Position numbers and translations under genes: made by a program. Below are positions 1-64,000 of a stretch of 64,000 nt of DNA, piece by piece (positions within the stretch are counted from its first letter, which is position 1; every line of letters starts with the position of its first letter). The stretch covers positions 62,001-126,000 of the IMG/VR virus record IMGVR_UViG_3300006931_000029; one strand, written 5' to 3'. The notes beneath the pieces were generated by a model. The model searched no databases. It was given only the letters and a program-made list of their open reading frames with translations, and had not been told where the DNA came from.

Positions 1-23
1 TGAAGATTGGTTGGTTGAAAATT

Positions 24-49
24 TGGTGCGAGCTGATTTATCTACTCGC
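24..49 (-). ncRNA. possible 26-nt minihelix RNA ending in ACCA
   Basis: Minus strand reads GCGAG-TAGATAAATCAG-CTCGC-A-CCA: a 5-bp stem plus discriminator and CCA. The A/T-rich context after CCA resembles that of the four larger RNAs upstream. It is short enough to be chance. Confidence 0.3.
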
Positions 50-123
50 GTCGTGTGAAACTGGAAGAACTTAGACTCTTAGGACCAAGATTTGGTCCAG
101 GCTGACAAGGTTAATTTGGAAAT

Positions 124-209
124 TGGTGGCGAAAGAAGGGATCGAACCTCCGACCTGGTCGTCCATTTTTAAGGTGGCCGTCCATGCTCTACCGCTAAGC
201 TATTTCGCC
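124..209 (-). tRNA. atypical 86-nt tRNA with an anticodon stem extended by about 6 bp (apical loop CU-UAA-AA)
   Basis: Acceptor GGCGAAA/TTTCGCC-A-CCA, D arm GCTT-AGCGGTA-GAGC, T arm GGAGG-TTCGATC-CCTTC and a 4-nt variable region are normal. The anticodon arm is 29 nt rather than 17 nt. Confidence 0.75.
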
Positions 210-212
210 GAC

Positions 213-282
213 TTTCAAGAGAACACCGAGGAAACAGGAACAATCCAGATTACTACGGCCAAAACCTGGCGTTCTCTTGAAA
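213..282. repeat. perfect 12-bp inverted repeat closing a stem-loop that fills the spacer between two tRNA-like RNAs
   Basis: TTTCAAGAGAAC at 213-224 and GTTCTCTTGAAA at 271-282 enclose 46 nt. Confidence 0.65.
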
Positions 283-283
283 T

Positions 284-357
284 TGGAGCCGACCGGGGAT
301 TAAGAAACACCCCTCTTCCGTCCCATGGGACGGCGTGCGCGGTTACACTATGACGGC
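284..357 (-). tRNA. degenerate 74-nt tRNA-like RNA; CAT lies inside a self-complementary arm with no 7-nt loop
   Basis: Cloverleaf order and CCA end are kept: GCCGTCA/GGTCGGC (5 of 7 pairs), D stem GTGT/GCAC, anticodon arm CCGTCCCATGGGACGG (a perfect 16-nt palindrome), and T arm GGGG/CCCC with a non-canonical 11-nt loop. Confidence 0.55.
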
Positions 358-363
358 ATAAAG

Positions 364-469
364 TGGTGCCAAGGCCGACATCGCTGCCGGCGGCGAAACC
401 CTGCCCGCTGCATTAGTCGCGTCCGAAGACACGTCGAGAGCAGTGGCGTTTGATTCCACGGGGCTTGGC
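364..469 (-). ncRNA. 106-nt tRNA-like ncRNA with acceptor stem, ACCA end and four internal arms
   Basis: GCCAAG/CTTGGC-A-CCA closes the molecule. Arms: GTGG/CCAC; CGTGTC-TTCG-GACGCG (UUCG loop) inside TGC/GCA; GCGG/CCGC; CGGCA-GCGA-TGTCG (GNRA loop). There is no TTCG-type T loop at the canonical position. It lies 6 nt after the tmRNA 3' end. Confidence 0.6.
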
Positions 470-475
470 ATAAAT

Positions 476-830
476 TGGTGGAGATGGCGGGAGTTGAACC
501 CGCGTGCTAAAAGAGAACCGAATCTGAGTCTACGCGCGTGTCCTATTTTAATGTCCAGGCGGACCTATCTTTGGCTGAGTTTTTGAGTTCCGCCTCAGCC
601 GGCAGCGAAATCAGTAGCGTAGTTTTTACGCAGCACGATCTACCCCGCTCATCTTAATCGTGCCACGCGCAGCCTAATTAGGCCGCGAGACGGAGCTCGT
701 TGGAACGAGCGAACGCCTTGACAATGGTGTTGCCATTTGTGGTTTGCCAAGTCTTGTTATGGAGGTCGACCTAGCAGTCTCCAGCGCGCATCAGGTATCT
801 GTCTCCTAAAGTAGAATCCAGAACATCCCC
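476..830 (-). ncRNA. ssrA: tmRNA (355 nt); probable tag (A)GNTIVKAFARSNELRLAA encoded at 678..734
   Basis: 5' end GGGGATGTTCTGGATTC and 3' end CGCGGGTTCAACTCCCGCCATCTCCACCA give an acceptor stem with a G3-U70 pair. A pk1-like pairing GCTAGGTC/GACTTGGC is present, and the short ORF ends in LAA-stop. Confidence 0.95.
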
Positions 831-883
831 AGTGCTATGTCAAAAGAACTTATCGACGACCGAAGTCACCGACAACGTCGCAG

Positions 884-911
884 AGTTTACTGCTCAATGA
901 GTCAATGTAAA
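884..911 (-). promoter_or_regulatory. sigma70-like promoter for the ncRNA cluster
   Basis: Minus strand TTTACA-N16-TAAACT about 50 nt upstream of the tmRNA 5' end. Confidence 0.6.
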
Positions 912-927
912 CAAAAAAGATGCGTTC

Positions 928-1563
928 TCACGCATTTTGTTCAACTGGCCGAACGCCGTGAATTCCCTGCTTCAGGACATACCAGTAGAGTTTTCCTTCG
1001 AGTCGAATCTGGTTGGCGCGGCTCTTGTCGACGTAAATTTTGTCGCCGATCTTGATTTGGGCGAGCACCGGGTCTTCGCTCGATGGCAGAAGATTTCCGA
1101 TTTGCACGACCTCAAACTCTGGAGGTGGAATGGCCGAATCCGGCAGATAGAGACCGCCGATCATGTCGATCTTGATGTCACGAACGAGCACCCAGTCGCC
1201 GAGCACATGAAAATTTTCAAGCGTGATCTGCGGAGAATCCAGCTTCGCGAATGCGTCTCCTTGATGCATGATCATCACGGGCTGACGACGGTCACCTTCA
1301 CCGACAAAATGGGTCACGCCCATTTCGAACATCTTGTTGCATTGGTAGATGACGATGTCGCCGACCTTGACGGCAATTTCGACCGTGTCTCCGATGGACG
1401 CAACTCGGCCAAGCCGATGGACTTGGTTGGCATTGGAGGGCATCAGGATGATGCCAGTCGCTTCTTCCTGCACAGCGGTGAGAGCGACTCGGTGTTTGAC
1501 TGGACGCACGCAGCTTCTCAGGTCAATCTCTGCGGGTTTGAAAGGGACGACGTTGGAACTCAT
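928..1563 (-). CDS. groES: co-chaperonin with two tandem GroES/Cpn10 domains
   Basis: Two GroES-like repeats: RPVKHRVAL..TGIILMPSNA..GRVASIG..VKVGDIVIY and HVLGDWVLVR..IGGLYLPDSA..EVVQIG..IKIGDKIYV. Confidence 0.8.
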   Translation of the reverse strand: MSSNVVPFKPAEIDLRSCVRPVKHRVALTAVQEEATGIILMPSNANQVHRLGRVASIGDTVEIAVKVGDIVIYQCNKMFEMGVTHFVGEGDRRQPVMIMHQGDAFAKLDSPQITLENFHVLGDWVLVRDIKIDMIGGLYLPDSAIPPPEFEVVQIGNLLPSSEDPVLAQIKIGDKIYVDKSRANQIRLEGKLYWYVLKQGIHGVRPVEQNA

Positions 1564-1589
1564 TCTGAACCTGAGAACGTATTTACTAC

Positions 1590-1916
1590 ATGCCGCACAG
1601 TATCGTCAAGAAACTTCTTGGGGAAGCAAGTCAAGATGCGCGATTCGACGTCAACGCTCGAATCGAAATCTGGGTCACTATTTCGGACCTCGAGTACGAT
1701 CGGCGGATTCAGGCCCTTCAGCAAGACCCGCGTCCAGTGGAGGCTAAAATCGTTGACGCAAAGAAGATTGCCCTGCAGGTCGCTCACGACAAGGTCAATG
1801 AGAAATCTACGGGAGACTTTGACATCACAGCTGACATCAGCATGGAGTCGATGAATGTCAATCGGATCGATTGGGTCGCGCTGGTCAGTCCTCCTCCGCC
1901 TGAGGACGAGGGTTAA
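1590..1916 (+). CDS. hypothetical protein with IVKKLLGE leader (candidate head protein)
   Basis: 108-aa ORF preceded by TATTTAC 3 nt upstream. Its N-terminus matches other small ORFs in the window. Confidence 0.6.
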   Translation: MPHSIVKKLLGEASQDARFDVNARIEIWVTISDLEYDRRIQALQQDPRPVEAKIVDAKKIALQVAHDKVNEKSTGDFDITADISMESMNVNRIDWVALVSPPPPEDEG

Positions 1917-2950
1917 AGTCCGTCTAGCAATCGCTCCAGCGAGTTAATTGAGCTGAACGGCTTTCGCTGTTCGAACGTCTTTACGGCTGCTTTTGCGTCG
2001 TCGTTTGGATCGATACCTTTTGGCAAAGGAGGAGCGACGGTTACCTTGATGATGTTCGTCAGTTTCTTGCAGCTATCCCACGCCGAAGCGATAGCGTCTG
2101 GGTCGAACATCAAACAAAGCTCCTTGATTCCTCGAGCTGTGAGAATTTTGGCTTGTTGTTCCGGGCTAATTTTATGCTTGAAGATGGCGACCGGTACAAC
2201 CTCGTTCGTTCGCAGTTCGTTCTTCAGCGAATAGACGTTGAACATCGATTCGACTACGATTCCGACTTTCGCTTCCGGAGCCCTCAGTCGGTCGATGTCG
2301 TAGACCCAGTAGCGAGAACCTAGTGGGATTTCGTACTTCGTCGGAAACTGCTTCGTCGATGGTTTCTTGCCGGTTTCCGGGTCGGGTTTCGGGTCTCGAT
2401 ACGTCCGTCCTTGGTAGTAAACCACGCGGTCGTATTCCATCACTGGAAAGATGCAAAACGGTTCCCACCTTCCGTCTTCCATCGTGTATCCCGCGCCGGC
2501 ATCTTCGAACGTTTTGAGGTCGAGATTTTTCCGAATTGCCATCTTCTCGATCAGTCTAGCGTATCCGCTTCCTCGGCGTTCGGTTAGCGGTGTGAATCCC
2601 CGCGGAAGTTTGATGTCGTTCGTGACTGCGAGTACGCTTCGCCTAGTTGCGTAGACGGCGTCCAAATCCTTCATCGCGTCGTCAAGCGTGGTCGTATCGT
2701 AGAGAGCGATGTCGCTTAGGTCCGGATCGTGGCCGAGAGTTTTGATCCACGCCAGGAAATCTCCGCCAACGCCACACCGCCAGCAGTTAGTTTTGCCGGT
2801 TTTAAGGTTCACCGACCTGTTGCCGGACTGGTCACCGCATCTGGGTTGCTCGCAGAGCATCACCAGTTCGTCCTGGGACGAACGGGCTTTGACTACTTGA
2901 AACAGTCCCTCGGCGACTGTTTTGAGCTTGCTACCGACTAGTTTTGCCAC
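1913..2950 (-). CDS. DNA primase (Zn finger + TOPRIM; DnaG/gp61-like)
   Basis: N-terminal C..RC....CWRC zinc finger, plus IVVES and LMFDPDA TOPRIM-like motifs. Confidence 0.8.
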   Translation of the reverse strand: MAKLVGSKLKTVAEGLFQVVKARSSQDELVMLCEQPRCGDQSGNRSVNLKTGKTNCWRCGVGGDFLAWIKTLGHDPDLSDIALYDTTTLDDAMKDLDAVYATRRSVLAVTNDIKLPRGFTPLTERRGSGYARLIEKMAIRKNLDLKTFEDAGAGYTMEDGRWEPFCIFPVMEYDRVVYYQGRTYRDPKPDPETGKKPSTKQFPTKYEIPLGSRYWVYDIDRLRAPEAKVGIVVESMFNVYSLKNELRTNEVVPVAIFKHKISPEQQAKILTARGIKELCLMFDPDAIASAWDSCKKLTNIIKVTVAPPLPKGIDPNDDAKAAVKTFEQRKPFSSINSLERLLDGL

Positions 2951-2961
2951 AATGGCAAGAA

Positions 2962-3732
2962 CTATACGTTGGGAACCCCACGGATGAAAGCAGAATCTCT
3001 CATGGCGATGTTTCCACTGATTTCAGGGGTGGGATTGAACGGGAAAATCTCCTCGGGAATAATGACTGCAGAAATCGTTAGGGGCGTCGTGGTGGATTGG
3101 TCAACCCCATTGAACTGAATCGACGAAATCCAGCACTTCTTCATCACAAACGCCATTGAGACTTCCATGCCAGCCGACGCAGAAGCGTTAAGGGCATCCG
3201 CAACGATTCCAGAGGTGTCTTTCGTTGATCCCTGCAAGAAATAGAGCTTGATGTCTTTTTTGAACGTGTCGCCAAGCGGCACAGGAATCTCAGGCAATTG
3301 GACTGACATGTCCTCTGAATTGTACGGTAGCCGGCCGATCCTGCCGAGGATTCTCCAACCGTAGAGAAGCGAGTAAATCTTGGAGCGCTTAAGCTTCGAC
3401 GTCGTCGAAATGTTGTTCGAGTTCGAAAAACCGGTCGTCGCCGAGTCAACCAGAAAATCAATCCGGACTCCGCCAACAGATTCATCAAAACTAGGGTACA
3501 GTCTTGGCGTGTTCAGGGCCTTGACTTCGACCTCTGCAATCCTCGCTTCTGGAAATGTAACTTGCCGCGCAAACTGCACCGTGTCGCCTGGCTGAGGAAG
3601 CTCCAACTGGTTCGAAAATGGCGCGCGGCGGACAGCCGTCAACACGTTCTCCAAGTCAAGAACCCAAAGATCGCCGCGCTGGGCTTCGAACCCGCCGGCG
3701 TTTCCCCAGTTGTTTCGAGACTTGATGACCAT
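2962..3732 (-). CDS. tail tube-like paralog (baseplate tube initiator, gp48/gp54-like)
   Basis: N-terminus NNWGNAGGFEAQRGDLWVLDL parallels NQWGAAGSGLDQQRSDLFYVLL of the tube gene at 7794..8477, and FPEA/CWISSIQF motifs are tube-like. Confidence 0.55.
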   Translation of the reverse strand: MVIKSRNNWGNAGGFEAQRGDLWVLDLENVLTAVRRAPFSNQLELPQPGDTVQFARQVTFPEARIAEVEVKALNTPRLYPSFDESVGGVRIDFLVDSATTGFSNSNNISTTSKLKRSKIYSLLYGWRILGRIGRLPYNSEDMSVQLPEIPVPLGDTFKKDIKLYFLQGSTKDTSGIVADALNASASAGMEVSMAFVMKKCWISSIQFNGVDQSTTTPLTISAVIIPEEIFPFNPTPEISGNIAMRDSAFIRGVPNV

Positions 3733-3735
3733 GAT

Positions 3736-3743
3736 GTATCTAC
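3736..3743. promoter_or_regulatory. bidirectional TANWTAV element between divergent structural genes 15 bp apart
   Basis: TATCTAC lies 4 nt before GTG 3748 (+), and TAGATAC lies 3 nt before the ATG at 3732 (-). Confidence 0.55.
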
Positions 3744-3747
3744 TTTG

Positions 3748-4560
3748 GTGAAATCGTATCTAGGAACTTACGCCGGCATCGTCGAGTCCATCAAGGACCC
3801 GGAAAAACGTGGCCGAGTTAAAGTCAGAGTTCCAACAGTTTATGGACCCGCACAAGGTTCGATCCCGACGACGGACGTTCCATGGGCACTACCTGCTGGA
3901 TTACCTTCCGGCGGCACCAAAAACTCTGGCGGCATTGATTGGATGCCGGAAATTGGCGATCAGGTGTTGGTGCGTTTTCTTGATGGCGAACCAGAGAAAC
4001 CGGTGTGGGAATGGTTCATGCAGAATTCCGAGCAGGCGAAGCAATATCCGTTTCGCAACTACGAAGGAGACACGCCGAATCGCCATGCGCTGCTGACTCG
4101 CTACGGCCAATCGATCGAACTGGCCGAGTCCGGCATCACCGCTGTCACCAGCAAGGGTTACGTTATCCAAATTGTCGATGCTGGTGACGAGATGGACGGC
4201 TCGATTGAAGCTCGAACTGGCAAGGGCTACTTTGTGCAGATGATGGACGCGACTGACCAAATAGCCATCTTCGTGAAGTATGTCAATGCGAACTACGAGG
4301 ATTTGACCTTCATGGGGACAACGTCATTCTTCCAGATGGCTCAAAAATTCGAGATTCTAACACCTCGAACCAACGTCAAATCAGCTCGCATCGACCTTGG
4401 CGATGGGGCAGACGATCCGATCATCCGTAAGTCTGACCTGGAAAACGTTTGCAGTCAAATTGTTGCTTGGGCAAACTCGCACACCCACCCGAAAGTTCCG
4501 CCCACAAACACCCCGCTTAGAACCCGAGTGACGTTCAGCAGGGTGGTCTACGCCGTGTGA
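3748..4560 (+). CDS. baseplate spike / gp5-VgrG OB-fold protein (gpV-like)
   Basis: YAGIVESIKDPEKRGRVKVRVP, WALP, WMPEIGDQVLVRFLDGEPEKPVW and a C-terminal HTH (His-x-His) apex. GTG 3748 is preferred over the track start at 3562. Confidence 0.85.
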   Translation: MKSYLGTYAGIVESIKDPEKRGRVKVRVPTVYGPAQGSIPTTDVPWALPAGLPSGGTKNSGGIDWMPEIGDQVLVRFLDGEPEKPVWEWFMQNSEQAKQYPFRNYEGDTPNRHALLTRYGQSIELAESGITAVTSKGYVIQIVDAGDEMDGSIEARTGKGYFVQMMDATDQIAIFVKYVNANYEDLTFMGTTSFFQMAQKFEILTPRTNVKSARIDLGDGADDPIIRKSDLENVCSQIVAWANSHTHPKVPPTNTPLRTRVTFSRVVYAV

Positions 4561-4573
4561 GATACTTAGGCAG

Positions 4574-5101
4574 ATGAAGCCAAAGGGATATGTCGCACTC
4601 GCCGGAATCAGGGACGCCGAAGGTAAGTCGGTCTCCTTCGAGAAGGCAATCAAATACGGTTGGGTGAAACCCGGTCGTGTCCCTCGTGGTTTCGACCTTG
4701 AACCTGGCACGATGCCGGTCGGTCAAAATCTCTTCCTCGACAACGGTCGACAGCTTCTCGCCTACGTCTGGGGTGGCCGCTCTCCGATGTCCGACTACGC
4801 CTGCCAGAAGTTCGGCGTAGGAACCGGAACAACTCCAGCGGCTGTGATCGATGTAGCCCTCGAATCTCCAGCTCCTTTCTCGGTTGGTGTGACCACCAAG
4901 AACGTGGACGCCATCACCTTCCCAAGTCCGTTCGTCGCAAGAGTTGAGTTTACGATCGGAGCCAGTCAGTGCAACGGTTACCTGCTGACGGAGTTTGGTC
5001 TCTTCAGCGGCAACAATGTCCTTCTCGCCCGCATCGTCAACGCCGGCTTCAACAAGACGTCCGATTGGGCGCCTAGTCTGACGTGGTCGATCCGCTATTG
5101 A
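4574..5101 (+). CDS. baseplate/tail-fibre associated structural protein
   Basis: C-terminal NGYLLTEFGLF..LLARIV..FNKTS..LTWSIRY resembles tail collar/wedge-type proteins. TACTTAG lies 4 nt upstream. Confidence 0.45.
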   Translation: MKPKGYVALAGIRDAEGKSVSFEKAIKYGWVKPGRVPRGFDLEPGTMPVGQNLFLDNGRQLLAYVWGGRSPMSDYACQKFGVGTGTTPAAVIDVALESPAPFSVGVTTKNVDAITFPSPFVARVEFTIGASQCNGYLLTEFGLFSGNNVLLARIVNAGFNKTSDWAPSLTWSIRY

Positions 5102-5117
5102 GCCGTAGTTATCCAAC

Positions 5118-5471
5118 ATGAACATCACGTGCGTTGACACCCAAACGATCGGAGGCAGCTCCGCCCAGGTTTTTGAGATGATTCAGACTGGTGCGGTCAA
5201 AGCCTTGGTGACCCTTGCCAACAACGGCACAAACACCGCGAACTACAAGTTCCAGGAGAAGATTGCCAACACGTGGACGGACATGGCCGCGTTCGGCGAT
5301 CCGTTAAACGACACAATCTCGCCTGCAGAGATTCTCGCCATTTCGGTTGAATCCGCCTATCCTCAGGTGCGCCTGATGGCCAACGCTTCTGGCGGAACTG
5401 AATTTGAATTCGCGGTGCTTCGCTACTTCGTCCGTGGCGACGGTGGCGCGCTTCCGATTCTCTCGCTCTAA
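5118..5471 (+). CDS. hypothetical beta-rich structural protein
   Basis: 117-aa ORF with TAGTTAT upstream and weak likeness to 15068..15514. Confidence 0.5.
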   Translation: MNITCVDTQTIGGSSAQVFEMIQTGAVKALVTLANNGTNTANYKFQEKIANTWTDMAAFGDPLNDTISPAEILAISVESAYPQVRLMANASGGTEFEFAVLRYFVRGDGGALPILSL

Positions 5472-6367
5472 GGGTCCCAGTCGTCGACTGCCCGTCCTGC
5501 TGCTTCTGGGTCGAGCATCGTTATTCCTCTGGAATACTCGTCCAGCACTGGACCTTCATCCAAGTCGGGTTTTGGATTTGGTATGAAATTCGCAGGCTCA
5601 TAGTCTCCTTCCGCTTCCGTGTTCAGAAGCGTGTAGCCGAGCGCTTCGAAAAATTGGTCTTGCTGCGACGGAAACTTCTCGCCTGTTTTCTTGTCGAACT
5701 GCGGGGTAGAGCCAAGCTTCGAAGCGACCAAGTCCATCACTTCCTCCAGAGTAGAGTCGGGAGGAATTGCGTCGAAGATTTTCTTCACGGCAGACGGACC
5801 ACACTTGTTCACGCCGTTGATTCCGTCGCCAGGATCGCCGATGATCGCCAAAGCCACAGCGACTTGAATAGGTTTGTAAACATCCCACCGTTCACAAATC
5901 TCCCTGTCGGTCAGGAGGTGCTTCCGGTTGAGGCAATAATACTCAGACAAGGGACCTTTCAGTTGTTGAAGGTCTTTGTCGCCTGACATGACGACCGCCC
6001 TGATCCCCCGGGACGTTGACTGAGCTACGGCAGTCGCTACCAGGTCATCCGCTTCATAGTCCCCGTGGTGAGCATAGGCGCGGTCTCCAAACGCGTCACG
6101 GACAAACCTGGCAAAGTCCACCAGGTCGTCTTCGTACTCCTGAGGCTTGGGCTTCCTGGGCTTGTTGGTCTTGGGTTTGCCGTCGAAGCAGAAGAGGATT
6201 CGGCTCGGTACGCCGATCTCCGACCGCATTGCGTAAAATAAACTTTTGAACGCGGCAATGAGGTAGCCCCTGTCGACGTACTTCAAGTGGCTTGCTTGAG
6301 CTGCGTAGAAGGATTTTGCAAATAGTCCGTTTGCGTCTACGATAAGGTCCTTGCCATTGTGCTGCAC
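5468..6367 (-). CDS. 5'-3' exonuclease (FEN/T4 RNase H, PIN fold)
   Basis: LIVDANG, FCFDGK, YEADD, SGDKDLQQL and GDPGDGINGV motifs. Confidence 0.9.
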   Translation of the reverse strand: MQHNGKDLIVDANGLFAKSFYAAQASHLKYVDRGYLIAAFKSLFYAMRSEIGVPSRILFCFDGKPKTNKPRKPKPQEYEDDLVDFARFVRDAFGDRAYAHHGDYEADDLVATAVAQSTSRGIRAVVMSGDKDLQQLKGPLSEYYCLNRKHLLTDREICERWDVYKPIQVAVALAIIGDPGDGINGVNKCGPSAVKKIFDAIPPDSTLEEVMDLVASKLGSTPQFDKKTGEKFPSQQDQFFEALGYTLLNTEAEGDYEPANFIPNPKPDLDEGPVLDEYSRGITMLDPEAAGRAVDDWDP

Positions 6368-6380
6368 GGAGTGAAGAACC

Positions 6381-6587
6381 TCACTTACCTTTGAACTTGT
6401 TCAACTCCTCTTTCTCGGCCTTTGCGGCTTCTTCCGCCCATTCTAGTAACCACGTCAGAGCGTAGTCAGGGGTCCTCAATAAGTCAATCGTCATGCCCCG
6501 GTTGCTGGAGGCGAGAATGAATCGCTCTCTCCAGCGAGCCTTTTCGTGGGCGAAGACCCCGTCAACGAAAAAAGTCAGCGTCGAGAT
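6381..6587 (-). CDS. gp51-like hub assembly ORF overlapping the gp26-like gene in the +1 frame, without a nearby ATG
   Basis: The open frame reads ISTLTFFVDGVFAHEKARWRERFILASSNRGMTIDLLRTPDYALTWLLEWAEEAAKAEKEELNKFKGK*. It is not in the ORF track and fills the gap exactly. Confidence 0.55.
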   Translation of the reverse strand: MSTLTFFVDGVFAHEKARWRERFILASSNRGMTIDLLRTPDYALTWLLEWAEEAAKAEKEELNKFKGK

Positions 6588-7314
6588 TTAGGTCGTGAGA
6601 GTACTGATTGCCACACGAGACGCACTTGTGCTTGATCTCGGTTCCGAGATGCGGCGTAAGCTTTTCCATCATCTCCGTGTAGTAGGAGAAATCAGCGGGT
6701 GGCAGAGCGTTGAAGTACGTGATTGCTTCGTCCGGCGTGTCAGGTGACGTCTCGTTGACTGCGACCAGAGCCGAAACTGCCCGAGTCATCTTGCTAGAGA
6801 CTTTGTCAGTTTCAGGGCGTTCCAACACGCCTAGTTCATCTCGAACCAAGAGAGGTCGAAGACGAATCTTGTCTTTGCAAACAGGAAGCGTGATCTCGTC
6901 GTAGCCCACGTAGTTGTCCGGCTTTTCAGAGATTTTCTCGAGGTTGTCAGGAACCACGAGTTTCACCTGTTCGACGTGACCGCATGATGGACATTTGCTG
7001 TCGTAGTTCAGCGATGAATCTCTGGCGAGTGCTCGCGCAACCAGCAGAATCGTGATGACGTCGCCGACGGGCATCGAGTCAACTTTGTCGAGGTTGATTA
7101 GTTTTTTCACCACCTCGAACGAGATGCGATCAACCGGCACAGTGCGGAGAGCTTTGATAACCCACTCGTCGACGCTTTGATCCCACGGATAGACCGTCAC
7201 CTTGCCGCCAGGCAGCTTGTCCGGCATGGAGTAACCATGAGACAGTAAGGTGATTTCCTTCTTGAACTTCTCTCGTGCCGGGGCGAGAGATTGCAGATTG
7301 GATTTGATGGCCAT
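6562..7314 (-). CDS. baseplate hub assembly protein (T4 gp26-like)
   Basis: GDVITILLVARA, CPSCG, KIRLRPLLVRDE, CVSCG and the terminal LDADFF. Start MAIKS (7314) is preferred because GTTCTA lies 6 nt upstream. Confidence 0.7.
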   Translation of the reverse strand: MAIKSNLQSLAPAREKFKKEITLLSHGYSMPDKLPGGKVTVYPWDQSVDEWVIKALRTVPVDRISFEVVKKLINLDKVDSMPVGDVITILLVARALARDSSLNYDSKCPSCGHVEQVKLVVPDNLEKISEKPDNYVGYDEITLPVCKDKIRLRPLLVRDELGVLERPETDKVSSKMTRAVSALVAVNETSPDTPDEAITYFNALPPADFSYYTEMMEKLTPHLGTEIKHKCVSCGNQYSHDLNLDADFFR

Positions 7315-7344
7315 GTCAACTAGAACTACTCGACCAAATAGAAC

Positions 7345-7370
7345 GGCCGTCACCCAGGCAGGTGACGGCC
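7345..7370. promoter_or_regulatory. perfect 10-bp intergenic hairpin GGCCGTCACC/GGTGACGGCC
   Basis: Read directly from sequence. It has no U-tract, and its stem core matches the stem at 42147..42211. Confidence 0.5.
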
Positions 7371-7410
7371 GTCAACTAATGGCTAAATTGCGCCTTGAGG
7401 GCGCAAGACG

Positions 7411-7764
7411 TTACTCCTTTTTGTCGTCCGAATCGTCGTCATCATCGCCTTTGGACTTGTCGTCCTTCTTGGCGGGAGGAGCTTTCTTGTCGTCCTTCTT
7501 GTCGTCCTTCTTGGCGGGAGGAGCTTTCTTGTCGTCTTTCTTTCCGCCATCGACCTTCACGTCGGTGTCGGCCGTAACCGTTTCACCGCCGGACTTCAGC
7601 TTCACGCCGGCCGGCTTGTCCTTGGCGAGTTGCTTGAGCGCCTTCTGGATTTGCTTCGGGTTGCCGGTGATCTGAACGCTGACGGTGGCCTGTTCGCCAC
7701 CTTTCGGTGCGGCAGACTCGGCCTCGCCTTCGAAGATGGAGTCGATGAGTTCGCGTGATTTCAT
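7411..7764 (-). CDS. Lys/Asp-rich low-complexity protein with KKDDKKAPPA repeats
   Basis: 117 aa with a duplicated ~42-nt unit at about 7455-7540 and N-terminal LIDSIFEGE. It lies directly after the tube gene. Confidence 0.6.
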   Translation of the reverse strand: MKSRELIDSIFEGEAESAAPKGGEQATVSVQITGNPKQIQKALKQLAKDKPAGVKLKSGGETVTADTDVKVDGGKKDDKKAPPAKKDDKKDDKKAPPAKKDDKSKGDDDDDSDDKKE

Positions 7765-7793
7765 GGAAAGAAGAGACGAGTAGAAGAGAACGA

Positions 7794-8477
7794 TTAGGCG
7801 ACTGAGCCTGGGTTGCGGAGACCAGCAAGGATGTTGGAGAGACCCATGCTTGGAAGATTGGCGAAGTTGACTGGGTTCAAATCGACAACCTTCTCAGGGT
7901 AATAACGATCGATCTGCAACGACACGGTGAGAGTGACACCTTGGTTGGCCTGGGTCATGTCGGCGTTCGACGGTTTCAGGTTTTTGATCCACACGCCTTC
8001 GAGACGGTAGCGAGCACCGAGCGTCATCACGTTCGTCTCGGTCGTGTCGTCGATGTTGGCCAACTTCTGCATGTTCGGCGTGAGCCAGAAGAAATAGCCG
8101 TTCGACTTGACTGCAGACGAAAGACCCACGCCGCCGTTGGCGGGGTTCGAGATGAGCCAATGCCAGCGCTCGAGAAGTTCTGCGGTGCGACGATTGAACG
8201 CGTAGCGAACCGTCATGTCGACCGTGCCTGAAGCAGTATCGCCACCAATTTGGTGGTTGGTCTGCTGGAGGTACTTGATCGGCATCGACTCACGAGCGCG
8301 ATCAGGGAAAGGAAATTCCTGCACCGCGAACGCGCACTCCTGATCCCACAAGCTCGACCCCTGCGCCTCGCGAAGGAGAGTCGGGAACGAGAGGAGGACG
8401 TAGAACAGGTCAGAGCGCTGCTGGTCGAGACCGGAGCCAGCCGCACCCCACTGGTTTTTGAAGTTGATGAGTCCCAT
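7794..8477 (-). CDS. tail tube protein (gp19-like)
   Basis: Follows the sheath gene; carries FPFPDR..MPIKY, ELLERWH and LEGVWIKNL motifs. Confidence 0.8.
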   Translation of the reverse strand: MGLINFKNQWGAAGSGLDQQRSDLFYVLLSFPTLLREAQGSSLWDQECAFAVQEFPFPDRARESMPIKYLQQTNHQIGGDTASGTVDMTVRYAFNRRTAELLERWHWLISNPANGGVGLSSAVKSNGYFFWLTPNMQKLANIDDTTETNVMTLGARYRLEGVWIKNLKPSNADMTQANQGVTLTVSLQIDRYYPEKVVDLNPVNFANLPSMGLSNILAGLRNPGSVA

Positions 8478-8511
8478 GGTAGTATCAGGTAGATTTTACG
8501 CGGCTCGCCGA

Positions 8512-10599
8512 TTAGGCAGGAAGGTTGCTCGTGCCCACGTTCGAGAGGGTTGCACCCGACTTTTCCACCGTCGCCGTGATGATGAAGACTTCGGCGACGT
8601 CGATCGGGATGATCGCGAGGTCGACGATGACTTGACGAGCGTTGCGGGTGTCCGGGGTGTTGTTGGTGTCATCCAGCTGGATGGCGTAACCTTCAACACC
8701 ACGCTCGGACTTGACTGCCTCCATGAAGTTGGTGTAGTCCAGCTTCAGTTGTTGGAAGAGCACGTCGTCGATCGGGTCGAAGGTGTAGCGGCGAGCGATA
8801 TTCGCGAAGCCCTTGAGGATGTAGTTCACGAGCACCACGTTGTGGATAGCCGTGAGCTTGCTCTCGGTACGTTGCAGCGTGCGATCGCCGTAGATTTCGA
8901 TGGAGTTGCCAAGCAGCAACACCGGATTCACCGAGTTGCCATTGCCATACATGGCATTCTTGACGTCCAAAGAAACGTACTTGTAGCGAACTTTCTGCGC
9001 CTCGGGAATGACGCCGCGGATGTCACCTGCGACAGCCTTCCATGGCTTGTCGAGGTCGAAAGTGCGGGCAGCGCAACGGAGATAACCGAGCGACGGTGGC
9101 ACGTATTTCTGAACGCCAGTGAACGTGTCGCTGATTTGGAACCAGTTCCAGAAGAGACACATCCGGTAGTTGTCGATGCGGCCGTTGGCGGAGTAGAGAC
9201 CCGTGCCATTGTGCCAGTCGATAGCGTCGCGAGCGTTGAGATTGTCAGGGATATTGCCCACGCCAATCGCGTTGACCTTGCCGGCGATGCGGGCAATTTC
9301 CTGGTAGACCGCAATCGAGGTGGAATCCGGAACAGCAATGAAATCAACGTCAACCTCATCCGAGTCGGACCGCTCGAACAGCTTCAAGCCGGTCGGCGTA
9401 TCGTCGTTCGGGTCGATGGTGCCGATGTAGTCCTGGTCGGTCACGTTCTCGCCATTGAATCCGCCAGAGAATTCCGCCAAGTTCGACGGCGTGCCAATCG
9501 TGAGATTCCACGGGTTGTACGTGTTGCCTGGAGGCTCCGATCCGAAGACGTGGAAGATCGAGATGTAGCTCGACTTGCCGTTGATGCGAGTCGTGTAGAA
9601 GTTGTCGCTCGCTGGGTCGTTCGAGAGATTGTCGATGCTTTCCACCAACACCGATCCCTGATAGACCAGGAATTTCTTGGTGTCCGGCGCAGAGCCAGGA
9701 GCAACTTGGAGGGTGATGCCCGTCGACTGGCCTTGGGTGTTGGCCCAAGTTCCCGCTGAGTTTGCGAAAACCTGCATCGCATCGGCAGTGGACTGAGCGG
9801 TGACCTTGTAAACAGTCGCACCCGTGTAGCTATCCTGCAGAGGGAGGGCTTGGTAACCGACGTCCGTCTGGTTGGAGGTGTAGAAGAGGATGTCGCCGTT
9901 GGCGCGAACCTCGGACACCTTGATTTCGCGAGTCGTCGAACGATTCGTCTGGGAAACTTTCAGCGTGTCGCCCACCGAGATGTTGGCGTACGTGCCGCTG
10001 ACATTGATCTTGAAAGCGTTTTTGTCGCCGACAACCGTGCCCAAGCCGGTAACGGCAGAGCCGTAGGTCGGAGCGCTGAGGAACGCTTCGGCTTCATTGG
10101 CCGCGTTGGCAGACTCGGACCGACCAACCGTTGCACCGTTGTAGGTGTCAGCAAGAGCGACAGCTTCGCTGCCGACCGACACGAGGGTAATCGTGGTACC
10201 AGCAATTGAGTCGATCTTGGCATTCGGCGTGGTGATCTTGCTCGGTTGACGAACGCGAAGGTAATCACCGGGCGAGAAGAGACTCGCGTTTGGCGTGATG
10301 AGCGAGTAGGTTCCGGTCGAGCCAGAGGCGTTGTTGGACGCCGTCGTGGCGTATTGCTGACCGACGCGAACCACTCGGCAACCATCGCTCGAGTTGGAAA
10401 TCATCGCAACTGCATCGCCCACGAAGCTGCCTTCTAGGGGCGCACCGAATTTGCGGACGAACTCGAAGATGGATGGGCAATTGGTGACCGTGTCGAACTC
10501 GCCACGTTGGGCAATGCCCACGAGACCAGCGCGGAAACGGCTTGTCGGCGTGGTGACTTGGCTGTTGTCGACGACCCTGGTGATGACTTGAGGAAACAT
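8512..10599 (-). CDS. tail sheath protein (gp18-like)
   Basis: FPQVITRVVDNS, GLVGIAQRG, FVRKFG, YVPPS, WKAVAG..RG, VNPV, IYGDRTLQ and CVII-like C-terminus with IIPIDVAEVFII. Confidence 0.92.
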   Translation of the reverse strand: MFPQVITRVVDNSQVTTPTSRFRAGLVGIAQRGEFDTVTNCPSIFEFVRKFGAPLEGSFVGDAVAMISNSSDGCRVVRVGQQYATTASNNASGSTGTYSLITPNASLFSPGDYLRVRQPSKITTPNAKIDSIAGTTITLVSVGSEAVALADTYNGATVGRSESANAANEAEAFLSAPTYGSAVTGLGTVVGDKNAFKINVSGTYANISVGDTLKVSQTNRSTTREIKVSEVRANGDILFYTSNQTDVGYQALPLQDSYTGATVYKVTAQSTADAMQVFANSAGTWANTQGQSTGITLQVAPGSAPDTKKFLVYQGSVLVESIDNLSNDPASDNFYTTRINGKSSYISIFHVFGSEPPGNTYNPWNLTIGTPSNLAEFSGGFNGENVTDQDYIGTIDPNDDTPTGLKLFERSDSDEVDVDFIAVPDSTSIAVYQEIARIAGKVNAIGVGNIPDNLNARDAIDWHNGTGLYSANGRIDNYRMCLFWNWFQISDTFTGVQKYVPPSLGYLRCAARTFDLDKPWKAVAGDIRGVIPEAQKVRYKYVSLDVKNAMYGNGNSVNPVLLLGNSIEIYGDRTLQRTESKLTAIHNVVLVNYILKGFANIARRYTFDPIDDVLFQQLKLDYTNFMEAVKSERGVEGYAIQLDDTNNTPDTRNARQVIVDLAIIPIDVAEVFIITATVEKSGATLSNVGTSNLPA

Positions 10600-10624
10600 G
10601 TGAGTGGTGGTCTTGCTATTCTAA

Positions 10625-11530
10625 CTATGCGCTAGTCGCAGGAGGAAGCCCCTCGCGCGATTCTATCGCTGGGTTTTGCTGGCCTACCCTGACGTCGTCC
10701 AGTCCAGCATACGTGGCATTGAAGTCAAAATAACGATCTAGTTCGTCCGGTGGGATAGTTGCTTTCTCTTTCGCTAGTCCGATTTCCCACAGGACTGGAC
10801 TAAATACCGTTCGGTAATCCACAGAAAATCCTTCGACGCACAGGTTGAATGATACGCGCATCTCCTGGTTGTTCTCATTGTCACCTTCCTGAGTGATGGA
10901 TTGAATTCCACCTTCGAGGTACATGCGCAAATACTGAGGCCCGTGAGGAAAGGGATACCGAGCAACGATAAACGTTTGTGGTACTCCACCTGAAATCCAG
11001 AGGCGGCGTTGAAGTCGGTTTACAAACACCGACTGGGTCTGTGGAGTCTTGCAGAAATACTCCAGTTGGAACCTGAAGTCCCAGCCAGCCGGCATCTGCA
11101 TGCTCGCAGCAACGCCTAGATCGTTCAGCCTGACGTTGGCCGCTTCTTTGTCGGCCGTCGGGAAATACGCCCGACGGTTTCGGTGGTAACTCGAGCTTTG
11201 GGAGGCTCGATACTGCCAGTCCAGGCGTTTTACCGAAATGAGCGGGTAGAAGACGTTCGATGGCTGGGGATTGTAAACAGGTTGCCCCCTAGCGTCCTTA
11301 ACGTCAAGCAAATACTTGAAGGGGTTGTTTCCTGCCTTGAACAACCGCGCGAACTCCGCGTGAGCATCCCTTGGGGTCGCGAACACGACCGGAGTTGGAT
11401 AACCACCATCCTGGAGCGGGAACGACTTGTAAAGCCAACGTTGAAGCGCCAGCTCGTGAATCCGGACAGAAGTAAACTCGAGTTGGTCTACTTTGTCGTC
11501 CGCGTAATCTTTGGATGCGTCAACGGCCAT
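10625..11530 (-). CDS. tail terminator / sheath stabilizer (gp15-like)
   Basis: PTPVVFATP, YPLISVKRLDW and MPAGWDFRFQL motifs; position upstream of the sheath gene. Confidence 0.65.
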   Translation of the reverse strand: MAVDASKDYADDKVDQLEFTSVRIHELALQRWLYKSFPLQDGGYPTPVVFATPRDAHAEFARLFKAGNNPFKYLLDVKDARGQPVYNPQPSNVFYPLISVKRLDWQYRASQSSSYHRNRRAYFPTADKEAANVRLNDLGVAASMQMPAGWDFRFQLEYFCKTPQTQSVFVNRLQRRLWISGGVPQTFIVARYPFPHGPQYLRMYLEGGIQSITQEGDNENNQEMRVSFNLCVEGFSVDYRTVFSPVLWEIGLAKEKATIPPDELDRYFDFNATYAGLDDVRVGQQNPAIESREGLPPATSA

Positions 11531-11557
11531 CGGCCTAATTACGCACCCAAGTCAGAT

Positions 11558-11812
11558 TTAGACGGCAACGAGGAGGCTGATCTGCAGCGGTACTTCGGAA
11601 CCGTTGTCGAATTCGACGACGGCGTAGCCGTCCTCGCGAATCTTGCGCACGATGCCCTTCTGTCCGTCGAACGGATAGGTAGGGTCTTCGAGCACAGCGA
11701 CAGTTGTTCCGACCTTGATGCCAGCATCGCTGACGAGCTCGTTTACAGCTTCGTCAACGTTGATTTTGCCGGTGCAGAGGCGATCGATGGTTTCTTGAAT
11801 TGTTTTCTTCAC
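11558..11812 (-). CDS. small SH3/KOW-like protein
   Basis: KVGTTVAVL..PFDGQKGIVRKI..GYAVVEF beta-barrel pattern. Confidence 0.55.
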   Translation of the reverse strand: MKKTIQETIDRLCTGKINVDEAVNELVSDAGIKVGTTVAVLEDPTYPFDGQKGIVRKIREDGYAVVEFDNGSEVPLQISLLVAV

Positions 11813-12165
11813 GGCTCGGGATTAAGGTTGGATGTGCTAATTACACGGACAAGTTCAGATTCGATTCGGTCAATGCCATCGAACCACATCGTGCCCCTGG
11901 TCAGGGCGCTTAAAGTCTCGGTGTCGGCAGGTCCGCAAGTCACTTTGAACCGACCTCGGGATTCGTCAAGCTCAAGGTCAATGGTCTTCGCCAACGAAAC
12001 GAGTTTTGGCCTGAACTGCTCGGACCATGAACCCGGCTGTTCCACGGAAACCTTGACCAACCAGCCTTCAAGCCATCGTTGGATTTTTGGACGGTCTTCT
12101 TTTTTGACGGTCAATTCCGCTTGGAACGCCTTCAGACCGCTTTCAAATAGAGACCGGGGGACCAT
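11809..12165 (-). CDS. hypothetical protein
   Basis: 118-aa ORF tiled with overlaps in the structural operon. Confidence 0.5.
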   Translation of the reverse strand: MVPRSLFESGLKAFQAELTVKKEDRPKIQRWLEGWLVKVSVEQPGSWSEQFRPKLVSLAKTIDLELDESRGRFKVTCGPADTETLSALTRGTMWFDGIDRIESELVRVISTSNLNPEP

Positions 12166-12736
12166 CTGGTGGTGACTTGCCGCCTAGTTGGGTATCTTCC
12201 AGACTCGGCAAAGGGAGCTGGGTTTTGATTGGCTGCGGAAACGCAGGCATGCCATCGCCAGAGGCAGGAATCATGCACTTGACCTTAAGGCCAAGCCAGA
12301 TGTTCGTCTGGTGCCAATACGCGTCTCCTGGAATCTCCACGAATGTCAGCATGTACGTGTAGCCGTTCCAGAGAAGGTAGTCTCCGCGAACCGGAAAATA
12401 GTCGAACTCGATCAGCGACCTGTGGGCAATGATGAAGTCGTCCCTGCGCTGCGGGACCATTCCGTACTTCGTCATCGTCCACTCATTCTTGCCGTTAGGG
12501 AACAGGTTGATGGCAGGAATCGAGATTTGGCGAAGAATCGTTTCCTTACCATCAGCGGTCGTGTGCCATAGCGGGTCCAGGTCCTCGATTGCGCGATTGA
12601 CTTCTAAAAACTTGGGCGCAGGTCTTGCAGAATGTTTTGCCGTAGCCTCAGCGTAGATGCGCAACGCGGTCTGAGTATCCTTCTTCTTGAAGACCTCCGG
12701 GTCGTAGGGAAATTCGGGGCGTTCTGAGTAGCGCAT
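12143..12736 (-). CDS. head closure / neck protein (gp14-like)
   Basis: DPLW, TKYGM..DFI, PVRGDYLLWNG..VE..YWHQ..LKVKC pattern. Confidence 0.65.
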   Translation of the reverse strand: MRYSERPEFPYDPEVFKKKDTQTALRIYAEATAKHSARPAPKFLEVNRAIEDLDPLWHTTADGKETILRQISIPAINLFPNGKNEWTMTKYGMVPQRRDDFIIAHRSLIEFDYFPVRGDYLLWNGYTYMLTFVEIPGDAYWHQTNIWLGLKVKCMIPASGDGMPAFPQPIKTQLPLPSLEDTQLGGKSPPDGPPVSI

Positions 12737-12745
12737 CGACTAAGT

Positions 12746-13213
12746 ATGTCTCTTCCTGAATTATGCCACAAATGCCGTCAGCTAAGACCAAAGGACCTAG
12801 GACGTTTCTTCACGGTTCAAGGTCGCTGTCACGACCGGAAATTTGTGTGCAATCGCTGTCTTGCAAAACCAGCGCCGGAACGATGCGGCAACACGTCACC
12901 GTCTCCAATCGAACTTGAAGCACGAAGAGCCTTGTTGGAAACCGGTTGGAAATTTGTCGAAGAATTTGAGCTCAAGACATTCAGATTTGACTTCGCGATT
13001 CGTGCTTTGCGATTGCTAATCGAAATCGACTCAAAGCGGTGGCACAGTCATCCTTCGCGCCGCGCTCGGGATAAGAGGAAAACAGAAGCAGCGAAAGCAG
13101 AAGGGTGGGACGTAACCCGAGTGACGACAAAGAGTGCGGATTCTGTTTCATTTATGGTGAAGCAGGTTGTCATGCAGAGGGAGGCGGAATTAGCAACGAG
13201 TCCGGATTATTGA
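12746..13213 (+). CDS. DUF559/Vsr-like PD-(D/E)xK endonuclease with N-terminal Cys cluster
   Basis: SPIELEARRAL, FRFDFAI, LIEIDSKRWH and RDKRKT..GWDVTRV motifs. Confidence 0.8.
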   Translation: MSLPELCHKCRQLRPKDLGRFFTVQGRCHDRKFVCNRCLAKPAPERCGNTSPSPIELEARRALLETGWKFVEEFELKTFRFDFAIRALRLLIEIDSKRWHSHPSRRARDKRKTEAAKAEGWDVTRVTTKSADSVSFMVKQVVMQREAELATSPDY

Positions 13214-14459
13214 CGCCAACCACCGATCCGCCAGCCATAGACGGGAAGTTGCCAGAAGATTCCGACGTCAGCGACGAACTTGCTGTCTCAGCTTCACCGA
13301 GCTGCTTACCGGTGACATTCGGGCTATCAGACACGAACTCACCACGCGTCAGGATGTAGAACGAAGACACTCTGGCATTGTTCACCTCGTGCCTGACAAA
13401 TCGCACATAGTACAAACCTGACCAAGGATCGCCTTGACCGTTCACGAACTGAGCACGAACAACATCGCCAATACCGACGAACGGATAGTTGTCAATGACG
13501 AATGCAACCTCGTGGAGTTCGTCTTTTACATCGACGAAGTAAGATTGAGATTCGCTGTAAAGCGACGTGAGTTGGTTCTGTCCCACGTGCCGAGTGGAAT
13601 AGACGGTTCCTTCTATTTCAGGAGCGGTGTTGGCGAGGCTCAGCTCGAGGTCAGACCTTGTTTCCCACACCGTGGTTTTTCCGGTAAGAGGATCAAACGC
13701 CACTAGCTTGATTCCAGATGCTCGGGTTCGATCGTTGGAATTCGCCTTGTTGGTCAGTGTGACGTTGGTCAGCGTGTTGGATGGCGCTCCGTAGTCAAAC
13801 GAAAAAATGCCCGTCAACTGGTAGTTGATCGTATGAAAGTGAAGAAATGCTCCTCGCGCGAACATCAAGAACTGCGACGACCCGTCTTTGTTCGACGCTA
13901 ATTGAAGAAGGCGATCAACGGCAAAATCCAAATCCGACTCAAACGACTGAACGAGCGCATAGTCGCCAGTAGTTGGTTCAATCGCGAACTTTTCGAATCC
14001 GTTTTCAAGTCCGATTGAGTTGACGATGTCGTTGATTTTTCCCTTGCGAGACGACACCCGCTCCGTCTTTGCCATCCGATATAGCAAGTCAGAGGTGACG
14101 ATGATGACGTGGTGCCCGTGCGGCATGCTCGGTGTCGGAGACGGCTGCGTCTTAGCAGATACGAGAACCTGAGGTTCCCATTCCGAGAAAAAAGACGACG
14201 CACCATCAGACACGCCGAAGCGCATCCAGAGCTTCGGAGATTTCACCGTGTTGAGCAGCGTGTCAAGCGCGTCAAATTCCGTCCTGGAATAAGCTTGAAC
14301 AACGTGAGTCCACATCTTGGGAGCGTTGACGCCCCACTCACACTTGCCGTTGAGATAGATGGTGCTCGAGCTTAAGAGCAACTGACCAGGATCAGGAGCT
14401 TTCGCCATCTGCATGACGAACTTCCCGGTAAAAGATCGAATCTGGTTGACCTGCGGCAC
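13170..14459 (-). CDS. baseplate hub protein (gp27/GpD-like)
   Basis: VQSFESDLDFAVDRL, FLHFHT and WSGLYYVRFVRHEV patterns typical of late control D-type hubs. Confidence 0.55.
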   Translation of the reverse strand: MPQVNQIRSFTGKFVMQMAKAPDPGQLLLSSSTIYLNGKCEWGVNAPKMWTHVVQAYSRTEFDALDTLLNTVKSPKLWMRFGVSDGASSFFSEWEPQVLVSAKTQPSPTPSMPHGHHVIIVTSDLLYRMAKTERVSSRKGKINDIVNSIGLENGFEKFAIEPTTGDYALVQSFESDLDFAVDRLLQLASNKDGSSQFLMFARGAFLHFHTINYQLTGIFSFDYGAPSNTLTNVTLTNKANSNDRTRASGIKLVAFDPLTGKTTVWETRSDLELSLANTAPEIEGTVYSTRHVGQNQLTSLYSESQSYFVDVKDELHEVAFVIDNYPFVGIGDVVRAQFVNGQGDPWSGLYYVRFVRHEVNNARVSSFYILTRGEFVSDSPNVTGKQLGEAETASSSLTSESSGNFPSMAGGSVVGVNNPDSLLIPPPSA

Positions 14460-14466
14460 ACCCTAT

Positions 14467-14691
14467 TTACTTGGTGCCAGCGATCTTCTTGACTAGTTTG
14501 GAAGCTTGGCGGACTGGGCCGACCACGTCTCTGCTCGGGAAGCCTTTTTTGCGTCCACCGTTGGTTAGCGTGCTAACCATTTGCGAATACAGGTCAAATT
14601 TATTGCTGCCTTTCAGGATGTTGAGCCCCTTCATCCTGGCATATTTCTTGGCGCTTGCCGGTAACGGCAGTTTTCCGATGTCGTCTCTCAT
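14467..14691 (-). CDS. small basic hypothetical protein
   Basis: 74-aa ORF overlapping the upstream gene by ATGA. Confidence 0.45.
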   Translation of the reverse strand: MRDDIGKLPLPASAKKYARMKGLNILKGSNKFDLYSQMVSTLTNGGRKKGFPSRDVVGPVRQASKLVKKIAGTK

Positions 14692-15071
14692 GACGAACGG
14701 TCGCCAGTGATGTCGTTAACCCAGAAACTGCGCTTCGAGTAGAAGGCCTTGAACAAAGACACGAGCGAATTTCTGATCAGCGTCATGTCGTCCTTCTTGT
14801 CGTCCTTCTCGAACGCTTTGAGTTCCTTCTTGACAATCTTTGAAATTTCGTCCTTGTCCGCCTTGGACAGAGATTCGCTAATCGCTTTTTTCTCCGGCGG
14901 AAAGATTTTCGAGAGGGCGATAAGGTCCTCCGGGATGCCGAACTTGTTCAGCTTCCACGTCGAGTAGCGTGGCAAAAAGACACCTTCGACACCGGTAGGA
15001 ATTGATTCTCCGATGTCAATGGTGACGAACGACTCGTCCAGCAACGCTTCGACTAGCTGGGTTGGAATCAC
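14688..15071 (-). CDS. hypothetical protein with LVEALLDE leader
   Basis: 127-aa ORF coupled within the operon. Confidence 0.55.
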   Translation of the reverse strand: MIPTQLVEALLDESFVTIDIGESIPTGVEGVFLPRYSTWKLNKFGIPEDLIALSKIFPPEKKAISESLSKADKDEISKIVKKELKAFEKDDKKDDMTLIRNSLVSLFKAFYSKRSFWVNDITGDRSS

Positions 15072-15514
15072 AGCGACGACCAGCCTGGAACGTTGCTTGC
15101 AACGATTCCCTGCGGATACTGACCGTCGGTCTTCGAGAAACCAAGCTCACCGTACTGAATCTGAGAGATGACAGTCATCTTGACTTTGCCCGTGCCGGTT
15201 GTTCCGGCGAGCTCCAAGTACTGACGCTTCGGATAAACCGTTTGCGTCTTTTGGCCACCAGGGACGAGAGCTTGAGTCGTGCCGAGGTCAGAGAATGGTC
15301 CGTTAGTGTAATCGTCACACTCGCGTAGTTTTGCGCTGACGTTGGACGTGCCTTCATTCACGAGACGAACCTGTGTCGAGACAAGTTGGTCATTGCTGTC
15401 CTGCGGTAGCGTGCCGTTAGCCTTGAGGCGGACAGTCACAAGACCGTTGACAACCGGAGCGTGAACTTCGGTCGTGCGCGTCAGCGGTTGAGGATATTCG
15501 CCGGGCGTGTTCAT
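15068..15514 (-). CDS. hypothetical beta-rich structural protein
   Basis: 148-aa ORF coupled by ATGA overlap. Confidence 0.55.
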   Translation of the reverse strand: MNTPGEYPQPLTRTTEVHAPVVNGLVTVRLKANGTLPQDSNDQLVSTQVRLVNEGTSNVSAKLRECDDYTNGPFSDLGTTQALVPGGQKTQTVYPKRQYLELAGTTGTGKVKMTVISQIQYGELGFSKTDGQYPQGIVASNVPGWSSL

Positions 15515-16572
15515 GCTGCGACCTCCTCGGCAGGAGCGCCATCAGGAGGAGGTAGGTCGAGGTCCGGAGCAGCCGGACCAGCGGCACCACCTTCTTCCGG
15601 GTTCGCCTCGGCGTCCTCTTCTTCAGTAGAGAAGGTACGCAGAAGGTCACGGATTTCGCGAAGGATTTCGAGAGCTTCTGAAGCTTCTTCGTCGACTTCG
15701 ACGTCTTCGACCTCCGCGAGGATTTCTTTGAAGATTGTGCTGTTCACGTTGCTAACTACGCTCTCGACTCTGCCAAAACGCCTGTCCAGGAACGCGGTGC
15801 CAGACCCGCTGCCGGGTTTTGGCAACTTCTTCTCGTCTTCTCGTTTTGGCTGTTCCTTGGAGGGCTTGGTTTTCGAACCGACAGGTGGCGATGGAACGAC
15901 CATCTTGGGCAGCTTCTCAGGAGCAACAGGTGGCTTGTCGGCTACAGGTTTGCCCGTCTTCGGATCGACCTGAGGGACGTTGGACTTTTGGCCCTTGTCG
16001 TCCTTTTTGTCTCCTGGTTTGTTGATGACGACCGGCTTTCCGGTTGATGTCTGTTGGCGCTGAACATTCTGAACGATCCGCTCGATCTTCTTTGAAACGT
16101 CCACTTTCTCGCCCTCGAAGTGCTCGTACTGCCCGTACACGAAATCTCTCAAGGCGAGCACGTGTTTGCACAGGCCAGGACGATTCTTCGGATTCGTGAT
16201 TCTCGGCGCTCGATTCAGCGCCTGGTTCATGCTGTTGGCGCCAACGACAGAAGAGCCTCGCTGCTTATTCGCCCAGGCCCAGCGGTATCGAAAGTCTGGG
16301 CACGTGCAGTCGACCAGACATTCTACTTTTTCCAGCGGTTTCTGTTTACTCGGCTTGAAAAACTTGATGAATCCCTTGTGACGTTTACCAGTTGTCGAAG
16401 GGAAACTCTTGAAATTGAAGATGTAGTACACGGAATCCGTGTAAGCCTCTAAGTCAAGGGGAGGTCCACGGACCGTCTTCGCTCGCATAACTCGCTTCGG
16501 TTCGGATACCGAAACGAGCTGGTCGAATGTGAGTCGCTCGAGGAGGTTTTTTACTTCGCAGAGGCAAGCCAT
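15511..16572 (-). CDS. SWIM-type Zn-finger protein with Pro/Lys-rich linker and acidic tail
   Basis: DCTCPDFRYR...PGLCKH motif. Confidence 0.7.
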   Translation of the reverse strand: MACLCEVKNLLERLTFDQLVSVSEPKRVMRAKTVRGPPLDLEAYTDSVYYIFNFKSFPSTTGKRHKGFIKFFKPSKQKPLEKVECLVDCTCPDFRYRWAWANKQRGSSVVGANSMNQALNRAPRITNPKNRPGLCKHVLALRDFVYGQYEHFEGEKVDVSKKIERIVQNVQRQQTSTGKPVVINKPGDKKDDKGQKSNVPQVDPKTGKPVADKPPVAPEKLPKMVVPSPPVGSKTKPSKEQPKREDEKKLPKPGSGSGTAFLDRRFGRVESVVSNVNSTIFKEILAEVEDVEVDEEASEALEILREIRDLLRTFSTEEEDAEANPEEGGAAGPAAPDLDLPPPDGAPAEEVAA

Positions 16573-17105
16573 TTGAGCTGCGGGACTAGTTCTCCAATAC
16601 CAACAGGGTAGGGTGAAACAGTTCCTGGCGAAGTGATGTGATAGAGTTTGTCCTCGGCTGAATCGAAAGCGTCCTCGGCTGTGCTTCCACCGTCAGCAAG
16701 TTTAGCCTGACCCTTTGACATGACTTGTGTCAACCGGCCGTTCTCTCCAAACAAGACGACCATTCCGGCATCCAACGCCTTTCTGGCTAGCTGGTTGGCT
16801 GGAAGATTTTTGAACTCAGCAGCTTCGGGCATGATCGCCGGCAGGTTTTCTCTGAAAAACTGGCGAAGCATGTCTTGGACGGAAATCGGTCCGTAGACAA
16901 TGATTCCCTCGTCCAGCCCAGGATAGTAGAAAACACCTGTGTCCACGGGAAGGCCTCTTCCAGTCTGCTCTGGATTTACCTTGTTCATCGCGTCGTCGCC
17001 GGCGTCTTCGCCGATCATTTTGCTCACGAACTTCTCGATCCGACGGCGCCGCTGAGCACCAACAGAAGAGATTGCGGCAATGAGCGGTGTGTTATCCTCA
17101 GCCAT
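16551..17105 (-). CDS. hypothetical protein
   Basis: 184 aa with TAGATAG 3 nt upstream; contains FVSKMIGED near the N-terminus. Confidence 0.55.
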   Translation of the reverse strand: MAEDNTPLIAAISSVGAQRRRRIEKFVSKMIGEDAGDDAMNKVNPEQTGRGLPVDTGVFYYPGLDEGIIVYGPISVQDMLRQFFRENLPAIMPEAAEFKNLPANQLARKALDAGMVVLFGENGRLTQVMSKGQAKLADGGSTAEDAFDSAEDKLYHITSPGTVSPYPVGIGELVPQLKWLASAK

Positions 17106-17145
17106 GAGCTATCTATCTTCCTGAGCGAGGCGCGTTCTGCATCGT

Positions 17146-19107
17146 GTGCCTGTCAATCTGAAGAGAATCTACATCCGGAACTTCGAAACAATCAAGGAAG
17201 CCACGGTAGATTTTCCTAGTTCTGGCCTGTGTCTTGTTGTCGGGCAAAACAGGACGAAGTCCAGCGTAGAATCTATCGGGTCTGGAAAGACGGCTCTCGG
17301 TGAAGCGATCAGTCGGACGCTGCTCGGCGTCCGTGGCCGATACAAAGGAGCGAAACTGGGAGCTTATAGTTCCGACCATTGTGGTAACAAAAACACGCTA
17401 ATCGAACTTGACTGCGAAGTAAACGGAAAAGTTCTCAAAATCTGGTCGGCGTATCGGTGCAAAGATTTCTCGTCGACCGGTGAGGCGTTGCGTTTCTCGT
17501 TCGATGGTAATTCGGTGGAAAGAGGGACAATTGACGAAACGCGTGAGGAGCTTAGCAAGCTGATCGGCGCAAAATCCAGCGTCGCCGAGAACACTGTCTT
17601 TGTCGACGGAGCTAGACTAAACTTCAACGATATGTCGGAAACAGAGCTGGTCGATTTATTCCTGTCGTCTCTGTCGCAGACTGATTGGGAAGCAGCCCAG
17701 AACCGCACCAAAGTCACGATTGATGCCACCGAGGATGAGTATCAAAATCTTTCTGGTCAAACTGAGGCGTCAACCAGAATGCTCAAAGACGCCGAGGAAA
17801 CACTGGCGGACCTGGAGAAGTCTCTGCCAGCGATCAACGACCGAATCAAGCTCTTGAAGGAAGAGCAGCAGATGCGAATATCCATCGCTGCGAAAAAGGT
17901 CGAGACGACAAAGCAGAAAATAGAAAAGCTCAAGGCGCAGATGGCCGAAACAAAGGTCGAGATGAAGCGTCTAGAAGCTGAGAAGGCGGCTGAATTTGCC
18001 AAGAACGAATTGGAGATTTCAAGAGCCCGTAGCGGCGTGGCCGAGTTGAGCCGAAGCTTGGATTCTTTGAATCGAGACGTCGGAGCTGCCAAGCGCGCTG
18101 TGCAGACAGCAAAGTCCACACGAAGCAACCTTGACGAGCCTACCAACTGCCCGACATGCGGTAAACCATGGGACAAGAAGCACAGCGTCGCTGCCGTTAC
18201 CAAGGCAAATGCCGACGTCGCCGCCAAAGAAGCTGAACTAACATTTCTGCAGAATGATCTAACGAAGAAGACTGACGAACGAGATCGTCTTGACGAATCG
18301 TTCCGGCAACTTCAAACTAAGCTTCGCAACAACGGCGTCTCGAAGAAAATCTCTGAATTAAGCGAAGCGTACGAAGAAGACGAAAAAGCACTAGAGGACT
18401 TGACTGACGACCTTCAGCCCTTCGAGCGCCAGCTTAACAAGGAAAGCGCTCCCATCGACGAAACTCCGTTAAAGTTTGCCCAAGACAAAATCAAAGATGT
18501 CAAGGCGCGTATCGCTAAGCTGAGCAGAGAAATCGCTGAGCACTCTTCGAAAGCAACCGAACTGTCAACCACGCTCGCAGTTCTCAACTACTGGCATAGG
18601 GCTTTCGGTCCAACAGGATTACCGAACATGATCCTTGGAGACGCGATGGGTTACATCAATCACGTATCGGCTAACGTGTCATCGATCCTCACGGGAGGTT
18701 TGCTGGAAATCAACTATTCGAATACGAAGGTCCTTGCCAACAATGCCGAAAGACCTGAATTGATGATCAACGTGAAAAACGCCACAGGAGCGACGAAGTT
18801 TCTTGGGTCTTCAAAAGGCGAAGCCGGTATTTCGAATCTCATCATCGCAGAGACTCTCAACGAGATCGGACGCGTCTGGCACCGAGTCGGTTACAGATGG
18901 TTGGACGAAGCCGTGAATTCCCAAGACAAGATGATCCGCGGTTCTGTCTACACCTACATGAGAGAGCAGGCGAGACGCCGAAACATTCTCACGTTTGTAG
19001 TCGACCACAACCAGGACGTAGAATCTCACGCCGACCACGTGCTGATCGCTGAGAAATCCAAAGAAGGTTTTACCACGTACCGCTGGGCTAGCTCTACGGC
19101 TATTTGA
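17146..19107 (+). CDS. sbcC: SbcC/Rad50/gp46-like SMC ATPase
   Basis: Walker A G.N...GSGKT, coiled coils around a CPTCG zinc hook, SSKGE signature and WLDE Walker B. Confidence 0.88.
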   Translation: MPVNLKRIYIRNFETIKEATVDFPSSGLCLVVGQNRTKSSVESIGSGKTALGEAISRTLLGVRGRYKGAKLGAYSSDHCGNKNTLIELDCEVNGKVLKIWSAYRCKDFSSTGEALRFSFDGNSVERGTIDETREELSKLIGAKSSVAENTVFVDGARLNFNDMSETELVDLFLSSLSQTDWEAAQNRTKVTIDATEDEYQNLSGQTEASTRMLKDAEETLADLEKSLPAINDRIKLLKEEQQMRISIAAKKVETTKQKIEKLKAQMAETKVEMKRLEAEKAAEFAKNELEISRARSGVAELSRSLDSLNRDVGAAKRAVQTAKSTRSNLDEPTNCPTCGKPWDKKHSVAAVTKANADVAAKEAELTFLQNDLTKKTDERDRLDESFRQLQTKLRNNGVSKKISELSEAYEEDEKALEDLTDDLQPFERQLNKESAPIDETPLKFAQDKIKDVKARIAKLSREIAEHSSKATELSTTLAVLNYWHRAFGPTGLPNMILGDAMGYINHVSANVSSILTGGLLEINYSNTKVLANNAERPELMINVKNATGATKFLGSSKGEAGISNLIIAETLNEIGRVWHRVGYRWLDEAVNSQDKMIRGSVYTYMREQARRRNILTFVVDHNQDVESHADHVLIAEKSKEGFTTYRWASSTAI

Positions 19108-19957
19108 GACCTTTGTAGCCGACGTCCACGCCGGCTTCTGATAAGATGTCGATCGTGTTGTAGAATTGCTGCTTCATGCGGTAGGCGCCCACTTGAGCCG
19201 TCAGCAATTTGTTGTCGCCGTCGAAGTTCAGCGAATTGGTGTAGCTCGGGGCGTGGACGAACGTGAACGAAAATTCTCCCATAGACGGGAGATTTCGGTT
19301 GACGTCAGCTCGACCGGAATTCAGCCAAGGACCCTTTAGCTTAGTCGACACGTTTTTCACGTAACCGATGCAGCAGATTCCCAACGCAGAAGGTCCGCCT
19401 GAACCTACCATCAAGTTTAGCACGCACGCAGGAGGAAAGAAATAGTTCGTGCCGTAAGCATTGTTTTCCACTGCGAACGTTGAACCAAGCTCTTCTTGCG
19501 GTTTGTTCGGCGCCGTACCTTTTGCTTCCTTTGCAGAGTCAGTTGACGATTCGGGAACAGACCCGCTGTCGCGCGTGATCTTTCCGGTTTGTTTTGAGTT
19601 GATGATCGGCAGTTGAAGAGCGTGTAACTTGGCGGCGATCTGCAGAATCGTCTCAGCCCCATTAACAGAGTAGTCGTCGAAGGCGTGAATCTTGAACGTG
19701 AATGGCAATTCCAACGGCGACGTGTGGTCGTACATGTGGAATCCGTCTGGTAGCAATGGGCTCTGCGTGACGCGCCATTCGCTCGTGCGCATCAGGTCTA
19801 TTTCATCTGGAAGGTTCGGAAAGTTGACAACGATCTGGTCGTCTCGTTCCGTGTCCACGGTTCGACCCTGTTCTCCGATCGCAGCCGTCTGTTTCGAGAC
19901 GAGCGTGTAGAGTTGAGCCTTCGGTTGGTTGGGAAGATTGGGAAGAGCGAGGGCCAT
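19100..19957 (-). CDS. baseplate tube-initiator-like protein (CIS-tube family)
   Basis: FPNLPDEI, PLELPFTF, PPACVL, CIGYVKNV..KGPW..NLP pattern; follows the tape measure gene. Confidence 0.55.
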   Translation of the reverse strand: MALALPNLPNQPKAQLYTLVSKQTAAIGEQGRTVDTERDDQIVVNFPNLPDEIDLMRTSEWRVTQSPLLPDGFHMYDHTSPLELPFTFKIHAFDDYSVNGAETILQIAAKLHALQLPIINSKQTGKITRDSGSVPESSTDSAKEAKGTAPNKPQEELGSTFAVENNAYGTNYFFPPACVLNLMVGSGGPSALGICCIGYVKNVSTKLKGPWLNSGRADVNRNLPSMGEFSFTFVHAPSYTNSLNFDGDNKLLTAQVGAYRMKQQFYNTIDILSEAGVDVGYKGLK

Positions 19958-19958
19958 A

Positions 19959-22511
19959 TTACATCATCATCGGCTGAGACAGCGCGTTTGCCATGTCAGT
20001 TAGTTGTGCTCTGCGAGCTTCTTCGTCTCGTTCAGCTTGAGCTTTCTTCTTCGCTGTTTCTGCAGCCTTGTAATTCTTCGAGAACTCATCTAGACGAGTT
20101 GACACCTCTCCGAGAGTCTTGATTTGTTCGTAGATCGCCCTGGAGTTTTCGACGTCTTTTGACTTGTCGATGCCTTGCACCCGCTGGTGAGCACCACTCT
20201 GAACTTCAATCTTTCGATCGAGAGCGGAGACGATGCTCTTGTTCAGTTCGTCTAGTTCCTCCGGGGTCCTTCCTTGAGATTTAACCAGGTTTTCGTACGC
20301 CTTCTGTGTAAGAGCAAGGTTTTTCCCGTTTGCCAACATCTCTCGCGTAAATCCAATGATGGCACTTCTACGTGTTTCGTCTACGCTAATGCCAGCGCCG
20401 ACTGTTTTGCTCTTGTCACTACCGCCGAACAGCGACTTGATCTTTGGCCACAGAAGAGGAAGTACGATCAACGCAAGACTGATGATGATGCCCGGAATTC
20501 CTCCAACCAGGCCGAGCAAGACTCGCAAGAGCGCTCCGCCTACGGTGCGCAACAACGTTCCTCCAAAGAATGTAGCGAGACCGCCAAGCAAGCGAGTGAG
20601 GATGCCCTTGCTAGCCGTAGCAACAAGACCTTCAGAGATGGCCGTAGTAGCAGCAGCTCTGCCGAGAAACTTTTGGGCAACTCCTGTCGCTCCAGCCGTA
20701 GCAACTCCCGTGACAACGTCTTTGAGGACTCCAGCTTTGCCTCCGCGCCCGGCCACTCCAGCGAGGGTGCTTTCAAGCGCAGAGCGTTTCAGCTGGAAAG
20801 ACAATCGAACCAAACTTGCTGTGAACGCGAACAACGCCTTGGTCGTATCCCATAGGCGGGTCACCAGAAAACCCGTTGCTACGATTCCGAACCCTACTTT
20901 CAACCAGCCAGCGATCGGGCCTAACGGACCTTCTGGTCCGAGAAGTTTGAACACGCCCATCAACTTGATCGAGAGCCAATTCAACCCGTTGAGCAACGGC
21001 GTCAGAGCGCTTCCCGCAAGCACGACAATAACTCTGCCGAGACGAGAGAACGTTTCACCTTGAAGAGCTAGCTGCTTGTTGTAGCGTTCTTGAAGATCAG
21101 AATCTTTGGCGAACAGTTCCTGTCGCTTTGCATAAAACTGAGCGAACGATACTCCAGCCGCTTGAGCTTTCTTGAATTCCTCTCCAAGCGCTTGAAGAGT
21201 TTGAGGACTAAGGCCAGTCATGTCGGCGTATGCTTCGAGCATAGGACCGCTCATTCCTTGAACAGACCTGGCGATGTTTTCAATAACTTTTGAAGCTCTG
21301 TCGCCGCTCTTCTGTAAGAAATCAATTCCGCCGGTGCCGAAGGCCAAACCCATGCCGCCGCTCTTCTTGAAACTGGAGAATCTGACCAGCATGTCGGAGA
21401 TTTCTCCTTGAACTCCCATGCTGTCTTTGATCGCTCCTTCGATGCCTGCGAGAGCAATCAAATTCTGCTTGTAGACCTTATCGTCGAACCTTGCATTGTT
21501 TCCAACAGAAAGTTTGCTTGCGACAAGCAGCATTCTCGCGTATCGAGACGCCTCATCCGCGGCGAGACCCGTGGCAGCTGTGATTTTCGAGATTGTGTTA
21601 CCGAGTTCTCGATAGCCAGTGTTTGACGCACGAGCCGTAATCTGGAGTTGGACAGCCTCTTGAACAGAAGCGCCAAGACCCTCGACTAGCATGTTGGCTG
21701 TTTCGAGCGTCTCTCGATACGCAGCCTTCGTCATCATCGCTCCGCTGACCAGTTTCGACGTCTGTGTCGAAGAAGCGACTTGCTGGTCGTAAATTCGTGC
21801 TCCGATTCCAGCCATTTCCCGCTGGATGTCCAGTAGGGTTTTAGCCGACGCGCCGGTAGAAATTTGGGCATCGAGCGACGCTTCCAACAAACTCTGCCGA
21901 TGGGCGAGATTCGTGTTGGTTTGGATGACCGCACGATTTAGCTCGTGGCTGAAAGTGAGAACCTGCGCAAAACCGGTTAGGAACGCTCCAGCTCCGACGG
22001 CTTTCGTGGCCGCGCCGAGTTTACCAATTTCTGTGGCCGCAGGCGCGGCCACATTTTTAAGGAATTGGATTTGGCCGGATAACCTCGCCGTCTCGTGGTC
22101 CATCTCAGCGATTCTCGCCGTCGTTGCGGCGAGTTGTTTCTGGAGAGGAGCCAAAACTTCCGGCCTGTTCGTCTTCGGGTTGCCAGTCGCTTTGTCAATC
22201 TTTGTCTGGATGTTCAACGTCGCATCCATCATCTTCTCGCGACGGGCCATCACGTTGTTTTGCTGAATCAACGCCTTAGTGAGAAGCTGTTGAATTTCAG
22301 CCATCTCTCTCGACTTGTTAGACATTCCGCCAGTCAGTCGAGTGAAACCGAGGCCAACAATTGAGTTCTTTTGAGCCATCGCCCCGTACTGCGCAGCGAT
22401 GGACTTAGTGATGGTGTCGATCCGTGAGGAAGACGACTCAACCTTCAAAGTCCGCTCGGCAAACTGCTGCAGTTTGGTCGCGATGTCGTTGATGTTGGGT
22501 GTGTCTGCCAT
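19959..22511 (-). CDS. tape measure protein
   Basis: About 850 aa, Ala/Gly/Leu-rich and helical with hydrophobic G/L segments. Start MADTP (22511) has TAGTTAC 4 nt upstream; the track start is 22553. Confidence 0.75.
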   Translation of the reverse strand: MADTPNINDIATKLQQFAERTLKVESSSSRIDTITKSIAAQYGAMAQKNSIVGLGFTRLTGGMSNKSREMAEIQQLLTKALIQQNNVMARREKMMDATLNIQTKIDKATGNPKTNRPEVLAPLQKQLAATTARIAEMDHETARLSGQIQFLKNVAAPAATEIGKLGAATKAVGAGAFLTGFAQVLTFSHELNRAVIQTNTNLAHRQSLLEASLDAQISTGASAKTLLDIQREMAGIGARIYDQQVASSTQTSKLVSGAMMTKAAYRETLETANMLVEGLGASVQEAVQLQITARASNTGYRELGNTISKITAATGLAADEASRYARMLLVASKLSVGNNARFDDKVYKQNLIALAGIEGAIKDSMGVQGEISDMLVRFSSFKKSGGMGLAFGTGGIDFLQKSGDRASKVIENIARSVQGMSGPMLEAYADMTGLSPQTLQALGEEFKKAQAAGVSFAQFYAKRQELFAKDSDLQERYNKQLALQGETFSRLGRVIVVLAGSALTPLLNGLNWLSIKLMGVFKLLGPEGPLGPIAGWLKVGFGIVATGFLVTRLWDTTKALFAFTASLVRLSFQLKRSALESTLAGVAGRGGKAGVLKDVVTGVATAGATGVAQKFLGRAAATTAISEGLVATASKGILTRLLGGLATFFGGTLLRTVGGALLRVLLGLVGGIPGIIISLALIVLPLLWPKIKSLFGGSDKSKTVGAGISVDETRRSAIIGFTREMLANGKNLALTQKAYENLVKSQGRTPEELDELNKSIVSALDRKIEVQSGAHQRVQGIDKSKDVENSRAIYEQIKTLGEVSTRLDEFSKNYKAAETAKKKAQAERDEEARRAQLTDMANALSQPMMM

Positions 22512-22563
22512 CTTCGTAACTACCAGCGCCAGACGGCGTCTGGCCAAGGCCAAGAAAAAAGTG

Positions 22564-22591
22564 TTTACATTTCCGTTCTAAGTCTCATGAT
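22564..22591 (+). promoter_or_regulatory. possible sigma70-like promoter for ligase
   Basis: TTTACA-N16-CATGAT. Confidence 0.4.
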
Positions 22592-24590
22592 AGCAACCAA
22601 CATGGATGATCCAGCTATCCTTGCGCGACATGCTGCGCTCACAAAGGAAATTGAGCAAGCCAATTACGAATATCACGCTACCGGTGGGTCCACGTTGACC
22701 GACGACGAGTATGACGCAAAGATGCGGGAGTTGAAGGTAATCGAAGCGTCCCGTCCAGAACTGGCCAAGAGTTCGCCTGCCAAGCGAGTAGGTGTCAAAA
22801 CCGCAGGACCGAAAGTCAAACATCAGAGGAAGATGTTGAGCCTGGACAACGTTTTCACGCCTGATGAGGCAAACGACCATTTCAAGTCCGACGTTGACAA
22901 GGTCTGGGAGCCGAAGATTGATGGACTCTCGTTGAGCCTCGTCTATTCTGCCGGCCGGCTAGTTCGCGCCACAACCCGTGGCGATGGCGTGGAAGGTGAC
23001 GATGTTACGCACAACGCCATGGTCATTCCTTCGATTCCGAAGATGATCAAATTCGGTCCCTCGGACCTCGAGGTTCGTGGAGAGGTTGTCATCTTCAAGG
23101 ACGACTTCCAAGCACTGATTGATTCGATGAAGGCAGAAGGTGATGAACCGTTCGCCAACGCCAGAAACGCAGCGTCTGGTTCGCTGAAGCTCAAAGATTC
23201 TGCCGAAGCCGCAAAACGCAAACTCTCGTTCGTAGCTTATCAGGCATTTGGGTTGGCGGACGATGTTCCCACCCACTTAGCGATGGTCGGTCGTCTTGCC
23301 GCATTCGGATTCAATACCCCCAACCGGTGGTGGACGTTAAACGAACCTTTTCAGACGGTCACCCAGGAGATGGCCGACAAGGCCGACCAAGAGCGGCGAA
23401 CAATGCCGTTTGAAACTGACGGAGTCGTGATCAAGGTTAGCAGTTTGAGGCATCGACAAGAGATGGGAGACGGGACAAAATCTCCTAGATGGGCGGTTGC
23501 GTACAAGTTTGCGCCAGAAGAAGGAATTTCGGTCTTGGAAGCTGTGGAGCTTCCGATCGGTCGGACTGGCGTTATCACGCCAGTTGCCAATCTGCGTCCT
23601 GTCCTTCTGAATGGCGCCATTGTTCGGCGTGCATCTCTCTGCAACTGGGATGAGATTGCGCGCCTGGACATAGCCGTTGGTGACGAGGTTGTGGTCGTAC
23701 GAGCAGCCGAAGTGATCCCAAAGGTTATCCGAGTCCACAAGAAAAACCCGAACCGGAAAGAGATCGTGATGCCGGTGGTTTGCCCGTGCTGCGGAGGAGC
23801 GATCGTCAAGGACGACGAGGTCGTAGCCATTCGGTGCACTAACTTGGACTGCAACGAGCAGGTCTTCCAGCGACTTTCTCATGCCGTGAACAAGACGTCA
23901 CTCGATTGGGATGGCTGCGGAGACGCCCAAATTGCCGACCTCATGGCAACTGGAAAATGCCGCTTTCTATCAGATTTTCTAGCCATTCAGGACGTTGGGT
24001 TCATGGGGGCATCCGCGAAAGTTAAGTTTCTGTCTGAGCGTGAACGGGTCAAGGGAGTGCCGTTGTGGCGCAAACTTCACTCGCTTGGCTTGGAAGGAAT
24101 TGGCAAGACATTCTGCCAGGAATTAGCGTCGAAGTATGGCGACCTGCTCAAGATGCTCGATGATAGAGACGGCGTTGTTACGATCGTCGGACCGAACAGA
24201 GCTGAGAAAATGTTTGCGCAGTTCGACCTATTGGCCGATGAGATTGGTCGACTTGACGACCTCGGATTCAAGTTCGTGGAAATACAGACCGACAAACGCC
24301 AAACAAAAGCGTCTGGCAAACAATTCGTCATCACGGGAACGATGACGACTGGTTCTCGAGACAAGGTCTCGGAACGAATCGAACAAGCTGGAGGAATCGT
24401 GAAATCTGGCGTGTCAGCCAAGACTGACTATCTGGTTGTTGGCGAAAACCCAGGAGCGAACAAGACCGCTGGAGCAAAGAAACACGGCACGAAAATCATC
24501 ACGGAAGACGAACTCTACGTGGTTCTTGAATTAGACCCGAACAATCTCCCCTCCGACCCACTCGCAAACGTCAACATCGACGAACTCTAA
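22587..24590 (+). CDS. ligA: NAD-dependent DNA ligase (alternative start 22602)
   Basis: MLSLDN, EPKIDG, TRGDG, EVRGEV, DGVVIK, PRWAVAYKF, GRTG, CPCC zinc finger and C-terminal BRCT. Confidence 0.97.
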   Translation: MIATNMDDPAILARHAALTKEIEQANYEYHATGGSTLTDDEYDAKMRELKVIEASRPELAKSSPAKRVGVKTAGPKVKHQRKMLSLDNVFTPDEANDHFKSDVDKVWEPKIDGLSLSLVYSAGRLVRATTRGDGVEGDDVTHNAMVIPSIPKMIKFGPSDLEVRGEVVIFKDDFQALIDSMKAEGDEPFANARNAASGSLKLKDSAEAAKRKLSFVAYQAFGLADDVPTHLAMVGRLAAFGFNTPNRWWTLNEPFQTVTQEMADKADQERRTMPFETDGVVIKVSSLRHRQEMGDGTKSPRWAVAYKFAPEEGISVLEAVELPIGRTGVITPVANLRPVLLNGAIVRRASLCNWDEIARLDIAVGDEVVVVRAAEVIPKVIRVHKKNPNRKEIVMPVVCPCCGGAIVKDDEVVAIRCTNLDCNEQVFQRLSHAVNKTSLDWDGCGDAQIADLMATGKCRFLSDFLAIQDVGFMGASAKVKFLSERERVKGVPLWRKLHSLGLEGIGKTFCQELASKYGDLLKMLDDRDGVVTIVGPNRAEKMFAQFDLLADEIGRLDDLGFKFVEIQTDKRQTKASGKQFVITGTMTTGSRDKVSERIEQAGGIVKSGVSAKTDYLVVGENPGANKTAGAKKHGTKIITEDELYVVLELDPNNLPSDPLANVNIDEL

Positions 24591-24802
24591 TGTCAAAACC
24601 TATTTGCCCGAAGAAAGCACTAGCAGAATGGAAAAAGACCGCTATCGGTCAATCGTCGGTCAATTTCGGATCGCTCGACAATGGCGGCCGGTTGCGTGCT
24701 CGTATTCACTTAGCGTTTATGGCGGGCTTCGACGCTGGGGCGAAAGCTGAGCACAAGAGACAGCTTCGGGCAAAGTCCGTCAAACGAAAAACGAAGGTGT
24801 GA
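24590..24802 (+). CDS. small hypothetical protein
   Basis: 70-aa ORF coupled to ligA (TAATG). Confidence 0.5.
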   Translation: MSKPICPKKALAEWKKTAIGQSSVNFGSLDNGGRLRARIHLAFMAGFDAGAKAEHKRQLRAKSVKRKTKV

Positions 24803-24816
24803 TAGTATTTTATGGC

Positions 24817-26019
24817 ATGAGTGCAACTCGTGCCATTCTCATTTCTCTCGCTCTATCGCTAGCCGGATGCTCGACCGTCCGGAATTGGACAAAGAAGCCT
24901 GTCGCGACTCCTCAGCAAGGTACGCCTGTCGGACAGGCTCAGCAGGGTACCGACTCCGCCACCGCTAAAGCGGACGAAACCAACGCGAAGGTTAGCGAGA
25001 AGGTGAAGCAAATCGGTAGTGAAGTTCGGGCTAACGTTCAAAATGCTCGTGAAGAAAACAAGCTGCAACCGGCAGGTCCTCACACCGATTCGGTCGAAGG
25101 TGAACTATCGCTCGCAGACAAGAAGTTAGTTTCCGTCCCAGTCGACCCCGTTGAATTGGCGTTGGGTCAAGCTAGACGCGAAGCAAACTTGGCCGGAAAG
25201 AGCGAGACGTACCAGAAACTCTACGAACAGTCTTCCACGAAGTCAGACACGCTTGTCAAAGACCTTGGAGCTGCTCAACAGGCTAGAGACGAGGCAATTA
25301 AGGAACGAGACGCCGCTAGAGATCGAGAAAAAACCGTGGTCAAACAGTACCAAGAAACGGTCGAACGAAACGCTACGGAGTACAAGAAGCAATGGGACGA
25401 AGAGCAACTTCGTCGAAACAAAATCGAGACCGACTTGAAAGACGGAATAGCGGCTAAGACCCAGCTGTGGTTGACAATGGGATGCTACGGATTGGGCGTC
25501 GGATGTTTCCTCTTCGCGGCGATTCGAGGCTACATGGCGTTTCAGACCGGAGGCCTTGCGTTGATGGGCGTCGTAAAATCTGCAGGTCTAGCCGTCTTCT
25601 GTGGAGCATGTTTCTTTGCCCTCGGCAAGCTCACGTCCCAGTCGTGGTTCTGGTGGGCGTGCGGGTCGGTTCTCGCTCTTTCCATCGTTTCATTCGTCGT
25701 AGTGCTTGTGGTCGACGCTCACAAAACAAAGAAAGAGCTCGTCGCTAAAAAGGAAATTCAAGACTGCACGGACGACGTTATCGCCGGAGTTGAAGATGTC
25801 AGAGCGACTAGCAAGAATCCTCCTGCGTCTGTCGTCAAAGCGATGCAGGACGAGCTAGGTGCCGGAACAACCCCTGAACAGGCAACGGCCGCCATCAAGG
25901 CGACCCTTCGTACCGTGGTTGATCCCACCATGAAAGAGTGGGTCACGGAAACTGATGGTGTCGCAGAATACGTTGACGCGCGTCGACGGGCTCTTGAACT
26001 CGTGTCGACTAAGCCTTAA
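24817..26019 (+). CDS. lipoprotein with long coiled coil and 3-4 transmembrane helices
   Basis: MSATRAILISLALSLAG-C lipobox, about 170 helical charged residues, then hydrophobic segments. Confidence 0.7.
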   Translation: MSATRAILISLALSLAGCSTVRNWTKKPVATPQQGTPVGQAQQGTDSATAKADETNAKVSEKVKQIGSEVRANVQNAREENKLQPAGPHTDSVEGELSLADKKLVSVPVDPVELALGQARREANLAGKSETYQKLYEQSSTKSDTLVKDLGAAQQARDEAIKERDAARDREKTVVKQYQETVERNATEYKKQWDEEQLRRNKIETDLKDGIAAKTQLWLTMGCYGLGVGCFLFAAIRGYMAFQTGGLALMGVVKSAGLAVFCGACFFALGKLTSQSWFWWACGSVLALSIVSFVVVLVVDAHKTKKELVAKKEIQDCTDDVIAGVEDVRATSKNPPASVVKAMQDELGAGTTPEQATAAIKATLRTVVDPTMKEWVTETDGVAEYVDARRRALELVSTKP

Positions 26020-26674
26020 CGGCGTCGAAAAAGTAGAGGTGGAAGAGCCGACTGTTGCGGATGTCTTCTCCGAAGTAACCGGAAGCGGCGTGGATCATCT
26101 TGGCGTCCCAGATGACGAGTCGGTTGTAGACATTGCCGACCGTATCGACCAAATCCCAGGCGGTAGGATCGACAAGCTTGTCGACGTACGTCAACCGTTC
26201 AAGGTCTTGAACCGTGGAATTCGCAGCCCAAGCGTCGGCTTGGGTCGGCGGCTTCCGTAGCTTCGTTTCCTTCGAGCGATAAAACGACGTGCCGCAGTTC
26301 AGCGGAGCGTCTGGCGTGAGGTAAACCACTGCGGCAAACGACTGGTGGTCGGAATGAAAAACAACCTCGGTTCCGCCTTTGCACCATTGAAACACACCGT
26401 TGTACTTGTGGTCCAACCAGTGAGTGATATTGGCACCGAGTAGCTGTTCGAACCGCTCTTTCAGATACGGGAACAGGTACTTCTGAGCCGTGCGTTCACC
26501 GCGAAAATACTTGTTGTCCGGCTCGTACTGCTGAGCTAACGCGAACGCTCGGACTGCGTCCGGGTTCGTGTAGAAATCGTCGACCACCAGGATGTTCGGA
26601 AGCTTCGTCTCGAACTTTGCGACCTGCTCAGGAACCGTTGCGATGCCGAACTGTGTCAAAAAGTCGTCTTGCAT
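26009..26674 (-). CDS. 2OG-Fe(II) oxygenase-like protein (DUF6445-like)
   Basis: VVDDFYTNPD, HSD, AAVVYLTP..GTSFY, NVYNRLVIW..IHAA and SRLFHLYFF motifs. Confidence 0.75.
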   Translation of the reverse strand: MQDDFLTQFGIATVPEQVAKFETKLPNILVVDDFYTNPDAVRAFALAQQYEPDNKYFRGERTAQKYLFPYLKERFEQLLGANITHWLDHKYNGVFQWCKGGTEVVFHSDHQSFAAVVYLTPDAPLNCGTSFYRSKETKLRKPPTQADAWAANSTVQDLERLTYVDKLVDPTAWDLVDTVGNVYNRLVIWDAKMIHAASGYFGEDIRNSRLFHLYFFDAVKA

Positions 26675-26695
26675 GAGTGCAAGAACGCTTCCGAA

Positions 26696-27091
26696 TCACT
26701 TGAAGGTCGCAAACGACAGACTGTTCTTGCCGGACTTTGATTTGAGCTGCGCCAGGCCTTCCTTGGTATGCGGGAAAAGTCCTGAGATTGTCCACCCATC
26801 CCCGATGGGACGGCGCGACTGGTCATGGATGAAATCAATCCGGTCGCCGACCTTGTAACCTTCACCACCGCCTGAAGTGTGGACAACGCGCATCTGACCG
26901 GACTGCATCTCTCCGGGATAGTCAGCCGCCTGTACGAGAATGTTGGTTCCTTCTCCTTCTGGCCATCCGTCCCACAGAACGCCGAAAAGAGCATTAGCGC
27001 CAGTCGCAAGATTAACTTGGCCGATAGGAAGGATTGGAGAGCCACGCTCGTTGCGATAGCCCTCGCCGAGAATCTTGCGAACGATACTCAT
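26696..27091 (-). CDS. hypothetical protein with IVRKILGE leader
   Basis: 131 aa, coupled to the upstream gene. Confidence 0.6.
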   Translation of the reverse strand: MSIVRKILGEGYRNERGSPILPIGQVNLATGANALFGVLWDGWPEGEGTNILVQAADYPGEMQSGQMRVVHTSGGGEGYKVGDRIDFIHDQSRRPIGDGWTISGLFPHTKEGLAQLKSKSGKNSLSFATFK

Positions 27092-27345
27092 GCTGTTCCA
27101 GGAGGTGGAGACAACGGAATTTCGGCTGGCGGATGCCGAATGTCGTTTTCAATGCGTTCAAGCATCGTCGAAAGTTTGTTGGACATCTCGTTGATTTGAC
27201 GCGCTCGAGTTACGTCGAACGGTCCGGTTGGTCCTCCTACGAAGCCACCAAGGCGTTCGACGATCTGCTCTAAACGTCGAACTGCTTCGACGAGCGGATT
27301 TTCCTCGTCTTCTTTGAGACCTTTAAGTTTCTGGACGATGCTCAT
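27088..27345 (-). CDS. hypothetical protein with IVQKLKGLKE leader
   Basis: 85 aa with TATTTAG 6 nt upstream. Confidence 0.55.
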   Translation of the reverse strand: MSIVQKLKGLKEDEENPLVEAVRRLEQIVERLGGFVGGPTGPFDVTRARQINEMSNKLSTMLERIENDIRHPPAEIPLSPPPGTA

Positions 27346-27366
27346 GGATGACTAAATACACAGAGC

Positions 27367-27448
27367 ACCGGCGCGTGGGATTTCCGGGAGTGGCTCGCAA
27401 GCCACCATGTCCAGTTTCAGCTCCAGATTGTGTCACGCACGCGCCGGT
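27367..27448 (-). other. structured intergenic element closed by a perfect 11-bp stem
   Basis: ACCGGCGCGTG/CACGCGCCGGT encloses hairpin GTGGCT/AGCCAC and a further G-U-containing pairing that is better on the minus strand. Confidence 0.5.
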
Positions 27449-27453
27449 ACAAA

Positions 27454-27753
27454 TCAAAGATGAGCTTTCAGAAAACGCGTGAGTTGCGTGTCGACGACAC
27501 TTCGCGTCATGTTCAAGATCGGAGCGACGAACGGCGATTTTCCGTTACGGTAGTCCATTCGGCTGGTTTTATTTGCCTTCGTTAGGCCAGCGCGCTGTAG
27601 CCGGTACGTAACTTGACATGGTGAGAGTCCCGTCTTATCCACGATGAAGGCGGTTGAGAACCCCATCGATGCAAGCAGGACGCACTCGTGGTCGTCCTGG
27701 CGATTGAAAAAGTCGACCGCCCGGGGACGACGTTTGAGCATTGAAGCGACCAT
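27454..27753 (-). CDS. small HTH DNA-binding protein
   Basis: GFSTAFIVDKTGLSPCQVTYRL helix-turn-helix pattern. Confidence 0.6.
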   Translation of the reverse strand: MVASMLKRRPRAVDFFNRQDDHECVLLASMGFSTAFIVDKTGLSPCQVTYRLQRAGLTKANKTSRMDYRNGKSPFVAPILNMTRSVVDTQLTRFLKAHL

Positions 27754-27756
27754 AGA

Positions 27757-28137
27757 TTAAATCCTGGAAACAGCCTTCTTGGCCGGTTTGGCGTAGAGCA
27801 CGTAATTCACGGTGCTGAGCTTAAGACGCATTTCCTTCGCAATCTGCTTAGGAAAAAGCTTGTTCTTTCGGAGCTCGAAAATCTTCGCTTTTATTTCCGG
27901 ATTGAGATTGGTCCGCGTGCGTTTGATTGGAGCCGCAATCGTCAACCGGCTGGTTCTAGCGACTGGAGCTACGCCTGCTGTGACTGTTTTGCCGATGTTC
28001 GATGCAAACAGCAGCGCCAAACCGACGGCTTTGATATTGCAGCCACACCCAGGGCAGAAATTAACTCCTGAGTGGTCTGGTGCGGTCTGGTGGTGGTTGT
28101 GACCGTTCACGCCGTTGGTGGTTCCGTTGTGACTCAT
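27757..28137 (-). CDS. HTH protein with CPGC motif
   Basis: KIFELRKNKLFPKQIAKEMRLKLSTVNYVL pattern. Confidence 0.65.
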   Translation of the reverse strand: MSHNGTTNGVNGHNHHQTAPDHSGVNFCPGCGCNIKAVGLALLFASNIGKTVTAGVAPVARTSRLTIAAPIKRTRTNLNPEIKAKIFELRKNKLFPKQIAKEMRLKLSTVNYVLYAKPAKKAVSRI

Positions 28138-28143
28138 GCCACC

Positions 28144-28172
28144 AGAAGATCACGTCCAGACTAATATGTAAA
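28144..28172 (-). promoter_or_regulatory. possible promoter (TTTACA -35; weak -10) for the HTH pair
   Basis: TGTTTACA-N17-TCTTCT-N6-ATG, within the inverted repeat GTAAACA/TGTTTAC. Confidence 0.35.
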
Positions 28173-28214
28173 CAAAAATTGTTTACTTCTTCAAGCTAAA
28201 CAACTGGCTTAAAC

Positions 28215-28248
28215 AAAAAAAAAAAGGCCGCCCTTTCGGGCGGCCTTT
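28215..28248 (-). terminator. intrinsic terminator after the major capsid gene
   Basis: GGCCGCCC-GAAA-GGGCGGCC followed by 11 T on the minus strand. Confidence 0.9.
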
Positions 28249-28272
28249 GAAATCTGTCTGATGACGTCAGCC

Positions 28273-29742
28273 TTAGCTGTTCGTTGGGCCGAAGTTCGTC
28301 GGTCCGTTGAGCACCTTGCCGCGCACGTACATCTTCGAGTTGACAACCTTCTTGGCGAAGGAAGTCGCGAAGCCACGCTGGTGCAGGAAGTCCGGGAGGA
28401 CGATGTCCGGCGTGGTGTAGAGCTTCTGGTACTCGGCCAGCACGTAGCCGGTGACGAGGAACTGGTCGCCCTTGTGGCCGATCAGGAACTCGTTGTTCGG
28501 GTAGTGCGGGTCAGCGAAGACCTTCTTGCCGGCCAAGTCACCGATGTAGGTGATGCCCTGCATCTGCGTCGAGTTGCCCTTGCGGACGAACTGTGGCAGC
28601 GTCTCGATGACGGTCGCGAGTTGCAGACCGGCGAGAATCCAGTTACCGGCCGCCATGTTGGTGGCGCCGAAGATCAGGTTCGAACCGGTTGAGATCGCGT
28701 CGATGACCGAGAACTTGTGGGTCTGGTAGCTGACGCCGGTTGGCGCTTGAGCATCCCAGGTGACCACGCCAGCGTCCGCACGAGCGCGGAGATCGAAGAT
28801 CACCTGACGGTGCTTCTGGTACTGGAGGGCGTTCGTGAGCGCGTTCAGCAGGATCGGCTCGGCCTTGATGTTGTACATCGCCTGCAAGTTCTGGTCGGCT
28901 TCCTCGGACCAGACCGCCTTGAGCTTCAGCACCTTCGCCGTCACCGGGGTGGACGAGAGTTTCATCTCGTAACCCATGATGTTGGAGTTACCTTCGGAGT
29001 CGAAGGTGTAGGTGGCCGTCAGCGTTTGTCCGTTTTGGTTGGACGCCGTCGTGACCGTGATCGCGCCGGTCTGGTAGTTGATCGTGCCGCCAGTGATGTT
29101 GGTACCAGCAACGATGTTGCCGTTACCGTCATCCGACGTGGACTCTTGACCGGACGTCACCGTCACGGTGCCAGCGCGAACTGGGCTCCAAGCGAGCGTG
29201 CCAGAAACCGTGCCGCTGCCGATGGTGCCGACTGACTCACCTTCAACGAGCTCGTCAGAGTCCATGAAGCGGTCGGAGGCGCCCTGGAGGGAACGCCACA
29301 TCGGGGAACCGGCAGGAACCGCACCCTTGGCGCGGTCGGTCACGATGTCGACATAAACGATCTGCGAGACCGGACCAGCCATCGGCTGGAGGGCGACAAG
29401 CTGATCGATGACGTCGTTCTCGGACATGTTCGCGAGGACCGGGAAAATCCACTTGTCGAACGTTCCCAGGGCTTGCGTGCGGGTCGACTCGGACATCTGA
29501 CCGAACTTCGACCGGCAGTTTTCCAACATAATCGCGGCGTAGGCGCGCTTATGTTCCGGCATGTGTTCCACGAACTCTTTCCAGCCTTTGGCTTTCCAGA
29601 GTTCGGAATAGGACGCGCCTTCGGCGATTCCTGTTGGGGTTGAAGCGAGGTGGTAGCCCCACTCGAGAACTTCGGAAAACCGTGTGAGACTGCCGCCGTT
29701 TGTCGCCAGCATCGGCCTTCCATCTTGGGTTTTGATGACCAT
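28273..29742 (-). CDS. major capsid protein (T4 gp23-like) with a Gly/Thr-rich beta insertion
   Basis: AIMLEN, VALQPMAGPVSQIVY, VTAKVLKLKAVWSEEADQNL and GYVLAEY motifs; strong codon bias; terminator downstream. Confidence 0.9.
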   Translation of the reverse strand: MVIKTQDGRPMLATNGGSLTRFSEVLEWGYHLASTPTGIAEGASYSELWKAKGWKEFVEHMPEHKRAYAAIMLENCRSKFGQMSESTRTQALGTFDKWIFPVLANMSENDVIDQLVALQPMAGPVSQIVYVDIVTDRAKGAVPAGSPMWRSLQGASDRFMDSDELVEGESVGTIGSGTVSGTLAWSPVRAGTVTVTSGQESTSDDGNGNIVAGTNITGGTINYQTGAITVTTASNQNGQTLTATYTFDSEGNSNIMGYEMKLSSTPVTAKVLKLKAVWSEEADQNLQAMYNIKAEPILLNALTNALQYQKHRQVIFDLRARADAGVVTWDAQAPTGVSYQTHKFSVIDAISTGSNLIFGATNMAAGNWILAGLQLATVIETLPQFVRKGNSTQMQGITYIGDLAGKKVFADPHYPNNEFLIGHKGDQFLVTGYVLAEYQKLYTTPDIVLPDFLHQRGFATSFAKKVVNSKMYVRGKVLNGPTNFGPTNS

Positions 29743-29783
29743 GGTAGGAGGTATTTGACTATTTGTGGTGGTTGATGCTCAGC

Positions 29784-31427
29784 TCAGTTGCGGGAAGCAA
29801 CCTGGCCTTGCGACAGGCGACGAGCCATACCCATGCTTTCTTGCACTGAGTGAGTCACGTCGGTCCTGAGAATCTCGACGCCTTCCGACATAGGACGGGC
29901 AGGCATCTTTGGGTCAACGGCAGCAGGCGCCGGTTTCACGTCGTCAGCAGGCTTTTTGGCCTCTTCAACGACGGGTTTCTTCGGCTCATCAGCGGCCGGT
30001 TTCTTCGCCTCGTCAACCACGGCAGCGGATTTGGCGTCAGCGGCGGCCTTGGCGTCAGCGGCAGGCTTTTTGGCCTCGTCGACGACGGGTTTGCCGTCGG
30101 CACCGACTCCGACTGCGGGCTTTTTCGCCTCGATCGACTCGCGAACAGCGAGGACAGCTTTCGGCGTCTTGGCGTCGACGAGAGCTTTCTTTTGGTCTTC
30201 CGTCATCGACGGGAATTCCAATTCGAGGACGCGAGCACCGAGCTCAGCGACATCCGCTTTGTAGCGGTTGGCCATGATGTCGAGAGCTTCCGTGCAGAAG
30301 CCGTACTTCTGCTCGAACACCTTCGAACCATCGCGTTCGCGACGGGCGGTTTCCATCCAGGCGCGACCGCGCTTGGCGACTGCTTCCGCGATTTCGTTGG
30401 ACTTAACCAACTTGCCGCGGCATTCGGAAAGAACCTTGCGGCTTTCCGAGACGACAGACGTCAGCTTCTTCACAACCGTGAGGAGCTTTGTCTGGTTTTC
30501 ACCGAGCTGCTTGACTTCTTTCCTCGGCGCGTCGAACGCTGCGGTCCAGCCTTCCTCGAGAGTCGTGAGTTCCTTGTGCAGCTGGCCAACTTCCCAAGAC
30601 GCGGAGGCGTTCTCGGAGAGATGCTTGGCAGCAGCGTTGTGGAGCTCAGTCATCCGTTGGAGACCTTCCGCAAACGTGCGGGCGTCGATGGTGGCCGTGT
30701 TAACGGCCTTCAAGGAGCTGATGCTTTCCCTGATTTGTTTGATGTCCATGACGACGTAGTTTTTGGTTTCTGCGATTGGCTTGACGCTCGAAGGCGCTGG
30801 GGCCGAAAGTGGGGTGGCTGTGGCAGCAGCGACCGGAGCGGGTTTGCTCTCAACAGTCTTTTCAGCACGCTGTGGTTTCAGCGCAGCCTGAACAAACGAA
30901 GGGGTAGAGACCACGTCCCAACCTTCGCAAACAAAATCCTCTTGGACGTCATCGACGCCATCCGAGGCAGTAACCAAAGAGCCGTAACCACGGCTCGAAA
31001 CTAGTGGGTCGTATCCTGCCTCAATCAGAGAGCTAAGCTTGTGACCCTCAGGCGTGTCGAGAACCTCGATACACCCTTTGACGTAAACGATCGGGCTATT
31101 CTTCTCGTCCTTGCCCTCGACCAACTGGGCATCAACCGTAATGTGACTGATCGGGCTGCGCAGGTCGACCTTACCATCAGCGGGGTGTTCCAGAAGTCCG
31201 AACGACGCCCGACGCGTCATCAATTGCTTGAGGACGGAACCTTCCGAGAGGTTCTTTTCCCAAACTTTCTTGGAATATCGGCGGCGATTGCCATTGATAC
31301 AGTCGCAAACCGACAGAGTTCCTGGAATACGCTTTGAGGTAAGTCCAGTCTCGGGGTTTTTCGACTCCACGATCGCTGCGCGATCAGGTTTGAAGTCGAA
31401 CGTGTCTTCGAGGAGAATGCGCGGCAC
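29784..31427 (-). CDS. prohead protease (gp21-like) fused to a coiled-coil scaffold
   Basis: INGNRRRYS, GLLEHP, ISH, EVLDTPEG, VSSRGYGS and WDVVSTPS motifs, followed by a long helical region and VxEAKKPAAD repeats. Confidence 0.88.
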   Translation of the reverse strand: MPRILLEDTFDFKPDRAAIVESKNPETGLTSKRIPGTLSVCDCINGNRRRYSKKVWEKNLSEGSVLKQLMTRRASFGLLEHPADGKVDLRSPISHITVDAQLVEGKDEKNSPIVYVKGCIEVLDTPEGHKLSSLIEAGYDPLVSSRGYGSLVTASDGVDDVQEDFVCEGWDVVSTPSFVQAALKPQRAEKTVESKPAPVAAATATPLSAPAPSSVKPIAETKNYVVMDIKQIRESISSLKAVNTATIDARTFAEGLQRMTELHNAAAKHLSENASASWEVGQLHKELTTLEEGWTAAFDAPRKEVKQLGENQTKLLTVVKKLTSVVSESRKVLSECRGKLVKSNEIAEAVAKRGRAWMETARRERDGSKVFEQKYGFCTEALDIMANRYKADVAELGARVLELEFPSMTEDQKKALVDAKTPKAVLAVRESIEAKKPAVGVGADGKPVVDEAKKPAADAKAAADAKSAAVVDEAKKPAADEPKKPVVEEAKKPADDVKPAPAAVDPKMPARPMSEGVEILRTDVTHSVQESMGMARRLSQGQVASRN

Positions 31428-31502
31428 CCTCTAAGCATGAAAACATATACTCTCCCACGCTCAGGTCAGACTCTACGCTTCACTGGTTATTGAACGGCAA
31501 AG

Positions 31503-31784
31503 TCAGAGCTCTGGGGTAGTCGCGTGCTGCCGAACCTTAGGTTTGACAGGCTTCGCAATGGTAACATCTGCCGACCCAAAGTTCCACACATGATCTAACA
31601 TCTTCCCTACTTCGTACATATTCGCACCGCGTTCGTCGAACCATTTGTTGGTGTCTTCCGACGTAAGCTCTTCAACTTGACCGTCGTCGAGTGCGAGGAT
31701 GAAATAGTCCGAAAAAGGTTCGCGTGTAATTTTTACGTGAAGAGGAGGAAGAGGCTCCTGAGGAACTGTTGGTTTCTCACTCAT
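31503..31784 (-). CDS. hypothetical protein
   Basis: 93-aa ORF upstream of the protease gene. Confidence 0.55.
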   Translation of the reverse strand: MSEKPTVPQEPLPPLHVKITREPFSDYFILALDDGQVEELTSEDTNKWFDERGANMYEVGKMLDHVWNFGSADVTIAKPVKPKVRQHATTPEL

Positions 31785-32482
31785 TTCCCGAAGTGAAACC
31801 TCTTCAGCAGACTGGACGAACTGTTACTTTGCACGTGCTCAGGCATCGGTTTTCCCTGAGCCATTAGCGCGTCTCCGCTCACGGCACCAAGTGGCGTCGA
31901 GTCCTCCTGGATAACCGATGCGACCAGATTTTTAGCTTGGCTCTCAAGGCTTTGGTTCGAACCTCCAGTTCCAGGGCGGGCAAGCTTGAGCGCGTCGAGC
32001 GCAGAAGCGGGGCCGTTGGTTGAGGCCGGTTGAGAAGCAGCAGGGGCTTCCGGAGCGGGAGAAGAAACGGGCGGTTTTTCACTTTTCGGGAGAGCTGACG
32101 GTGACAGCATCCGATCCCAGTTCGGTGTGCAGTCCGGAGCGACCAGAGCGAGAGACGCAGATAGCAGGTTTGGATTCGTCTCCAAACCTCCCTCTTTCTC
32201 TCCTGAGACACCGGTTAAGCCGGTCTCGGCGGCGCCGATTTCCGTAGGAACTGGCGCTGATCCAGTCGACGCCACTTCTTCTGCGTCGTCTGGAATGATG
32301 CTGTCATCATCGCCTTCTTTGAGCTTCTTCTTGTCCCTGGGGTCTTTGGGACGCAACTGAGGTTTCGGTTTCACGTTGAGTGCAGGACCCGCGCCATCAG
32401 ACGTAGGGACGGCACCGGCACCGGTGAATTCCTGGACTGGCTTCCGGTTCTTTCCCAAAAGACTGCTGGTAAGTGAACTCAT
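31781..32482 (-). CDS. low-complexity Pro/Ser/Ala-rich protein (possible core/scaffold component)
   Basis: Start MSSLTSS (32482) preferred; the protein is largely predicted disordered. Confidence 0.5.
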   Translation of the reverse strand: MSSLTSSLLGKNRKPVQEFTGAGAVPTSDGAGPALNVKPKPQLRPKDPRDKKKLKEGDDDSIIPDDAEEVASTGSAPVPTEIGAAETGLTGVSGEKEGGLETNPNLLSASLALVAPDCTPNWDRMLSPSALPKSEKPPVSSPAPEAPAASQPASTNGPASALDALKLARPGTGGSNQSLESQAKNLVASVIQEDSTPLGAVSGDALMAQGKPMPEHVQSNSSSSLLKRFHFGK

Positions 32483-32495
32483 GTTCTTGTGTCTG

Positions 32496-33524
32496 ATGAA
32501 TAGCGCAATTGGCATCCTAACATATCGTCGATTCGAGTCGTTGAAGCTGTTCCTGAATCAGGTGACAGAATGGTGCAAGGGCGTACCGATTGCCGTGTTT
32601 GAGGATTGCGGCCAGATGGACGAGACTGAAGAATACCTCGTGCGAGGTGCCACGTTTGTCCGTCGAGACTTCACGCTAGAAGCCGATGTCTACACAAAGG
32701 AAATCAACGGTTGCAAGGTCGAAATTTTTCTATCCCACGAGAACGCTGGCGTGACTGGCAATTCAAACAAGGCGATCAAATGGTTCATGGACACGAAGTG
32801 CGACCATCTGTGCCTTTGCAATGACGATCTTGAAGTGAGTGGGCCGTTCCACAGAACGTATGCGGCGGCTCACGAGAAGCTTGGGATTGGTTTGCTGTGC
32901 CACTGCGACTTCGAAGGAGAGGCATACAAGTGGGTGGTTGTGAAAGCGCGTGGAATTCAAGTCAAACTGCTGACGAGAATGACTGGCATCATGATGTCGT
33001 TCACTCGAGCCGTTGTCGACCGGATCGGCTACTACGATGCCTACAACTTCACGTTCGGCCAGGAGCACTGCGACTATACTAACCGGGCGCGACTCACTGG
33101 ATTTATCAATCTGAACGGCGTAGCTCAGCACTGTCTAGACGTCGTGTGTCCGGAACTCAAGCACCAAGAGGTCGAATCCAGCTTGACCGATTCCGAGAAG
33201 TTGAAGTATAACGCGGACGCCGACGTAATGATCCAAGTTGTCGGCTCGCGTCGACCGACATCTGACACGTTCGTGGGGTACAGCACGGGGCGCTGCAGCC
33301 GAGTTGCTGGGGCCAGAGACGGCGTTGGCATTCCGGCTCACCTTCTCACCGGATATTCTCGCGTCAAAGAGAACCGTCTCGATGGTTCAAATCCCATCAT
33401 CTTCAGCGATGTTCCAGAGTCATTCGCCAACGGTATGCGTGAGATCGCAGCCGGAGACACTGTCGACCTCGGCGTCGACGTCGGTCCAACAATGGACCAA
33501 GACAACGTTAAGTTTTCAGGCTAA
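32496..33524 (+). CDS. GT2-family glycosyltransferase
   Basis: IGILTYRR, VFEDC, ENAGVTGNSN, LCNDD and FGQEHCDY motifs. Start 32496 has GTTCTT 7 nt upstream. Confidence 0.8.
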   Translation: MNSAIGILTYRRFESLKLFLNQVTEWCKGVPIAVFEDCGQMDETEEYLVRGATFVRRDFTLEADVYTKEINGCKVEIFLSHENAGVTGNSNKAIKWFMDTKCDHLCLCNDDLEVSGPFHRTYAAAHEKLGIGLLCHCDFEGEAYKWVVVKARGIQVKLLTRMTGIMMSFTRAVVDRIGYYDAYNFTFGQEHCDYTNRARLTGFINLNGVAQHCLDVVCPELKHQEVESSLTDSEKLKYNADADVMIQVVGSRRPTSDTFVGYSTGRCSRVAGARDGVGIPAHLLTGYSRVKENRLDGSNPIIFSDVPESFANGMREIAAGDTVDLGVDVGPTMDQDNVKFSG

Positions 33525-34212
33525 TCGCTTCGACACCGTAAACCACGCAGCTAACGTCTTGCGTGATCGGTTTTCCGAAGATGACCTGCAGCCGTTTATC
33601 AAGAATGAACGACGGCGGAATTTGGTAAGGACGCGCGAAGATATACCACTCCTCGTGCTGAGGAGCTGGATAGTAGAAACTGATCGTTGTACCAGCCGTG
33701 ATGAACTGGCTGTAGGGACGTAGATCGACTGGATTTGGGTTCTCTACTGTAGGGGCTAAGTCAAAGATCGCGATGTCGTCGGCGAAGTTTGGCGTGGTTC
33801 CTTTTATTTCGAACGGCGCAATCTTCAGGTACGATAGCTTGACTTTCTTGAATTTCCCTTCAGGTTCGGCCACGGATCGGCCTAGTTCAAAGCCAAACAG
33901 CGCGTTTGGCTTTGTATCTCTTGGGAGACCGATAGTGATTCGAGCCTGAGCTTCCGGCATAATCACCTGCTTGCCCATCTCTTCCCAGAACATGTCGACT
34001 AGAGAATCTTCCAAAGTCTCTTCGTCAACGTTGTTGATGTCGTAGATCGTACTTTGAGAGACGTCTTTGAACTCGCCGAACAGGCTGCGGAACCGGCGGG
34101 CACGCTCCATGTGCTTGAGAGCTTTCACGCCCTCGTAGCCTTTCGACATTTCGAGCAACTTCAACGTTGCGCGCTCAGCGAAGAGGCTCCGGTCTTTCGG
34201 CAGCGTGGTCAC
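33508..34212 (-). CDS. hypothetical protein
   Basis: 234-aa ORF coupled to the oxygenase gene. Confidence 0.55.
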   Translation of the reverse strand: MTTLPKDRSLFAERATLKLLEMSKGYEGVKALKHMERARRFRSLFGEFKDVSQSTIYDINNVDEETLEDSLVDMFWEEMGKQVIMPEAQARITIGLPRDTKPNALFGFELGRSVAEPEGKFKKVKLSYLKIAPFEIKGTTPNFADDIAIFDLAPTVENPNPVDLRPYSQFITAGTTISFYYPAPQHEEWYIFARPYQIPPSFILDKRLQVIFGKPITQDVSCVVYGVEAISLKT

Positions 34213-34892
34213 TTCGGGCGGTTTTGCCAGGATGCCCAGTGAAACGGAGCTTTCTCGTGTTCAGGCCGGTCCGAGGTGTAGTAGTAGAGAGCGAGGCTAA
34301 GCCGCTGTTCGGCTTTCAACGGAAGCGGATGGCCGTGGAACGCGTTGTCGGTGATCGTGAACACGACCATTCGATTGGCAATCGGAGCGATCTTGTGGAC
34401 GCAGGACGACATGTCACGCTTCCATAGCTCAAGATAGCCGTTCCAACTCTCTTCCCACGTCGGGTTGAGATACAGCAGCACGTTCAGTCGCCGGTGCAAG
34501 TTCAACTTCGGATGAACGTTGAAGTCGGCATGAACTTCGAGATGGCCGCCTCGAAGAGTCTTGTGGATACCGCCGCCGAGAAGAGTCGGGTCGATCAGCA
34601 ATTCCTGAATGCCCGTCAAATCCTCCAGGAACTTGACCATTTCCTTGCTGTAAAAGAAAGACACCGCTTCTAGCGTGTGCGGGGGCATCTGATTCGGATC
34701 GGCTATCCAGCGCTTGTGCATCTGGTGCCCATGGTCGTCACGAAGCCACTTCGCGTCTGGAATCGCCGTGATTTCGGTAGCGATCTTACTAATCGTCTCC
34801 GGCTCAAAGACGCCATCCAACACGATGTTGGGATACGGAGCAGCCGCAAGATACTTTTCCCTTAGTTCAAGTCCTTTGTCGATGTAGTTCAT
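34209..34892 (-). CDS. 2OG-Fe(II) oxygenase (prolyl-hydroxylase-like family)
   Basis: GGGIH, HLEVHADFN, RRLNVLLYLN, GYLELW, FHGHP and RLSLALYYY motifs (HxD...H, RxS). Confidence 0.9.
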   Translation of the reverse strand: MNYIDKGLELREKYLAAAPYPNIVLDGVFEPETISKIATEITAIPDAKWLRDDHGHQMHKRWIADPNQMPPHTLEAVSFFYSKEMVKFLEDLTGIQELLIDPTLLGGGIHKTLRGGHLEVHADFNVHPKLNLHRRLNVLLYLNPTWEESWNGYLELWKRDMSSCVHKIAPIANRMVVFTITDNAFHGHPLPLKAEQRLSLALYYYTSDRPEHEKAPFHWASWQNRPK

Positions 34893-35209
34893 GACGGCGG
34901 CGTCCTCACCCCAATTTGGTAACTCACGGCAAGCTTAGCAGCCGCTTCCGGCATCGTGTTGATTTCAGAGCGCGCCATGATAACGTGGTAGCAGCAACGA
35001 TAAACAAGAATGGCGATCCACACAGCAAGGACTAGCAAGACGCCAAGCATCACCATGACGAGATTCTGCCACGTTGGCGTGCCGAAAGCCCACCAGAAAA
35101 ACGTGGTGATAACCGTGGCGATGATCGAACCAGAGGCGAAGAAGTCAATCGGCCGAATGAAGCCGACTTGAAACAACGCTCTGGTCTGCTCGTCCAAGAG
35201 CGGTTTCAT
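34889..35209 (-). CDS. small membrane protein (2 TM)
   Basis: Two hydrophobic segments; holin-like size but no direct evidence of function. Confidence 0.55.
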   Translation of the reverse strand: MKPLLDEQTRALFQVGFIRPIDFFASGSIIATVITTFFWWAFGTPTWQNLVMVMLGVLLVLAVWIAILVYRCCYHVIMARSEINTMPEAAAKLAVSYQIGVRTPPS

Positions 35210-36696
35210 TCCTTGGTGAATGTCTCGTCGGCGTGCTGGTCGATAACCTTGACAGCTTCCTCGGCCACCATCTCAGGCGGCAAATAGAAGGAGCGCACCT
35301 TGCGAACGAGAATCTTCTTCAGCGCCTCACTCGGCTTGCAGAAACGAAGCTCGAATGGTTCGCCCTCTTTGCCGATATAGAAGACGCATTTCGCCTTGCC
35401 GTCTTTGTGGGAGTAGTAGACGTCGGAACCAAACTTGATTTGTTTGTAGTGGTCCCGAAGGTGGACAAGAAGAGCTTCGTCACGTTCTGTCGGCGTGAAT
35501 GGGCCGGATGAAGGGGCGGCGGGAGCTTTTTGCTGTTGTTCGGGAGTGGGCGGTGTGTCTGACGAGGAGGCTTTTGGCATGACAGGATCGGTTGAGGGTT
35601 GTTGATCTGTGAGAACAGGAGTCCTCACATTCCGAGAACCCAATAGCTTTGGGCTCAGGGTAATCTCGCCTAGGCCGTAGTTCATTGCCTCCGTCTGACA
35701 TGCGGTCTTGAGGCCGCAGGACATGCATGTGCGATGATTCCGCTGGAAAAGGACACCGAAGCAGGACAAGCGATCCCCTTCGATGACCGGCGGCTTGGCA
35801 CCGACAACAGTCAGAAGCTTCTCGACGTCGGTTGACACCTTCTCCAGCTGGTCACGAGAACAAATCGTAAAGAGCCGGGCAACGATGACCTTGTCGGTGG
35901 AGCGTGGAACCTGAACCCCGAAGATGTTTTCAAGCGTGGCGAGCGCCGAGTTGAAGCGCACATCCTCGGGTTTGTTGTTCATGATCTTCTCCATGTATTT
36001 CGTCTTGATTGATTGATGCACGGTAGCGAAGAGTTCCTGGTCGATACCAAGACCCTCTGCCATGTGCTGGTGGCTGAGTTTCACCGAAAGCGGCTCGTTC
36101 TTCTTTCTGCCACGCGTGGTGCCCAAGTACGAGAACATGTATGCTCCCGGGTTTGGGTCTGCGAGCTGAGCTAGGACGAGTAGTTCCAGCGGAGTGAGGA
36201 AGACTTTAAGATCGTCCAACAGCTCCTGATCAAAAGAACAAGACGTGGAATCCTCCTTGCCGGCAATCTGAAGGTGGATGTCTGGATCGTCGAGGCTGAC
36301 ATCCGGTTTGATATTGACGCTGGTCGGATCGTTACGATCTGGAGCCCTGTGGCCAGTCCGCTTGATCGTGAAACGATGACGTTGAACAATGCCACGAACG
36401 TGGTTGTTCATCGACGTCTTTGCGACCTTAAAAAATTCAACTCGATTTCTGGCTCTAGTGAGCCAACCTGCTTTTATTACGTCAACCACTTTCTTCAAGC
36501 ATTCGGCTCGAAGATCGCTGAAGTTGAGAGCGAAACAGCTGTTGTCCGTGTACATCGTAGCCACAGAGACAGCAACTTTCAGGAGGTCTTCCATCATATC
36601 CTCCAAGCGGAGGAGGGGTTGACCGATGGCCATAGCCAATCTTGAAGATTCGACTTCGGCCGTTCTTAGCAATAGCGTAGCATCATTGACGTCCAT
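35206..36696 (-). CDS. sigma70-like factor (region 2 + region 4) with extra Zn-finger and C-terminal domains
   Basis: DLRAECLKKVV..EFFKVAKTSMNNHVRGIVQRHR resembles region 2, and LLDDLKVFLTPLELLVL..SHQHMAEGLGIDQE resembles the region 4 HTH. Start MDVND preferred. Confidence 0.6.
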   Translation of the reverse strand: MDVNDATLLLRTAEVESSRLAMAIGQPLLRLEDMMEDLLKVAVSVATMYTDNSCFALNFSDLRAECLKKVVDVIKAGWLTRARNRVEFFKVAKTSMNNHVRGIVQRHRFTIKRTGHRAPDRNDPTSVNIKPDVSLDDPDIHLQIAGKEDSTSCSFDQELLDDLKVFLTPLELLVLAQLADPNPGAYMFSYLGTTRGRKKNEPLSVKLSHQHMAEGLGIDQELFATVHQSIKTKYMEKIMNNKPEDVRFNSALATLENIFGVQVPRSTDKVIVARLFTICSRDQLEKVSTDVEKLLTVVGAKPPVIEGDRLSCFGVLFQRNHRTCMSCGLKTACQTEAMNYGLGEITLSPKLLGSRNVRTPVLTDQQPSTDPVMPKASSSDTPPTPEQQQKAPAAPSSGPFTPTERDEALLVHLRDHYKQIKFGSDVYYSHKDGKAKCVFYIGKEGEPFELRFCKPSEALKKILVRKVRSFYLPPEMVAEEAVKVIDQHADETFTKE

Positions 36697-36775
36697 GTGT
36701 TCCAGAGGGGGTTGACAGAGTTGACAGAAGCAGGAGACAGAAAAACTAGACAGAGAGGTGCGACCGAAGGAGAAC

Positions 36776-37792
36776 TTACTCGTGCTCTCCGAAGACTTCA
36801 TGCTCTCCTGATCGCCGCGAGTCGACCGTGGTTCGCATTTCGTCCCAAACTTCTTGAGCGCTCTTCGTTGTGCGCCCGCGTCGCTTCGCTACTTGCTCGA
36901 CAGAGGAAGGGTCCTTGTCCGATGCTTCAAGTTCGCGATAAAGGTCGTAGCTGTCACGCAGCTTTGCGAGACTCACTGGCGTTGGGATTTTGATCCGCTG
37001 CCCACCGAGTGTCATCACAATACGCTTGAATTGATCCCACGTGATGATGTCCAGAAGGTCTGGAATGTGGTCGTACGAGTGAGCGTGGCGGACGAGGTCC
37101 TGCTCAGTGAATGGCACGTGGACCATCTCAAGCATTTCGTTGCGCATCGCAAACAACGACCAGTTGTAGAAAAACTTCGATAGATCGATGCTGATCCCGT
37201 AGCTGTACGACGCAGAAAGGATCGCCCTTTTCTTGTCATGGGACTCCATCAAGATTGATTCAAGAAGGAAGCGTATGGCGCCGATTTCTTGTTTTGAACC
37301 CCATCGAACAGTGATGTGGTCCAACTTACCTCGGAACGAAACAGCCGCTTCGTGTTCAAAGGCACTATGATCCTCGACACCGTGATATTTTTCCAACGAT
37401 TCTCCGGTGGAATGAATTCTAGTGCGATAAGTGCTAACCTTAACGACTTCACCTCGGAAAACGTTTTTCGCGCACTTGGAGAACCAAGAGAAAAGCTTGC
37501 CCTTCTCAGGACGCCAAGCGATGAGCCATTTGACGATCTTCTCCTGTGCGGCCAAGACGAGTGTGTCGAGGTCGACCGTTGAGTCAAAGCCTTCGTACTG
37601 AGCAAACCGCTCGAACATCGGCGTCGAGCCTTTGACGATTTCGTCCAGCAGGTCAATAGCTTTCTCGTGCTCACCTGCTTCAGTCAGACGTTTCCATTCG
37701 ATTGCCATCCCCGTGAGTCGAGTCGCATTGAAAATGTGCTCGCCCTCTTTTGCGGGTTCTTCGGCTGGAAGGTCTGTCTTTTTCGCGGACAT
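36776..37792 (-). CDS. sigma region-2 (gp55-like) protein with a C-terminal Mor-like domain
   Basis: DTLVLAAQEKIVKWLIAWRPEKGKLFSWFSKCAKN resembles sigma2, and IVMTLGGQRIKIP..SVEQVAKRRGRTTKSAQEV resembles the Mor/C family. Confidence 0.65.
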   Translation of the reverse strand: MSAKKTDLPAEEPAKEGEHIFNATRLTGMAIEWKRLTEAGEHEKAIDLLDEIVKGSTPMFERFAQYEGFDSTVDLDTLVLAAQEKIVKWLIAWRPEKGKLFSWFSKCAKNVFRGEVVKVSTYRTRIHSTGESLEKYHGVEDHSAFEHEAAVSFRGKLDHITVRWGSKQEIGAIRFLLESILMESHDKKRAILSASYSYGISIDLSKFFYNWSLFAMRNEMLEMVHVPFTEQDLVRHAHSYDHIPDLLDIITWDQFKRIVMTLGGQRIKIPTPVSLAKLRDSYDLYRELEASDKDPSSVEQVAKRRGRTTKSAQEVWDEMRTTVDSRRSGEHEVFGEHE

Positions 37793-37863
37793 TTAGCGTA
37801 GGTTAGATACTTGAGGCAAAGTGGGTTGGGCAGGGAAAAGAATACTCTTCAAGGTTCTCTGGT

Positions 37864-37935
37864 TTACTATCCGGAGACTGGTAGAAATTACTACGGGGGT
37901 GATAGTATTTTTGACTACCCTTCCTCAGTAGTCTT
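37864..37935. repeat. three degenerate dyads at a 24-bp period in the longest intergenic gap
   Basis: ACTA at 37866, 37890 and 37914, each followed 9-12 nt later by TAG(T/A). Confidence 0.45.
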
Positions 37936-37999
37936 TTCTAACCGAAAAGAAACACAAAAAGGCGAACAAGATGTTTGCTCCCTATTTGCTGTGAGGAAT

Positions 38000-38611
38000 T
38001 TATGTCTCGACAGTGACCTTCTGAAGCTTCTTCACGATCGCGTCGAATGCAGGTTGATGCTTGCCAAGCTCAGGATCGATGGCGATCAACTGACCTGCCG
38101 AAAGCATCAGCGTATAAGGAACGACCGGGGTCAACTCCACCGCGCCGTTGAGACCAAGTAAATCCTGAAGTTTGCGAATATCTTTGGAAATCTCCAGTCC
38201 GGAAACTGCCTTGGTGTCCATCTTGGCCGTCAAGTCATGGGCCAACGACAGCATGCCGTGGATGGTTTGCCGGACGACCTTGGCACCAGCTGCAGACGTG
38301 GTAACTGCCTTGGCAGGATTGTTGGTCGTGGCAGGTCCAAGGCCGAGGACTTCTCTCGCGGCCAACAAGATTTCTGACTTGCCGATTTCCAACGCGTCTT
38401 TGCCGTCCTTGTGAAGCTTCACGGCTACGTTGAAAACCTCCACGGGAAAGGTTACCACCTCACCTGAGCGTTTCTTCACGCCTACCGTCTTGGAACCCAG
38501 CTTTTCTTTGATCGCTGGCTCCTTGTCCATGTAATAAAGGACTGCGTTGATTCTGACCGGCGTCGGGACGTCTTTGTCCGTCGCTGGGTCGTAAGTTTTG
38601 GGATCGCTCAT
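38000..38611 (-). CDS. hypothetical (probable early) protein
   Basis: 203 aa downstream of a sigma70-like promoter. Confidence 0.6.
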   Translation of the reverse strand: MSDPKTYDPATDKDVPTPVRINAVLYYMDKEPAIKEKLGSKTVGVKKRSGEVVTFPVEVFNVAVKLHKDGKDALEIGKSEILLAAREVLGLGPATTNNPAKAVTTSAAGAKVVRQTIHGMLSLAHDLTAKMDTKAVSGLEISKDIRKLQDLLGLNGAVELTPVVPYTLMLSAGQLIAIDPELGKHQPAFDAIVKKLQKVTVET

Positions 38612-38622
38612 CGGACGTGGTG

Positions 38623-38651
38623 ATTTTAGGTTACGGATTGGAAATTGTAAA
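38623..38651 (-). promoter_or_regulatory. sigma70-like promoter
   Basis: TTTACA-N17-TAAAAT, 11 nt before the ATG. Confidence 0.65.
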
Positions 38652-38666
38652 CATTAAACGGTTTCG

Positions 38667-40010
38667 TTACTCGTCGTCGAGATCGATGTCGGCATCGTCA
38701 TCTTTCACGTCTTCGTCTCCTACGACGTTGTCGCTGAACATGATTTCTCGGGCCTTCAGCCAAAGCAAGTCGAGATCAGCTTGATGGTCTTTGTAGAAGT
38801 TAACCCATTCTTTCTTCGAAGGAAGTTCAGGATCGTTCGTTGCTTTGCCCCGATCGTCGTCTTCTTCCAAGCTGCGCCCAGCCGATTTCTTAGACGATGC
38901 TGGTTGAAACGTGCTGGTGGTGATGCCGAATTTGGCGAACTGCATCGTGAACCGCTTGGTCGACGGCGAGTATTTGGCGATGCCCAAGAAAATCATTGTC
39001 TCGAGCCGAGAGTAGAGATTGTTGAACCCACCCTCGAACAGGATAACGAGCCGACCCTCGCGAAGCGGCTTGATTTGCCGATTCTTCTGCGTGCGAAAGC
39101 CAATGAGATACCCTTGGGAGAACCTGGCGCCGCTCAGGCGATAGTTCTCGTTGAGCCTGAACATAAACACCCGCAGAGACGAATAGAACCGCAGAGCTTT
39201 GCCACCGAAGGTAGAATAGTCGTCGTTTTGCGGAGTGCTGTAGTGAACCTTCCGCTGGCCGGGAGCCGTCTGCTTGAACGCGTCACGGACCTGGTTAGTG
39301 CAAACCATCAGCACGTTGTGCCGGTTGATTTCACGCTGCATACGACGGAACCCTTCAGACAGCATCTTCGGTTGGCGCTGGAAGTCTTCCTTGTTCCACT
39401 CCTTGGTCATCTCCTGCTTTGAAGACGTGCCGGCGATAGTGTCGACCACCAGAACCACGAAGTACAGAATGGGCTCGCGTTTCTCGTCCTTTGCGGCCTT
39501 GTTTTCCTCCAACTGTTTTTCCTTGATCTTCTCGATGACAATGTCCGACATCTTGAAAATCTGGTCGACGGTATCGCAACGAGCAATGATGCAATCAAGC
39601 GTCACTCCTTCGATGATGATCTTTTCATCTTCGTCTACCGATTGCTCGTTGTCAATGAAGACTGTGGTCACGGCAATCTTGGCCGGATCAATTTTCGTCA
39701 GCGACATCACGCCGCCGACCACTGACCGTCGGTAGATTTCTCCGATTTGTGCCTTGATCAGAGAGCGGATGCAGAGAGCGCTTTTGCCGCACGCCTCAAG
39801 CCCGTAAAGCTCAACGATTCGTCCGAAAGGAAGACCGCCGCACGCCTCATCCATCGGATCAAGCCCAGTTTTGAGGACGTACTCAACCTTGGACAGGATG
39901 TCCTCAGTCGAAAGGGCAACGTCAAACGTACCCTCTTCGTTTGAATCCTTCGGGCGTTGGCGCTTTAGTTGGCGCGCGACGATCTGATTAAGGTTGGGAA
40001 TTTCGCTCAT
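38667..40010 (-). CDS. recA: RecA/UvsX recombinase
   Basis: TGLDPMD..GGLPFGRIVELYGLEACGKS, VVDTIAG, TNQVR and GGKALRFYSSLR motifs. Confidence 0.92.
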   Translation of the reverse strand: MSEIPNLNQIVARQLKRQRPKDSNEEGTFDVALSTEDILSKVEYVLKTGLDPMDEACGGLPFGRIVELYGLEACGKSALCIRSLIKAQIGEIYRRSVVGGVMSLTKIDPAKIAVTTVFIDNEQSVDEDEKIIIEGVTLDCIIARCDTVDQIFKMSDIVIEKIKEKQLEENKAAKDEKREPILYFVVLVVDTIAGTSSKQEMTKEWNKEDFQRQPKMLSEGFRRMQREINRHNVLMVCTNQVRDAFKQTAPGQRKVHYSTPQNDDYSTFGGKALRFYSSLRVFMFRLNENYRLSGARFSQGYLIGFRTQKNRQIKPLREGRLVILFEGGFNNLYSRLETMIFLGIAKYSPSTKRFTMQFAKFGITTSTFQPASSKKSAGRSLEEDDDRGKATNDPELPSKKEWVNFYKDHQADLDLLWLKAREIMFSDNVVGDEDVKDDDADIDLDDE

Positions 40011-41665
40011 TTGGCTGAATCGTGCTTCTTGACCCGGTCACGGATGCTGCTGGTAAGTGAGGATGCGCGAGTTGCTGGCTGATCATTCTTCGGTTGATCC
40101 GAAGCAGGAGCAACTTCGCCGGCGGTCGGTGCAGACGCTGGAGCTTTATCCTTGTCGTCATCCGGCAGATCGTCTTCCTCTTCCTTGTCCTCACGGCCCG
40201 CGGACGGACGTGGCGAACCAGTCACAGCGGCTGGAGGAGGGACAATCTGACGAGAACCAGAGACGTTACGAGACATCGCCGGTGGATCATCGGTGTCTTC
40301 ACGACGACCGCGTGGCTCATCTTCCTCATCAACGTCCCGAGCGCGACCACGTGGTTCTGCTTCTTCGAGATCAGGATGACGATCGGCGTCTGCAGGACGA
40401 GATGTAGCTGAGGAGCGTCTGTCGTCCGAACGGCGATCGTCTCCACCGCCAGTCGAGGTGCCACGGCGGTCGTCAGACCGACCACGGTCTTCATCTCGAG
40501 GAGCTGAGCGGCGGTCATCTGAGCGGGGTTCAGAACGACGCTCGTCGCGTACGTCACTCTTTGGAGAGTCAGAACGGGCTCGGTCGTCTGAACGACGATC
40601 ATCCGAGCGTCGGTCGTCTGAACGGCTGTCACCACGGTCGTCTCTGGATGAAGAGGATGAACGGCGATCGTCTCCATCATCGCGTGAGCGCGAACTTCCA
40701 CGATCGTCCGAGCGGCTGTCACCGCGGTCGTCTCGACCTCGGCTGCTGCTTTCTTCAGCGCGACCACCGCGATCATCGTCTCGTGACCGAGAAGACGAAC
40801 GATCGTCTCCATCATCGCGTGAACGTGAACTTCCGCCACCTCGGCGGTCATCCGAACGGCTGTCACCACGGTCGTCTCGGGAGCCACCGCCACCTCGGCG
40901 ATCGTCGTCCCGTCCGCCAGAAGGCCGACGGTCGAAACACAGGTCTTCGATCTTCAGGAGAATGTCGTCCAAGTCATCTCCTTCGACTGGGGCGTCCGCC
41001 TTCCAGGTAATGGACTTCAATACTTCTGCCAGGAATTCGTCCGGGTTGGCGCTCTTCGGTGCCAATGGGAGCGGGTCTTCGCGATCAAACCGAAGTCCAC
41101 GACGGCTCTTGCTCATCATCAAATCGCAACCCTTGATGGGGTCGACGATGCTGAGCTTTGACTCTGTGCGGCGAAGAAACGTCTTGAAGATCGTCATCAC
41201 GTCTTGAAACGCTTCCTTGTACAGCCAAAGCTCTTTGGCTTTCTTCAACTCGTTGCCGCGGTACTTCGTGACCTGACCGCTAGCCGACTGATATTCAATC
41301 GGCACGGCCATAACCAAATACTGCGGAACCGCAGTCATGCGGTACGCGGCAGACGACACCGCCTTGTTCCGGTCTCGATTCAGCTTGTCGATCGTATCGC
41401 ACATGGCACACTTGCCATCAGGATCGCCGCCGTGGGCAACGTCTGTGTCGCGCGTGCAAAGGTAAGGGCGTTGACCAACCCAGTGACGAGCAACGCGAGC
41501 AAACCACTTGCCGCGATCATCGAAGATGTAGGGGACGATGCGAAGCAACATCGACTCGCCGGGCTCTTTGAGAGCGATGCGATCGTTGCCACGACGGCCT
41601 TTTTGGTTGAGAAATTCCGTCTCTTTTTCGAGCTCGGCCAAGTAATCGGGATCAGTGTGCGACAT
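40007..41665 (-). CDS. gp32-like single-stranded DNA-binding protein with a long Arg/Asp/Ser-rich disordered tail
   Basis: LLRIVPY, RHWVG..YLC..CAMCD core; position between UvsY-like and RecA genes; repeated RDDRGDSRSDDRR. Confidence 0.75.
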   Translation of the reverse strand: MSHTDPDYLAELEKETEFLNQKGRRGNDRIALKEPGESMLLRIVPYIFDDRGKWFARVARHWVGQRPYLCTRDTDVAHGGDPDGKCAMCDTIDKLNRDRNKAVSSAAYRMTAVPQYLVMAVPIEYQSASGQVTKYRGNELKKAKELWLYKEAFQDVMTIFKTFLRRTESKLSIVDPIKGCDLMMSKSRRGLRFDREDPLPLAPKSANPDEFLAEVLKSITWKADAPVEGDDLDDILLKIEDLCFDRRPSGGRDDDRRGGGGSRDDRGDSRSDDRRGGGSSRSRDDGDDRSSSRSRDDDRGGRAEESSSRGRDDRGDSRSDDRGSSRSRDDGDDRRSSSSSRDDRGDSRSDDRRSDDRRSDDRARSDSPKSDVRDERRSEPRSDDRRSAPRDEDRGRSDDRRGTSTGGGDDRRSDDRRSSATSRPADADRHPDLEEAEPRGRARDVDEEDEPRGRREDTDDPPAMSRNVSGSRQIVPPPAAVTGSPRPSAGREDKEEEDDLPDDDKDKAPASAPTAGEVAPASDQPKNDQPATRASSLTSSIRDRVKKHDSAK

Positions 41666-41676
41666 GGTGAAATGGG

Positions 41677-42132
41677 TTAATCTGGAGTGATTGCGGGTTC
41701 GTCAGTGTAAACTTTTCTCCGTGTGGATTCAGTAGAACGGACTAGATCAAGTTTGCTTTGAAGCGAGATTTGCAGATTGATCAGCCTGCCACACCATCCT
41801 GAAAGCACGGCAAAACGACGGTGCGCTTTCTTCACGTCTTCTTGCAGAACGATCTGGCGGGAGAGATTCGTGTCAGTCTTTTTTCCGGTAAAATCTGGAT
41901 CGCCTTCTAGTCGATTGAACGCTTCAGCTTCGACCTCTTTGATTTCTTGCTTCGCGACCAGTTTTTTCTCGGTGTAAATTTGAACGAGCATGTTAACCCA
42001 CTCAATGAGTGCTGGCAACTCCTCGCTTGCGACAGAGATGTCGTTGTAGTCCTTCTTCAAGTAAAGGTCTACGTTGAGTTCGTAGCCTTGAAGCTTGATC
42101 GGTTCGAGTGTTGGTAGCTCGTCGTTTGGCAC
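41677..42132 (-). CDS. UvsY-like recombination mediator
   Basis: Helical 151-aa protein with UvsY-like pattern, adjacent to the SSB and helicase genes. Confidence 0.6.
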   Translation of the reverse strand: MPNDELPTLEPIKLQGYELNVDLYLKKDYNDISVASEELPALIEWVNMLVQIYTEKKLVAKQEIKEVEAEAFNRLEGDPDFTGKKTDTNLSRQIVLQEDVKKAHRRFAVLSGWCGRLINLQISLQSKLDLVRSTESTRRKVYTDEPAITPD

Positions 42133-42146
42133 GGTGAAGATAGAGA

Positions 42147-42211
42147 AGCCGTCACGCCATAAGGGTTCTGTCGGCCCCTCCTCTGGAACTGCAAGCGGCG
42201 GCGTGACGGCT
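42147..42211. promoter_or_regulatory. intergenic stem-loop with a perfect 12-bp stem
   Basis: AGCCGTCACGCC at 42147-42158 and GGCGTGACGGCT at 42200-42211 enclose 41 nt. Confidence 0.55.
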
Positions 42212-42233
42212 CTCGATGGAGAACGTTATTTGA

Positions 42234-43643
42234 TCAAGGCTCGTCGCGTGACAGCTTTTCGAAGTCCGCGTCGCTGATACCTCTGCCTTTCTTGCGTGGC
42301 TTCTCCTTGGAATCACTCTTACCGCCGTCCTCTGGTTCGTACGGGATTTCTTCCCCTAAGTCGACAGTCATAGTTTCAGGATCGACCTTGCCTCTGAAGT
42401 GCTGAAACGCGGCGCCATGACGATTGACAAACACAAAGGTTCTGAAGATGTTTTCAGCATATTCGTCGTCAGTCATACAAAGACCAATAGCGACGTCGAC
42501 GATACCACCTTTCGCGAACGCTCCTTGAAACGCCTTCATGTTCGGCACGCGGTCGTTCGTCGCCTCTTTTGTCATACGGTCCGGCATGATGACGGGCACT
42601 CTGAATTCTGCTCCCAAGGCTCTGGCTTCAGTGTAGACACCAGCCTGGCGGAGATACTCTTTTTCGTAGTTGCCGGACGGCAAGACGGTGTCCGCGTAAT
42701 CGATGATGATCGCTCGCAGTTTCTTGAGACCGAACTGTTGAATAGCCAGTCTGGCGTGGTTGCGAATCGTGGTGATTGTAGCAGTTCCGGCAGGATACCC
42801 CTTGATGACTAAGTTTCCAGCCACCGACGTGACAACAGCCGTTTTGGTTAGCTCCTTGAACTTCTCTGGATTTTCGTAAAGGTAACTCATCCCTTTCTGG
42901 GTGATGTTCGTCATTCCACGAGCAAACGCCAGCTCTTGCGTGATTTCGCACGGGTAGTAGAGCACGTCGCCGCCCTGCATAGGGCTAATGATGTTCAGCG
43001 CGAGATTCATGCACACGGCCGTTTTGTAGCGCTTCGGAGGAGCCACGAGTGTCACCAGCCATCCAGGACCCCATCCTCGCTTCCAAATGCGATCCCACTG
43101 CGGGTAGCCTGTGAGAGTGCCGTAGTCGGCTTTCGTGATCTTGTCGATGACATGGGCGTAGTCCATGTGGAATACGAGTCCGAGGTCGTCTAGATTTTGG
43201 CCGACTTGAAGCGCGTCTTGAAACAACTTTACGAACCCGTCCTCTGGAGATTTCTTCTCTTTGATCAACTCAACGCACTTTTTGATCGCGTTGATCGTTG
43301 CGCGTTCTCTCGCAAAAGTTATGACTCTTGAGACAACAAACTCAGCATCCGACGTGTCGTGCTCCCTCAACTGGGTGATGTATTTGATGACTTCAGCGTC
43401 ATCAGCCAGCGACAACTTCTTGTTTTGGTCTAGGGCGAGTTGCTTCAGCGTCGCCCACGACGGAGGCTTGCCGTACTTTCTGACGTAGTCTAACAGCGCA
43501 TAAGCGATAACGGTAGCCTGTGCACCTTGAAAATAGCTAGGCTGCAGAATTTCGCCGTACGCCAGAAACTTATCTGGATGGGCGATGAAGTGAGATATGA
43601 TCGAATCTTGAAATTCGTCATCTAACGCAAAGTGATCGGGCAT
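42234..43643 (-). CDS. dnaB: replicative DnaB/gp41-like helicase
   Basis: VAPPKRYKT (variant Walker A), YYPCE, IKGYP, IIIDYAD and VDVAIGL motifs. Confidence 0.85.
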   Translation of the reverse strand: MPDHFALDDEFQDSIISHFIAHPDKFLAYGEILQPSYFQGAQATVIAYALLDYVRKYGKPPSWATLKQLALDQNKKLSLADDAEVIKYITQLREHDTSDAEFVVSRVITFARERATINAIKKCVELIKEKKSPEDGFVKLFQDALQVGQNLDDLGLVFHMDYAHVIDKITKADYGTLTGYPQWDRIWKRGWGPGWLVTLVAPPKRYKTAVCMNLALNIISPMQGGDVLYYPCEITQELAFARGMTNITQKGMSYLYENPEKFKELTKTAVVTSVAGNLVIKGYPAGTATITTIRNHARLAIQQFGLKKLRAIIIDYADTVLPSGNYEKEYLRQAGVYTEARALGAEFRVPVIMPDRMTKEATNDRVPNMKAFQGAFAKGGIVDVAIGLCMTDDEYAENIFRTFVFVNRHGAAFQHFRGKVDPETMTVDLGEEIPYEPEDGGKSDSKEKPRKKGRGISDADFEKLSRDEP

Positions 43644-43649
43644 GCGTCT

Positions 43650-44621
43650 TCAAAGAACGCCAGCCGCGTGCAGACAGCTCACGTGCTGAACAGCCAACCC
43701 TATTCTGCTCCAAAAACGTACGGCATCGGTCACAATCTCAGGCGCTTCAAAATCATCTGGCCTGAAACCGTGTCTGTCCAGCACCTCGGTCAACGCCTGG
43801 TGAAACATCTTCGACCTTAGTTCGAAGTACGCCGTAGCAACGTCTTTGCGCTTGCGCAACCATCCGTTTGTCCGGTGAATTTCAGCTCGGTGTTTTATGA
43901 TGGCAGGCGATATTGGAGGATGCGAATCGTGCCACTCGTAGTAGGATGGTTCGAGACACAACCACGTAGAGTCAAGCTTGAGTTCATTTTCGGCGTAGAA
44001 TTTTTCAGTGGGCGACCCACTAAATCTCAGCTTGTGACCGACTATCCACATTCCGGCAAGGACTTCGCTGTTCAAAATTCTAGCTTTGGCTCTTGTCACT
44101 TCGTCTCCACCAGTCAGGGTAGCAAGACTCTCGCTGTCGAAGGTGCCGTATTTGTCTCGAGCAAGGCTTCTGAAATCGTTTACAAGCGTCGCAGCGCCTT
44201 TCGCGAAAAGATAACTGGCGTAGAACCTAGTTCCTGGCGCTAGCTGCTTTCTGGCCAGCATCACGCACATCATGAAAAGCTTGATCGAACAACGAGCCTG
44301 TTCTGCTGCTAAGATCAACTTGTGTTCCGCATCCTGAAATCTACGCAAAGAATCTGGTTGTTCATCTCCAAAGACCAGACGATAACACAGCTTGTAAAGC
44401 GAATCGACGTCATCGGACTCGTGGACAGAAAACTTCGACAGGTCTGCCGGAACAAAGTCGAACTCGATCTTGCTCAGTCGGACCTTTCCTCTCCTCACGA
44501 CGGAGACTCCTCTGCATTCTTTCGAGTGCGGACATTTTTGGCAAACTTGGTCAGCGCTGTCGTATTCTACCCCGTAACACTTGAGCGGGACATCGACCGC
44601 GATTCGAGAAACATTCGGCAT
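43650..44621 (-). CDS. hypothetical protein with an N-terminal 4-Cys Zn motif
   Basis: CYGVEY-x6-C-x2-C-x5-C. Start MPNVS preferred; it overlaps the polymerase ATG at CATG. Confidence 0.6.
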   Translation of the reverse strand: MPNVSRIAVDVPLKCYGVEYDSADQVCQKCPHSKECRGVSVVRRGKVRLSKIEFDFVPADLSKFSVHESDDVDSLYKLCYRLVFGDEQPDSLRRFQDAEHKLILAAEQARCSIKLFMMCVMLARKQLAPGTRFYASYLFAKGAATLVNDFRSLARDKYGTFDSESLATLTGGDEVTRAKARILNSEVLAGMWIVGHKLRFSGSPTEKFYAENELKLDSTWLCLEPSYYEWHDSHPPISPAIIKHRAEIHRTNGWLRKRKDVATAYFELRSKMFHQALTEVLDRHGFRPDDFEAPEIVTDAVRFWSRIGLAVQHVSCLHAAGVL

Positions 44622-47600
44622 GGCTATTAAGAAACTCAAAGAGAAGAAAAAGACGGTTCCTAAATTTGAACGTGACCTGGCAGAACAGACTGCCAACCAC
44701 GGGTTCAAACCCGGGCCTAATCATCCGCTGTGCTTGAAGTGTGGACTGCACCACAACGGTGCGAGAAATCCGTACCTACCGCCCTCTGGAGAAACTAAGC
44801 GGCCGCTCATCACAGTAATCGTGGATAGCGTTTCGCGTGGTGAAGACGAAGCCAACTATTTTGGTGCAACCGGAACCACCGGCCTGATGAAGAAGCTCAT
44901 CAGAGACATGGCACCGGACTTGAAGCTCGACATCGAACGAATTAGGTTTGTGCCATTGACCAGATGTTCAGCTAGAGAAGGCAAGGTCAATTTCAAAACC
45001 AAAGGTAACTGGTGCCGCTGGTTTACAGTCGACGACCTACGCAATAATCCGCCAGAGATGGTGATGGCAATTGGGACTACGGCTCTCGGAGCGCTGTGTC
45101 ATAAGTCTAGCGCGCAAGATTGGTCTGGTCGTCTGCTAACATGGAGGGGTTGGCCAGACGACTGGCTGATGAATCCGAAATATCTCGACGGCCACCACCA
45201 CTTTGGAGCTAGGCCAAAGACCGACGAACGCATCCCGCTGTTTGCCCTTCAAGCGCCGAAGCTGATTTACGGCACGCAGAATCCTCGAGTCATCAAGAAA
45301 TGGCGAGACCAAGTTCGTGCCGGATTAGAGATGGCGGTCAGAGGAGTGAAACCGCTCATCTACGATCGGCCATGGTGGAAACTTTCCACGAATCCAGACG
45401 AGATTGAGCAAATACTCAATTCCATCAGAGACGGCACGTTCGTCCAGTACGACACGGAAACGACAGGTCTCGAGCCATTCCGCAACGGGTCAAAGATCGT
45501 TTTCCACATGTTCCGGTGGATCGACGAAAATGGAAATCCACAATCGATTGGTTTTCCGTGGGACTATCCAGAGAGCCCACTGCTGCCGTTCATTAAGCGG
45601 CTAACGCCAGTCGTCCTCCGCACTCTGGCGCGCATCAAGATCGAGGGGCATAACATCACCTTCGACATTCTTTTCAACGTAGGGACAATGGAAGGAGCTG
45701 ACCTGAATGTCCTCTCGAGAGCAATGCACGGCGACACGCTGCACATGCTTTACACCATCCGGCAAGATACCGGATCAAGAGGATTGGACATAGTCGCGTA
45801 TGATTGGGCTCCGACTCTTGCCGGCTACGAAGAAGAGATGGTTCTTCTCATCGGTCAGTACCCCGAGCTTCTTGATCCGGGAGCAGGAGCAGGCGGTCAC
45901 TACGCTCGGTGTCCAACCGACAAATGGGATTCGCACCTGAAGCCGTACGTCATGGGCGACGTTGAAGTGGTTGCTGAGGCTGCTCCTTCCATGCGGAAGC
46001 GGTTGGAGACGGCGAGAATATACCAGATTCCTCTGGCGCACCCGACCATCAGCGGCAAATTCAGGTGGTACGAAACACCGAAACGTGACTGGGTGTACGA
46101 CAAGATCATGCTGCCAGCACAGCGCACGCTGACTGCGATGATGGCTAGAGGCATGCATGTCGACGTGGCAGAGGTTGCCATGCAGGAAGATTTGATGCCG
46201 AAGGCCATCTCGGCAGCGAAAAACAAGTTACGAGCATCGCATCCGAAGATTGTGGCATGGGCAGAGCAGATGGAATCAACCGATCCTGAGTGGAAGTTCG
46301 ACCTCGAGTCAAAAGATCAGCTCAAGAAAGTGCTCTACGATTTGATGGGTTTGCCGATCAAGCGGCTAACTAAAGCAGGGCGCCAGCAACTAGGCGATCT
46401 AGACGAGCGAGAAATGAAAGCTCTAGATCGCCCCACGCTGATGCAGTTTGCATCCGCAGACAAGTTTACGCTCAGCTCGTTGTCTGCGGCACACCCTGAA
46501 GTTCGTCCACTGGTCGATTACCGCAAACAACACAAGGCTTACACGACCTATGTCAGGTCCATGCGAAACCACTTTGACGCTCTTGTTGACAAAAAGAAGC
46601 GAGAAAAGCCTCCCTATTTGATGGACGACATGTGCGTCCACGCCCAGTTCAACCAAACCGGCACGCGCTCTGGACGCCTTAGTTCCAGCAATCCAAACCT
46701 TCAGCAGCTTCCTCGTGAATCTCTGGTGAAGCGGATGTACGACTCTCGATTCGGAGCGGACGGCGTCATCTACCAAGGCGACTTGTCTCAGATTGAATTG
46801 CGACTTATCGCCTGCGCCTGCGGCGACCCAACGATGGTTAAGGCGTACTGGGACAAGGTCGACCTTCACTCGCTCACTGCCAGCAAGATTTACAGGACCG
46901 AGTACGAGAAGTTCGAGAAGACCTACATGTCGTGGTTGCAGAAAAACGGCAAGGAAAAAGAGGCCAAGGACCTCGACAGTAAGCGTAAAGTTGCCAAGAC
47001 TGTTAACTTCCTCACCGGCTACGGCGGCGGTCCACTAGGTCTTCAAACTTCACTTGCTCAAAACGGAGTCTACGTTTCTCTTGAGGAGTGCGAGGACATC
47101 ATCGAGAATTTTTTCAACGTTTATCCGTCGCTCAGGCGTCACATCGGTCTCTACAAGGATTTCATCCTCAAGCACGGCGTAGCAGTGTCAATCTTTGGAC
47201 GAGTTCGAATCTTCGAGGAAGTTTTCTCTGACGACAACGAGTCGAAGTCAAAAGCTCTTCGGTCTGGTTACAACCATTTGATTCAATCGACCGCCTCTGA
47301 CATGATGCTCGTGTGCATCACGGTCATCGAACATTTGATGCGAGACATGAACCTGGAATCCATGCTTGTTTCCACCGTGCACGATTCGATGGTTATCGAC
47401 GCAAAACGAAACGAACTTCAGCAGGTTCACGAGATTTGCGATCAAGTCATCAACAACATTCCTGAGATTCTTTCGCTCTTCTTTGGCGAACCCTATGACA
47501 GGTCGTGGATCATCACACCGATCGAAGGCGATTTCGAAGTCGGCAAGAATTACCTCGATCAGAAGAAGGTCGTCGCAAACAAAGACGGTAGCGTTGATTG

Positions 47601-47640
47601 GGACTCTCTTTTGACCGATAAGGTCGAAGAGAAGAAATAA
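44620..47640 (+). CDS. polA: family A DNA polymerase with N-terminal UDG-like domain and 3'-5' exonuclease
   Basis: CLKCGL..IRFVPLTRC..MVMAIGTTA (UDG family 4-like), YDTETTG, GHNITFD, TRSGRLSSSNPNLQQLP, DLSQIELR, AKTVNF..YG, QSTASD and VHDS motifs. Confidence 0.93.
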   Translation: MAIKKLKEKKKTVPKFERDLAEQTANHGFKPGPNHPLCLKCGLHHNGARNPYLPPSGETKRPLITVIVDSVSRGEDEANYFGATGTTGLMKKLIRDMAPDLKLDIERIRFVPLTRCSAREGKVNFKTKGNWCRWFTVDDLRNNPPEMVMAIGTTALGALCHKSSAQDWSGRLLTWRGWPDDWLMNPKYLDGHHHFGARPKTDERIPLFALQAPKLIYGTQNPRVIKKWRDQVRAGLEMAVRGVKPLIYDRPWWKLSTNPDEIEQILNSIRDGTFVQYDTETTGLEPFRNGSKIVFHMFRWIDENGNPQSIGFPWDYPESPLLPFIKRLTPVVLRTLARIKIEGHNITFDILFNVGTMEGADLNVLSRAMHGDTLHMLYTIRQDTGSRGLDIVAYDWAPTLAGYEEEMVLLIGQYPELLDPGAGAGGHYARCPTDKWDSHLKPYVMGDVEVVAEAAPSMRKRLETARIYQIPLAHPTISGKFRWYETPKRDWVYDKIMLPAQRTLTAMMARGMHVDVAEVAMQEDLMPKAISAAKNKLRASHPKIVAWAEQMESTDPEWKFDLESKDQLKKVLYDLMGLPIKRLTKAGRQQLGDLDEREMKALDRPTLMQFASADKFTLSSLSAAHPEVRPLVDYRKQHKAYTTYVRSMRNHFDALVDKKKREKPPYLMDDMCVHAQFNQTGTRSGRLSSSNPNLQQLPRESLVKRMYDSRFGADGVIYQGDLSQIELRLIACACGDPTMVKAYWDKVDLHSLTASKIYRTEYEKFEKTYMSWLQKNGKEKEAKDLDSKRKVAKTVNFLTGYGGGPLGLQTSLAQNGVYVSLEECEDIIENFFNVYPSLRRHIGLYKDFILKHGVAVSIFGRVRIFEEVFSDDNESKSKALRSGYNHLIQSTASDMMLVCITVIEHLMRDMNLESMLVSTVHDSMVIDAKRNELQQVHEICDQVINNIPEILSLFFGEPYDRSWIITPIEGDFEVGKNYLDQKKVVANKDGSVDWDSLLTDKVEEKK

Positions 47641-47647
47641 ATTTTTG

Positions 47648-47675
47648 TTTACATTGCCGTTCCAACGTGTATGGT
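47648..47675 (+). promoter_or_regulatory. sigma70-like promoter
   Basis: TTTACA-N16-TATGGT, 7 nt before ATG 47683. Confidence 0.65.
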
Positions 47676-47682
47676 GGTGTGA

Positions 47683-48426
47683 ATGTTAGACCAGCCATTG
47701 CAAATTAGGGCGGTCGTAAAAGGCCAGAATCGCTACTGCGGACCGGCCGCTGTTTCGATCATAGCCGGTATTGATACGACGCGAGCGGCTCGGCTCCTCA
47801 GGCAGGTAAGTGGAAAGAGAATGATTTGCGGTGTTCACAATCATCACGTGATCGCAGCCCTGAAGAGGCTAGGTTACGAACTCCGCCCTACGCGTTTCCA
47901 CGGTGGAATAACGTTTGCGAATTGGTTCAGTGGCATCGACCATGACCCTTCCAGGTTGTATCTCATCTGTGCAGGCCACCATTACTCAGTCGTTCAAGGC
48001 GATCAGTATTGCTGTTCCCAAACTGTGAAGATCGTCGCGGTCTCTGAGGCTCCTCATCGCAGAGCTAGAATGCAGAATCTTTGGACTGTCCACAGGGTCG
48101 CAGAGATCGACTCTGAAACAGTGGTACAGTCGCCTCCAAAAGACAACTCGTGGTTGAAACGAATCACCGTGTCTCGCAGGGCAAAACAGTTTGGCGTTGA
48201 GATCGACGACCAGTCTCGACAAGGAGGTGTCATCTGGGTTTATCCTCCCGTCGGGTTATTCGACGACAATGGCAACGATCCTCAAGACCCATACAACGAC
48301 GAGCACTTCCACGATTCGTGGGAAGAAGCAGAGAAAGCCGTTGAAGCCTATATCGCTCTGAAGATTCGGCCAGCAGTCGTTCTTCCCGAAGCAGCATGCC
48401 CGAACTCGCAGAATCCTTCATCCTGA
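47683..48426 (+). CDS. probable early protein with a papain/C39-like peptidase motif
   Basis: YCGPAAVS...GHHYSVVQGD Cys/His pattern. Confidence 0.5.
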   Translation: MLDQPLQIRAVVKGQNRYCGPAAVSIIAGIDTTRAARLLRQVSGKRMICGVHNHHVIAALKRLGYELRPTRFHGGITFANWFSGIDHDPSRLYLICAGHHYSVVQGDQYCCSQTVKIVAVSEAPHRRARMQNLWTVHRVAEIDSETVVQSPPKDNSWLKRITVSRRAKQFGVEIDDQSRQGGVIWVYPPVGLFDDNGNDPQDPYNDEHFHDSWEEAEKAVEAYIALKIRPAVVLPEAACPNSQNPSS

Positions 48427-49268
48427 CGTCTCAGTTGGCCCAACTATTTGGGGTTCCGTTTGTCACAGACAGCCAACTGAAACTTCCGCGCAGGTTGGAA
48501 TTGCAGCAACACGGTTCAGGACCGTACAAGCTGGTGATTCACGACTTCGTTTCCATCTGCGGCGACCAGTCAATCGAAGAGGAACTGGCAGAAGCAATGC
48601 CGACGCGTGTTCAACACCAAGGGAAGAAAGGCTGGATTCTGTGGAAGACGAAGAACGGCGTAGTCGAAACAGAAATACGATACGGGATGACCGGCAGTTT
48701 TGCTCTCGAAAAGACTCAGCACACACGGTTGGAGTTTAAGAACGCAACAGGGTCGATCTACTTCAACGACATCAGGAAGTTCGGCGGAATTGTGACGAAC
48801 GGGCATCCTGTCGCTGCGTCGGCGACATCAAATCTTAACGTCGAACAGGTCTACTACAGCCTGGTGGAATATCGAGATTCCACGATAAAAGAGCTGTTGA
48901 CTGAACAAACGTTCCTACTCAGCGGAGTCGGAAACTACCTGGCGAACGAAGTTTGTTTTGCCACAAAAATCCATCCTGATTCTAGCGCCGGTCTTGTCAC
49001 GTTTCCAGAGTTTGAAAAAATACTGGTTGAATTGAAGGCGCTCGTAACCGAGAGCGTCGAGTTAGGAGGCTGTACTCTCAGGGACTTCAAGGATGTGATG
49101 GGTCGACCCGGGCAGTTTCAAACGCGTCTCAGAATCTATGGCAAGAAAACGTGCCCAGTTTGCAGCGGTCCTGTCTCCGTCGTCCGTCGGCCCAATGCGA
49201 CGACTAGCTGGGTTTGTCCAACGTGCCAAGACCTCAGGCGCTACCATCCACTGCTAAGTCCGAGTTGA
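48396..49268 (+). CDS. mutM: Fpg/Nei DNA glycosylase
   Basis: N-terminal MPEL, YGMTG, FNDIRKFG, H2TH GVGNYLANE and a CPVC..CPTCQ zinc finger. Confidence 0.9.
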   Translation: MPELAESFILTSQLAQLFGVPFVTDSQLKLPRRLELQQHGSGPYKLVIHDFVSICGDQSIEEELAEAMPTRVQHQGKKGWILWKTKNGVVETEIRYGMTGSFALEKTQHTRLEFKNATGSIYFNDIRKFGGIVTNGHPVAASATSNLNVEQVYYSLVEYRDSTIKELLTEQTFLLSGVGNYLANEVCFATKIHPDSSAGLVTFPEFEKILVELKALVTESVELGGCTLRDFKDVMGRPGQFQTRLRIYGKKTCPVCSGPVSVVRRPNATTSWVCPTCQDLRRYHPLLSPS

Positions 49269-49881
49269 ATATCTCAACGATCAAGTTGGAGAATTCTGCT
49301 CTGACATCTGAGTGTGTCACGCAAGCGAGATTGTTGCAGACTAAATCGGTCAAAGCTAGCGGAAAACTGGTTGCAATCAGCTGCGGGGCATAAGCGCCCA
49401 AGAGTGGCAGAAGACTGAACATCTTTTTGCCGAAGACTAAGTCGGAAGTCGATCCCCACTTCTCGAAATCAACTGTCTTGGCGTTGGCGAAGCTCATTCC
49501 GCCGGAAATCAGGGCGTTGAACAGATGGACAGCAATCAACCGCGTCACCGGCATGTCCATCTTGTCCAGGGCGTCCGTGAACGAAGAGGAGCTTGATAGA
49601 CTCTGCTGTACCGCTTTGATGCGCGTCAGAGAGGCAGGAACAAGTGCCAGACACCACCTGTTGGTCGTCTCTTCAGTGAACCGTTCGGCCTGGGCAAACC
49701 CGATTGCACGAGTGATGTGGACGAGCATCTCCTCCTTGGGAAACGTCTTGTCCGCCAGGATCAATTCGCCATCAGCTACGCGAGCGATGTCCGGCGTATT
49801 GCCAGACCGGACAACCTTCAGGTCGTTTAAGTCCGGCTTGAGGCCGATGGCGTTGAAGCGACTTTCGACGACATCAAGCAT
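49234..49881 (-). CDS. hypothetical protein
   Basis: 215-aa ORF coupled to the upstream gene. Confidence 0.55.
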   Translation of the reverse strand: MLDVVESRFNAIGLKPDLNDLKVVRSGNTPDIARVADGELILADKTFPKEEMLVHITRAIGFAQAERFTEETTNRWCLALVPASLTRIKAVQQSLSSSSSFTDALDKMDMPVTRLIAVHLFNALISGGMSFANAKTVDFEKWGSTSDLVFGKKMFSLLPLLGAYAPQLIATSFPLALTDLVCNNLACVTHSDVRAEFSNLIVEIFNSDLAVDGSA

Positions 49882-50444
49882 CAGGAGGCAGGAACGACGG
49901 CGGGGACAGCTGCGGCAGGCGCACCTGGGGTCGCCGGCTTCGGGCCAGCGTTGAGACGCTTGAGCTCTTCGGCCTTGTAGGAACGCTCAACCTTCGGACG
50001 AGAATTGTCAGCGAAGGAAAGTTCAAAGGTACCATCCGGTTTGCGGGACTTGACGACGGCGCGGATCGGTTGGCCGTTTTCAGCAACGGCGACTTCGTCA
50101 CCGATTTCAACCACACCACCAGCCGTAGGAGCTCCGAACGCCTCAACGACCTGACAGGCCGCGGTGTGGCTCGTGAACCGGCGATAGATGTTGTTGACTG
50201 GCGCCTGCTCAGGCTTCGGCGAATCCTTGTATCCGGCAGCGAGACGGCGAAGCTCTTCGAGAATTTCGTGCGACTCCGTGACCGAGAGTTCGCCTGAGTC
50301 GTAGTTCGGTTCGACCCAGCGACGTTCCATGGCAAGCTCATACCCGGCTTGGCCTAGGGTCTCCTGCAGCTCACCAAACATGATGATCGGCGACACGCTG
50401 TTTCGGCGATTCAAGACCTTGAAAGCGACTTCGGATTCGTTCAT
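49881..50444 (-). CDS. hypothetical protein with a C-terminal SH3-like segment
   Basis: VEIGDEVAV..AVVKSRKPDGTFELSF pattern, with TAATTAA 4 nt upstream. Confidence 0.6.
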   Translation of the reverse strand: MNESEVAFKVLNRRNSVSPIIMFGELQETLGQAGYELAMERRWVEPNYDSGELSVTESHEILEELRRLAAGYKDSPKPEQAPVNNIYRRFTSHTAACQVVEAFGAPTAGGVVEIGDEVAVAENGQPIRAVVKSRKPDGTFELSFADNSRPKVERSYKAEELKRLNAGPKPATPGAPAAAVPAVVPAS

Positions 50445-50470
50445 GTTCTTAATTACACAACCTTTTCCAC

Positions 50471-51019
50471 ATGCCTATCGTATTCGAAAAAGCTCCTCAG
50501 GACGTCCGGGAACTCCTTCAACTTGTCATCCAAGAACATCACCGGGACCTGGCGGACGCTAACGTCAATGTCGGAGTCTTGATGCAAACCAAGTTCGACA
50601 ACGATGATAACGAGATTCCTTCTTTGAAGTGTCACGGGGCCATGGCGAACGCCGTCATCAAGGTTGTTTCTCGGAAAGATCGCACTCACCGCAACGAAGA
50701 CTCCGAGATCGTGGTTGACGCCGTTATCTGGAAGACGTTGTCGGAGAAATGTAAACGAGCGCTGCTTGACCACGAGCTGACCCACCTCGTCGTGAAACGG
50801 GATCGCAAGACGCAGAAGTTTGCGTTGGACGATCTTAACCGTCCGCGCCTCGCTATGATCCCTGACGACTTCACGTTGACGGGATTCCTCGACGTCGTTC
50901 GCCGCAACGGTGACGCGGCTCTGGAGTACCAGTCGGTTTCCCGCGTTCACTTCGCAGTCATGGAAGCAGCAACGCAGGCCGGCAAGAAGGTTGCAGAAGA
51001 GATGGCCGCAGCGTCCTGA
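50471..51019 (+). CDS. putative phage metallopeptidase (HExxH)
   Basis: IWKTLSEKCKRALLDHELTHL motif. Confidence 0.75.
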   Translation: MPIVFEKAPQDVRELLQLVIQEHHRDLADANVNVGVLMQTKFDNDDNEIPSLKCHGAMANAVIKVVSRKDRTHRNEDSEIVVDAVIWKTLSEKCKRALLDHELTHLVVKRDRKTQKFALDDLNRPRLAMIPDDFTLTGFLDVVRRNGDAALEYQSVSRVHFAVMEAATQAGKKVAEEMAAAS

Positions 51020-51300
51020 TGACTGAAGTCGTCCATTGTCGACGCGAACTTTTCGACGTCTTCATTGGTCGCCCGTCGAAGTGGGGTAATCCGTACGTCG
51101 TGGGCCGTGACGGTTCACGAACCCAAGTCATTCAAAAATATCGAGCCTGGGTTGTGAACCAACCGCAACTGATGGCTGCGTTACCCGAACTGCGTGACAA
51201 GATTCTCGGCTGTTACTGCAGGCCATTGGCCTGCCACGGCGACGTGTTGGTTGATCTTATCGCCACCGAGGTGGTGAATCAGGACAAGACTCAGTCGTAA
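51019..51300 (+). CDS. DUF4326-family protein
   Basis: DVFIGRPSKWGNPY..LGCYCRPLACHGDVL motif. Confidence 0.88.
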   Translation: MTEVVHCRRELFDVFIGRPSKWGNPYVVGRDGSRTQVIQKYRAWVVNQPQLMAALPELRDKILGCYCRPLACHGDVLVDLIATEVVNQDKTQS

Positions 51301-51751
51301 GCTTCGTCTTCAGGTACGCGATGCACATGCACTTCTGGCACAGGAAGCCATGATAGAAGGGGCATCCACGACATTTTGCGTATCGCTCTTCGTGTTGGGT
51401 TGAAGACACTGTTTGAAACCCACTTCGTCTCCACTCAACCATGGATGACGCAAAGCGCCTCATCACTTCGCCACCAGATAGGTTCGCCTGCTGAGTGGCG
51501 GCGAGAGCAATCATCGGCGATGGCAAAACCTGTTTGCCGCAGCAGTCGGAGTTCGCAACCCCAGTTTTCAGCTCGATGTCAGGAGCGTAACCGGCGTTTC
51601 CAACCGGTGGAAACCGCTTCTCGGGGCACCCCATGAAGCTGTTCAGATTGAAATTCTTCAGGCACCTTCCATTCCACCGAGGACAACCGAGGCAGATTTT
51701 CTGGCGTCCTGGAACGTCAGGTTGCGTTCGGTTGTTGCAGCAGCTTGGCAC
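51257..51751 (-). CDS. Cys-rich protein (DUF6171-like C-terminus)
   Basis: RYAKCRGCP..CQKCMC..KTK..SCP..RW pattern. Confidence 0.55.
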   Translation of the reverse strand: MPSCCNNRTQPDVPGRQKICLGCPRWNGRCLKNFNLNSFMGCPEKRFPPVGNAGYAPDIELKTGVANSDCCGKQVLPSPMIALAATQQANLSGGEVMRRFASSMVEWRRSGFQTVSSTQHEERYAKCRGCPFYHGFLCQKCMCIAYLKTKLTTESCPDSPPRWR

Positions 51752-52091
51752 GACGAGGTTTCTTTTCTTTTTCTGGTGCGTTCAGTTTTCTGATGTCGTC
51801 GTCAGTGAGAAAGTCGTCTTGGTCGAAATCACTCCACTTGAGTCCCATCGCCGCCAGATTGTCCATCTCATCGATTACAGAATCGAGCTTGTCCTCTCTG
51901 ACTCTGGCGTTCAACCAAACCTGGAGCTTCTCTAGGTAGAAGGCCCGGTGTTTTTGCCAACTGTCAGCAAAGTAAAAGTGCCCGATTTCATTCTCGATAA
52001 AATCGTAGGCAAGGTCATGTGCCTCAATGTCGTATCGCGGATGATCGTCAAAGGCAAATTCAACTAAGCTCTTGGCTCTCGAGTGTGGCAT
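51717..52091 (-). CDS. hypothetical protein
   Basis: 124-aa acidic ORF in the operon. Confidence 0.5.
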   Translation of the reverse strand: MPHSRAKSLVEFAFDDHPRYDIEAHDLAYDFIENEIGHFYFADSWQKHRAFYLEKLQVWLNARVREDKLDSVIDEMDNLAAMGLKWSDFDQDDFLTDDDIRKLNAPEKEKKPRRAKLLQQPNAT

Positions 52092-52611
52092 CTCCCTTTA
52101 CGTACGTTCGAATGCTGCCGAGACAGAAAGTACTCTTGTTCGCCTCCAGCAGAATCCGAAGGTCCTGCCTGGTTATCGTCCCTCTATCAACCAAGGTGTC
52201 GATTGCATCCTTGTCTAATCCTGAAGATACACACGAAAATTCGGCGCTGTGACCGCAGCTAAATAGCCAAAGAGCAACGGCGTGACGAGAACGGTTGATG
52301 CCGCCGGAACAGTGGACAAACGTCGGAAGTCTTGCTCCAAAACAATAGTCAAGGGCTCGCTTGATTCCAAACAACGACGTGGTCGGCCACTTGGCGTATT
52401 CGTCAATTGGAAACCACAGCGCTTTGATCCACGGCGAAGCGTCAAACGTGAAGTACGGGCTGTCGGTGACATTGATGACGGCACGAAAATTCTCCAGCAA
52501 CCATGCTCGTTGCTGGTGGATTTCTAGATTTTCAACTGAACCAATCGTGATACCGAAATCCGGAACCACGACCTTCACCCACGTCGGTTTACTGGAGGTC
52601 GTTAACGCCAT
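52060..52611 (-). CDS. dual-specificity/tyrosine phosphatase-like protein
   Basis: FVHCSGGINRS (HCx5R) motif. Confidence 0.8.
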   Translation of the reverse strand: MALTTSSKPTWVKVVVPDFGITIGSVENLEIHQQRAWLLENFRAVINVTDSPYFTFDASPWIKALWFPIDEYAKWPTTSLFGIKRALDYCFGARLPTFVHCSGGINRSRHAVALWLFSCGHSAEFSCVSSGLDKDAIDTLVDRGTITRQDLRILLEANKSTFCLGSIRTYVKGDATLESQELS

Positions 52612-52999
52612 CTAAACGTCTTCCCGTGTTAGGTTCGATTTGGACAGCTCGGTCGTCCCACAATTCCGTCATCGCAAAATCCTTTTGACACGTGATCGGA
52701 AGGACAACGCCAAAGTGCTTCTCACACCATTTTCTAATGTGAATCGCTGCCTGCATCGCGTCGCTCTCTCGGTCGTTGGCGCCAACGAACTGCTCAACCC
52801 GATCTTCAGGGTGAATCATGTTTAGCGGCCAGACACGAGCTGTGAAGATTCGAACTTTCTTCCCTTGGACGAGCCAACGTCGAAGACGCAGAGCCATCGC
52901 TGGCACTGGTTCTCCGATGTGTTCAGCGTTTTTCCACCCCTGGTAATCGGCCAAAGTTCCGTCGAGGTCAACCCCGATCCATCCGCCAATGTGAGCCAT
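52589..52999 (-). CDS. HAD-superfamily phosphatase-like protein
   Basis: IGVDLDGTLA, IFTAR and ELWDDRA motifs. Confidence 0.8.
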   Translation of the reverse strand: MAHIGGWIGVDLDGTLADYQGWKNAEHIGEPVPAMALRLRRWLVQGKKVRIFTARVWPLNMIHPEDRVEQFVGANDRESDAMQAAIHIRKWCEKHFGVVLPITCQKDFAMTELWDDRAVQIEPNTGRRLDGVNDLQ

Positions 53000-54300
53000 T
53001 AGATTTCGTAGAGTCCGTGCAGTCGTGGACCATCCTTGATGGCTGCAAGATGCGCCTTCGTGTAGAGGATATTGTGGTCCTTGTGGAACTGCGACGGAAA
53101 GTAATTCTCAAGGTGCACAATCTGGAAACGGCACGTCGAGCCGAGATGTTTGATGTAGTGCTGCATGTGTTTCTTCGTGTAGTACCAGAAGCTGTTTGAG
53201 TTCCAGAACGACACGTGGCTCGGGTCTTGGTACGCTCCACGCCCATCAGTTGACGGCACTTCGATCAAGAACAAACCTCCGTGGTGCAGAACTCGGTACG
53301 CCTCATTCATAAACTGCACCACCTTGTTAGGATGAATGTGTTCAATCAAATCCTGAGCGCGTAGTGCTCCGACGCTGTTGTCTGGAAATGGCCACGTCTC
53401 TTCGAGATTGGCGATCACGGGCGCGTCGTGAACGTCGACTCCTTCCCAGCCAGGAGGAGGGTTGATTCCGCCGCCGAGATCGAGACAGCGAAGACCTTGC
53501 CGTTTCCAAAAAAAGACAGCAAAATCTTGGATGAACCTGGCGTGGACTTGCCACGTCAGCTGTTCGATCAATTTCTGGTGCTTCAACCACGTGTTGTCGC
53601 CGTGGATCAGATATTTGTAGAGCACCTTCTCGATGTGGTAAAAATTGCCCATGCTCATCTGATAGAGCTTGCACATCAGCTCAAGATCATCGCAAACCAG
53701 CATGTTTTCGTTGTGCCCTCCGACAGCGTTGTAAGCGTCCATTCTCCACGCTCGAACATGGTCAGGAGCATACCAGATTCTCGTGACGTTTTGAGGAATT
53801 GCCAGCGGGTGAACAGCCACTCGGTGAGTTTCCACTGTGGCACCATGAAATTCGCGCTCAGTGTATTCCCAGCCATAAGCCGGACCATAAATTTCAGGTT
53901 TGCCGTCGGCGTGAATTCGCACAGCGTCAGAGAAAACAAAGACGGCGTTAGTCTTCAGGAACGCGGCCAAAACTTCTTCCAGACAATCTACTGATAGCTC
54001 GTCATCGTGGTCGAACTCGACGGCGAAGGGACTCATGGCGTGTTGACACGCCTTCTTTTTCAAAGCGCCGACGTTGATCGAACCATCTTCGTTTTTCTTA
54101 CCCTCAAACGGGAAAAATTTGACGCGCTGATCGTTCTCGACTATTGCGTAGCATTCTTTAGACGAGTTCTTTTGCAGGATTTTGCCGTTGAGCACCACGA
54201 TCCATTCCCAGTCAGTAAGCGTCTGGCGCTTCAAACTTTGGTAGGCTTGCTCAAGCCACTTAATCGAGTTGGTTGGTGTGATAACTGAAATCTGAGCCAT
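52999..54300 (-). CDS. GT2 glycosyltransferase fused to a class I SAM methyltransferase
   Basis: ISVITPT, WIVVLN, EFDHDD and CDDLELM (GT2), followed by LDLGGG, WPFPDNSV and AYRVLHHGG..IEVP (MTase). Confidence 0.88.
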   Translation of the reverse strand: MAQISVITPTNSIKWLEQAYQSLKRQTLTDWEWIVVLNGKILQKNSSKECYAIVENDQRVKFFPFEGKKNEDGSINVGALKKKACQHAMSPFAVEFDHDDELSVDCLEEVLAAFLKTNAVFVFSDAVRIHADGKPEIYGPAYGWEYTEREFHGATVETHRVAVHPLAIPQNVTRIWYAPDHVRAWRMDAYNAVGGHNENMLVCDDLELMCKLYQMSMGNFYHIEKVLYKYLIHGDNTWLKHQKLIEQLTWQVHARFIQDFAVFFWKRQGLRCLDLGGGINPPPGWEGVDVHDAPVIANLEETWPFPDNSVGALRAQDLIEHIHPNKVVQFMNEAYRVLHHGGLFLIEVPSTDGRGAYQDPSHVSFWNSNSFWYYTKKHMQHYIKHLGSTCRFQIVHLENYFPSQFHKDHNILYTKAHLAAIKDGPRLHGLYEI

Positions 54301-54334
54301 GTTGCGTTAGTAGAACGCCCTTAGCTCATCGGAA

Positions 54335-56197
54335 TCACATCGGAATCACGGTCACCCTCATGTCCATCGATCCAGGAGTTAAATCGCCGGCAAGCCAATT
54401 CTGAAGGTTCACACCAACAGTTCCAGATGACACAACGTTTGCGGTCACGACGGCGCCAGTAGGCCAAGCGAAGCCGTCGATCCGGTTGACCATCGCTGCG
54501 TCGTTAATGTCTACACCGCCAAGCGGAACGTTCAGATCGGACGCCAGGCCGGAACCAACGGTTCCAAAATCGTGAGACACGGTTGCTGTGAGTAGCGAGA
54601 TTGAGCCTTGAAATCCTTGAGGACCTTGAAATCCCTGCGAACCTGTGCTTCCTTGAGCGCCGGTATCTCCTTGCGCTCCAGTGCCGCCGGCTGCACCTTG
54701 AAAACCTTGAAAGCCTTGTGTACCCGTTGAGCCTTGAAATCCCTGCGCGCCAGTATCTCCCTGCGCGCCCTGGAAACCTGCTCCTTGAAAACCTTGCGTT
54801 CCAGTCGTCCCTTGAAATCCTTGGCGGCCCTGAAAACCCTGAGCGCCCGTCACACCTTGCGATCCTTGCGCACCAGTAACGCCAGACGGCCCGGCAGGAA
54901 CGAAGTCAACGACGATGTCTTCAAGGTCGCCGAAAGTTCCTTCAGTCAAGAACGGAGACACCGTGAACTTCCTGTAGCCTGTTGCCGTCACGAACAGCGT
55001 GACGTTGAAAAATCCAAAGACGCTAGGATCAACTGGCGAGTAGAAGTGGAAAATACCCTTCAGAGTGCCTGATCCGACAGAGTTAATAGCACCAAGCCAT
55101 GCAGAGACGTCGACGTTGTTGTCGTTAGTCGTGCTGAAATACATTTCCGTCACGGAATCAGGATCGGCGTTGTTGAACGCAATCAAGCCGAGACCAGGGT
55201 CTTGGTCCACGGTGGACGTCGAAAAAGCGTACGGTTGGAAGTTTCCACCGAGATTGCCTTGCGGTCCTTGAAACCCTTGAGCGCCAAGTCCGCCTTGATT
55301 TCCAAGCGGGCCCGGAATTCCTTGTGGACCCGACGAACCCTGCGGACCGGCGATGACGCTGGGAGCGCCTTGCGGTCCTTGAAACCCTTGGAAACCCTGA
55401 AGTCCCTGGCTGCCGACGTTTCCTCTAGCTCCTTGAAACCCTTGCGTTCCCTCAGAGCCTTGAATGCCTTGATTTCCCTGTGATCCGCGCAAAAGAACTT
55501 GAGCCGACAGTTCGCTAGGAGTTTCCGTAGACGTCGTGTCTGCGCCTAGAGTTCCTTCAATGTTCTGCTGCGTAGCAACGTCCAACATTCCGATGATGTC
55601 TTGGCGGACCTGTGCAAGATTATCGACAGCGGCCTGCTGTTCAGCAGTCAAGACTTTCGCATTTTCGCCACCGAGACCAATCCCATTTCGATAATTCTCC
55701 TGTGTCCGTTGAATAACCGGTTGCGTGTACACGCCGACCTGATTCGTGGCGCCGCAAATTGCTCTGGCGCAGTTGACTGCTTGAATGCCAGGGCCAATTC
55801 TCTTTTCAAACTCCTTTGCCGCATCGCTGATCATGCCGTCAACTCGCGCCTGTAGTTGACCCAATTTTGCGAACGGATGCGTGTCGAGATTTCGCAGCAG
55901 CTTCAGGTAGGCTTCGTTTACGGCGTTCTGAAGATCGATCAACGCCTTGCCGTTGAACGGCGGCAAGAGTCCAGGACACAAAGCTTGAAGCTGATTGTAT
56001 TTGTCGATGTCAACCAGCACGATTGCGGTTAACTTAGACGGATCGACCAGAGGAATGTCTAGGCCTGCGTTGAAAAGCAAGTCGGCGACTCGACGCAGTG
56101 CTGCGAAGCGACCAATCAACTTGTTAAGCTGGTCAGTCGCGCCGACCGCGATCGCGTCCAGCATGGCGCAGAGTTCTTGTGGCGTGGACTGAGGCAT
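54335..56197 (-). CDS. collagen-like fibre protein (two Gly-X-Gln/Thr tracts)
   Basis: GXY runs at about 55244-55486 and 54604-54892. Start MPQST (56197) has TAATTAG 4 nt upstream. Confidence 0.8.
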   Translation of the reverse strand: MPQSTPQELCAMLDAIAVGATDQLNKLIGRFAALRRVADLLFNAGLDIPLVDPSKLTAIVLVDIDKYNQLQALCPGLLPPFNGKALIDLQNAVNEAYLKLLRNLDTHPFAKLGQLQARVDGMISDAAKEFEKRIGPGIQAVNCARAICGATNQVGVYTQPVIQRTQENYRNGIGLGGENAKVLTAEQQAAVDNLAQVRQDIIGMLDVATQQNIEGTLGADTTSTETPSELSAQVLLRGSQGNQGIQGSEGTQGFQGARGNVGSQGLQGFQGFQGPQGAPSVIAGPQGSSGPQGIPGPLGNQGGLGAQGFQGPQGNLGGNFQPYAFSTSTVDQDPGLGLIAFNNADPDSVTEMYFSTTNDNNVDVSAWLGAINSVGSGTLKGIFHFYSPVDPSVFGFFNVTLFVTATGYRKFTVSPFLTEGTFGDLEDIVVDFVPAGPSGVTGAQGSQGVTGAQGFQGRQGFQGTTGTQGFQGAGFQGAQGDTGAQGFQGSTGTQGFQGFQGAAGGTGAQGDTGAQGSTGSQGFQGPQGFQGSISLLTATVSHDFGTVGSGLASDLNVPLGGVDINDAAMVNRIDGFAWPTGAVVTANVVSSGTVGVNLQNWLAGDLTPGSMDMRVTVIPM

Positions 56198-56259
56198 TTT
56201 TCTAATTACAACGTTACTTAGGTCTAAGACCTCCACCCAAACCCATTCTTCAAAAGGTA

Positions 56260-56574
56260 ATGAATCACGTCACCAGAGACCAATTAGCAGACACCTTGGC
56301 CTCCAAGCAAGGGCTCACAACGATCGAAGCGCGCAAGACCGTCGACGTTTTTATCGAAGCGCTGGCCGAAGCGCTGGCCGGTGGAAAGGACGTTGAGCTA
56401 CGAGGACTTGGTTCCTTCACGGTGAAACGCACGCGCCCACGCCCTGGTCGCAATCCGATGAAGCCTGAACAGCAAGTCATCATACCTTCGAGACTCGTTG
56501 TCAAGTTCCGACCGGGCAAGATCATCAAAGGCGGTCTTACTAAGCTGAACGAGGCCGCCGCTCCTGTGACATAA
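56260..56574 (+). CDS. hup: HU/IHF histone-like DNA-binding protein
   Basis: VELRGLGSF..RPGRNP..IPSRLVVKFRPG motif. Confidence 0.92.
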   Translation: MNHVTRDQLADTLASKQGLTTIEARKTVDVFIEALAEALAGGKDVELRGLGSFTVKRTRPRPGRNPMKPEQQVIIPSRLVVKFRPGKIIKGGLTKLNEAAAPVT

Positions 56575-56602
56575 CTTCCTGTTTGGAAGTTCGGAATGGG
56601 GA

Positions 56603-57040
56603 GTGGACTTTTTCGTAATCATACCGGAGAAAAGGAATACCGGGTACTGTTGCGTCAAGTTCTGTCGTCACAAAACTCGAAAGAAGTATCACGACGGAAA
56701 CTTTTGCCGTCGCTGCCGAGATAGGCGATACGCGATCAAAAACCCAGTGTCCTACGCCTGGGACAAGTTGCGTTACAGCGCACGGCGCCGCAAGATTCCA
56801 TTTGAATTGACAATGGACCAGTTTCGTGTTTTCTGCATTGAAACAGGTTACATCGAGCAGAAGGGTAAGTCCAGCACATGTCTGACGATCGATCGAGTCG
56901 ACGCATCAAAAGGCTATGCCATCAGCAACATCCAGACGCTGACACAAACAGAAAATGGCCGCAAATCTTACGTCGACAGAAAGTTGGCCGAGTACAAGGC
57001 TCCTGAGATTGAACCGTACGACGAAGAGAATCCGTTTTAA
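56603..57040 (+). CDS. HNH-like endonuclease
   Basis: CRRC, RRRKIPFELT and TIDRVDASKGY..NIQ..EN motifs. Confidence 0.7.
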   Translation: MDFFVIIPEKRNTGYCCVKFCRHKTRKKYHDGNFCRRCRDRRYAIKNPVSYAWDKLRYSARRRKIPFELTMDQFRVFCIETGYIEQKGKSSTCLTIDRVDASKGYAISNIQTLTQTENGRKSYVDRKLAEYKAPEIEPYDEENPF

Positions 57041-59229
57041 GTGTCGGCTTGAGCCGTGAAGTCGGCTGTGAGGAAGTCGCAATCGTTCACCGCCCCGGCG
57101 AGCGACGTGGTTGGGTCGAAGTCGTCGATCCAGAATTCCTCGTGAAACACATAAATGCCGGCCGAGATCATCCACGGCTGGAACGTTTGCTTCGTTGGGA
57201 AAGAATCGGTCGGGTCGACTTGCCTAATTTCTCGATTGGCAATGTCATAGTAAATGCCGTTTGGCGTTAGGGCAGGTTGTCCAATGTCACCCGGGCGCCC
57301 AACTCGAAAAGCGTCTTTCAACCTGGATTCAACCACGAGAATGTAGTTCATCCACGACTCGGTAGATTCCTGTGTCCAAACAGTGGAGTTGGCGAATACC
57401 GGCTGAGTCTCTGCACTGAGCGTATACGCCCGACGGATCGACTCCAAAGCTTTCTGCATGTAGGTTCGCTTCCACAACCGATAGCCGGAAATCTGGGATG
57501 TCTCGCGTTGAGAACCGAATCGACGGATGTCGATCGTTCTCAGGTATAGGCCGCCGATGTTGACGTCATCCAGGAAGAGATTGACAGTCCCTGGATTCGC
57601 GTTGAAGAAGTCAAAGAAGAGCGTGTCAGGACGACCCGATTGACTGGAGAAGATTGCCGTAGACGCGACCGCTCCCATCGTGGCCGTCATTTTGCAACTG
57701 AGATTGCCTTCGCGAACGTTCACAAACTCAACCACGCCTACAGTCAACTTACCAGAGCCGCTATCGGTTCTTTCGATCGTGAATGAACCAACGTCGCCGT
57801 CAGCAGCCAAGACGTAGGAGTTCGAGTAGATGAACGTGCCAGCATCTTGACCATAAAGGATGAAGCCTTCGAAGAGAACCGTACCGTTCCAGATGACGCG
57901 TACTAGGAAATTGTCCGTGTCTGCCGAGTTATCAGCGAACCGGAACCGAACGGTGTAACGGCCTTCGATTAGTTTGATTTGCCAGTTGAGGAAACTCGGT
58001 CCGTTAAGCGTGGCGGTTTCAGAGCCGTCTGCTGGGATGCCATTGAGGTTCAAGCTACCGAATACTCGCGCAATGCGACTAGGTTCAAAATAGATCGCCA
58101 AACGATAGTGAGCAGTTGATGGGTCGGTAATTTGAGGAGTGAAAGAAACTCCAGAGCCAGGCGCGGGAAGATAAACTCCATCCGGCTGGTAGACTGCGCC
58201 AGATGCAAGGCTCACGTCTGCAACCGGATTCGGCTGGTAGTAAATGGGGACGGCGCGGTACGTGTTGATCTTCAGCCTATTCGACTTCTGCCGCCAAAAC
58301 TGGGCGTCTTCGTAGCTAGGACGAGCTCCTCGCACGGCGAGCGTGGTGGATGGATACGTCAACGCCAGCGACCCTCCGAATGGAGTTGAACCACTGCCAT
58401 CAAATGTTTCTCCGAACCATGTCACGGTCCGCAGGAACCGGTCGTAGACGATTCGATTACGATCAACCAAACCAGGTGAGGCGACAAACGTACGATAGCG
58501 TTCACCATCGTCTTTGAGGGTGTAAATCTCTGATTCGCGTGGGCCGTCGATGTCGGTCACTTGGACGTACAGTCGAGTTGCCCGGCTGTAGAGATCGTTG
58601 AGCTCGTACGCAACGTTGGCAATTGCCGTGGCAACCTTGTTATCGCGATCGGCGAGCAGTTGATCCGGTTCCTTGAACATCGGGACTGAAAGCGGAAGTG
58701 AACCGCTAACGGCCGAACGGCGCGTGCTTCCTTCTGCTAACGACCAAACGTCGGTTGGCGTGACGCCAGAAACGATCGATGCAATAGGCGAAACCTCGAA
58801 AACGCTGGCAACCTTAACGAGTGACTCGTACAGAAGCACGTCTCGAGCATAAAGCTGTCGGTCTGTAGTGATCGCTGCGATTGGGCGCGACGACGGTCTA
58901 ACGTGAGTCACAGCGCCTGGAAAAGCCGGCGTCGCCATGTCAGCCGTCGATGCTTGAAGATCGCCCGTTGGGACGCCCTGCACAGCTGGTCTCGTGGTGT
59001 CCAATCCGAAGACTTCAGCCGCTTCAACAGACACCTCAGAAAGCAACGCCATGAGTATGACGTCTCGGTAGGCAAGTTCGAAATCCCGCGCAGCGTATGC
59101 CGTGGCGTCGATCCCTACGTTTGCGTTGACAACGGTCAGTGCGCTACCTGGTACCCGAGATTGACCCCACGCCAGCGTGGTTGGAAGCGGGATGATTCGA
59201 ACAGACTGAAGAGGAGTCGCGAGGGCCAT
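57037..59229 (-). CDS. large structural protein with beta-sandwich segments
   Basis: 730 aa; GRYTVRFRFA..VRVIWNG is carbohydrate-binding-module-like; TACTTAA upstream. Confidence 0.5.
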   Translation of the reverse strand: MALATPLQSVRIIPLPTTLAWGQSRVPGSALTVVNANVGIDATAYAARDFELAYRDVILMALLSEVSVEAAEVFGLDTTRPAVQGVPTGDLQASTADMATPAFPGAVTHVRPSSRPIAAITTDRQLYARDVLLYESLVKVASVFEVSPIASIVSGVTPTDVWSLAEGSTRRSAVSGSLPLSVPMFKEPDQLLADRDNKVATAIANVAYELNDLYSRATRLYVQVTDIDGPRESEIYTLKDDGERYRTFVASPGLVDRNRIVYDRFLRTVTWFGETFDGSGSTPFGGSLALTYPSTTLAVRGARPSYEDAQFWRQKSNRLKINTYRAVPIYYQPNPVADVSLASGAVYQPDGVYLPAPGSGVSFTPQITDPSTAHYRLAIYFEPSRIARVFGSLNLNGIPADGSETATLNGPSFLNWQIKLIEGRYTVRFRFADNSADTDNFLVRVIWNGTVLFEGFILYGQDAGTFIYSNSYVLAADGDVGSFTIERTDSGSGKLTVGVVEFVNVREGNLSCKMTATMGAVASTAIFSSQSGRPDTLFFDFFNANPGTVNLFLDDVNIGGLYLRTIDIRRFGSQRETSQISGYRLWKRTYMQKALESIRRAYTLSAETQPVFANSTVWTQESTESWMNYILVVESRLKDAFRVGRPGDIGQPALTPNGIYYDIANREIRQVDPTDSFPTKQTFQPWMISAGIYVFHEEFWIDDFDPTTSLAGAVNDCDFLTADFTAQADT

Positions 59230-59277
59230 CGGTTTCGCTTAAGTATCCGTGTTGTTAGGACTGAAACATTCCATCCT

Positions 59278-59421
59278 ATGCTCGCATTCCTCGTAGGTCT
59301 CACCATCGGTGCCGTTGTCGGTGTAATCGCAACAATTCTCGTGTTCCGCAAGAACAAGGGAGTTCAGGCTCAGGCCGAATTGGCCGTTGATGCCGTCAAA
59401 CAGAAGATCGACAAGCACTAA
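59278..59421 (+). CDS. 47-aa single-pass membrane protein
   Basis: MLAFLVGLTIGAVVGVIATILVF followed by RKNK; this is the C-terminal part of track ORF 58903..59421. Confidence 0.6.
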   Translation: MLAFLVGLTIGAVVGVIATILVFRKNKGVQAQAELAVDAVKQKIDKH

Positions 59422-59771
59422 GTCTCGTCGTAGACGGGCATTCCGTTCGTCAGCCTCAGTTGGCGGTATTCCGAGCCAACATCGGCGGTCTGGTACTTCA
59501 CGGTCCAGTTGAAGCCGTTGTGGAAATCCGTCCGCCAAACGTCGCGCGCATCCTCAGGGTGGTGATGCCGAATGTGAAGACTTGGCTGCATGTGAAGCAA
59601 GTTGCCGTCGATCCGATATTCCCACGAGACGTTTGAAATCTTCGGCGTTCCGTTCTGGTGGACGTCAATGACACAAACACTCGGCTCTTTCCCTTCAGCC
59701 TTGTAGAGCAGATAGAGGCGTTGAGGAGTCGTCTGAGTCTGAAGAATGGCTGTGCCGACGACTTCGTCCAT
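59418..59771 (-). CDS. hypothetical protein
   Basis: 117 aa with TACGTAA 3 nt upstream. Confidence 0.55.
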   Translation of the reverse strand: MDEVVGTAILQTQTTPQRLYLLYKAEGKEPSVCVIDVHQNGTPKISNVSWEYRIDGNLLHMQPSLHIRHHHPEDARDVWRTDFHNGFNWTVKYQTADVGSEYRQLRLTNGMPVYDET

Positions 59772-59781
59772 GGTTTACGTA

Positions 59782-60228
59782 TCAGAGCTTCGTGACTCGG
59801 AAGTTTCCTGAAACGGAGACGCGCAACTGGGTTTCTTTCGTATTGTTCACTGCGAGAACCGCGTAGGTGTCAGGCGCTTCGAAGTCCCGCCAATAGTAAG
59901 GGTCCATTTGGTTGTAGGTCGGAACGTCACAAGGAACATAGACGAGAGGTTGTCCAGAGTGGAGGTTCAACTGTTCGAACTCCCCGGAGTAAAGACCGGC
60001 AAACGTGATCGCCATGTTCGTCGTCAACTTCTCGGCAACCTCGTTCTGAGTCACCACGTCGATGTAGTGGACGCTCAGCCACCGAAGACTCAACCGATAG
60101 TTCGGCGGAAGTTTCACTGAGCTGACCAGCACCGACGACATCGGATAAATGATTGACTGGGACATGCAAAACGGAATGTCCAGCCACCGACCGAGAGTGC
60201 CGGTTGGAATGTAAGTTGATGGAAGCAC
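59782..60228 (-). CDS. hypothetical beta-rich structural protein
   Basis: 148 aa with TATTTAA 4 nt upstream of GTG. Confidence 0.55.
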   Translation of the reverse strand: MLPSTYIPTGTLGRWLDIPFCMSQSIIYPMSSVLVSSVKLPPNYRLSLRWLSVHYIDVVTQNEVAEKLTTNMAITFAGLYSGEFEQLNLHSGQPLVYVPCDVPTYNQMDPYYWRDFEAPDTYAVLAVNNTKETQLRVSVSGNFRVTKL

Positions 60229-60255
60229 GGGCTTAAATAAGCCTAAATTTTATTG

Positions 60256-60283
60256 TTTACAAAATCCAGCAGAAGCGTATGGT
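60256..60283 (+). promoter_or_regulatory. sigma70-like promoter
   Basis: TTTACA-N16-TATGGT, 7 nt before ATG 60291; identical geometry to 47648. Confidence 0.65.
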
Positions 60284-60290
60284 GGTTGTC

Positions 60291-60689
60291 ATGGACGAGC
60301 GAGCGCTCACAAACAACCTACTGGGTCGTGGCCACTCCGACTCAACCCCAGTTGCCTTTAGACCCTGGGACACCCTTCACGCACGCGTCACTCAAGGAAT
60401 CGTGGCAGGTGCCGTCGGTGACCTATTGATTCTCAATGCAGTCAATGGCTTGACCGACCAACAAGCCGACATGTTTGCAGCCGCAGAGAAGCGCAGAGAA
60501 CTCGAGGAGTACGAAGAAGGTAAGCGAATCCTCGCCAGAAACCAAGAGCGAGCCCACGGCAAGTGGTTAGCCACCCAGAGGCAACTTAAAGCTCCGCCTC
60601 CATTGGAACGTCAACCTGGGGAAAGCGATGCCGTTTTCGCGCTGAAACAGCTAGCGCGTCACGAATTTCTAAGCAAGTTCAGTAGGTAA
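60291..60689 (+). CDS. hypothetical (probable early) protein
   Basis: The ATG at 60291 fits the promoter geometry. Confidence 0.55.
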   Translation: MDERALTNNLLGRGHSDSTPVAFRPWDTLHARVTQGIVAGAVGDLLILNAVNGLTDQQADMFAAAEKRRELEEYEEGKRILARNQERAHGKWLATQRQLKAPPPLERQPGESDAVFALKQLARHEFLSKFSR

Positions 60690-60692
60690 GAC

Positions 60693-61010
60693 GTGGACCC
60701 GAAAGACCTAGTCGAGCGCATGCTGGAGGACGATGACCGTGACCGGTACGATGACGAACCGAGAGACGGCTCTCTCGTCTATGCCACGATCTATCCAATC
60801 GGCGAAGAAGACGTTGACCTGGTGATTCGTTACCACGCGTCGAAAGCCCACCCTGACGATTCAGGCTACCGCCCAGGAGCTTACCACGTTGAAATCGAGG
60901 AGATTGTTCGAGACGACACAAAGGAAGACATCACGCGCAAGCTGACGCAGGATCAGTTCTACGAGCTGCAAGAAAAAGTCTCAGAACACTTCCACCACTA
61001 CGTCCGATGA
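60693..61010 (+). CDS. acidic hypothetical protein with LVERMLED leader
   Basis: 105 aa with TAGGTAA 3 nt upstream. Confidence 0.55.
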   Translation: MDPKDLVERMLEDDDRDRYDDEPRDGSLVYATIYPIGEEDVDLVIRYHASKAHPDDSGYRPGAYHVEIEEIVRDDTKEDITRKLTQDQFYELQEKVSEHFHHYVR

Positions 61011-61171
61011 GCGATAAATCTAAAACCTACGTCGTCACCAAGAACGGCGTCAAAGTCTCCAGCCCTCTTCCACTCGACGAGGCAAATGCGCAGGCAGACC
61101 AACTTCGGTCTCTGACCGAGAGCAAGGGTGAAACTGCAATCATCTCTGTTGTTCCCACGCTGATGGGATAA
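61007..61171 (+). CDS. 54-aa hypothetical protein (not in track)
   Basis: ATGA-coupled ORF MSDKSKTYVVTKNG...PTLMG* fills the gap. Confidence 0.5.
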   Translation: MSDKSKTYVVTKNGVKVSSPLPLDEANAQADQLRSLTESKGETAIISVVPTLMG

Positions 61172-61177
61172 TTAGTC

Positions 61178-61528
61178 ATGGACGACAAGAAGCCGGACGA
61201 ACTGGTCGAGAAGCTGCTTAACGAAGACCCGGGTGACGAGAAGCTCGATCCGGTTTACGTTCAGCGCAGAGATGACGTTCGTCGTCAAGCTGCTGAGCCG
61301 TCCAGAAAGCCGAATCCACGCGAAATGGAAATCGAGCAGGGTGACGACGATGTCGATCCGGAGGAGCAATTTGAGTTGGACCTTCGCGAAGCGATTGAAG
61401 GAACAATCGAAGGTGCAAGAGCCAGAACTTATGCCGAAAATGGCGTGCTGACCCGCAACAAGGGTTTGGTGGTGGATACGTCCTATGGGACGTTCCAAGT
61501 CACGATCGTTCTGAAGAATCGCGCTTAG
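61178..61528 (+). CDS. acidic hypothetical protein with LVEKLLNE leader
   Basis: 116 aa with TAATTAG 2 nt upstream. Confidence 0.6.
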   Translation: MDDKKPDELVEKLLNEDPGDEKLDPVYVQRRDDVRRQAAEPSRKPNPREMEIEQGDDDVDPEEQFELDLREAIEGTIEGARARTYAENGVLTRNKGLVVDTSYGTFQVTIVLKNRA

Positions 61529-61767
61529 TAGCGGATGTGGTGGGCTTCGAGAGACCTGAGCCTAGCTTCAACGTTGGCGTCATAAAGCAACGCTTCAATT
61601 CGGGCTAGCCGTTCTTCGACGGTCATTCCTTTCAGGCCCGAAAGAAATACGCGCTTAGCGAGACTCGCTTTCGCCGTCCGACACGAGGCACAAACTCGAG
61701 AGCCATCTACGACTTCGTGTTTGTCTTGGTCACATTCGATGCAGTGAAAATCAGCGACTAGAGCCAT
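61525..61767 (-). CDS. small CxxC protein
   Basis: CIEC..CASC followed by a leucine-zipper-like helix. Confidence 0.55.
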   Translation of the reverse strand: MALVADFHCIECDQDKHEVVDGSRVCASCRTAKASLAKRVFLSGLKGMTVEERLARIEALLYDANVEARLRSLEAHHIRY

Positions 61768-62129
61768 TAGGACGCCTGTTGTTCGGCGTCTCCAAGAACG
61801 GCAGTGGCCATCTTCTGAAGTTCGACCCAGCAGGTTGGGTCGAGGTTGATCGGTTTGATTTCGTACTTCGGAAACATGTCGGCTAGTTGCCGCGGAGTGA
61901 TGTCCTCGTTGATAGGAGCCAGAATTAGCATGACCGTGCGGAGCAATTCGTCTTGGAAGTCAAGGTCGGCTCCTGCGCAGTAGTCCAAGTCAACACAGCC
62001 GCATCCTACGAGTCCCATGCGGACACGGACACCAAACATCATCCGCGTGAACCCGATTTCCCAGCGACCACCGAGAGACACCCAGCGGTGGAAGAAATTT
62101 TCGTTGGGTTGTGCCGGTTTGAAAACCAT
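61767..62129 (-). CDS. hypothetical (probable early) protein
   Basis: 120 aa directly downstream of a sigma70-like promoter. Confidence 0.55.
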   Translation of the reverse strand: MVFKPAQPNENFFHRWVSLGGRWEIGFTRMMFGVRVRMGLVGCGCVDLDYCAGADLDFQDELLRTVMLILAPINEDITPRQLADMFPKYEIKPINLDPTCWVELQKMATAVLGDAEQQAS

Positions 62130-62135
62130 GACTCT

Positions 62136-62163
62136 ATCTTAAGAACGTATCAAAATGTGTAAA
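62136..62163 (-). promoter_or_regulatory. sigma70-like promoter overlapping the terminator U-tract
   Basis: TTTACA-N16-TAAGAT, 6 nt before the ATG. Confidence 0.65.
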
Positions 62164-62164
62164 C

Positions 62165-62195
62165 AAAAAAAAAGAGGGCAGCTTTCGCCGCCCTC
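62165..62195 (-). terminator. intrinsic terminator after the flotillin gene
   Basis: GAGGGCGGC-GAAA-GCTGCCCTC followed by 9 T on the minus strand. Confidence 0.85.
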
Positions 62196-62223
62196 CTTTT
62201 CGGGGGTTTGGTGTAGTCCGGCT

Positions 62224-63978
62224 TTAGGTCTTCTTTGCCGCGGGCACTGCAGGCGAAGGTGTCGTTTCAACGTCCGTCACCATTCCCGCCATCTGAGCGA
62301 GTTTGGACGGGTCCATCTTCAGAAGCTTCAGCAACGGCGTAACGTCAACGCCAGCCGCTTTTGCTTTGAGGAAGAATTCAGTAACCATGCCAGGGATTGC
62401 GCCAGCGAAACTGGCGACGCCGCCGCCTTTGCCGTCACCGGTGCCCATGTCAACGATGGAAACATTCTTGATCGCACCCAGCGACGTGCCGAGAGGACCG
62501 AACATTGCCGCCAACATTTTAGCGCCGGCATCGCCGCCCTTGTCGAAGAGCACAGGAAGACGATCGAGTACCATGATGAATTTGCCTTCTTCAGATAGTT
62601 GCTTCAACGCCTCGGCCAATTTCTCGGTACCTTCAGCTTCGGCGAGAAGAGCAGCGCGTTTACCGTTGGCAACAGCGAGCAATCCTTTCTCAGAACCATC
62701 GGCTTCGGCAAGAAGAGCAGCACGCCGACCGTCAGCAGCTGCGAGTTGGTTTGCACGAACACCTTCTGCGATGGCGAGTTGGGTTGCCTTATTGCCATCG
62801 GCCTCGGCTGTCAACTTGACGCGTGTCGCTTCACCTTCAGCCGCAGCGATCGTGCGAGTCTTGGACGCGATACCTTCACCTTCCTTGACAGCAGCGTTTG
62901 CTTTACCGGTTGCCGTGATTTCCAGTTGACGCGCCGTGCGTTCAGACACGGATTGCTGGTTATCGGCCTCAATGAGGGCAGCTTTGGCTTTCGCCTCAGC
63001 TTCGACGATGATTGTCGCCTGCAGTCTCTTTTGGTTGAGACTAGCCTGCTTTTCCTGCACGGCAATACCAGCGTCAGCGGCTGCGGCGTCTCTGGCCGCT
63101 TCTTTCACCCGGAGATTTTGCTCTTGGGCTGTTTTAGCAATGGCGTTGGCCATATCGGCCTCAGCTTTTTTGCCTTCAGTTTGAACCTTAAACTCGGCAA
63201 TCTGAATGTCGCGTTTCTTTTCGGCGTCAGCGACCATAGCGGCGTTCTGCGCCTTTACCTCGGCCGACTCGCGTTCAGCGTTAGACGTCTTGATGGCGGT
63301 TTCCTTCTTTGCTTCTGCCGTGGCGATTTCAGCATCACGGATGATGGCGGCGGTTTCTTTACGGCCGAGAGCCTTGATGTAGCCTTCCGCGTCTTGAACG
63401 TCTTGCACGACCAGCGTGATGATCTGAATCCCGAGACGGCGGAACTCGTCAGACGACTCTTCAAGAACCTGCTTGTTGAACTCAGAGCGATCCCGAAGAA
63501 TCTGCTCGACGCTCAACTTAGCAATGATGCTACGAACGTGACCGCGAAGGATTTCGCTAATCGTGCTCTTGATTTCTTCGGCGTCTTTGCCGAGGAATGC
63601 TTGCACCGCATTCGATTGTTCGTCGGGATTCGGCGAAACACGGCATGTGGCAACGGCAGTGATGTTAACCGGGACGTTCTTGGCCGTCGGCACCTGTTGC
63701 TCCTTAATTTCCACCTGGAAGGCAGCTGTGCTCATGACCTCGAACCGCTCCACGATCGGCATCAAAATCTTACCACCACCGGTGATGATTTTGAATCCGC
63801 GGATACCGGTCTTCTGAACGGACTCCTCGGTGTAGTTGTACTTGTACTTCCGGCCGTAGAAGACGCCGATGCCGTTCGGCGGAACCGTTTTGTAGCGCGA
63901 TGCGGCAATGAAGCCAACGATCGCGACGCAGATAACGACGGCGATGATTACACCTGGAACGAAAAAGCCACCAAGCAA
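62224..63978 (-). CDS. flotillin-like SPFH/band-7 protein (start may lie beyond the window edge)
   Basis: N-terminal TM, SPFH core (LRGHVRSII..LSVEQI..DR..F), AEA-rich coiled coil and C-terminal flotillin pattern. The frame stays open to 64000. Confidence 0.9.
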   Translation of the reverse strand: MLGGFFVPGVIIAVVICVAIVGFIAASRYKTVPPNGIGVFYGRKYKYNYTEESVQKTGIRGFKIITGGGKILMPIVERFEVMSTAAFQVEIKEQQVPTAKNVPVNITAVATCRVSPNPDEQSNAVQAFLGKDAEEIKSTISEILRGHVRSIIAKLSVEQILRDRSEFNKQVLEESSDEFRRLGIQIITLVVQDVQDAEGYIKALGRKETAAIIRDAEIATAEAKKETAIKTSNAERESAEVKAQNAAMVADAEKKRDIQIAEFKVQTEGKKAEADMANAIAKTAQEQNLRVKEAARDAAAADAGIAVQEKQASLNQKRLQATIIVEAEAKAKAALIEADNQQSVSERTARQLEITATGKANAAVKEGEGIASKTRTIAAAEGEATRVKLTAEADGNKATQLAIAEGVRANQLAAADGRRAALLAEADGSEKGLLAVANGKRAALLAEAEGTEKLAEALKQLSEEGKFIMVLDRLPVLFDKGGDAGAKMLAAMFGPLGTSLGAIKNVSIVDMGTGDGKGGGVASFAGAIPGMVTEFFLKAKAAGVDVTPLLKLLKMDPSKLAQMAGMVTDVETTPSPAVPAAKKT

Positions 63979-64000
63979 ACCGGGGCTTGCTTGAGCGAGG

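What the first reader, a model, noticed from the sequence alone, without database searches (positions are those of the whole stretch)
6381..6600. Possible +1/-2 frameshift joining gp26-like and gp51-like ORFs at GAC-UUU-UUU-CGU-UGA
Seen: the hub gene ends DADFFR* across a U6 run (6568-6573). The +1 frame is open from 6587 to 6381 and encodes a gp51-like peptide (FAHE..W..F.L....G...L..TP...LLE..EE). It has no ATG, GTG or TTG before an internal Met 37 aa from the end; only a CTG at 6578 is available. Established: tail chaperone G/GT pairs use programmed -1 (lambda, P2) or -2 (Mu) shifts. Inference: the same mechanism may operate on a T4-type hub-assembly pair, with internal Met or CTG initiation as alternatives.
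Basis: partly seen in the sequence, partly recalled or inferred. Interest (0 to 1): 0.6.

Follow-up and report, generated by a model that had tools for sequence, protein, structure and literature searches.

The report
Frameshifted tail chaperone in soil phage
A T4-like soil phage appears to make a short and a long version of its tail/hub assembly chaperone from one gene by slipping forward one base at a run of six U's; the two-protein principle is already published, but the forward (+1) direction is an unusual variant.

Summary
On the minus strand a gp26/gp51-family gene (Pfam T4_baseplate, 7314..6562) ends ..DADFFR-TGA across TTTTTT (6573..6568). The +1 frame (6587..6381) encodes a 61-residue peptide with no usable start codon.

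In 100 non-identical related contigs (34-100% protein identity, 42-67% GC), 99 keep TTTTTTCG. Phe elsewhere in the same genes is only 38% TTT. The +1 frame is always open for 145-193 nt, codon periodicity switches to +1 directly after the run, and 47 loci have no ATG/GTG/TTG at all there.

T4 has two genes of this family: gp26 (domain only) and gp51 (domain plus a 48-residue tail). This complete 225-kb phage has one. Cyanophage 'gp51' equals the T4 gp51 tail and sits behind gp26 at the same T6 run, but in the -1 frame.

The published reading of gp26/gp51 as short and long tail assembly chaperones (Vladimirov et al. 2022) therefore fits. I found only the -1 version described.

I favour a +1 ribosomal slip of tRNA-Phe at UUU_C, because two variants keep UUU_Y without T6. 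Transcriptional slippage and a -2 shift are not excluded. There is no experimental evidence.

The parts
6562..7314 (-). Short-form ORF (250 aa, gp26-like hub assembly / tail assembly chaperone). ATG at 7314, stop TGA at 6564..6562, ends ..NLDADFFR.
   Evidence: Pfam PF12322 T4_baseplate E 3e-10, profile positions 45-218 of 219. phrog_150 'baseplate hub' positions 57-233 of 282. Homologues start MAIK/MPIK at this ATG. AF2 pLDDT 89.7. Top structural matches are YqbN 3klu (Z 7.3) and HK97 TAC 2ob9 (Z 6.4).
6565..6573 (-). Recoding site UUU_UUU_CGU. T6 run at 6573..6568, followed by C at 6567 and G at 6566. The proposed event is a slip of P-site tRNA-Phe from UUU (6570..6568) to UUC (6569..6567).
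   Evidence: TTTTTTCG is present in 99 of 100 unique loci. Phe TTT usage elsewhere in these genes is 0.376. The codon before the run is GAC 36: GAT 1. No indels in 4 independent DNA runs.
6384..6566 (-). +1-frame tail (61 codons, VDGVFAHEK...KFKGK) that would be added after ..DADFF to give a 310-aa long form. Stop TGA at 6383..6381.
   Evidence: The +1 frame is open 145-193 nt past the site in all 100 loci. Consensus FVxAAxxxxExRWRxxFxLAWxxxGLxxDLxxVPD. Information per codon position is 0.84/0.84/0.27 bits when phased on +1. AF2 of the tail alignment gives pLDDT 87.4, helix 2-21, loop, helix 35-60.
6381..6587 (-). Whole open stretch of the +1 frame. It is bounded upstream by TAA at 6590..6588.
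   Evidence: In 57 of 100 loci the +1 frame opens no more than 7 codons before the end of FFR.
6576..6578 (-). CTG proposed as an alternative start. It is not conserved.
   Evidence: It is CTA in L002 and different codons in L003 and L004.
6492..6494 (-). Internal ATG (Met 37 codons from the end). It is not a conserved start.
   Evidence: The position is L, F, V or M in homologues (GLTL, GFSV, GMTI). Starting here would omit the conserved RW helix.

Best explanation
The gene at 7314..6562 is the single tail/hub assembly chaperone gene of a T4-like phage. Standard decoding gives a 250-aa short form, the counterpart of T4 gp26. A minority of ribosomes change frame at UUU_UUU_CGU. With the second UUU in the P site, tRNA-Phe re-pairs one base forward on UUC. 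Decoding then continues with GUU GAC GGG and adds a 61-residue helical hairpin. The result is a 310-aa long form (..DADFF-VDGVFAHEK..), the counterpart of T4 gp51 (chaperone domain plus C-terminal tail). By analogy with lambda G/GT, both forms would carry the chaperone domain and only the long form would carry the extra docking module. Shown here: the two-frame architecture, nucleotide-level conservation of the site, purifying selection on the +1 frame, absence of a start codon, one family gene here versus two in T4, and a TAC-like fold. Inferred: that the frame change is ribosomal and +1, its efficiency, and what the tail binds. My confidence that some recoding at the U-run fuses the two frames is about 0.85. 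My confidence in the +1 ribosomal mechanism specifically is the figure given below.
For: 1) Site conservation. 99 of 100 unique loci carry TTTTTTCG, against 38% TTT at other Phe codons and mixed codons at other invariant residues.
2) Selection on the +1 frame. It is always open for 145-193 nt, whereas the 0-frame stop lies anywhere from 0 to 53 codons after FFR. The conserved RWR motif lies upstream of the 0-frame stop in L003 and L004, which rules out termination-reinitiation. Codon periodicity follows +1 even where the 0 frame runs on.
3) No start codon. 47 of 100 loci have no start codon and none is conserved. A profile search of 1.84 billion proteins finds only short, raggedly started ORF calls and no in-frame hub+tail fusion.
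4) Gene count. The complete own genome has one PF12322 gene and T4 has two. T4 gp26 is the domain alone. T4 gp51 is the domain plus a 48-aa tail.
5) The tail is separable. Cyanophage 'gp51' (57 aa) is homologous to the T4 gp51 tail (phrog_634 and phrog_150 positions 234-281; hhalign 97%). It sits behind gp26 at the same T6 run.
6) Where two genes exist, the run is absent. T4 gene 26 encodes FF as TTC TTT.
7) Direction and ribosomal nature. UUU_Y is a known +1-prone site in bacteria, and UCC_UUU_CGU is the influenza PA-X +1 site (PMC5009743). Two clade members lack T6 but keep UUU_Y in the hub frame with the tail in +1: L101 GAG_TTT_CTT and L258 CCC_TTT_TCT.
8) The hub model resembles tail assembly chaperones.
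Against: There is no protein, RNA or ribosome-profiling data. No RNA run holds this phage. The strict T6 in 99% of loci is more than a UUU_C slip needs. The same T6-C(G) is used by cyanophage-type relatives for the opposite direction (-1), which could point to a mechanism that does not depend on phase, such as polymerase slippage. No conserved stimulator was found: no downstream RNA structure, no SD-like element in 71% of loci, and CGT is not a rare Arg codon in this phage (20%). The two non-T6 variants are single lineages, and each has upstream TTG or ATG codons in the +1 frame. Homology of the tail to Gp51_C is not significant. The tape-measure gene is not adjacent.
Confidence: 0.55

Rival explanations
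1. Transcriptional slippage. RNA polymerase occasionally drops one U (U6 to U5) or adds two while copying the T6 run. A subset of mRNAs then encodes the hub+tail fusion in a single frame. The protein would be identical to the +1 product.
For: The motif conserved across very distant clades is the homopolymer itself. It serves a +1 frame relation here and a -1 relation in cyanophage, Aeromonas, Vibrio and Desulfovibrio phages. A direction-agnostic insertion/deletion mechanism would explain that. Run length looks controlled: GAC 36 versus GAT 1 before the run. No ribosomal stimulator was found. The title of Vladimirov et al. [quoted passage not shown]
Against: L101 (T3) and L258 (T4) keep the two-frame arrangement without a slippery homopolymer. 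In each clade the run sits in exactly the phase a ribosomal slip needs: U_UUU_UUC for -1 and UUU_C for +1. Avoidance of GAT is also explained by avoiding a U_UUU_UUU -1 heptamer.
Confidence: 0.25
2. A -2 ribosomal frameshift. tRNA-Phe on the second UUU slips back two bases onto UUU, and decoding resumes at UUC GUU. The product is ..DADFFFVDG.. with one extra Phe.
For: A full U6 allows perfect re-pairing at -2, which would explain why T6 rather than just UUU_C is conserved. U6A supports -2 shifts in vitro (PMC3458567).
Against: The documented -2 events need a closely spaced downstream structure or a protein factor, and none is conserved here. Variants L101 and L258 cannot re-pair at -2 (AGU and CCU).
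Confidence: 0.08
3. Independent initiation of the small ORF at a non-canonical codon (CTG 6578, ATC 6587) or at the internal ATG 6494, giving a free gp51-like peptide as annotated in some cyanophages.
For: About half of the cyanophage-type relatives do have ATG or TTG five codons after the run. GXN1 has an internal ATG with a GAGG Shine-Dalgarno sequence. Gene callers do produce short ORF calls here.
Against: No start codon is conserved, and 47 of 100 loci have none. The CTG is not conserved. Amino-acid conservation (FFV-D/E-AA) begins at the run itself. In 57 loci a stop lies no more than 7 codons upstream. The internal Met would remove helix 1.
Confidence: 0.07
4. Artefact or decay: a sequencing error in a homopolymer, or a pseudogenised fusion gene.
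For: Homopolymers are error-prone in some sequencing chemistries.
Against: One hundred unique contigs from many studies share the arrangement. Four independent runs show no indel. Both frames are under purifying selection.
Confidence: 0.02

Closest known systems
T4 gp26 / gp51 as the tail assembly chaperone pair of T4-like phages (Vladimirov, Gautam and Davidson 2022, Virology 566:9). The paper is not held in the library. It is known here only through PMC10885494 and PMC12846349.
   Same: Same protein family (PF12322). Same logic of a short form plus a long form carrying an extra C-terminal module. A poly-T tract sits at the end of the N-terminal gene. PMC12846349 states that such poly-T sequences are known -1 signals in TAC-N genes of T4-like phages.
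   Different: T4 itself uses two separate genes and has no T6. The poly-T cases I could inspect (S-PM2, ACG-2014j, AS-sw, R11Z, RL2RES, Desulfovibrio 7757) all place the tail in the -1 frame with a U_UUU_UUC/G heptamer. Here the tail is in the +1 frame with UUU_UUU_CGU. The tail sequence is not recognisably Gp51_C.
Lambda G/GT and P2 E/E+E' tail assembly chaperone frameshifts
   Same: Two overlapping ORFs, with the second lacking a start. The slippery site lies near the end of the first ORF. Neither product is expected in the virion. The gene follows the sheath and tube genes as in P2/Mu-type myophages. The fold is related to the HK97 TAC.
   Different: Those shifts are -1 at X_XXY_YYZ. Here the tape-measure gene is not the next gene (the next gene is a 5'-3' exonuclease). 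The chaperone domain here is a duplicated module of about 250 aa with four Cys, not a protein of about 100-140 aa.
UUU_Y +1 shift sites: E. coli UUU_Ynn, Yersinia YopN-TyeA, influenza A PA-X UCC_UUU_CGU (PMC5009743)
   Same: A 0-frame UUU followed by a pyrimidine. The core UUU_CGU is identical to the PA-X cassette. The product is a C-terminally extended fusion.
   Different: Here the site is preceded by a second UUU, giving U6. CGU is not rare in this phage. No experimental measurement exists.
Haloarchaeal myovirus HSTV-2 tail chaperone, 'very likely +1' (PMC5009743)
   Same: A tail chaperone long form reached through the +1 frame in a myovirus.
   Different: Archaeal host and an unrelated sequence. 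I did not inspect its site.

Membership tests
T4_baseplate (PF12322; T4 gp26/gp51 family) | Match to the family HMM above the curated cut-off | tested here: met
   40.6 bits against a cut-off of 24.5, E 3e-10, profile positions 45-218 of 219. phrog_150 E 2.9e-11.
T4_baseplate (PF12322; T4 gp26/gp51 family) | The domain ends at the aromatic FF motif that follows the second CxxC | tested here: met
   C231, C234, F248 and F249 are invariant in A1. T4 gp26 ends KCPECG..KEFFELL.
Frameshifted tail assembly chaperone (lambda G/GT type) | Two overlapping ORFs, the second without its own start and conserved across relatives | tested here: met
   100 of 100 loci have the +1 ORF, and 47 have no start codon at all.
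Frameshifted tail assembly chaperone (lambda G/GT type) | Conserved slippery sequence in the overlap | tested here: met
   TTTTTTCG in 99 of 100 loci against a 38% TTT background.
Frameshifted tail assembly chaperone (lambda G/GT type) | -1 direction at an X_XXY_YYZ heptamer | tested here: not met
   The tail is in the +1 frame, and the run is in phase UUU_UUU_C.
Frameshifted tail assembly chaperone (lambda G/GT type) | TAC fold | tested here: met
   VIA-align: YqbN 3klu Z 7.3 (99 aligned residues) and HK97 TAC 2ob9 Z 6.4 (87 aligned). The next unrelated row is Z 3.6. Foldseek gives 2ob9 probability 0.77 but E 0.6. Z values are moderate.
Frameshifted tail assembly chaperone (lambda G/GT type) | Located between the tail tube gene and the tape-measure gene | tested here: inconclusive
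   The order on the minus strand is sheath, tube, a 117-aa protein, then this gene. The downstream gene is a 5'-3' exonuclease, not a tape measure. I did not locate the tape measure.
Frameshifted tail assembly chaperone (lambda G/GT type) | Both products made in a fixed ratio and required for tail assembly | not testable with these tools
   This needs expression and genetics.
Gp51_C / phrog_634 (C-terminal tail of T4 gp51; cyanophage 'gp51') | Significant sequence-profile match | tested here: not met
   No PHROG hit at E<=1 for five soil-clade tails: the window's own and four others. hhalign against T-even gp51: probability 0.1-0.2. Against cyanophage tails: probability 9-31%, collinear end to end. 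HMMER over 1.84 billion proteins reaches no gp51-length protein. An Atlas feature hit to a PF28602 cluster at 0.91 is only a lead. PF28602 is not in the local Pfam copy.
Gp51_C / phrog_634 (C-terminal tail of T4 gp51; cyanophage 'gp51') | A helical module of about 50-60 aa directly after the PF12322 domain, joined at the FF motif | tested here: met
UUU_Y +1 ribosomal shift sites | 0-frame UUU followed by a pyrimidine, with the extension in +1 | tested here: met
   UUU_UUU_CGU. Variants UUU_CUU and UUU_UCU.
UUU_Y +1 ribosomal shift sites | Slowly decoded A-site codon or another stimulator | tested here: inconclusive
   CGT is 20% of Arg codons in the window. No SD-like element in 71% of loci. 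No conserved structure. Host tRNA pools are unknown.
Programmed transcriptional slippage | A homopolymer long enough for polymerase slippage (usually 8-9 or more; own knowledge) | tested here: not met
   The run is exactly 6, and extension to 7 is avoided (GAT 1 of 37 Asp codons). Variants have T3 and T4. Low-level slippage at T6 cannot be excluded.

The most novel reading that the evidence does not exclude
The T6-C(G) junction is one ancient recoding signal of the whole T4 superfamily. It delivers the long chaperone form whichever frame the tail lies in: -1 in cyanophage, Aeromonas, Vibrio and Desulfovibrio phages, and +1 in this soil/freshwater clade. That would mean either polymerase slippage in both directions at a run of only six U's, or a ribosomal site that evolution flipped from -1 to +1 without changing its letters. 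In either case T4's separate gp26 and gp51 would be the derived, 'resolved' state.
Probability: 0.2. Interest if true: 0.75.

Novelty: new variant of a known kind. Interest (0 to 1): 0.55.

Why it matters
T4-type phages were long the exception among long-tailed phages in lacking a recognised frameshifted tail chaperone, and the roles of gp26 and gp51 were obscure for decades.

This locus is a natural experiment. One gene here does what two genes do in T4, which supports the short/long chaperone model for the hub.

It also adds a clean, deeply conserved candidate for +1 frameshifting at UUU_UUU_CGU in bacteria. Conserved +1 sites are rare and hard to find.

There is a practical annotation consequence. 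The tail ORF is left unannotated in GenBank records such as Synechococcus phage ACG-2014j and Aeromonas phage AS-sw. In metagenomes it is called as ragged 31-91-aa fragments. A tblastn search with one cyanophage tail matched 573 phage records, and in some of the listed rows the only feature under the match is the hub gene.

Comparing the +1 and -1 clades gives a direct handle on whether the shared T6 acts at the ribosome or at the polymerase.

Tried and rejected
1) Direct family assignment of the +1 peptide. Pfam and PHROGs gave nothing for the window's tail or for four other soil tails. tblastn against 50,697 phage records gave nothing.

2) hhalign of the tail profile against T4 gp51 and against a T-even gp51 alignment gave nothing. 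Against cyanophage tails the result was weak.

3) A Foldseek search of the tail model against viral structures had no match with E <= 0.001 (best E 1.9), as expected for a helical hairpin. The Atlas structure library was unavailable.

4) Folding the fused 310-aa protein. I did not send it to any other tool. No model of the fusion exists, so whether the tail packs on the chaperone domain is untested.

What the tail binds remains pure analogy.

6) RNA evidence. No RNA run holds the locus, and all holders are DNA contigs.

7) Search for a stimulatory element. There is no conserved downstream structure and no consistent SD-like sequence.

8) Search for a natural in-frame hub+tail fusion in this clade. 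None appeared among 32 word-search hits or in the profile search.

9) Streptococcus phage vB_SagM-GXN1 as support for +1. It has TTC_TTT_CGT and a +1 ORF with a gp51-like segment, but also an internal ATG with a good Shine-Dalgarno sequence. I treat it as ambiguous.

10) Close relatives of the non-T6 variant L101. None were found in IMG/VR.

11) DNA for P0019 (which ends ..FFSAAQSTT) could not be fetched.

12) PF28602 could not be searched because it is absent from the local Pfam copy.

Full report
WHAT IS THERE. The feature lies on the minus strand. An ORF from ATG 7314 to TGA 6564..6562 encodes a 250-aa protein ending ..NLDADFFR. The two Phe codons are TTT TTT (6573..6568), followed by CGT TGA. 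The +1 frame is open from 6587 to the stop at 6383..6381. It has no ATG, GTG or TTG before the ATG at 6494.

The protein is a member of Pfam T4_baseplate (PF12322, E 3e-10, profile positions 45-218 of 219) and of phrog_150 (positions 57-233 of 282). The +1 peptide matches no Pfam or PHROG family and nothing in 50,697 phage records.

The window belongs to a complete 224,954-bp virus record with terminal repeats. It holds a T4-like tail module. On the minus strand the order is sheath (10599..8512), tube (8477..7794), a Lys/Asp-rich 117-aa protein, this gene, and then a 5'-3' exonuclease.

COMPARATIVE TEST. Protein and locus searches gave 152 loci from IMG/VR and JGI metagenomes, of which 103 are unique around the junction and 100 are complete. 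Hub proteins are 34-100% identical and their genes are 42-67% GC.

- 99 of the 100 carry TTTTTTCG at the FFR codons.
- Phe codons elsewhere in the same genes are 277 TTT to 459 TTC.
- Other invariant residues with two-fold codons are mixed: D45 GAT 43 / GAC 56, C231 TGC 74 / TGT 25, Y135 TAC 45 / TAT 42.
- The flanking codons vary synonymously (GAC, GAG, GAA; CGT, CGA, CGC). A T directly before the run is avoided: GAC 36 against GAT 1.
- The 0-frame stop lies anywhere from 0 to 53 codons after FFR. The +1 frame is open for 145-193 nt in every locus, and the +2 frame is not.
- Information content per codon position over the 60 nt after the site is 0.84/0.84/0.27 bits when phased on the +1 frame. 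This holds even in the 31 loci whose 0 frame runs on.
- Amino-acid conservation starts at the run itself: FF-V-(D/E/R/Q)-A-A ... RWR..F.LAW...G....L..VPD.
- In L003 and L004 the conserved RWR motif is encoded upstream of the 0-frame stop, so termination-reinitiation is excluded.
- 47 of 100 loci have no ATG/GTG/TTG in the +1 frame from the upstream stop to +36 nt. In 57 the frame opens no more than 7 codons before the end of FFR. Start codons, where present, are scattered.
- Four independent DNA runs cover the run without indels.

The two-frame arrangement and the T-run are therefore under selection, and the tail has no way to be translated except through a change of frame.

WHAT THE TWO PRODUCTS CORRESPOND TO. 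T4 has two PF12322 genes. gp26 (208 aa) is the domain alone and ends KEFFELL. gp51 (249 aa) is the domain (residues 1-201) plus a 48-residue tail. The phage of this window has only one such gene, both by the Pfam model and by a clade-specific profile.

In Synechococcus phage S-PM2, gp26 is followed at once by a 57-aa ORF annotated 'gp51'. That ORF is homologous to the T4 gp51 tail only. It matches phrog_634 at E 2e-27 and phrog_150 positions 240-281. The T4 tail matches phrog_150 positions 234-281 at E 2.5e-20. In-box hhalign of cyanophage tails against T-even tails gives 97% probability, E 1e-11. The window's hub stops matching phrog_150 at position 233, exactly where that tail begins.

So the short form corresponds to gp26 and the long form to gp51. 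Leiman et al. 2010 list both T4 proteins as hub assembly chaperones (PMC3004832). Vladimirov, Gautam and Davidson (2022) identified them as the tail assembly chaperones of T4-like phages. I could not read that paper. PMC10885494 summarises it as follows: some T4-like phages carry one short gene and one longer fused gene instead of frameshifting. PMC12846349 cites it for poly-T -1 signals in the TAC-N genes of T4-like phages.

Independent support comes from structure. The AlphaFold model of the hub (pLDDT 89.7) has as its best structural neighbours B. subtilis prophage YqbN (3klu, Z 7.3) and the HK97 tail assembly chaperone (2ob9, Z 6.4). These stand well above unrelated rows at Z 3.6 or less. 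The tail alignment alone folds confidently (pLDDT 87.4) as helix, loop, helix.

The direct link between this clade's tail and Gp51_C is weak. hhalign gives 9-31% probability with an end-to-end collinear alignment. There is no HMMER link. A language-model neighbour carries PF28602 Gp51_C and another carries P2 GpE, both at score 0.91, which I treat as leads only. I therefore call the tail gp51-like by position, size, fold class and junction, not by demonstrated homology.

THE WIDER PATTERN. In 64 cyanophage-like IMG/VR loci the junction is again TTTTTTC, mostly followed by G. There the hub frame reads NNT TTT TTC GNN stop, and the tail lies in the -1 frame, reading TTT TTT CGN. That is a textbook U_UUU_UUC heptamer. 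18 of 39 unique tails have no start codon at or before codon 6, and some have a stop directly before the run.

Aeromonas phage AS-sw, Vibrio phage R11Z, Rhizobium phage RL2RES (TTTTTTG) and Desulfovibrio phage 7757 show the same -1 layout. In GenBank the tail is either annotated as a separate small 'gp51' or left as an unannotated gap, as in ACG-2014j and AS-sw. A tblastn search with one tail finds 573 phage records. T4, with two separate genes, has no T6: gene 26 encodes FF as TTC TTT. The clade of this window is thus the +1 counterpart of a widespread -1 system.

MECHANISM. Three ways of reaching the +1 frame fit U6-C.

(a) A +1 slip of P-site tRNA-Phe from UUU to UUC. UUU_Ynn is known to be unusually +1-prone in bacteria. 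It is the proposed YopN-TyeA site, and UCC_UUU_CGU is the influenza PA-X cassette (PMC5009743).

(b) Loss of one U, or gain of two, by RNA polymerase.

(c) A -2 slip, documented on U6A in vitro (PMC3458567).

Two clade members discriminate between these. L101 has GAG_TTT_CTT_CAT and L258 has CCC_TTT_TCT. Both lack the homopolymer, keep UUU followed by a pyrimidine in the hub frame, and keep a conserved tail in +1. These fit (a) only. Both are single lineages with possible upstream starts, so the weight is limited.

Against (a), I found no stimulator. There is no conserved downstream structure, no SD-like element in 71% of loci, and CGT is not rare. The strict T6, shared with the -1 clades, is also more than (a) needs.

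My estimates are (a) 0.55, (b) 0.25, (c) 0.08, independent initiation 0.07 and artefact 0.02.

LIMITS. There are no expression data of any kind. The complex test of tail against tube was not available. What the tail binds, and the tape-measure partner, are inferred from lambda G/GT only. I could not read the 2022 paper, so some +1 cases may already be described there.

VERDICT. This is a member of the published T4-type chaperone system, in a +1 configuration that I did not find described: a new variant of a known kind.

Noticed in passing
window 476..830 (-) and 127..209 (-): The phage carries a tmRNA gene. ARAGORN gives the tag peptide GNTIVKAFARSNELRLAA, and Rfam RF00023 scores 95 bits, E 1.4e-36. 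Next to it is a tRNA-like gene found by Rfam (48 bits) but not called by ARAGORN.
   Followed up: partly
L243 (Synechococcus phage ACG-2014j) 914..1097; L244 (Aeromonas phage AS-sw) 914..1080: In deposited genomes of cultured T4-like phages, the gp51-like tail ORF behind the hub gene has no start codon and is left as an unannotated gap. It is reachable by a -1 shift at U_UUU_UUC. 18 of 39 unique cyanophage-like tails lack a start.
   Followed up: partly
L251 (= L019) about 1505..1520: One relative has an in-frame TAG inside the hub gene (..RCSEC*FEFRHQLNLDSDFFR..) while keeping the T6 site and the +1 tail. This could be an error, a polymorphism or stop-codon recoding. I did not resolve it.
   Followed up: no
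L037, L043, L140, L038, L145, L107, L042 (junction + 150 nt): In one subclade the hub 0 frame runs on for 30-53 codons past FFR and overlaps the whole +1 tail ORF. The short form there would carry a long Gly/Pro/Arg-rich extension. Codon periodicity still follows the +1 frame.
   Followed up: partly
window 6562..7314 (-); alignments A1 and A3: The chaperone domain looks like an internal duplication. The C-terminal half of the soil-clade profile aligns to the N-terminal half of T-even gp51, and each half carries a CxxC pair (hhalign). The four Cys are invariant or nearly so (at least 90%), which suggests a zinc site.
   Followed up: no
P0177 (261 aa, metagenome): One database protein joins a tail of this family (residues 6-60) to the downstream 5'-3' exonuclease in a single ORF call starting at TTG. 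This is either a gene-calling artefact or loss of the tail's stop codon.
   Followed up: no
window 7411..7764 (-): Between the tube gene and the chaperone gene lies a 117-aa protein with a repeated, highly charged stretch (..KKDDKKAPPAKKDDKKDDKKAPPAKKDDK..DDDDDSDD). It has no significant family match (no Pfam match with E <= 0.001 at the E <= 1 limit used; best E 0.052).
   Followed up: no
L157 (Streptococcus phage vB_SagM-GXN1) 2190..2476: A distant T4-like phage of a Gram-positive host has a single PF12322 gene ending TTC_TTT_CGT_CCC. It also has a 94-codon +1 ORF containing a gp51-like segment (FSLTYYGNYSVTDIESM). The record does not annotate it.
   Followed up: partly

What the first reader, a model, noticed from the sequence alone, without database searches (positions are those of the whole stretch)
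35206..37792. Two adjacent, differently built sigma-like factors that could match the two non-sigma70 motif classes
Seen: 36776..37792 has a sigma2/gp55-like segment, and 35206..36696 has sigma2- and sigma4-like segments plus extra domains. The window independently shows three upstream motif classes: host-type TTTACA-N16/17-TAnnnT before small accessory genes, GTTCTN before replication genes, and TANWTAV before virion genes. Established: SPO1 uses successive sigma factors (gp28, gp33/34), and T4 uses gp55. Inference: this is a three-tier early/middle/late cascade in a T4-like virion background, run on -10-only promoters. Which factor reads which motif cannot be told from sequence.
Basis: inference. 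Interest (0 to 1): 0.8.

Follow-up and report, generated by a model that had tools for sequence, protein, structure and literature searches.

The report
Paired divergent sigma-like genes in soil phage
A large uncultured soil phage with T4-type head genes carries two neighbouring, very divergent relatives of bacterial sigma factors, kept together in all 24 related viral contigs examined, that probably redirect the host RNA polymerase to phage promoters; how they divide the work is untested.

Summary
Both ORFs are real and conserved: A is 36776..37792(-), 338 aa; B is 35206..36696(-), 496 aa. Each family has about 250 clusters, and A sits directly upstream of B in all 24 related IMG/VR loci.

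A has a sigma region-2 domain. Evidence: Pfam Sigma70_r2 in 13 of 48 relatives, Foldseek hits almost all from RNA polymerase/sigma entries, and hhalign above shuffles. Its C-terminus is a Mor/MuC-like helix-turn-helix, not a gp55 match.

B's N-terminus matches sigma regions 1.2-2.2 (hhalign probability 89%, E 2e-6). Its proposed sigma-4 part did not exceed shuffled controls. It also has an invariant four-cysteine motif and an unassigned C-terminal domain.

All three upstream patterns are enriched. GTTCT and TANWTAV lie only 7-18 nt from start codons, so they may be leaderless-type promoters or translation signals.

A conserved TTTTTGTTTACA element precedes the orf203-A-B unit in four genomes. 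The two factors are therefore probably made together and early, not as successive tiers.

Verdict: a new variant of phage sigma factors. The cascade is plausible but untested.

The parts
36776..37792 (-). Gene A, 338 aa. A sigma-like factor built as sigma-2 domain + helical middle + Mor/MuC-like helix-turn-helix.
   Evidence: ORF. 250 homologues of about 335 aa. AlphaFold2 mean pLDDT 78. Nearly all top-50 Foldseek PDB hits are from RNA polymerase/sigma entries.
37409..37669 (-). A residues ~42-128: sigma region 2-like helices, with the conserved aromatic stretch F101-S-W103-F104.
   Evidence: Pfam Sigma70_r2 in 13 of 48 family members, best E 5e-4. hhalign against an E. coli sigma set: probability 31%, E 5e-4, score 25.5 against a shuffled maximum of 20.3. 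Invariant residues listed.
36827..37066 (-). A residues ~243-322: Mor/MuC-like helix-turn-helix domain (LGGQRIKIP...).
   Evidence: Pfam Mor in 31 of 48 members, best E 8.3e-5; the window's own protein scores 12.8 bits, E 0.12. phrog_836 'late transcriptional activator', E 0.004. hhalign against Mu Mor/C scores 21.1 against a shuffled maximum of 17.8.
37730..37744 (-). A N-terminal short motif GEHIF (residues 17-21).
   Evidence: The pattern [GS]E[HN]x0-1[IVLMF][FYW] matches near the N-terminus in 79 of 110 full-length homologues (72 as GEHIF) and never internally. F21 is invariant.
36791..36808 (-). A C-terminal tail motif GEHEVF (residues 329-334), followed by acidic residues.
   Evidence: The strict pattern matches in 53 of 110 homologues; tails printed also show GEY/GEF variants. 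G329 and E330 are invariant.
36697..36775 (-). A-B spacer of 79 nt, non-coding in this subclade. It begins TAA-GTTCTC and holds a 9-bp tandem repeat TCTGTCAAC x2 (36711..36728) 15 nt upstream of B's ATG.
   Evidence: Alignments with L111, L112 and L113. CTGTCAAC occurs only 4 times in the window, 2 of them here.
35206..36696 (-). Gene B, 496 aa. Sigma-2-like N-terminus, helix-turn-helix-like region, helical domain, four-cysteine motif, disordered linker, alpha/beta C-terminal domain.
   Evidence: ORF. 249 clusters at 50% identity. AlphaFold2 mean pLDDT 70. Start codon settled.
36352..36606 (-). B residues ~31-115: sigma region 1.2/2.1-2.4-like (VAxSVAxxYTDxSC..L..DL.AEC..K ... R.EFFK..KT..NNH...VQRHRFT.KRTG).
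   Evidence: hhalign against an E. coli sigma set: probability 89%, E 2e-6, score 36 against a shuffled maximum of 13.8. Whole-protein comparison: probability 51%, score 39.3 against a shuffled maximum of 19.7. A is the best non-self hit of B's sigma-2 model among 646 window ORFs, E 0.089.
35977..36246 (-). B residues ~151-240: proposed sigma-4-like helix-turn-helix (LTPLELLVL ... HMAEGLGIDQELF...). Unproven.
   Evidence: Helices in the model. A lax hhalign alignment places it on sigma-70 region 4, but its own score of 12.8 does not exceed the shuffled maximum of 12.9. Weak HTH_10 and HTH_Crp_2 hits in 2 members each.
35698..35763 (-). B C312-x11-C324-x2-C327-x5-C333: four invariant cysteines, a presumed metal (Zn or Fe-S) site.
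   Evidence: Invariant in 77 sequences. No significant PDB or Pfam match.
35209..35499 (-). B residues ~400-496: alpha/beta C-terminal domain of unknown function.
   Evidence: pLDDT 77-89, helix-strands-helix. A BFVD hit named 'DUF5655 domain-containing protein' (E 0.077, probability 0.96) might correspond to it, but the aligned region was not reported. PDB and Atlas searches uninformative.
38623..38651 (-). Host-type promoter-like site TTTACA-N17-TAAAAT upstream of orf203. It is the nearest class-1 site upstream of A and B.
   Evidence: The TTTTTGTTTACA core is conserved at the same place in L111, L112 and L113.
38000..38611 (-). orf203: conserved unknown gene between uvsX and A. It is the first gene of the putative orf203-A-B unit.
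   Evidence: tblastn synteny. Gene calls in L111-L113. No family hit.
37952..37992 (-). Hairpin followed by a U-rich tract between orf203 and A: a weak terminator- or attenuator-like element.
   Evidence: Free energy -14.7 kcal/mol, z = -2.3. The stem and T-run are conserved in L111.

Best explanation
A and B are two very divergent phage members of the sigma-70 superfamily. They form a fixed two-gene module in a clade of soil and rhizosphere phages with genomes of about 200-255 kb and T4-type head and replication genes.

Each keeps a sigma-2 domain, the part of a sigma factor that binds the beta-prime clamp helices of core RNA polymerase and reads and melts the -10 element. Each would therefore displace the host primary sigma and retarget host RNA polymerase to phage promoters.

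They differ in their DNA-reading or regulatory ends. A carries a Mor/MuC-type helix-turn-helix where sigma-4 would be, plus short conserved motifs at both termini. B carries a putative helix-turn-helix, an invariant four-cysteine metal site and a C-terminal alpha/beta domain, much like ECF sigmas with built-in regulatory extensions.

The module lies downstream of a conserved host-type TTTTTGTTTACA promoter element. It sits at the boundary between the recombination/replication genes and the head genes, on the same strand. The likely order is: host holoenzyme makes A and B together, and they then switch on the later classes, with GTTCT-type and TAnnTA-type sites as candidates.

Shown here: homology of both N-terminal domains to sigma region 2, the Mor-like domain, the conserved synteny, and the motif enrichments. 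Inferred: binding to RNA polymerase, co-transcription, timing, and which sites each factor reads.
For: A: nearly all of the top 50 Foldseek PDB hits are from RNA polymerase/sigma entries (best 8hkc_E, sigma-32, E 0.025, about 300 aligned columns). Sigma70_r2 is hit by 13 of 48 relatives and Mor by 31 of 48. hhalign to sigma region 2 exceeds shuffles. hhalign to Mu Mor/C exceeds shuffles. One relative is named a 'sigma24 family protein' by JGI.

B: hhalign to sigma regions 1.2-2.2 gives probability 89%, E 2e-6, score 36 against a shuffled maximum of 13.8. BFVD hits include a phage 'RNA polymerase subunit sigma' (E 0.03) and Sigma70-ECF models. The Atlas returns viral Sigma70_r2 clusters at 0.82, a weak lead. 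Three different sigma-factor PHROGs are each hit by a single member.

The pair: A-then-B adjacency in 24 of 24 loci, down to 31% identity. A3-versus-A1 hhalign aligns 156 columns, E 0.004.

Expression: the class-1 element is conserved upstream of orf203 in four genomes, and in L113 A abuts orf204.

Precedent: T4-like jumbo phages encode minimal and fuller sigma factors (PMC7824862). ECF sigmas with cysteine-rich or other C-terminal extensions are known (PMC8999054, PMC9023288, PMC3107203).
Against: Neither window protein reaches any curated Pfam, NCBIfam or PHROG sigma threshold. Profile searches of PDB sequences found no sigma.

Foldseek E-values are weak: none is below 0.001 and TM-scores are about 0.2. 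For B against the PDB they are mixed with noise.

The sigma-4 likeness of both proteins is not above shuffled controls. B has few aromatic residues in its region 2.3 equivalent.

A weak terminator-like hairpin lies between orf203 and A. There is no transcript evidence: the runs found are metagenome contigs only.

The rest of the 225-kb genome was not examined. A canonical gp55/gp33/gp45 set may exist there.
Confidence: 0.55

Rival explanations
1. A and B work together at one promoter class as a two-part specificity factor. This would resemble T4 gp55+gp33, SPO1 gp33+gp34 or B. subtilis SigO-RsoA. One partner would supply -10 recognition and the other a flap- or DNA-binding or regulatory module.
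For: The adjacency is obligate in 24 of 24 loci. In distant relatives B's reading frame starts inside A's 3' end, suggesting coupled translation. The two families are of similar size. Known split or paired phage sigmas: PMC2988020, PMC12867686 (discussion), PMC13401047.
Against: Both proteins carry a sigma-2-like domain, and two of these would compete for the same beta-prime site. In the window's subclade the genes are separated by a 79-nt non-coding spacer with its own conserved repeat. No contact between them was tested.
Confidence: 0.2
2. B is not an initiation factor. It would be an RNA polymerase-binding regulator that uses a sigma-2-like domain to occupy core polymerase or block the host sigma, with the four-cysteine site as a metal or redox switch.
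For: Only regions 1.2-2.2, the core-binding part, match strongly. The sigma-4 match is not significant. Four cysteines are invariant, and large extra domains follow.
Against: The helix after region 2.2 keeps an ECF-like pattern (R.EFFK..KT..NNH, with N98 at least 90% conserved) where sigmas read the -10 element. A helix-turn-helix-like segment follows in the sigma-4 position.
Confidence: 0.12
3. A is essentially a Mor/MuC-type activator that works with the host sigma-70 holoenzyme. Its N-terminal helices would be a dimerisation or docking domain that merely resembles sigma-2.
For: The Mor match is the most frequent family hit (31 of 48). PHROG labels the match 'late transcriptional activator'. 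The motifs at both termini mirror the positions of the clamp-binding motifs of Mor/MuC (PMC12867686).
Against: Foldseek aligns about 300 of 338 residues to whole sigma chains. Sigma70_r2 is hit by 13 relatives. The aromatic F-x-W-F stretch typical of region 2.3 is invariant or nearly so. Mor and C are about 130-140 aa and lack such a domain.
Confidence: 0.1
4. The GTTCT and TANWTAV words are not promoter elements read by A or B. They would be start-codon-proximal leader or translation signals, partly reflecting stop codons and compact gene junctions, in a phage whose genes mostly lack Shine-Dalgarno sequences.
For: CGTTCT starts 13-18 nt, and TANWTAV mostly 10-11 nt, upstream of start codons. 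For TANWTAV this leaves too little room for a normal -10-to-start distance. Its last three letters are TAA or TAG, often in frame. Shine-Dalgarno motifs are rare in the window, and capsid-gene leaders in more than 50 relatives are A/C-rich with no conserved TANWTAV.
Against: The GTTCT spacing fits a -10 element of leaderless or near-leaderless mRNAs. GTTCT recurs before gene A and other long ORFs in distant relatives. It marks mostly DNA-metabolism genes, as a temporal class would.
Confidence: 0.35

Closest known systems
T4 late sigma gp55 (with gp33 and the gp45 clamp)
   Same: A phage factor with a sigma-2-type domain that retargets host RNA polymerase to promoters without a -35 element. The gene sits among the replication and recombination genes of a phage with Gp23-type capsid genes. 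A has a conserved hydrophobic/acidic C-terminal tail, where gp55 and gp33 carry their clamp-binding tails (from my knowledge of T4; PMC2988020, PMC7892883).
   Different: No detectable sequence similarity to gp55. A is 338 aa with three domains against 185 aa for gp55. No gp33 or gp45 was identified in the window. The late-promoter word TATAAATA is not the enriched motif.
Mor/MuC late-gene activators of phage Mu (Pfam PF08765)
   Same: A's C-terminal 80 residues match the family, including the GG-x-x-x-x-IP turn and the helix-turn-helix. Short conserved motifs lie at both protein termini, where MuC carries its two clamp-binding motifs (PMC12867686).
   Different: Mor and C are about 130-140 aa and act with sigma-70. 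A has a 200-residue sigma-like N-terminal part in place of the Mor dimerisation domain. A's motifs (GEHIF and GEHxIF/Y) are not the E. coli clamp consensus.
ECF (group 4) sigma factors with C-terminal regulatory extensions (e.g. CorE/ECF44, OrbS, ECF41/42)
   Same: B is laid out as sigma-2, linker, helix-turn-helix, then an extension with invariant cysteines. In these ECFs such extensions act as an on-board sensor in place of an anti-sigma (PMC8999054, PMC9023288, PMC3107203).
   Different: B does not hit the ECF models (1 of 24 relatives at E 0.18). Its best profile match is to regions 1.2-2.2 of group 1-3 sigmas. The extension is about 250 residues with two further domains. It is phage-encoded.
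SPO1 sigma cascade (gp28, then gp33/gp34)
   Same: Phage-encoded sigma-like factors replace the host sigma. Genes 33 and 34 are adjacent and act together (my knowledge; PMC13401047).
   Different: No sequence relation was tested or seen. Here both neighbours carry a sigma-2-like domain, and they appear to be made together rather than in succession.
Sigma factors of T4-like ('group 2') jumbo phages as surveyed by Iyer et al. 2021
   Same: That survey reports that all T4-like jumbo phages encode sigma factors of two kinds, minimal and fuller RpoD-like, plus gp33 (PMC7824862).
   Different: The A and B families have no tblastn match in 50,697 cultured-phage records. Their architectures (sigma-2 + Mor; sigma-2 + four cysteines + C-terminal domain) are not described there.

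Membership tests
Sigma-70 superfamily | Sigma-2 domain (regions 2.1-2.4) recognisable by sequence profile | tested here: met
   B: hhalign probability 89%, E 2e-6, score 36 against a shuffled maximum of 13.8. A: probability 31%, E 5e-4, score 25.5 against 20.3, and Sigma70_r2 in 13 of 48 relatives.
Sigma-70 superfamily | The window proteins themselves pass curated family thresholds (Pfam Sigma70_r2/r4, NCBIfam) | tested here: not met
   No sigma family was reported for either protein at E <= 1.
Sigma-70 superfamily | Sigma-4 helix-turn-helix (region 4.2) for -35 and flap contact | tested here: inconclusive
   B 145-245 scores 12.8 against a shuffled maximum of 12.9. A 228-338 scores 12.4 against 13.1. 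The best local alignments do fall on regions 4.1/4.2, and Foldseek aligns the whole of A to sigma chains.
Sigma-70 superfamily | Overall sigma fold by structure comparison | tested here: inconclusive
   A: nearly all top-50 PDB hits are from RNA polymerase/sigma entries, but E >= 0.025 and TM is about 0.2. B: sigma chains are scattered among noise, E > 0.8; BFVD gives a phage sigma at E 0.03. Whole multi-domain models were searched; per-domain searches were not possible.
Sigma-70 superfamily | Binds core RNA polymerase and confers promoter-specific initiation | not testable with these tools
   Needs biochemistry or a multimer prediction with the host's beta-prime and beta subunits. The host is unknown.
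T4 gp55 family | Sequence homology to gp55 | tested here: not met
   hhalign of A1 and A2 against T4 gp55: probability 0.3% or less. phmmer of gp55 against all window ORFs found nothing. The test used the single T4 gp55 sequence, not a family profile.
T4 gp55 family | Minimal architecture: about 185 aa, sigma-2 only | tested here: not met
   A is 338 aa with three helical domains. B is 496 aa.
T4 gp55 family | Dependence on a sliding clamp through a C-terminal tail | not testable with these tools
   A has a conserved C-terminal tail motif. No clamp gene was found in the window.
Mor/MuC family (PF08765) | C-terminal GG-x4-IP turn plus helix-turn-helix matching the family profile | tested here: met
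   31 of 48 A-family members match, best E 8.3e-5, and two carry a precomputed PF08765 hit. hhalign to Mor/C scores 21.1 against a shuffled maximum of 17.8. The window protein alone is below the cut-off (12.8 bits against 24.9).
Mor/MuC family (PF08765) | Small (~130-140 aa) activator with an N-terminal dimerisation domain that acts with sigma-70 | tested here: not met
   A's first 230 residues are sigma-like, not Mor-like: the hhalign alignment covers only Mor 55-117.
ECF sigma (group 4) | Match to ECF sigma models; compact sigma-2/sigma-4 architecture | tested here: not met
   Sigma70_ECF is hit by 1 of 24 B relatives at E 0.18. hhalign of A3 against RpoE+FecI gives probability 0.4%.
WhiB-like Fe-S proteins (considered for B's cysteine motif) | C-xn-C-x2-C-x5-C pattern together with homology to Wbl proteins | tested here: not met
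   The spacing pattern is present (C312, C324, C327, C333). No Whib family is among those shown for 24 or 77 relatives (one search lists only the top 25 of 57). PDB phmmer returned only weak zinc-ribbon-like eL37 matches.

The most novel reading that the evidence does not exclude
Protein A is a natural chimera of the two known kinds of clamp-dependent late-transcription factor. It has a gp55-like sigma-2 domain fused to a Mor/MuC-type DNA-binding domain, flanked by N- and C-terminal short motifs (GEHIF ... GE[HY]x[IVL][FY] + acidic) that would dock a sliding clamp. It would then couple late transcription to replication in a single polypeptide. B would be a second, metal-gated sigma for another class. 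That would link the T4 and Mu mechanisms, which the 2026 Mu paper describes as having protein players that are 'nothing alike'.
Probability: 0.15. Interest if true: 0.8.

Novelty: new variant of a known kind. Interest (0 to 1): 0.55.

Why it matters
Phage-encoded sigma factors are the classic way of timing phage gene expression, but known examples come from a few cultured phages.

Here, two unannotated families of about 250 sequence clusters each turn out to be sigma-like. They always occur as a pair in a widespread clade of large soil and rhizosphere phages. Their architectures have not been described: a sigma-2 domain joined to a Mor/MuC domain, and a sigma-2 domain followed by an invariant four-cysteine site and an extra C-terminal domain.

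If confirmed, this would:
- give names to hundreds of 'hypothetical proteins';
- offer a defined system (two factors, three short motif classes) for studying promoter recognition without a -35 element in an uncultured lineage;
- possibly connect the T4 gp55 and Mu C routes of replication-coupled late transcription.

Tried and rejected
- Direct family scans of both proteins (Pfam, NCBIfam, PHROGs) found no sigma family.
- tblastn and blastn against 50,697 cultured phage records found no match for A, B or the DNA.
- Profile searches of PDB sequences with A1, A2 and A3 found nothing relevant.
- hhalign against the single T4 gp55 sequence found nothing.
- I first thought B starts at the upstream ATG at 36801, overlapping A, with an embedded GGAGA Shine-Dalgarno. 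I rejected this for the window's subclade after aligning L111: the ATG is lost and the spacer has frame-breaking indels. It still seems to hold for distant relatives.
- The WhiB-like reading of the four-cysteine motif rests on spacing alone and has no homology support.
- The Atlas search on B's C-terminal half gave only noise-level scores.
- The RpoE homologue search returned only near-identical RpoE sequences among the 120 listed, useless for a diverse ECF profile. I used a six-sigma E. coli set instead.
- Public runs holding the locus are soil and rhizosphere metagenome contigs. Laying them gave presence only, with no transcript ends.
- No late-promoter word conserved upstream of capsid-gene orthologues stood out by eye. 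The leaders are A/C-rich, with a recurrent CCAAGTAA / CCATCAACC of unknown meaning.
- CTGTCAAC is not a general motif; it is local to the A-B spacer.
- No third sigma-like ORF and no gp55 homologue were found in the window.


Full report
**What is there**

The stretch holds two minus-strand ORFs: A at 36776..37792 (338 aa) and B at 35206..36696 (496 aa). B's ORF is open up to an ATG at 36801, which would give 531 aa.

The window comes from IMG/VR contig IMGVR_UViG_3300006931_000029, 224,954 bp. The same sequence is held at low depth by several rhizosphere and soil metagenomes.

The neighbourhood is a distant T4-type phage:
- Gp23-family major capsid protein and gp21-type prohead protease
- tail sheath, family-A DNA polymerase, NAD-dependent ligase and an SbcC-like nuclease
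- DnaB-like helicase, UvsX/RecA-like recombinase and a 2OG-Fe(II) oxygenase
- an Fpg/Nei-like glycosylase

The nearest cultured capsid proteins are only about 30% identical: Bacillus phages HSE3 and SP-15, and Listeria phage LIS04. A, B and their DNA have no match in 50,697 cultured-phage records.

**Both genes are real and form a fixed pair**

A has at least 250 homologues of very uniform length, about 335 aa, on contigs up to 255 kb. A profile of B finds 249 clusters at 50% identity, mostly 470-600 aa.

In all 24 IMG/VR loci that encode a B relative, down to 31% identity, an A relative lies immediately upstream. The order orf552 - uvsX - (orf203) - A - B is kept. Three closer relatives fetched with their gene calls show the same order.

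**Start of B**

In many distant relatives B's frame stays open into A's 3' end. A conserved peptide block (..LF..F.DP.LRPPVLEEM..) lies upstream of any internal start, so there B probably starts inside A.

In the window's own subclade this does not hold. In the 84%-identical relative L111 the ATG corresponding to 36801 is CAC-G. The 79 nt between A's stop and the ATG at 36696 carry indels of 2, 1 and 2 nt, and conservation resumes at CTCTGGAACACATGGA.

The spacer begins TAA-GTTCTC. It holds a tandem TCTGTCAAC-TCTGTCAAC 15 nt upstream of the ATG, and relatives keep one or two CTGT[CT]AAC copies there. This word is otherwise no more frequent in the window than chance. It looks like a local control site.

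**Protein A**

Direct scans give only a weak Mor hit (E 0.12) and phrog_836 'late transcriptional activator' (E 0.004) at residues 243-322. Scanning 48 family members one by one gives Mor in 31 (best E 8.3e-5) and Sigma70_r2 in 13 (best E 5e-4). One relative is named 'sigma24 family protein' by JGI.

The AlphaFold2 model (mean pLDDT 78) is all-helical, in three blocks separated by low-confidence linkers.

Foldseek against the PDB returns chains from RNA polymerase/sigma-factor entries for all but one or two of the 50 listed hits (sigma-32, SigA, SigB, sigma-28, ECF SigL/SigH, RpoE-NepR). Typically 250-350 columns are aligned. E-values are weak (best 0.025) and TM-scores low, as expected when domain orientations differ.

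Against a small alignment of E. coli RpoD, RpoS, RpoH, FliA, RpoE and FecI, A's residues 70-104 align with regions 2.1-2.3 (..VDLDTLVLAAQEKIVKW......GKLFSWF against ..[17 protein letters not shown]......YKFSTY). Probability is 31%, E 5e-4, score 25.5 against a maximum of 20.3 in 40 column shuffles. F101, W103 and F104 are invariant or nearly so.

The C-terminal block aligns with Mu Mor residues 55-117, including LGGQRIKIP against LGGGQVYIP. The score is 21.1 against a shuffled maximum of 17.8. Its match to sigma region 4.2 is not above shuffles.

T4 gp55 shows no similarity. So A is sigma-2 plus a helical middle plus a Mor/MuC-like helix-turn-helix. 'Sigma-2-like' is right; 'gp55-like' is not shown.

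**Protein B**

No library gives a family for the window protein. Per-member scans of 24 and 77 relatives give only scattered weak hits:
- Sigma70_ECF once (E 0.18) and Sigma70_r2 once (E 0.027)
- three different sigma PHROGs, once each
- phrog_13400, of unknown function, in 27 of 77

Profile-profile comparison is clearer. The 77-sequence alignment against the E. coli sigma set gives probability 51%, E 1.5e-4, score 39.3. Sixty column shuffles reach at most 19.7. Restricted to B residues 25-125 against sigma regions 1.2-2.x, it gives probability 89%, E 2e-6, score 36 against a shuffled maximum of 13.8. The aligned text is the classic region 2.1/2.2 signature: [30 protein letters not shown] against VAVSVATMYTDNSCFALNFSDLRAECLKKV.

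The following helix (R.EFFK..KT..NNH...VQRHRFT.KRTG) keeps the spacing of regions 2.3/2.4. F89 is invariant and N98 at least 90% conserved.

With a lax alignment threshold the match runs on to sigma-70 region 4, placing LTPLELLVL on LTAREAKVL and HMAEGLGIDQELF.. on region 4.2. Taken alone, that part scores 12.8 against a shuffled maximum of 12.9, which is not significant.

The model (mean pLDDT 70) shows, in order:
- a helical N-domain
- a disordered linker (125-153)
- helices from 151 to 298
- a lower-confidence stretch holding the cysteines
- a disordered linker (346-398)
- a confident alpha/beta C-terminal domain

Foldseek against the PDB is inconclusive: sigma chains are mixed with noise and every E-value is above 0.8. 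Against BFVD the best hits are an unnamed 197-aa viral protein (E 2.4e-3), a phage 'RNA polymerase subunit sigma' (E 0.03), a DUF5655 protein (E 0.077) and two Sigma70-ECF models (E 0.5-0.7).

C312, C324, C327 and C333 (C-x11-C-x2-C-x5-C) are invariant in 77 sequences. No homology explains them, and a WhiB-like reading rests on spacing only.

A and B may be distant paralogues. A3 against A1 aligns 156 columns (E 0.004, probability 8%). A is the best non-self hit of B's sigma-2 model among 646 window ORFs (E 0.089). No third sigma-like ORF is present in the window.

**The three motif classes**

(1) TTTACA-N16-18-TANNNT occurs 5 times against 0.22 expected, and none of 100 shuffles reached 5. 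The core is really TTTGTTTACA preceded by a T/A-rich run.

(2) CGTTCT is found in 11 of 70 upstream 60-nt regions against 1.55 expected. It starts 13-18 nt upstream of the start codon of eight genes, where my estimate from its window-wide frequency is about 0.17. The eight are:
- the SbcC-like nuclease
- the ligase
- the helicase
- the Fpg-like glycosylase
- a methyltransferase-like protein
- a DUF6445 protein
- two genes of unknown function

GTTCT[TA]A-type words also precede gene A and other long ORFs in distant relatives.

(3) TANWTAV occurs in 16 of 70 upstream regions. Composition-preserving shuffles give 4.7 +/- 2.0, and none of 500 reached 16. Most copies lie in the tail-gene block.

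The positions matter. TANWTAV mostly begins 10-11 nt upstream of the ATG. It ends in TAA or TAG, so it leaves 3-4 nt before the start codon. That is too close for an ordinary -10 element. Upstream of more than 50 capsid-gene orthologues there is no such word; the leaders are A/C-rich and lack a Shine-Dalgarno sequence.

GTTCT ends 7-12 nt upstream of the ATG. That would fit a -10 element of leaderless or near-leaderless mRNAs, but equally a leader signal. So the enrichments are real and the promoter reading is open.

**How A and B are probably expressed**

No class-1 site lies directly upstream of A. The nearest is TTTACA-N17-TAAAAT upstream of orf203 (38623..38651). Its TTTTTGTTTACA core is conserved at that place in L111, L112 and L113, while the -10 part is not.

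In L113, A starts one base after orf204 ends. In the window and L111, a conserved hairpin plus T-run (-14.7 kcal/mol, z = -2.3) and a conserved AAGTATCTAACC block lie between orf203 and A. A variant, TATCTAG, recurs upstream of A in L112 and L003.

The simplest reading is that orf203, A and B form one unit driven by a host-type promoter, with some attenuation. They would be early products that then act on later classes. They sit on the same strand, between the recombination genes and the head genes. This is inference; no transcript data could be obtained.

**Comparison with known systems**

Phage sigmas that replace the host sigma are well known: T4 gp55/gp33/gp45 (PMC2988020, PMC7892883) and SPO1 (PMC13401047). 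T4-like jumbo phages are reported to carry minimal and fuller sigma types (PMC7824862). ECF sigmas with cysteine-rich or other C-terminal extensions are also known (PMC8999054, PMC9023288, PMC3107203). The kind is therefore known.

What is new:
- two unannotated families
- their obligate pairing
- A's sigma-2/Mor chimera
- B's four-cysteine site and C-terminal domain

A's conserved terminal motifs are GEHIF near the N-terminus and GE[HY]x[IVL][FY] followed by acidic residues at the C-terminus; the strict pattern matched in 79 and 53 of 110 homologues, and never internally. They sit where MuC carries its two clamp-binding motifs (PMC12867686) and where, from my knowledge of T4, gp55 and gp33 carry their clamp-binding tails. 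That prompts, but does not show, a clamp-coupled mechanism.

**Limits**

- Only 64 kb of a 225-kb genome was examined.
- The host is unknown. One 5.9-kb fragment binned in a Verrucomicrobiota genome is a weak hint.
- Structure searches used whole multi-domain models.
- The sigma template alignment had only six sequences.
- Gene starts for the motif statistics come from a simple longest-ORF caller, curated by hand.

Noticed in passing
window 28273..29784 and loci L032-L099 (upstream of the capsid gene): The 35-45-nt leaders of the capsid gene in more than 50 related phages are A/C-rich (caacaacaa...) with no Shine-Dalgarno sequence. Many share CCAAGTAA (end of the upstream gene) followed by (G)CCATCAACC. 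Canonical GGAG/GAGG at the right distance is rare across the window; many starts are preceded by ..CACC, ..TACC or ..TTCC.
   Followed up: partly
window 36711..36728 (-): A 9-bp tandem repeat TCTGTCAAC x2 lies 15 nt upstream of B's start. One or two CTGT[CT]AAC copies are kept in L111 and L112, with a looser TGTCAAG in L113, and the word is not enriched elsewhere in the window. It may be an operator or autoregulatory site for B.
   Followed up: partly
window upstream regions generally (e.g. 29743..29760, 15515..15560): CCTCC/CCTCCT, identical to the usual anti-Shine-Dalgarno rather than complementary to it, is enriched in the 60 nt upstream of starts (10 regions against 2.9 expected for CCTCC; 6 against 0.9 for CCTCCT). 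Unexplained.
   Followed up: no
L112:1-4880: In a 66-75%-identical relative, the DNA polymerase gene carries Intein_splicing/LAGLIDADG hits. The 805-aa product at the helicase position carries Hint/homing-endonuclease hits. The window's copies are uninterrupted.
   Followed up: no
window 50445..50470: A divergent 26-nt intergenic region holds GTTCTTAATTAC on one strand and TAATTAAGAAC on the other. It combines the GTTCT and TAATTA words in a near-palindrome between two divergent genes.
   Followed up: no
B relatives P0122, P0124, P0126 (alignment A2, columns ~184-244): Three close relatives of B carry an insertion of about 55 residues in the disordered linker after the sigma-2-like domain. The linker therefore tolerates large insertions.
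   Followed up: no
P0123 (B relative, 84% identical): JGI names this B homologue '6-pyruvoyl-tetrahydropterin synthase'. Nothing in the sequence or the Pfam scans supports that name, so it looks like an annotation error.
   Followed up: no
L115 (JBEKZM010000197.1): The only hit for the A family in 185,579 species genomes is a 5.9-kb contig binned in a Verrucomicrobiota genome from the SPRUCE peatland. This is a weak hint at the host phylum, or a binning artefact.
   Followed up: no
window 34209..34892 and 26009..26674: A 2OG-Fe(II) oxygenase lies two genes downstream of B. A DUF6445 protein sits further on, and a similarly sized DUF6445 gene is also called in L111.
   Followed up: no
window 38000..38611 (orf203) and 34889..35209 (orf106): Two small conserved genes of unknown function flank the A-B pair in many relatives. 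orf203 is the first gene after the conserved TTTTTGTTTACA element. Either could be a partner such as an anti-sigma or co-activator; this was not examined.
   Followed up: no

What the first reader, a model, noticed from the sequence alone, without database searches (positions are those of the whole stretch)
36776..37792. Sigma region 2 fused to a Mor/C-like activator domain instead of sigma region 4
Seen: the C-terminal about 90 aa (DIITWDQFKRIVMTLGGQRIKIP...YDLYREL...SVEQVAKRRGRTTKSAQEV) follows the phage Mu Mor/C pattern of a GG-x-x-I-x-IP turn followed by an HTH. Established: Mor is a stand-alone dimeric activator that binds dyads upstream of promoters. I do not know of a described sigma2-Mor fusion. 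Inference: this is a self-activating sigma that couples operator binding with -10 melting.
Basis: partly seen in the sequence, partly recalled or inferred. Interest (0 to 1): 0.65.

Follow-up and report, generated by a model that had tools for sequence, protein, structure and literature searches.

The report
Phage sigma factor with fused Mor domain
A soil jumbo phage encodes a sigma-factor-like protein that carries, after its promoter-opening domain and a degenerate sigma-4-like domain, a complete copy of the phage Mu Mor/C activator fold, so two proteins that normally touch each other on RNA polymerase are here fused into one chain.

Summary
The ORF is real: 36776-37792, minus strand, 338 aa. 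It lies in a complete 225-kb phage genome from rhizosphere and soil metagenomes.

- N-terminus (about 20-125): sigma region 2. Sigma70_r2 matches 21 of 60 relatives (best 4.7e-9), and sigma-2 structures match at Z 9-10.7, T4 gp55 among them.
- C-terminus (about 229-326): a whole Mor/C-family domain. Pfam Mor matches 37 of 51 relatives (best 4.9e-8), PHROG 836 matches 47 of 60, and hhalign against Mu Mor gives E 5.5e-5. An Atlas Mor cluster aligns over 93 of its 94 residues (TM 0.68).

"Instead of region 4" does not hold. Residues about 146-222 form a four-helix domain that matches sigma region-4 structures in at least 13 of the top 50 rows (Z 5.2-7.0). This is by fold only, not by sequence. 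The architecture is therefore sigma2, linker, sigma4-like, Mor.

"Self-activating" is unsupported. The spacer holding the dyads is missing in close relatives, where the gene abuts the upstream gene behind a conserved host-type promoter.

The family has more than 250 clusters, no isolate-phage member and no matching paper. A roughly 495-aa partner gene follows it in 31 of 33 loci. I read it as a phage sigma for host RNA polymerase with a built-in activator module: a new variant of a known kind.

The parts
36776..37792 (-). Whole gene, 338 aa (P0001): sigma2, linker, sigma4-like domain and Mor/C-like domain
   Evidence: ORF list and translation. It is a single copy in the 224,954-bp phage genome.
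37418..37735 (-). Residues about 20-125: sigma region-2 (sigma2) domain. FSWFSKCAKN corresponds to region 2.3.
   Evidence: Sigma70_r2 in 21 of 60 relatives, best 4.7e-9. The family profile against PDB finds almost only sigma region 2 (SigE 8b3z E 0.0046). hhalign against a FliA profile gives E 9.7e-5 over regions 2.1-2.3. VIA: T4 gp55 7d7d_F Z 10.7 over 111 aa, SigC 2o7g Z 9.7 with rmsd 2.4. PHROG 234 (gp55 family) in 14 of 60.
37472..37474 (-). Codon of invariant Cys107. In many relatives an intein sits immediately before it.
   Evidence: About 19 of 99 representatives match in two stretches that break at residue 105/106. The sequences show ...FSWFSK | intein ...HN | CAKN. Pfam finds LAGLIDADG_2 and Intein_splicing in the inserts.
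37358..37417 (-). Residues about 126-145: low-confidence, poorly conserved linker
   Evidence: pLDDT below 50 for residues 123-145 in the full-length model, and variable in the alignment.
37127..37357 (-). Residues about 146-222: four-helix domain with a sigma region-4-like fold. Its last helix is aromatic (KFFYxW...R217).
   Evidence: Model pLDDT 91.5. VIA hits sigma4 domains in at least 13 of the top 50 rows, Z 5.2-7.0. No sequence support: 0 of 60 members hit Pfam r3 or r4, and there is no PDB or FliA profile match.
36818..37081 (-). Residues about 238-325: Mor/C-family domain (short N-terminal helices, GG-x-R-x-K-x-P strand, helix-turn-helix)
   Evidence: Pfam Mor in 37 of 51, best 4.9e-8. 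PHROG 836 in 47 of 60, best 2e-10. hhalign against Mu Mor gives E 5.5e-5, in register. VIA: Mu C 9l0x_G Z 6.7 with rmsd 1.9 over 53 aa, and Mor 1rr7 with 81 of 94 residues aligned. An Atlas Mor cluster gives TM 0.68 over 93 of 94 aa.
36980..37006 (-). Residues 263-271, GGQRIKIPT: equivalent of the Mor/C beta-strand that enters the DNA major groove and touches sigma70 region 4
   Evidence: Aligned to Mor GGGQVYIP and C GGRQFYIP. P270 is invariant, and G263, G264, R266 and K268 are conserved. The role of this strand in C is taken from preprint 10.1101/2025.05.02.651988.
36827..36910 (-). Residues 295-322: helix-turn-helix of the Mor-like domain
   Evidence: Helices 295-304 and 309-322 in both models. 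Aligned to the Mor and C HTH. Lost or degraded in some distant relatives.
38623..38651 (-). Sigma70-type promoter TTTACA-N17-TAAAAT in front of the upstream 203-aa gene. It is the likely source of the transcript in relatives.
   Evidence: Promoter scan. Member of a genome-wide TTGTTTACA promoter family of about 35 copies. Conserved at the same place in L009-L012.
37944..37983 (-). Terminator-like hairpin and T-run inside the 207-nt spacer (37793-37999) that is specific to this phage and its nearest kin
   Evidence: RNA fold of the spacer, z -2.2. The spacer is absent from L009, L011 and L012.
35206..36693 (-). Conserved downstream partner gene, about 495 aa from Met37 of the 531-aa ORF, with a C4 zinc motif. 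Function unknown.
   Evidence: 34% identical over its full length in a 240-kb relative. Relatives start at the internal Met. Present directly downstream in 31 of 33 related loci. No family assignment.

Best explanation
P0001 is a phage-encoded alternative sigma factor of the sigma70 superfamily. It is built as a gp55/ECF-like sigma2 domain, a flexible linker, a degenerate sigma4-like domain, and a complete Mor/C-type DNA-binding domain fused to the C-terminus.

It is made together with the replication and recombination genes from a host-type promoter. It then binds the host (probably Opitutaceae) RNA polymerase core, since the phage shows no polymerase of its own, and redirects it to phage middle or late promoters.

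Proposed division of labour:
- The sigma2 domain opens the -10 region.
- The sigma4-like domain keeps the scaffold and beta-flap position, but has an aromatic rather than polar 'recognition' helix.
- The Mor-like strand plus HTH supplies the upstream DNA contact in cis. This is the place where free Mor/C sits against sigma70 region 4 in phage Mu.
- The conserved downstream 495-aa zinc-motif protein is a likely co-factor.

Shown: the domain architecture, family conservation, synteny and upstream promoter. Inferred: core binding, DNA binding by the Mor module, target promoters and the partner's role.
For: Architecture:
- sigma2.
- sigma4-like fold in the correct order after a disordered linker.
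- Mor/C domain.
- Whole-length Foldseek hits are all sigma factors, at prob up to 0.99 but E only 0.03-0.5.

DNA contacts. The residues aligned to C's DNA-contacting strand are basic or conserved (R266, K268, P270), and the recognition helix is polar. The roles of the C residues come from the preprint. In Mu, Mor/C contact the C-terminal helices of sigma70 region 4. Here the Mor-like domain follows directly after the sigma4-like domain.

Polymerase. No beta or beta' Pfam domain is found in the complete genome.

Context. The gene sits between a T4-like replication module (gp32-like, RecA/UvsX, DnaB-like) and the head module (T4-type prohead protease at window 30867-31331). That is a usual place for a late regulator.

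Selection. The family has more than 250 clusters at 90% identity and 99 at 50%. Inteins target its region-2.3 Cys, as they do essential proteins.

Possible targets. A -10-like GTTCT box without any -35 consensus lies 12-14 nt before 20 start codons against about 1 expected. This would suit a sigma without sequence-specific sigma4. The link to P0001 is inference only.
Against: - P0001 itself passes no Pfam threshold.
- The sigma4-like call rests on middling Z scores of 5-7 for a small helical domain and has no sequence support.
- Foldseek E-values are all above 0.01.
- Mor/C act as dimers or tetramers, whereas a sigma is monomeric on the polymerase. The homodimer prediction gave no verdict.
- Some distant relatives lack the HTH but keep the GG..FP strand, so DNA reading by the HTH cannot be the universal function.
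- The phage also has a canonical FliA-type sigma that could serve the GTTCT or other promoters.
- No upstream element common to candidate promoters was found.
- There are no expression data; all runs found are DNA.
Confidence: 0.55

Rival explanations
1. An ECF-like sigma whose Mor-like C-terminal extension is regulatory or protein-binding rather than DNA-reading. It might dock the 495-aa partner, an anti-sigma-like factor or the sigma's own domains, as the C-terminal extensions of some ECF groups do.
For: The most conserved element is the helix plus GG..FP strand, not the HTH, and several distant relatives have a shortened or missing HTH. The partner gene is tightly linked in 31 of 33 loci. 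In Mu C the same strand also makes protein contacts with sigma70 region 4 and takes part in tetramerisation.
Against: In the close family the HTH and the basic strand residues are well conserved. The domain is a complete Mor fold, and every characterised member of that fold binds DNA.
Confidence: 0.2
2. Not an initiation factor. Instead, an RNA-polymerase-binding appropriator or inhibitor that uses a sigma2-like domain to occupy the beta' clamp helices and displace host sigma. The Mor-like domain would tether the polymerase to phage DNA or act as a conventional activator.
For: Sequence similarity to sigma2 is weak for P0001 itself. The -10-reading aromatic positions differ from sigma70 (C107 aligns to the second aromatic position). 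The phage has another, canonical sigma.
Against: The same SRC/SKC motif occurs in bona fide sporulation sigmas (alignment to SigE 8b3z). The domain order matches complete sigma factors. gp55-family PHROG hits occur in 14 of 60 relatives.
Confidence: 0.12
3. One reading: sigma region 2 joined directly to a Mor/C domain that replaces sigma4, with the protein activating its own gene through the dyads at 37864-37935.
For: The sigma2 and Mor homologies are real. No sequence profile detects sigma4 anywhere in the protein. An 18-nt imperfect inverted repeat exists at 37882-37899 and 37923-37940.
Against: A well-folded sigma4-like domain lies between the two. The repeat is only 78% complementary and is not part of the minimum-energy fold. 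The spacer holding it is absent from relatives that keep the gene. Those relatives have a host-type promoter upstream instead.
Confidence: 0.08

Closest known systems
Phage Mu Mor and C (Mor/C family, Pfam PF08765, PHROGs 532 and 836)
   Same: The C-terminal roughly 100 aa share the whole fold: short N-terminal helices, the GG-x-x-x-x-I-P strand and the HTH. Sequence-profile links support this. The strand residues that contact DNA in C are basic or conserved here.
   Different: Mor and C are free-standing proteins of about 130-140 aa. They act as dimers or tetramers and touch sigma70 region 4, alpha-CTD and the beta flap in trans. Here a single copy is fused behind a sigma body. P0001 itself is below the Pfam threshold, and oligomerisation is untested (one search gave no verdict).
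T4 gp55 late sigma factor (PHROG 234), which works with gp33 and the gp45 clamp
   Same: Best-equal structural match of the N-domain (7d7d_F, Z 10.7, 111 aa). gp55-family PHROG hits occur in 14 of 60 relatives. The context is a T4-like replication and head module. Candidate promoters have a -10-like box only.
   Different: gp55 is 185 aa with no sigma4 and no DNA-binding C-domain, and its upstream function is supplied by gp33 and gp45. No gp45 clamp domain was found here. hhalign of the N-domain profile against gp55 alone is not significant.
Group 4 (ECF) sigma factors, including those with C-terminal extensions
   Same: A two-domain sigma2-linker-sigma4 body of about 200 aa, with structural matches to SigW, SigL, SigK, sigmaE and CnrH for both domains. 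There is an extra C-terminal domain, as in some ECF groups (my own knowledge).
   Different: No Sigma70_r4_2 or ECF profile matches the middle domain. As far as I know, the known ECF extensions are regulatory domains, not Mor-type HTH domains.
SigI-type sigma factors (for example C. thermocellum SigI6, PDB 8i24)
   Same: A sigma2 domain (Z 9.2) combined with a non-canonical C-terminal DNA-reading domain. This is a precedent for -35 recognition by something other than standard sigma4 (my own knowledge of the family).
   Different: The SigI C-domain is unrelated to Mor/C. Here a sigma4-like domain is retained in addition.
Sporulation sigma factors sigmaE and sigmaK of Bacillota
   Same: The region 2.2-2.3 motif (L/F)-x-(T/W)-(Y/F)-(A/S)-(S/K)-(R/K)-C-x-x-N aligns with the family's FSWFSKCAKN (SigE 8b3z, E 0.0046).
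   Different: They have ordinary regions 3 and 4 and no Mor domain.

Membership tests
Sigma70 superfamily | Homologous region 2 (sigma2: core-binding 2.2 and -10 melting/recognition 2.3-2.4) | tested here: met
   Met at family level. Sigma70_r2 in 21 of 60 relatives, best 4.7e-9. The profile against PDB finds sigma region 2. hhalign against a FliA profile gives E 9.7e-5. VIA Z 9-10.7. P0001 alone has no Pfam hit.
Sigma70 superfamily | Region 4 (sigma4) HTH that binds the beta flap and the -35 element | tested here: inconclusive
   The fold and position fit: sigma4 domains fill at least 13 of the top 50 VIA rows for residues 136-227, Z 5.2-7.0. Sequence does not support it: 0 of 60 hit Pfam r4 or r4_2, and there is no PDB or FliA profile match. 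The putative recognition helix is aromatic.
Sigma70 superfamily | Binds RNA polymerase core and confers promoter-specific initiation | not testable with these tools
   Needs biochemistry. The only indirect evidence is the absence of a phage RNA polymerase by Pfam.
Mor/C family (PF08765) | Match to the family HMM above the curated cut-off (24.9 bits) | tested here: not met
   P0001 scores 12.8 bits (whole protein) and 15.9-16.3 bits (C-domain). Relatives do match: 37 of 51 at E up to 1, best 4.9e-8. PF08765 is also precomputed for P0077, P0087 and P0168. Homology is therefore inferred through the family.
Mor/C family (PF08765) | GG-x-x-x-(Y/h)-I-P linker strand followed by a C-terminal HTH | tested here: met
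   LGGQRIKIPT plus helices 272-290, 295-304 and 309-322, aligned in register to Mor and C. An Atlas Mor cluster aligns over 93 of 94 aa, TM 0.68.
Mor/C family (PF08765) | N-terminal helices that form an intertwined dimer (a tetramer on DNA) | tested here: inconclusive
   Helices 230-262 align with Mor residues 27-65, but at rmsd 5.9 overall. The homodimer prediction scored 0.38 against a mark of 0.42, which is no verdict.
Mor/C family (PF08765) | Free-standing small activator (about 90-140 aa) | tested here: not met
   The domain is the C-terminal third of a 338-aa protein in all full-length relatives.
T4 gp55 late sigma family (PHROG 234) | Profile match to the gp55 family | tested here: inconclusive
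   14 of 60 relatives hit it, best 3.4e-4, but P0001 itself does not. T4 gp55 hits this PHROG at 2.9e-69. hhalign of the N-domain profile against gp55 gives E 0.035. The structure match is Z 10.7.

The most novel reading that the evidence does not exclude
A clade of roughly 200-240-kb soil and rhizosphere phages, probably infecting Verrucomicrobiota, uses a two-gene initiation system. One gene encodes a sigma whose sigma4 has lost DNA reading and has a Mor/C activator module fused to it in cis. This natural sigma-activator chimera reads upstream promoter DNA with a strand-plus-HTH device. It works with an obligatory 495-aa zinc-motif partner on promoters that have only a -10-like GTTCT box directly before leaderless genes.
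Probability: 0.3. Interest if true: 0.75.

Novelty: new variant of a known kind. Interest (0 to 1): 0.62.

Why it matters
Sigma factors and class-II-type activators are normally separate proteins that meet on the polymerase. Recent cryo-EM work shows Mor and C pressing their linker strand against the C-terminal helices of sigma70 region 4. Here the same two modules are joined in one chain in that order.

- This is a natural "Rosetta-stone" fusion that supports that contact independently.
- It offers a compact, single-protein way to re-target a bacterial RNA polymerase.
- It gives a testable case of how promoter upstream recognition can move from sigma4 to another domain, alongside T4 gp55/gp33 and SigI.
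- It assigns a likely function to a large family of metagenomic "hypothetical proteins" in uncultured jumbo phages.
- It flags a conserved partner gene and an intein hotspot in sigma region 2.3.

Tried and rejected
- Full-length family profile against PDB sequences: no hit. Only the separate domains gave signal.
- C-domain profile against PDB: Mor only at E 1.7, among designed helical proteins. I did not use this as evidence.
- hhalign of the N-, middle and C-domain profiles against the phage's own FliA as a single sequence. Even the sigma2 positive control failed, so those negatives mean nothing. I repeated the test with a 26-sequence FliA profile.
- Middle domain against Pfam and PDB profiles: nothing.
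- Homodimer prediction for the Mor-like domain: no verdict (0.38 against 0.42). This is not evidence either way.
- Isolate phage genomes (INPHARED) by tblastn: no relative.
- Paper searches for a sigma-Mor fusion: nothing relevant beyond the Mu Mor/C work.
- Search for an upstream element shared by the GTTCT sites: none. GTCTGRC shows only 10 sites against 3.5 expected. The tandem TCTGTCAAC is local, not genome-wide.
- Partner protein against Pfam, PDB, PHROGs and the Atlas: only faint sigma leads, so I make no claim about it.
- Sequencing-run search: DNA metagenomes only and no RNA.
I rejected it as an operator.
Full report
**The object.** The window is bases 62001-126000 of a 224,954-bp IMG/VR virus record with direct terminal repeats, estimated complete. 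Near-identical DNA occurs in rhizosphere and soil metagenomes, and no RNA run holds it.

The gene is single-copy in the genome. It lies on the same strand as a T4-like replication and recombination block upstream: a DnaB-like helicase, a gp32-like single-strand-binding protein with a long low-complexity tail (my reading of the sequence), a RecA/UvsX-like recombinase, and a 203-aa unknown. Downstream lies a head block with a T4-type prohead protease (PF03420) at window 30867-31331.

**Checking the observation on the protein alone.** Pfam gives only a sub-threshold Mor match: E 0.12 for the whole protein and 0.013-0.01 for the C-terminal part, 12.8-16.3 bits against a cut-off of 24.9. No sigma match appears. 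PHROGs gives family 836, "late transcriptional activator", at E 3.9e-4 for the C-terminal part.

**The family.** The word-indexed search found 250 clusters at 90% identity, nearly all about 335 aa and nearly all unnamed. The exhaustive search of 50% representatives found 99, reaching about 20% identity. I aligned 23 and then 60 full-length members (A1, A2) and cut the alignment into three blocks.

**N-terminal block (residues 18-130).**
- Sigma70_r2 matches 21 of 60 members, best 4.7e-9.
- The block's profile against all PDB sequences returns almost only sigma region-2 chains: SigE 8b3z at E 0.0046, then sigH, sigmaE, SigW, RpoS and FliA.
- In those alignments the family's FSWFSKCAKN lines up with YASRCIENE of region 2.3.
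- Profile-profile comparison with a 26-sequence FliA alignment gives E 9.7e-5 across regions 2.1-2.3.
- The AlphaFold model (pLDDT 74.5) matches sigma2 structures at Z 9-10.7: T4 gp55 in 7d7d over 111 residues, and SigC 2o7g at rmsd 2.4 A over 88.
- All top Foldseek rows are sigma factors, though with E of only 0.03-0.5.
- Fourteen of 60 members also hit PHROG 234, which T4 gp55 itself hits at 2.9e-69.

The sigma region-2 call is therefore supported by sequence and by structure.

**C-terminal block (residues 229-330).**
- Pfam Mor matches 37 of 51 members, best 4.9e-8, and no member matches any sigma region-4 model.
- PHROG 836 matches 47 of 60 full-length members, best 2e-10. Mu Mor and C hit that PHROG at 1.2e-10 and 2.1e-11.
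- The block's profile aligns to Mu Mor (taken from AF083977) at E 5.5e-5, probability 66%. GGQRIKIP lies over GGGQVYIP and the helix-turn-helix is in register. The alignment to C is in the same register at E 0.014.
- A second model of residues 136-338, built with 60 sequences, has pLDDT 91.5.
- Its C-domain matches Mu C in the cryo-EM activation complex (9l0x_G, Z 6.7, rmsd 1.9 A over 53 residues) and the Mor crystal structure with 81 of 94 residues aligned.
- In the ESM Atlas the best shape matches are two Mor-family clusters. One aligns over 93 of its 94 residues, at TM 0.68 and rmsd 2.9 A.

So the last hundred residues are a whole Mor-family domain, not just an HTH.

**The middle block changes the reading.** Residues about 146-222 follow a roughly 20-residue low-confidence linker and form four helices. 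In the high-confidence model, this block's best match is the C-terminal domain of sigma-H (3mzy, Z 7.0, rmsd 2.7 A over 74 residues). At least twelve more of the top 50 rows are region-4 domains of different sigma groups:
- SigW 124-187
- SigL 103-177
- SigA region 4 (6ono)
- sigma32 208-284
- sigmaB 183-256
- HrdB
- Taq sigmaA
- sigmaE region 4 on -35 DNA (2h27)
- SigK

With the full-length model, several complete sigma factors aligned to residues 1-225 only: sigmaS, WhiG and an ECF sigma.

These Z values are middling for a small helical domain, and no sequence method supports the call. Zero of 60 members hit Pfam r3 or r4, the PDB profile search found nothing, and the FliA profile gave no match. 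The helix in the "recognition" position is aromatic (invariant F207, F208, Y209 and W211; R217), unlike DNA-reading helices.

My reading is that the protein keeps a sigma4-like scaffold in the right place, probably no longer sequence-reading, and that the Mor-like domain is added after it. It may be partly right as function.

**How it probably works.** The complete genome shows no beta or beta' polymerase domain. Very divergent phage polymerases could escape Pfam. On present evidence, though, the protein must act on the host enzyme.

The phage also carries a canonical FliA/WhiG-type sigma that is 55-58% identical to Opitutaceae proteins. This points to a verrucomicrobial host.

In phage Mu, Mor and C bind just upstream of a poor -35 region. 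They put the linker strand and the HTH into the major groove, and they touch the C-terminal helices of sigma70 region 4, alpha-CTD and the flap tip (preprint 10.1101/2025.05.02.651988). In P0001 the Mor-like domain is attached directly to the C-terminal end of the sigma4-like domain. The strand positions aligned to C's DNA-contacting residues are R266, K268 and the invariant P270.

The simplest mechanism is a sigma with a built-in class-II-type activator:
- sigma2 binds the clamp helices and melts the -10 region;
- the sigma4-like domain holds the flap;
- the Mor-like module reads or grips upstream DNA in cis.

All of these steps are inference.

**Points against, or unresolved.**
- Mor/C work as dimers or tetramers. 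The homodimer prediction gave no verdict.
- Some distant relatives keep the GG..FP strand but lose the HTH.

The comparative data weigh more. The 207-nt spacer between the 203-aa gene and P0001 is absent from close relatives. In L009 and L011 the two genes abut, in L012 they overlap by 4 nt, and in L010 they are 63 nt apart. All of these relatives, and this phage, have a TTGTTTACA-N17-TAnnnT promoter in front of the 203-aa gene.

That promoter belongs to a family of about 35 copies in this genome, each placed so that the -10 box ends 6-7 nt before the start codon. That geometry implies leaderless, host-sigma-type transcription. So the gene is expressed with the replication block, not from its own operator. 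This phage's spacer also holds a terminator-like hairpin (37944-37983), whose meaning is open.

**Candidate targets.** GTTCT(t) begins 12-14 nt before 20 of 348 predicted start codons, against about one expected. This is the same geometry as the -10 boxes above, and there is no conserved -35-like element. Such -10-only promoters recall T4 late promoters. I could not link them to P0001 rather than to the FliA-type sigma.

**Partner gene.** The next gene most likely starts at Met37 of the 531-aa ORF, at 36693. It encodes a conserved protein of about 495 aa with a C4 zinc motif. It follows the sigma gene in 31 of 33 related loci, down to 38% sigma identity. Only faint sigma-like leads were found for it. 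It is a likely co-factor of unknown role.

**Inteins.** About 19 of 99 representatives carry a LAGLIDADG or mini-intein inserted exactly between K106 and the invariant C107 of region 2.3. This is a mark of a conserved, important site.

**Novelty.** No isolate phage in INPHARED has a relative. In IMG/VR, 28 loci were found, on contigs up to 238 kb. The paper library gave no description of a sigma-Mor fusion. The closest precedents are T4 gp55 (sigma2 only, with upstream function supplied in trans), SigI (a non-sigma4 C-domain) and ECF sigmas with C-terminal extensions.

I rate it a new variant of a known kind. I put confidence in the architecture at about 0.85 and confidence in the mechanism at about 0.5.

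Noticed in passing
window 37472-37474 (Cys107 codon); relatives P0122, P0130, P0170: About 19 of 99 family representatives carry an intein, either LAGLIDADG-type or mini. It is inserted exactly between K106 and the invariant C107 of the sigma region-2.3 motif FSWFSK|CAKN.
   Followed up: yes
window 35206-36693 (-): A conserved partner gene of about 495 aa with an invariant C4 zinc motif and the motif RxEFFK..KT..NN...VQ.HRFT.KRTG. It lies directly downstream of the sigma gene in 31 of 33 related loci. It has no family assignment, only faint sigma-like leads. The 531-aa ORF call that overlaps P0001 is probably too long, since relatives start at Met37.
   Followed up: partly
G000:C1:199834-200742 (-), outside the window (locus L004): The phage also encodes a canonical FliA/WhiG-type sigma with regions 2, 3 and 4, 55-58% identical to Opitutaceae proteins. 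It looks host-derived and points to a verrucomicrobial host.
   Followed up: partly
genome-wide; in the window for example at 38623-38651, 28173, 47647, 60255 and 62164: About 35 copies of tTTTTTGTTTACA-N17-TAnnnT, with the -10 box ending 6-7 nt before the start codon. These look like sigma70-type promoters that would give leaderless mRNAs. The motif is conserved before the 203-aa gene in four relatives.
   Followed up: partly
genome-wide; in the window for example before the starts at 43643, 26674, 22587, 17146, 6367 and 2950: GTTCT(t) begins 12-14 nt before 20 of 348 start codons, against about 1 expected. The geometry matches a -10 box, with no conserved -35-like element. This may be a second promoter class, and which sigma reads it is unknown.
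   Followed up: partly
window 36709-36727 (-) and L010 about 4020-4050: A tandem direct repeat TCTGTCAAC (two copies) just upstream of the partner gene's start, in this phage and in one relative. It is not a genome-wide motif.
   Followed up: partly
window 37793-37999: A 207-nt spacer with a terminator-like hairpin and T-run (37944-37983) separates the 203-aa gene from the sigma gene. It occurs only in this phage and its nearest kin. In other relatives the two genes abut or overlap.
   Followed up: yes
window 40007-41665 (-): A 552-aa protein whose N-terminal part resembles the zinc-containing core of T4 gp32 (my reading of the sequence). It is followed by a low-complexity tail of about 300 aa rich in R, D, S and G. 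It has no Pfam or PHROG hit.
   Followed up: no
Atlas cluster, row 3: In one cluster of small bacterial Mor-family proteins, 63% of members also match Pfam Sigma70_r4. Mor-type and sigma4-type HTH profiles can therefore overlap, which matters when arguing 'Mor versus sigma4' from HMM hits alone.
   Followed up: no
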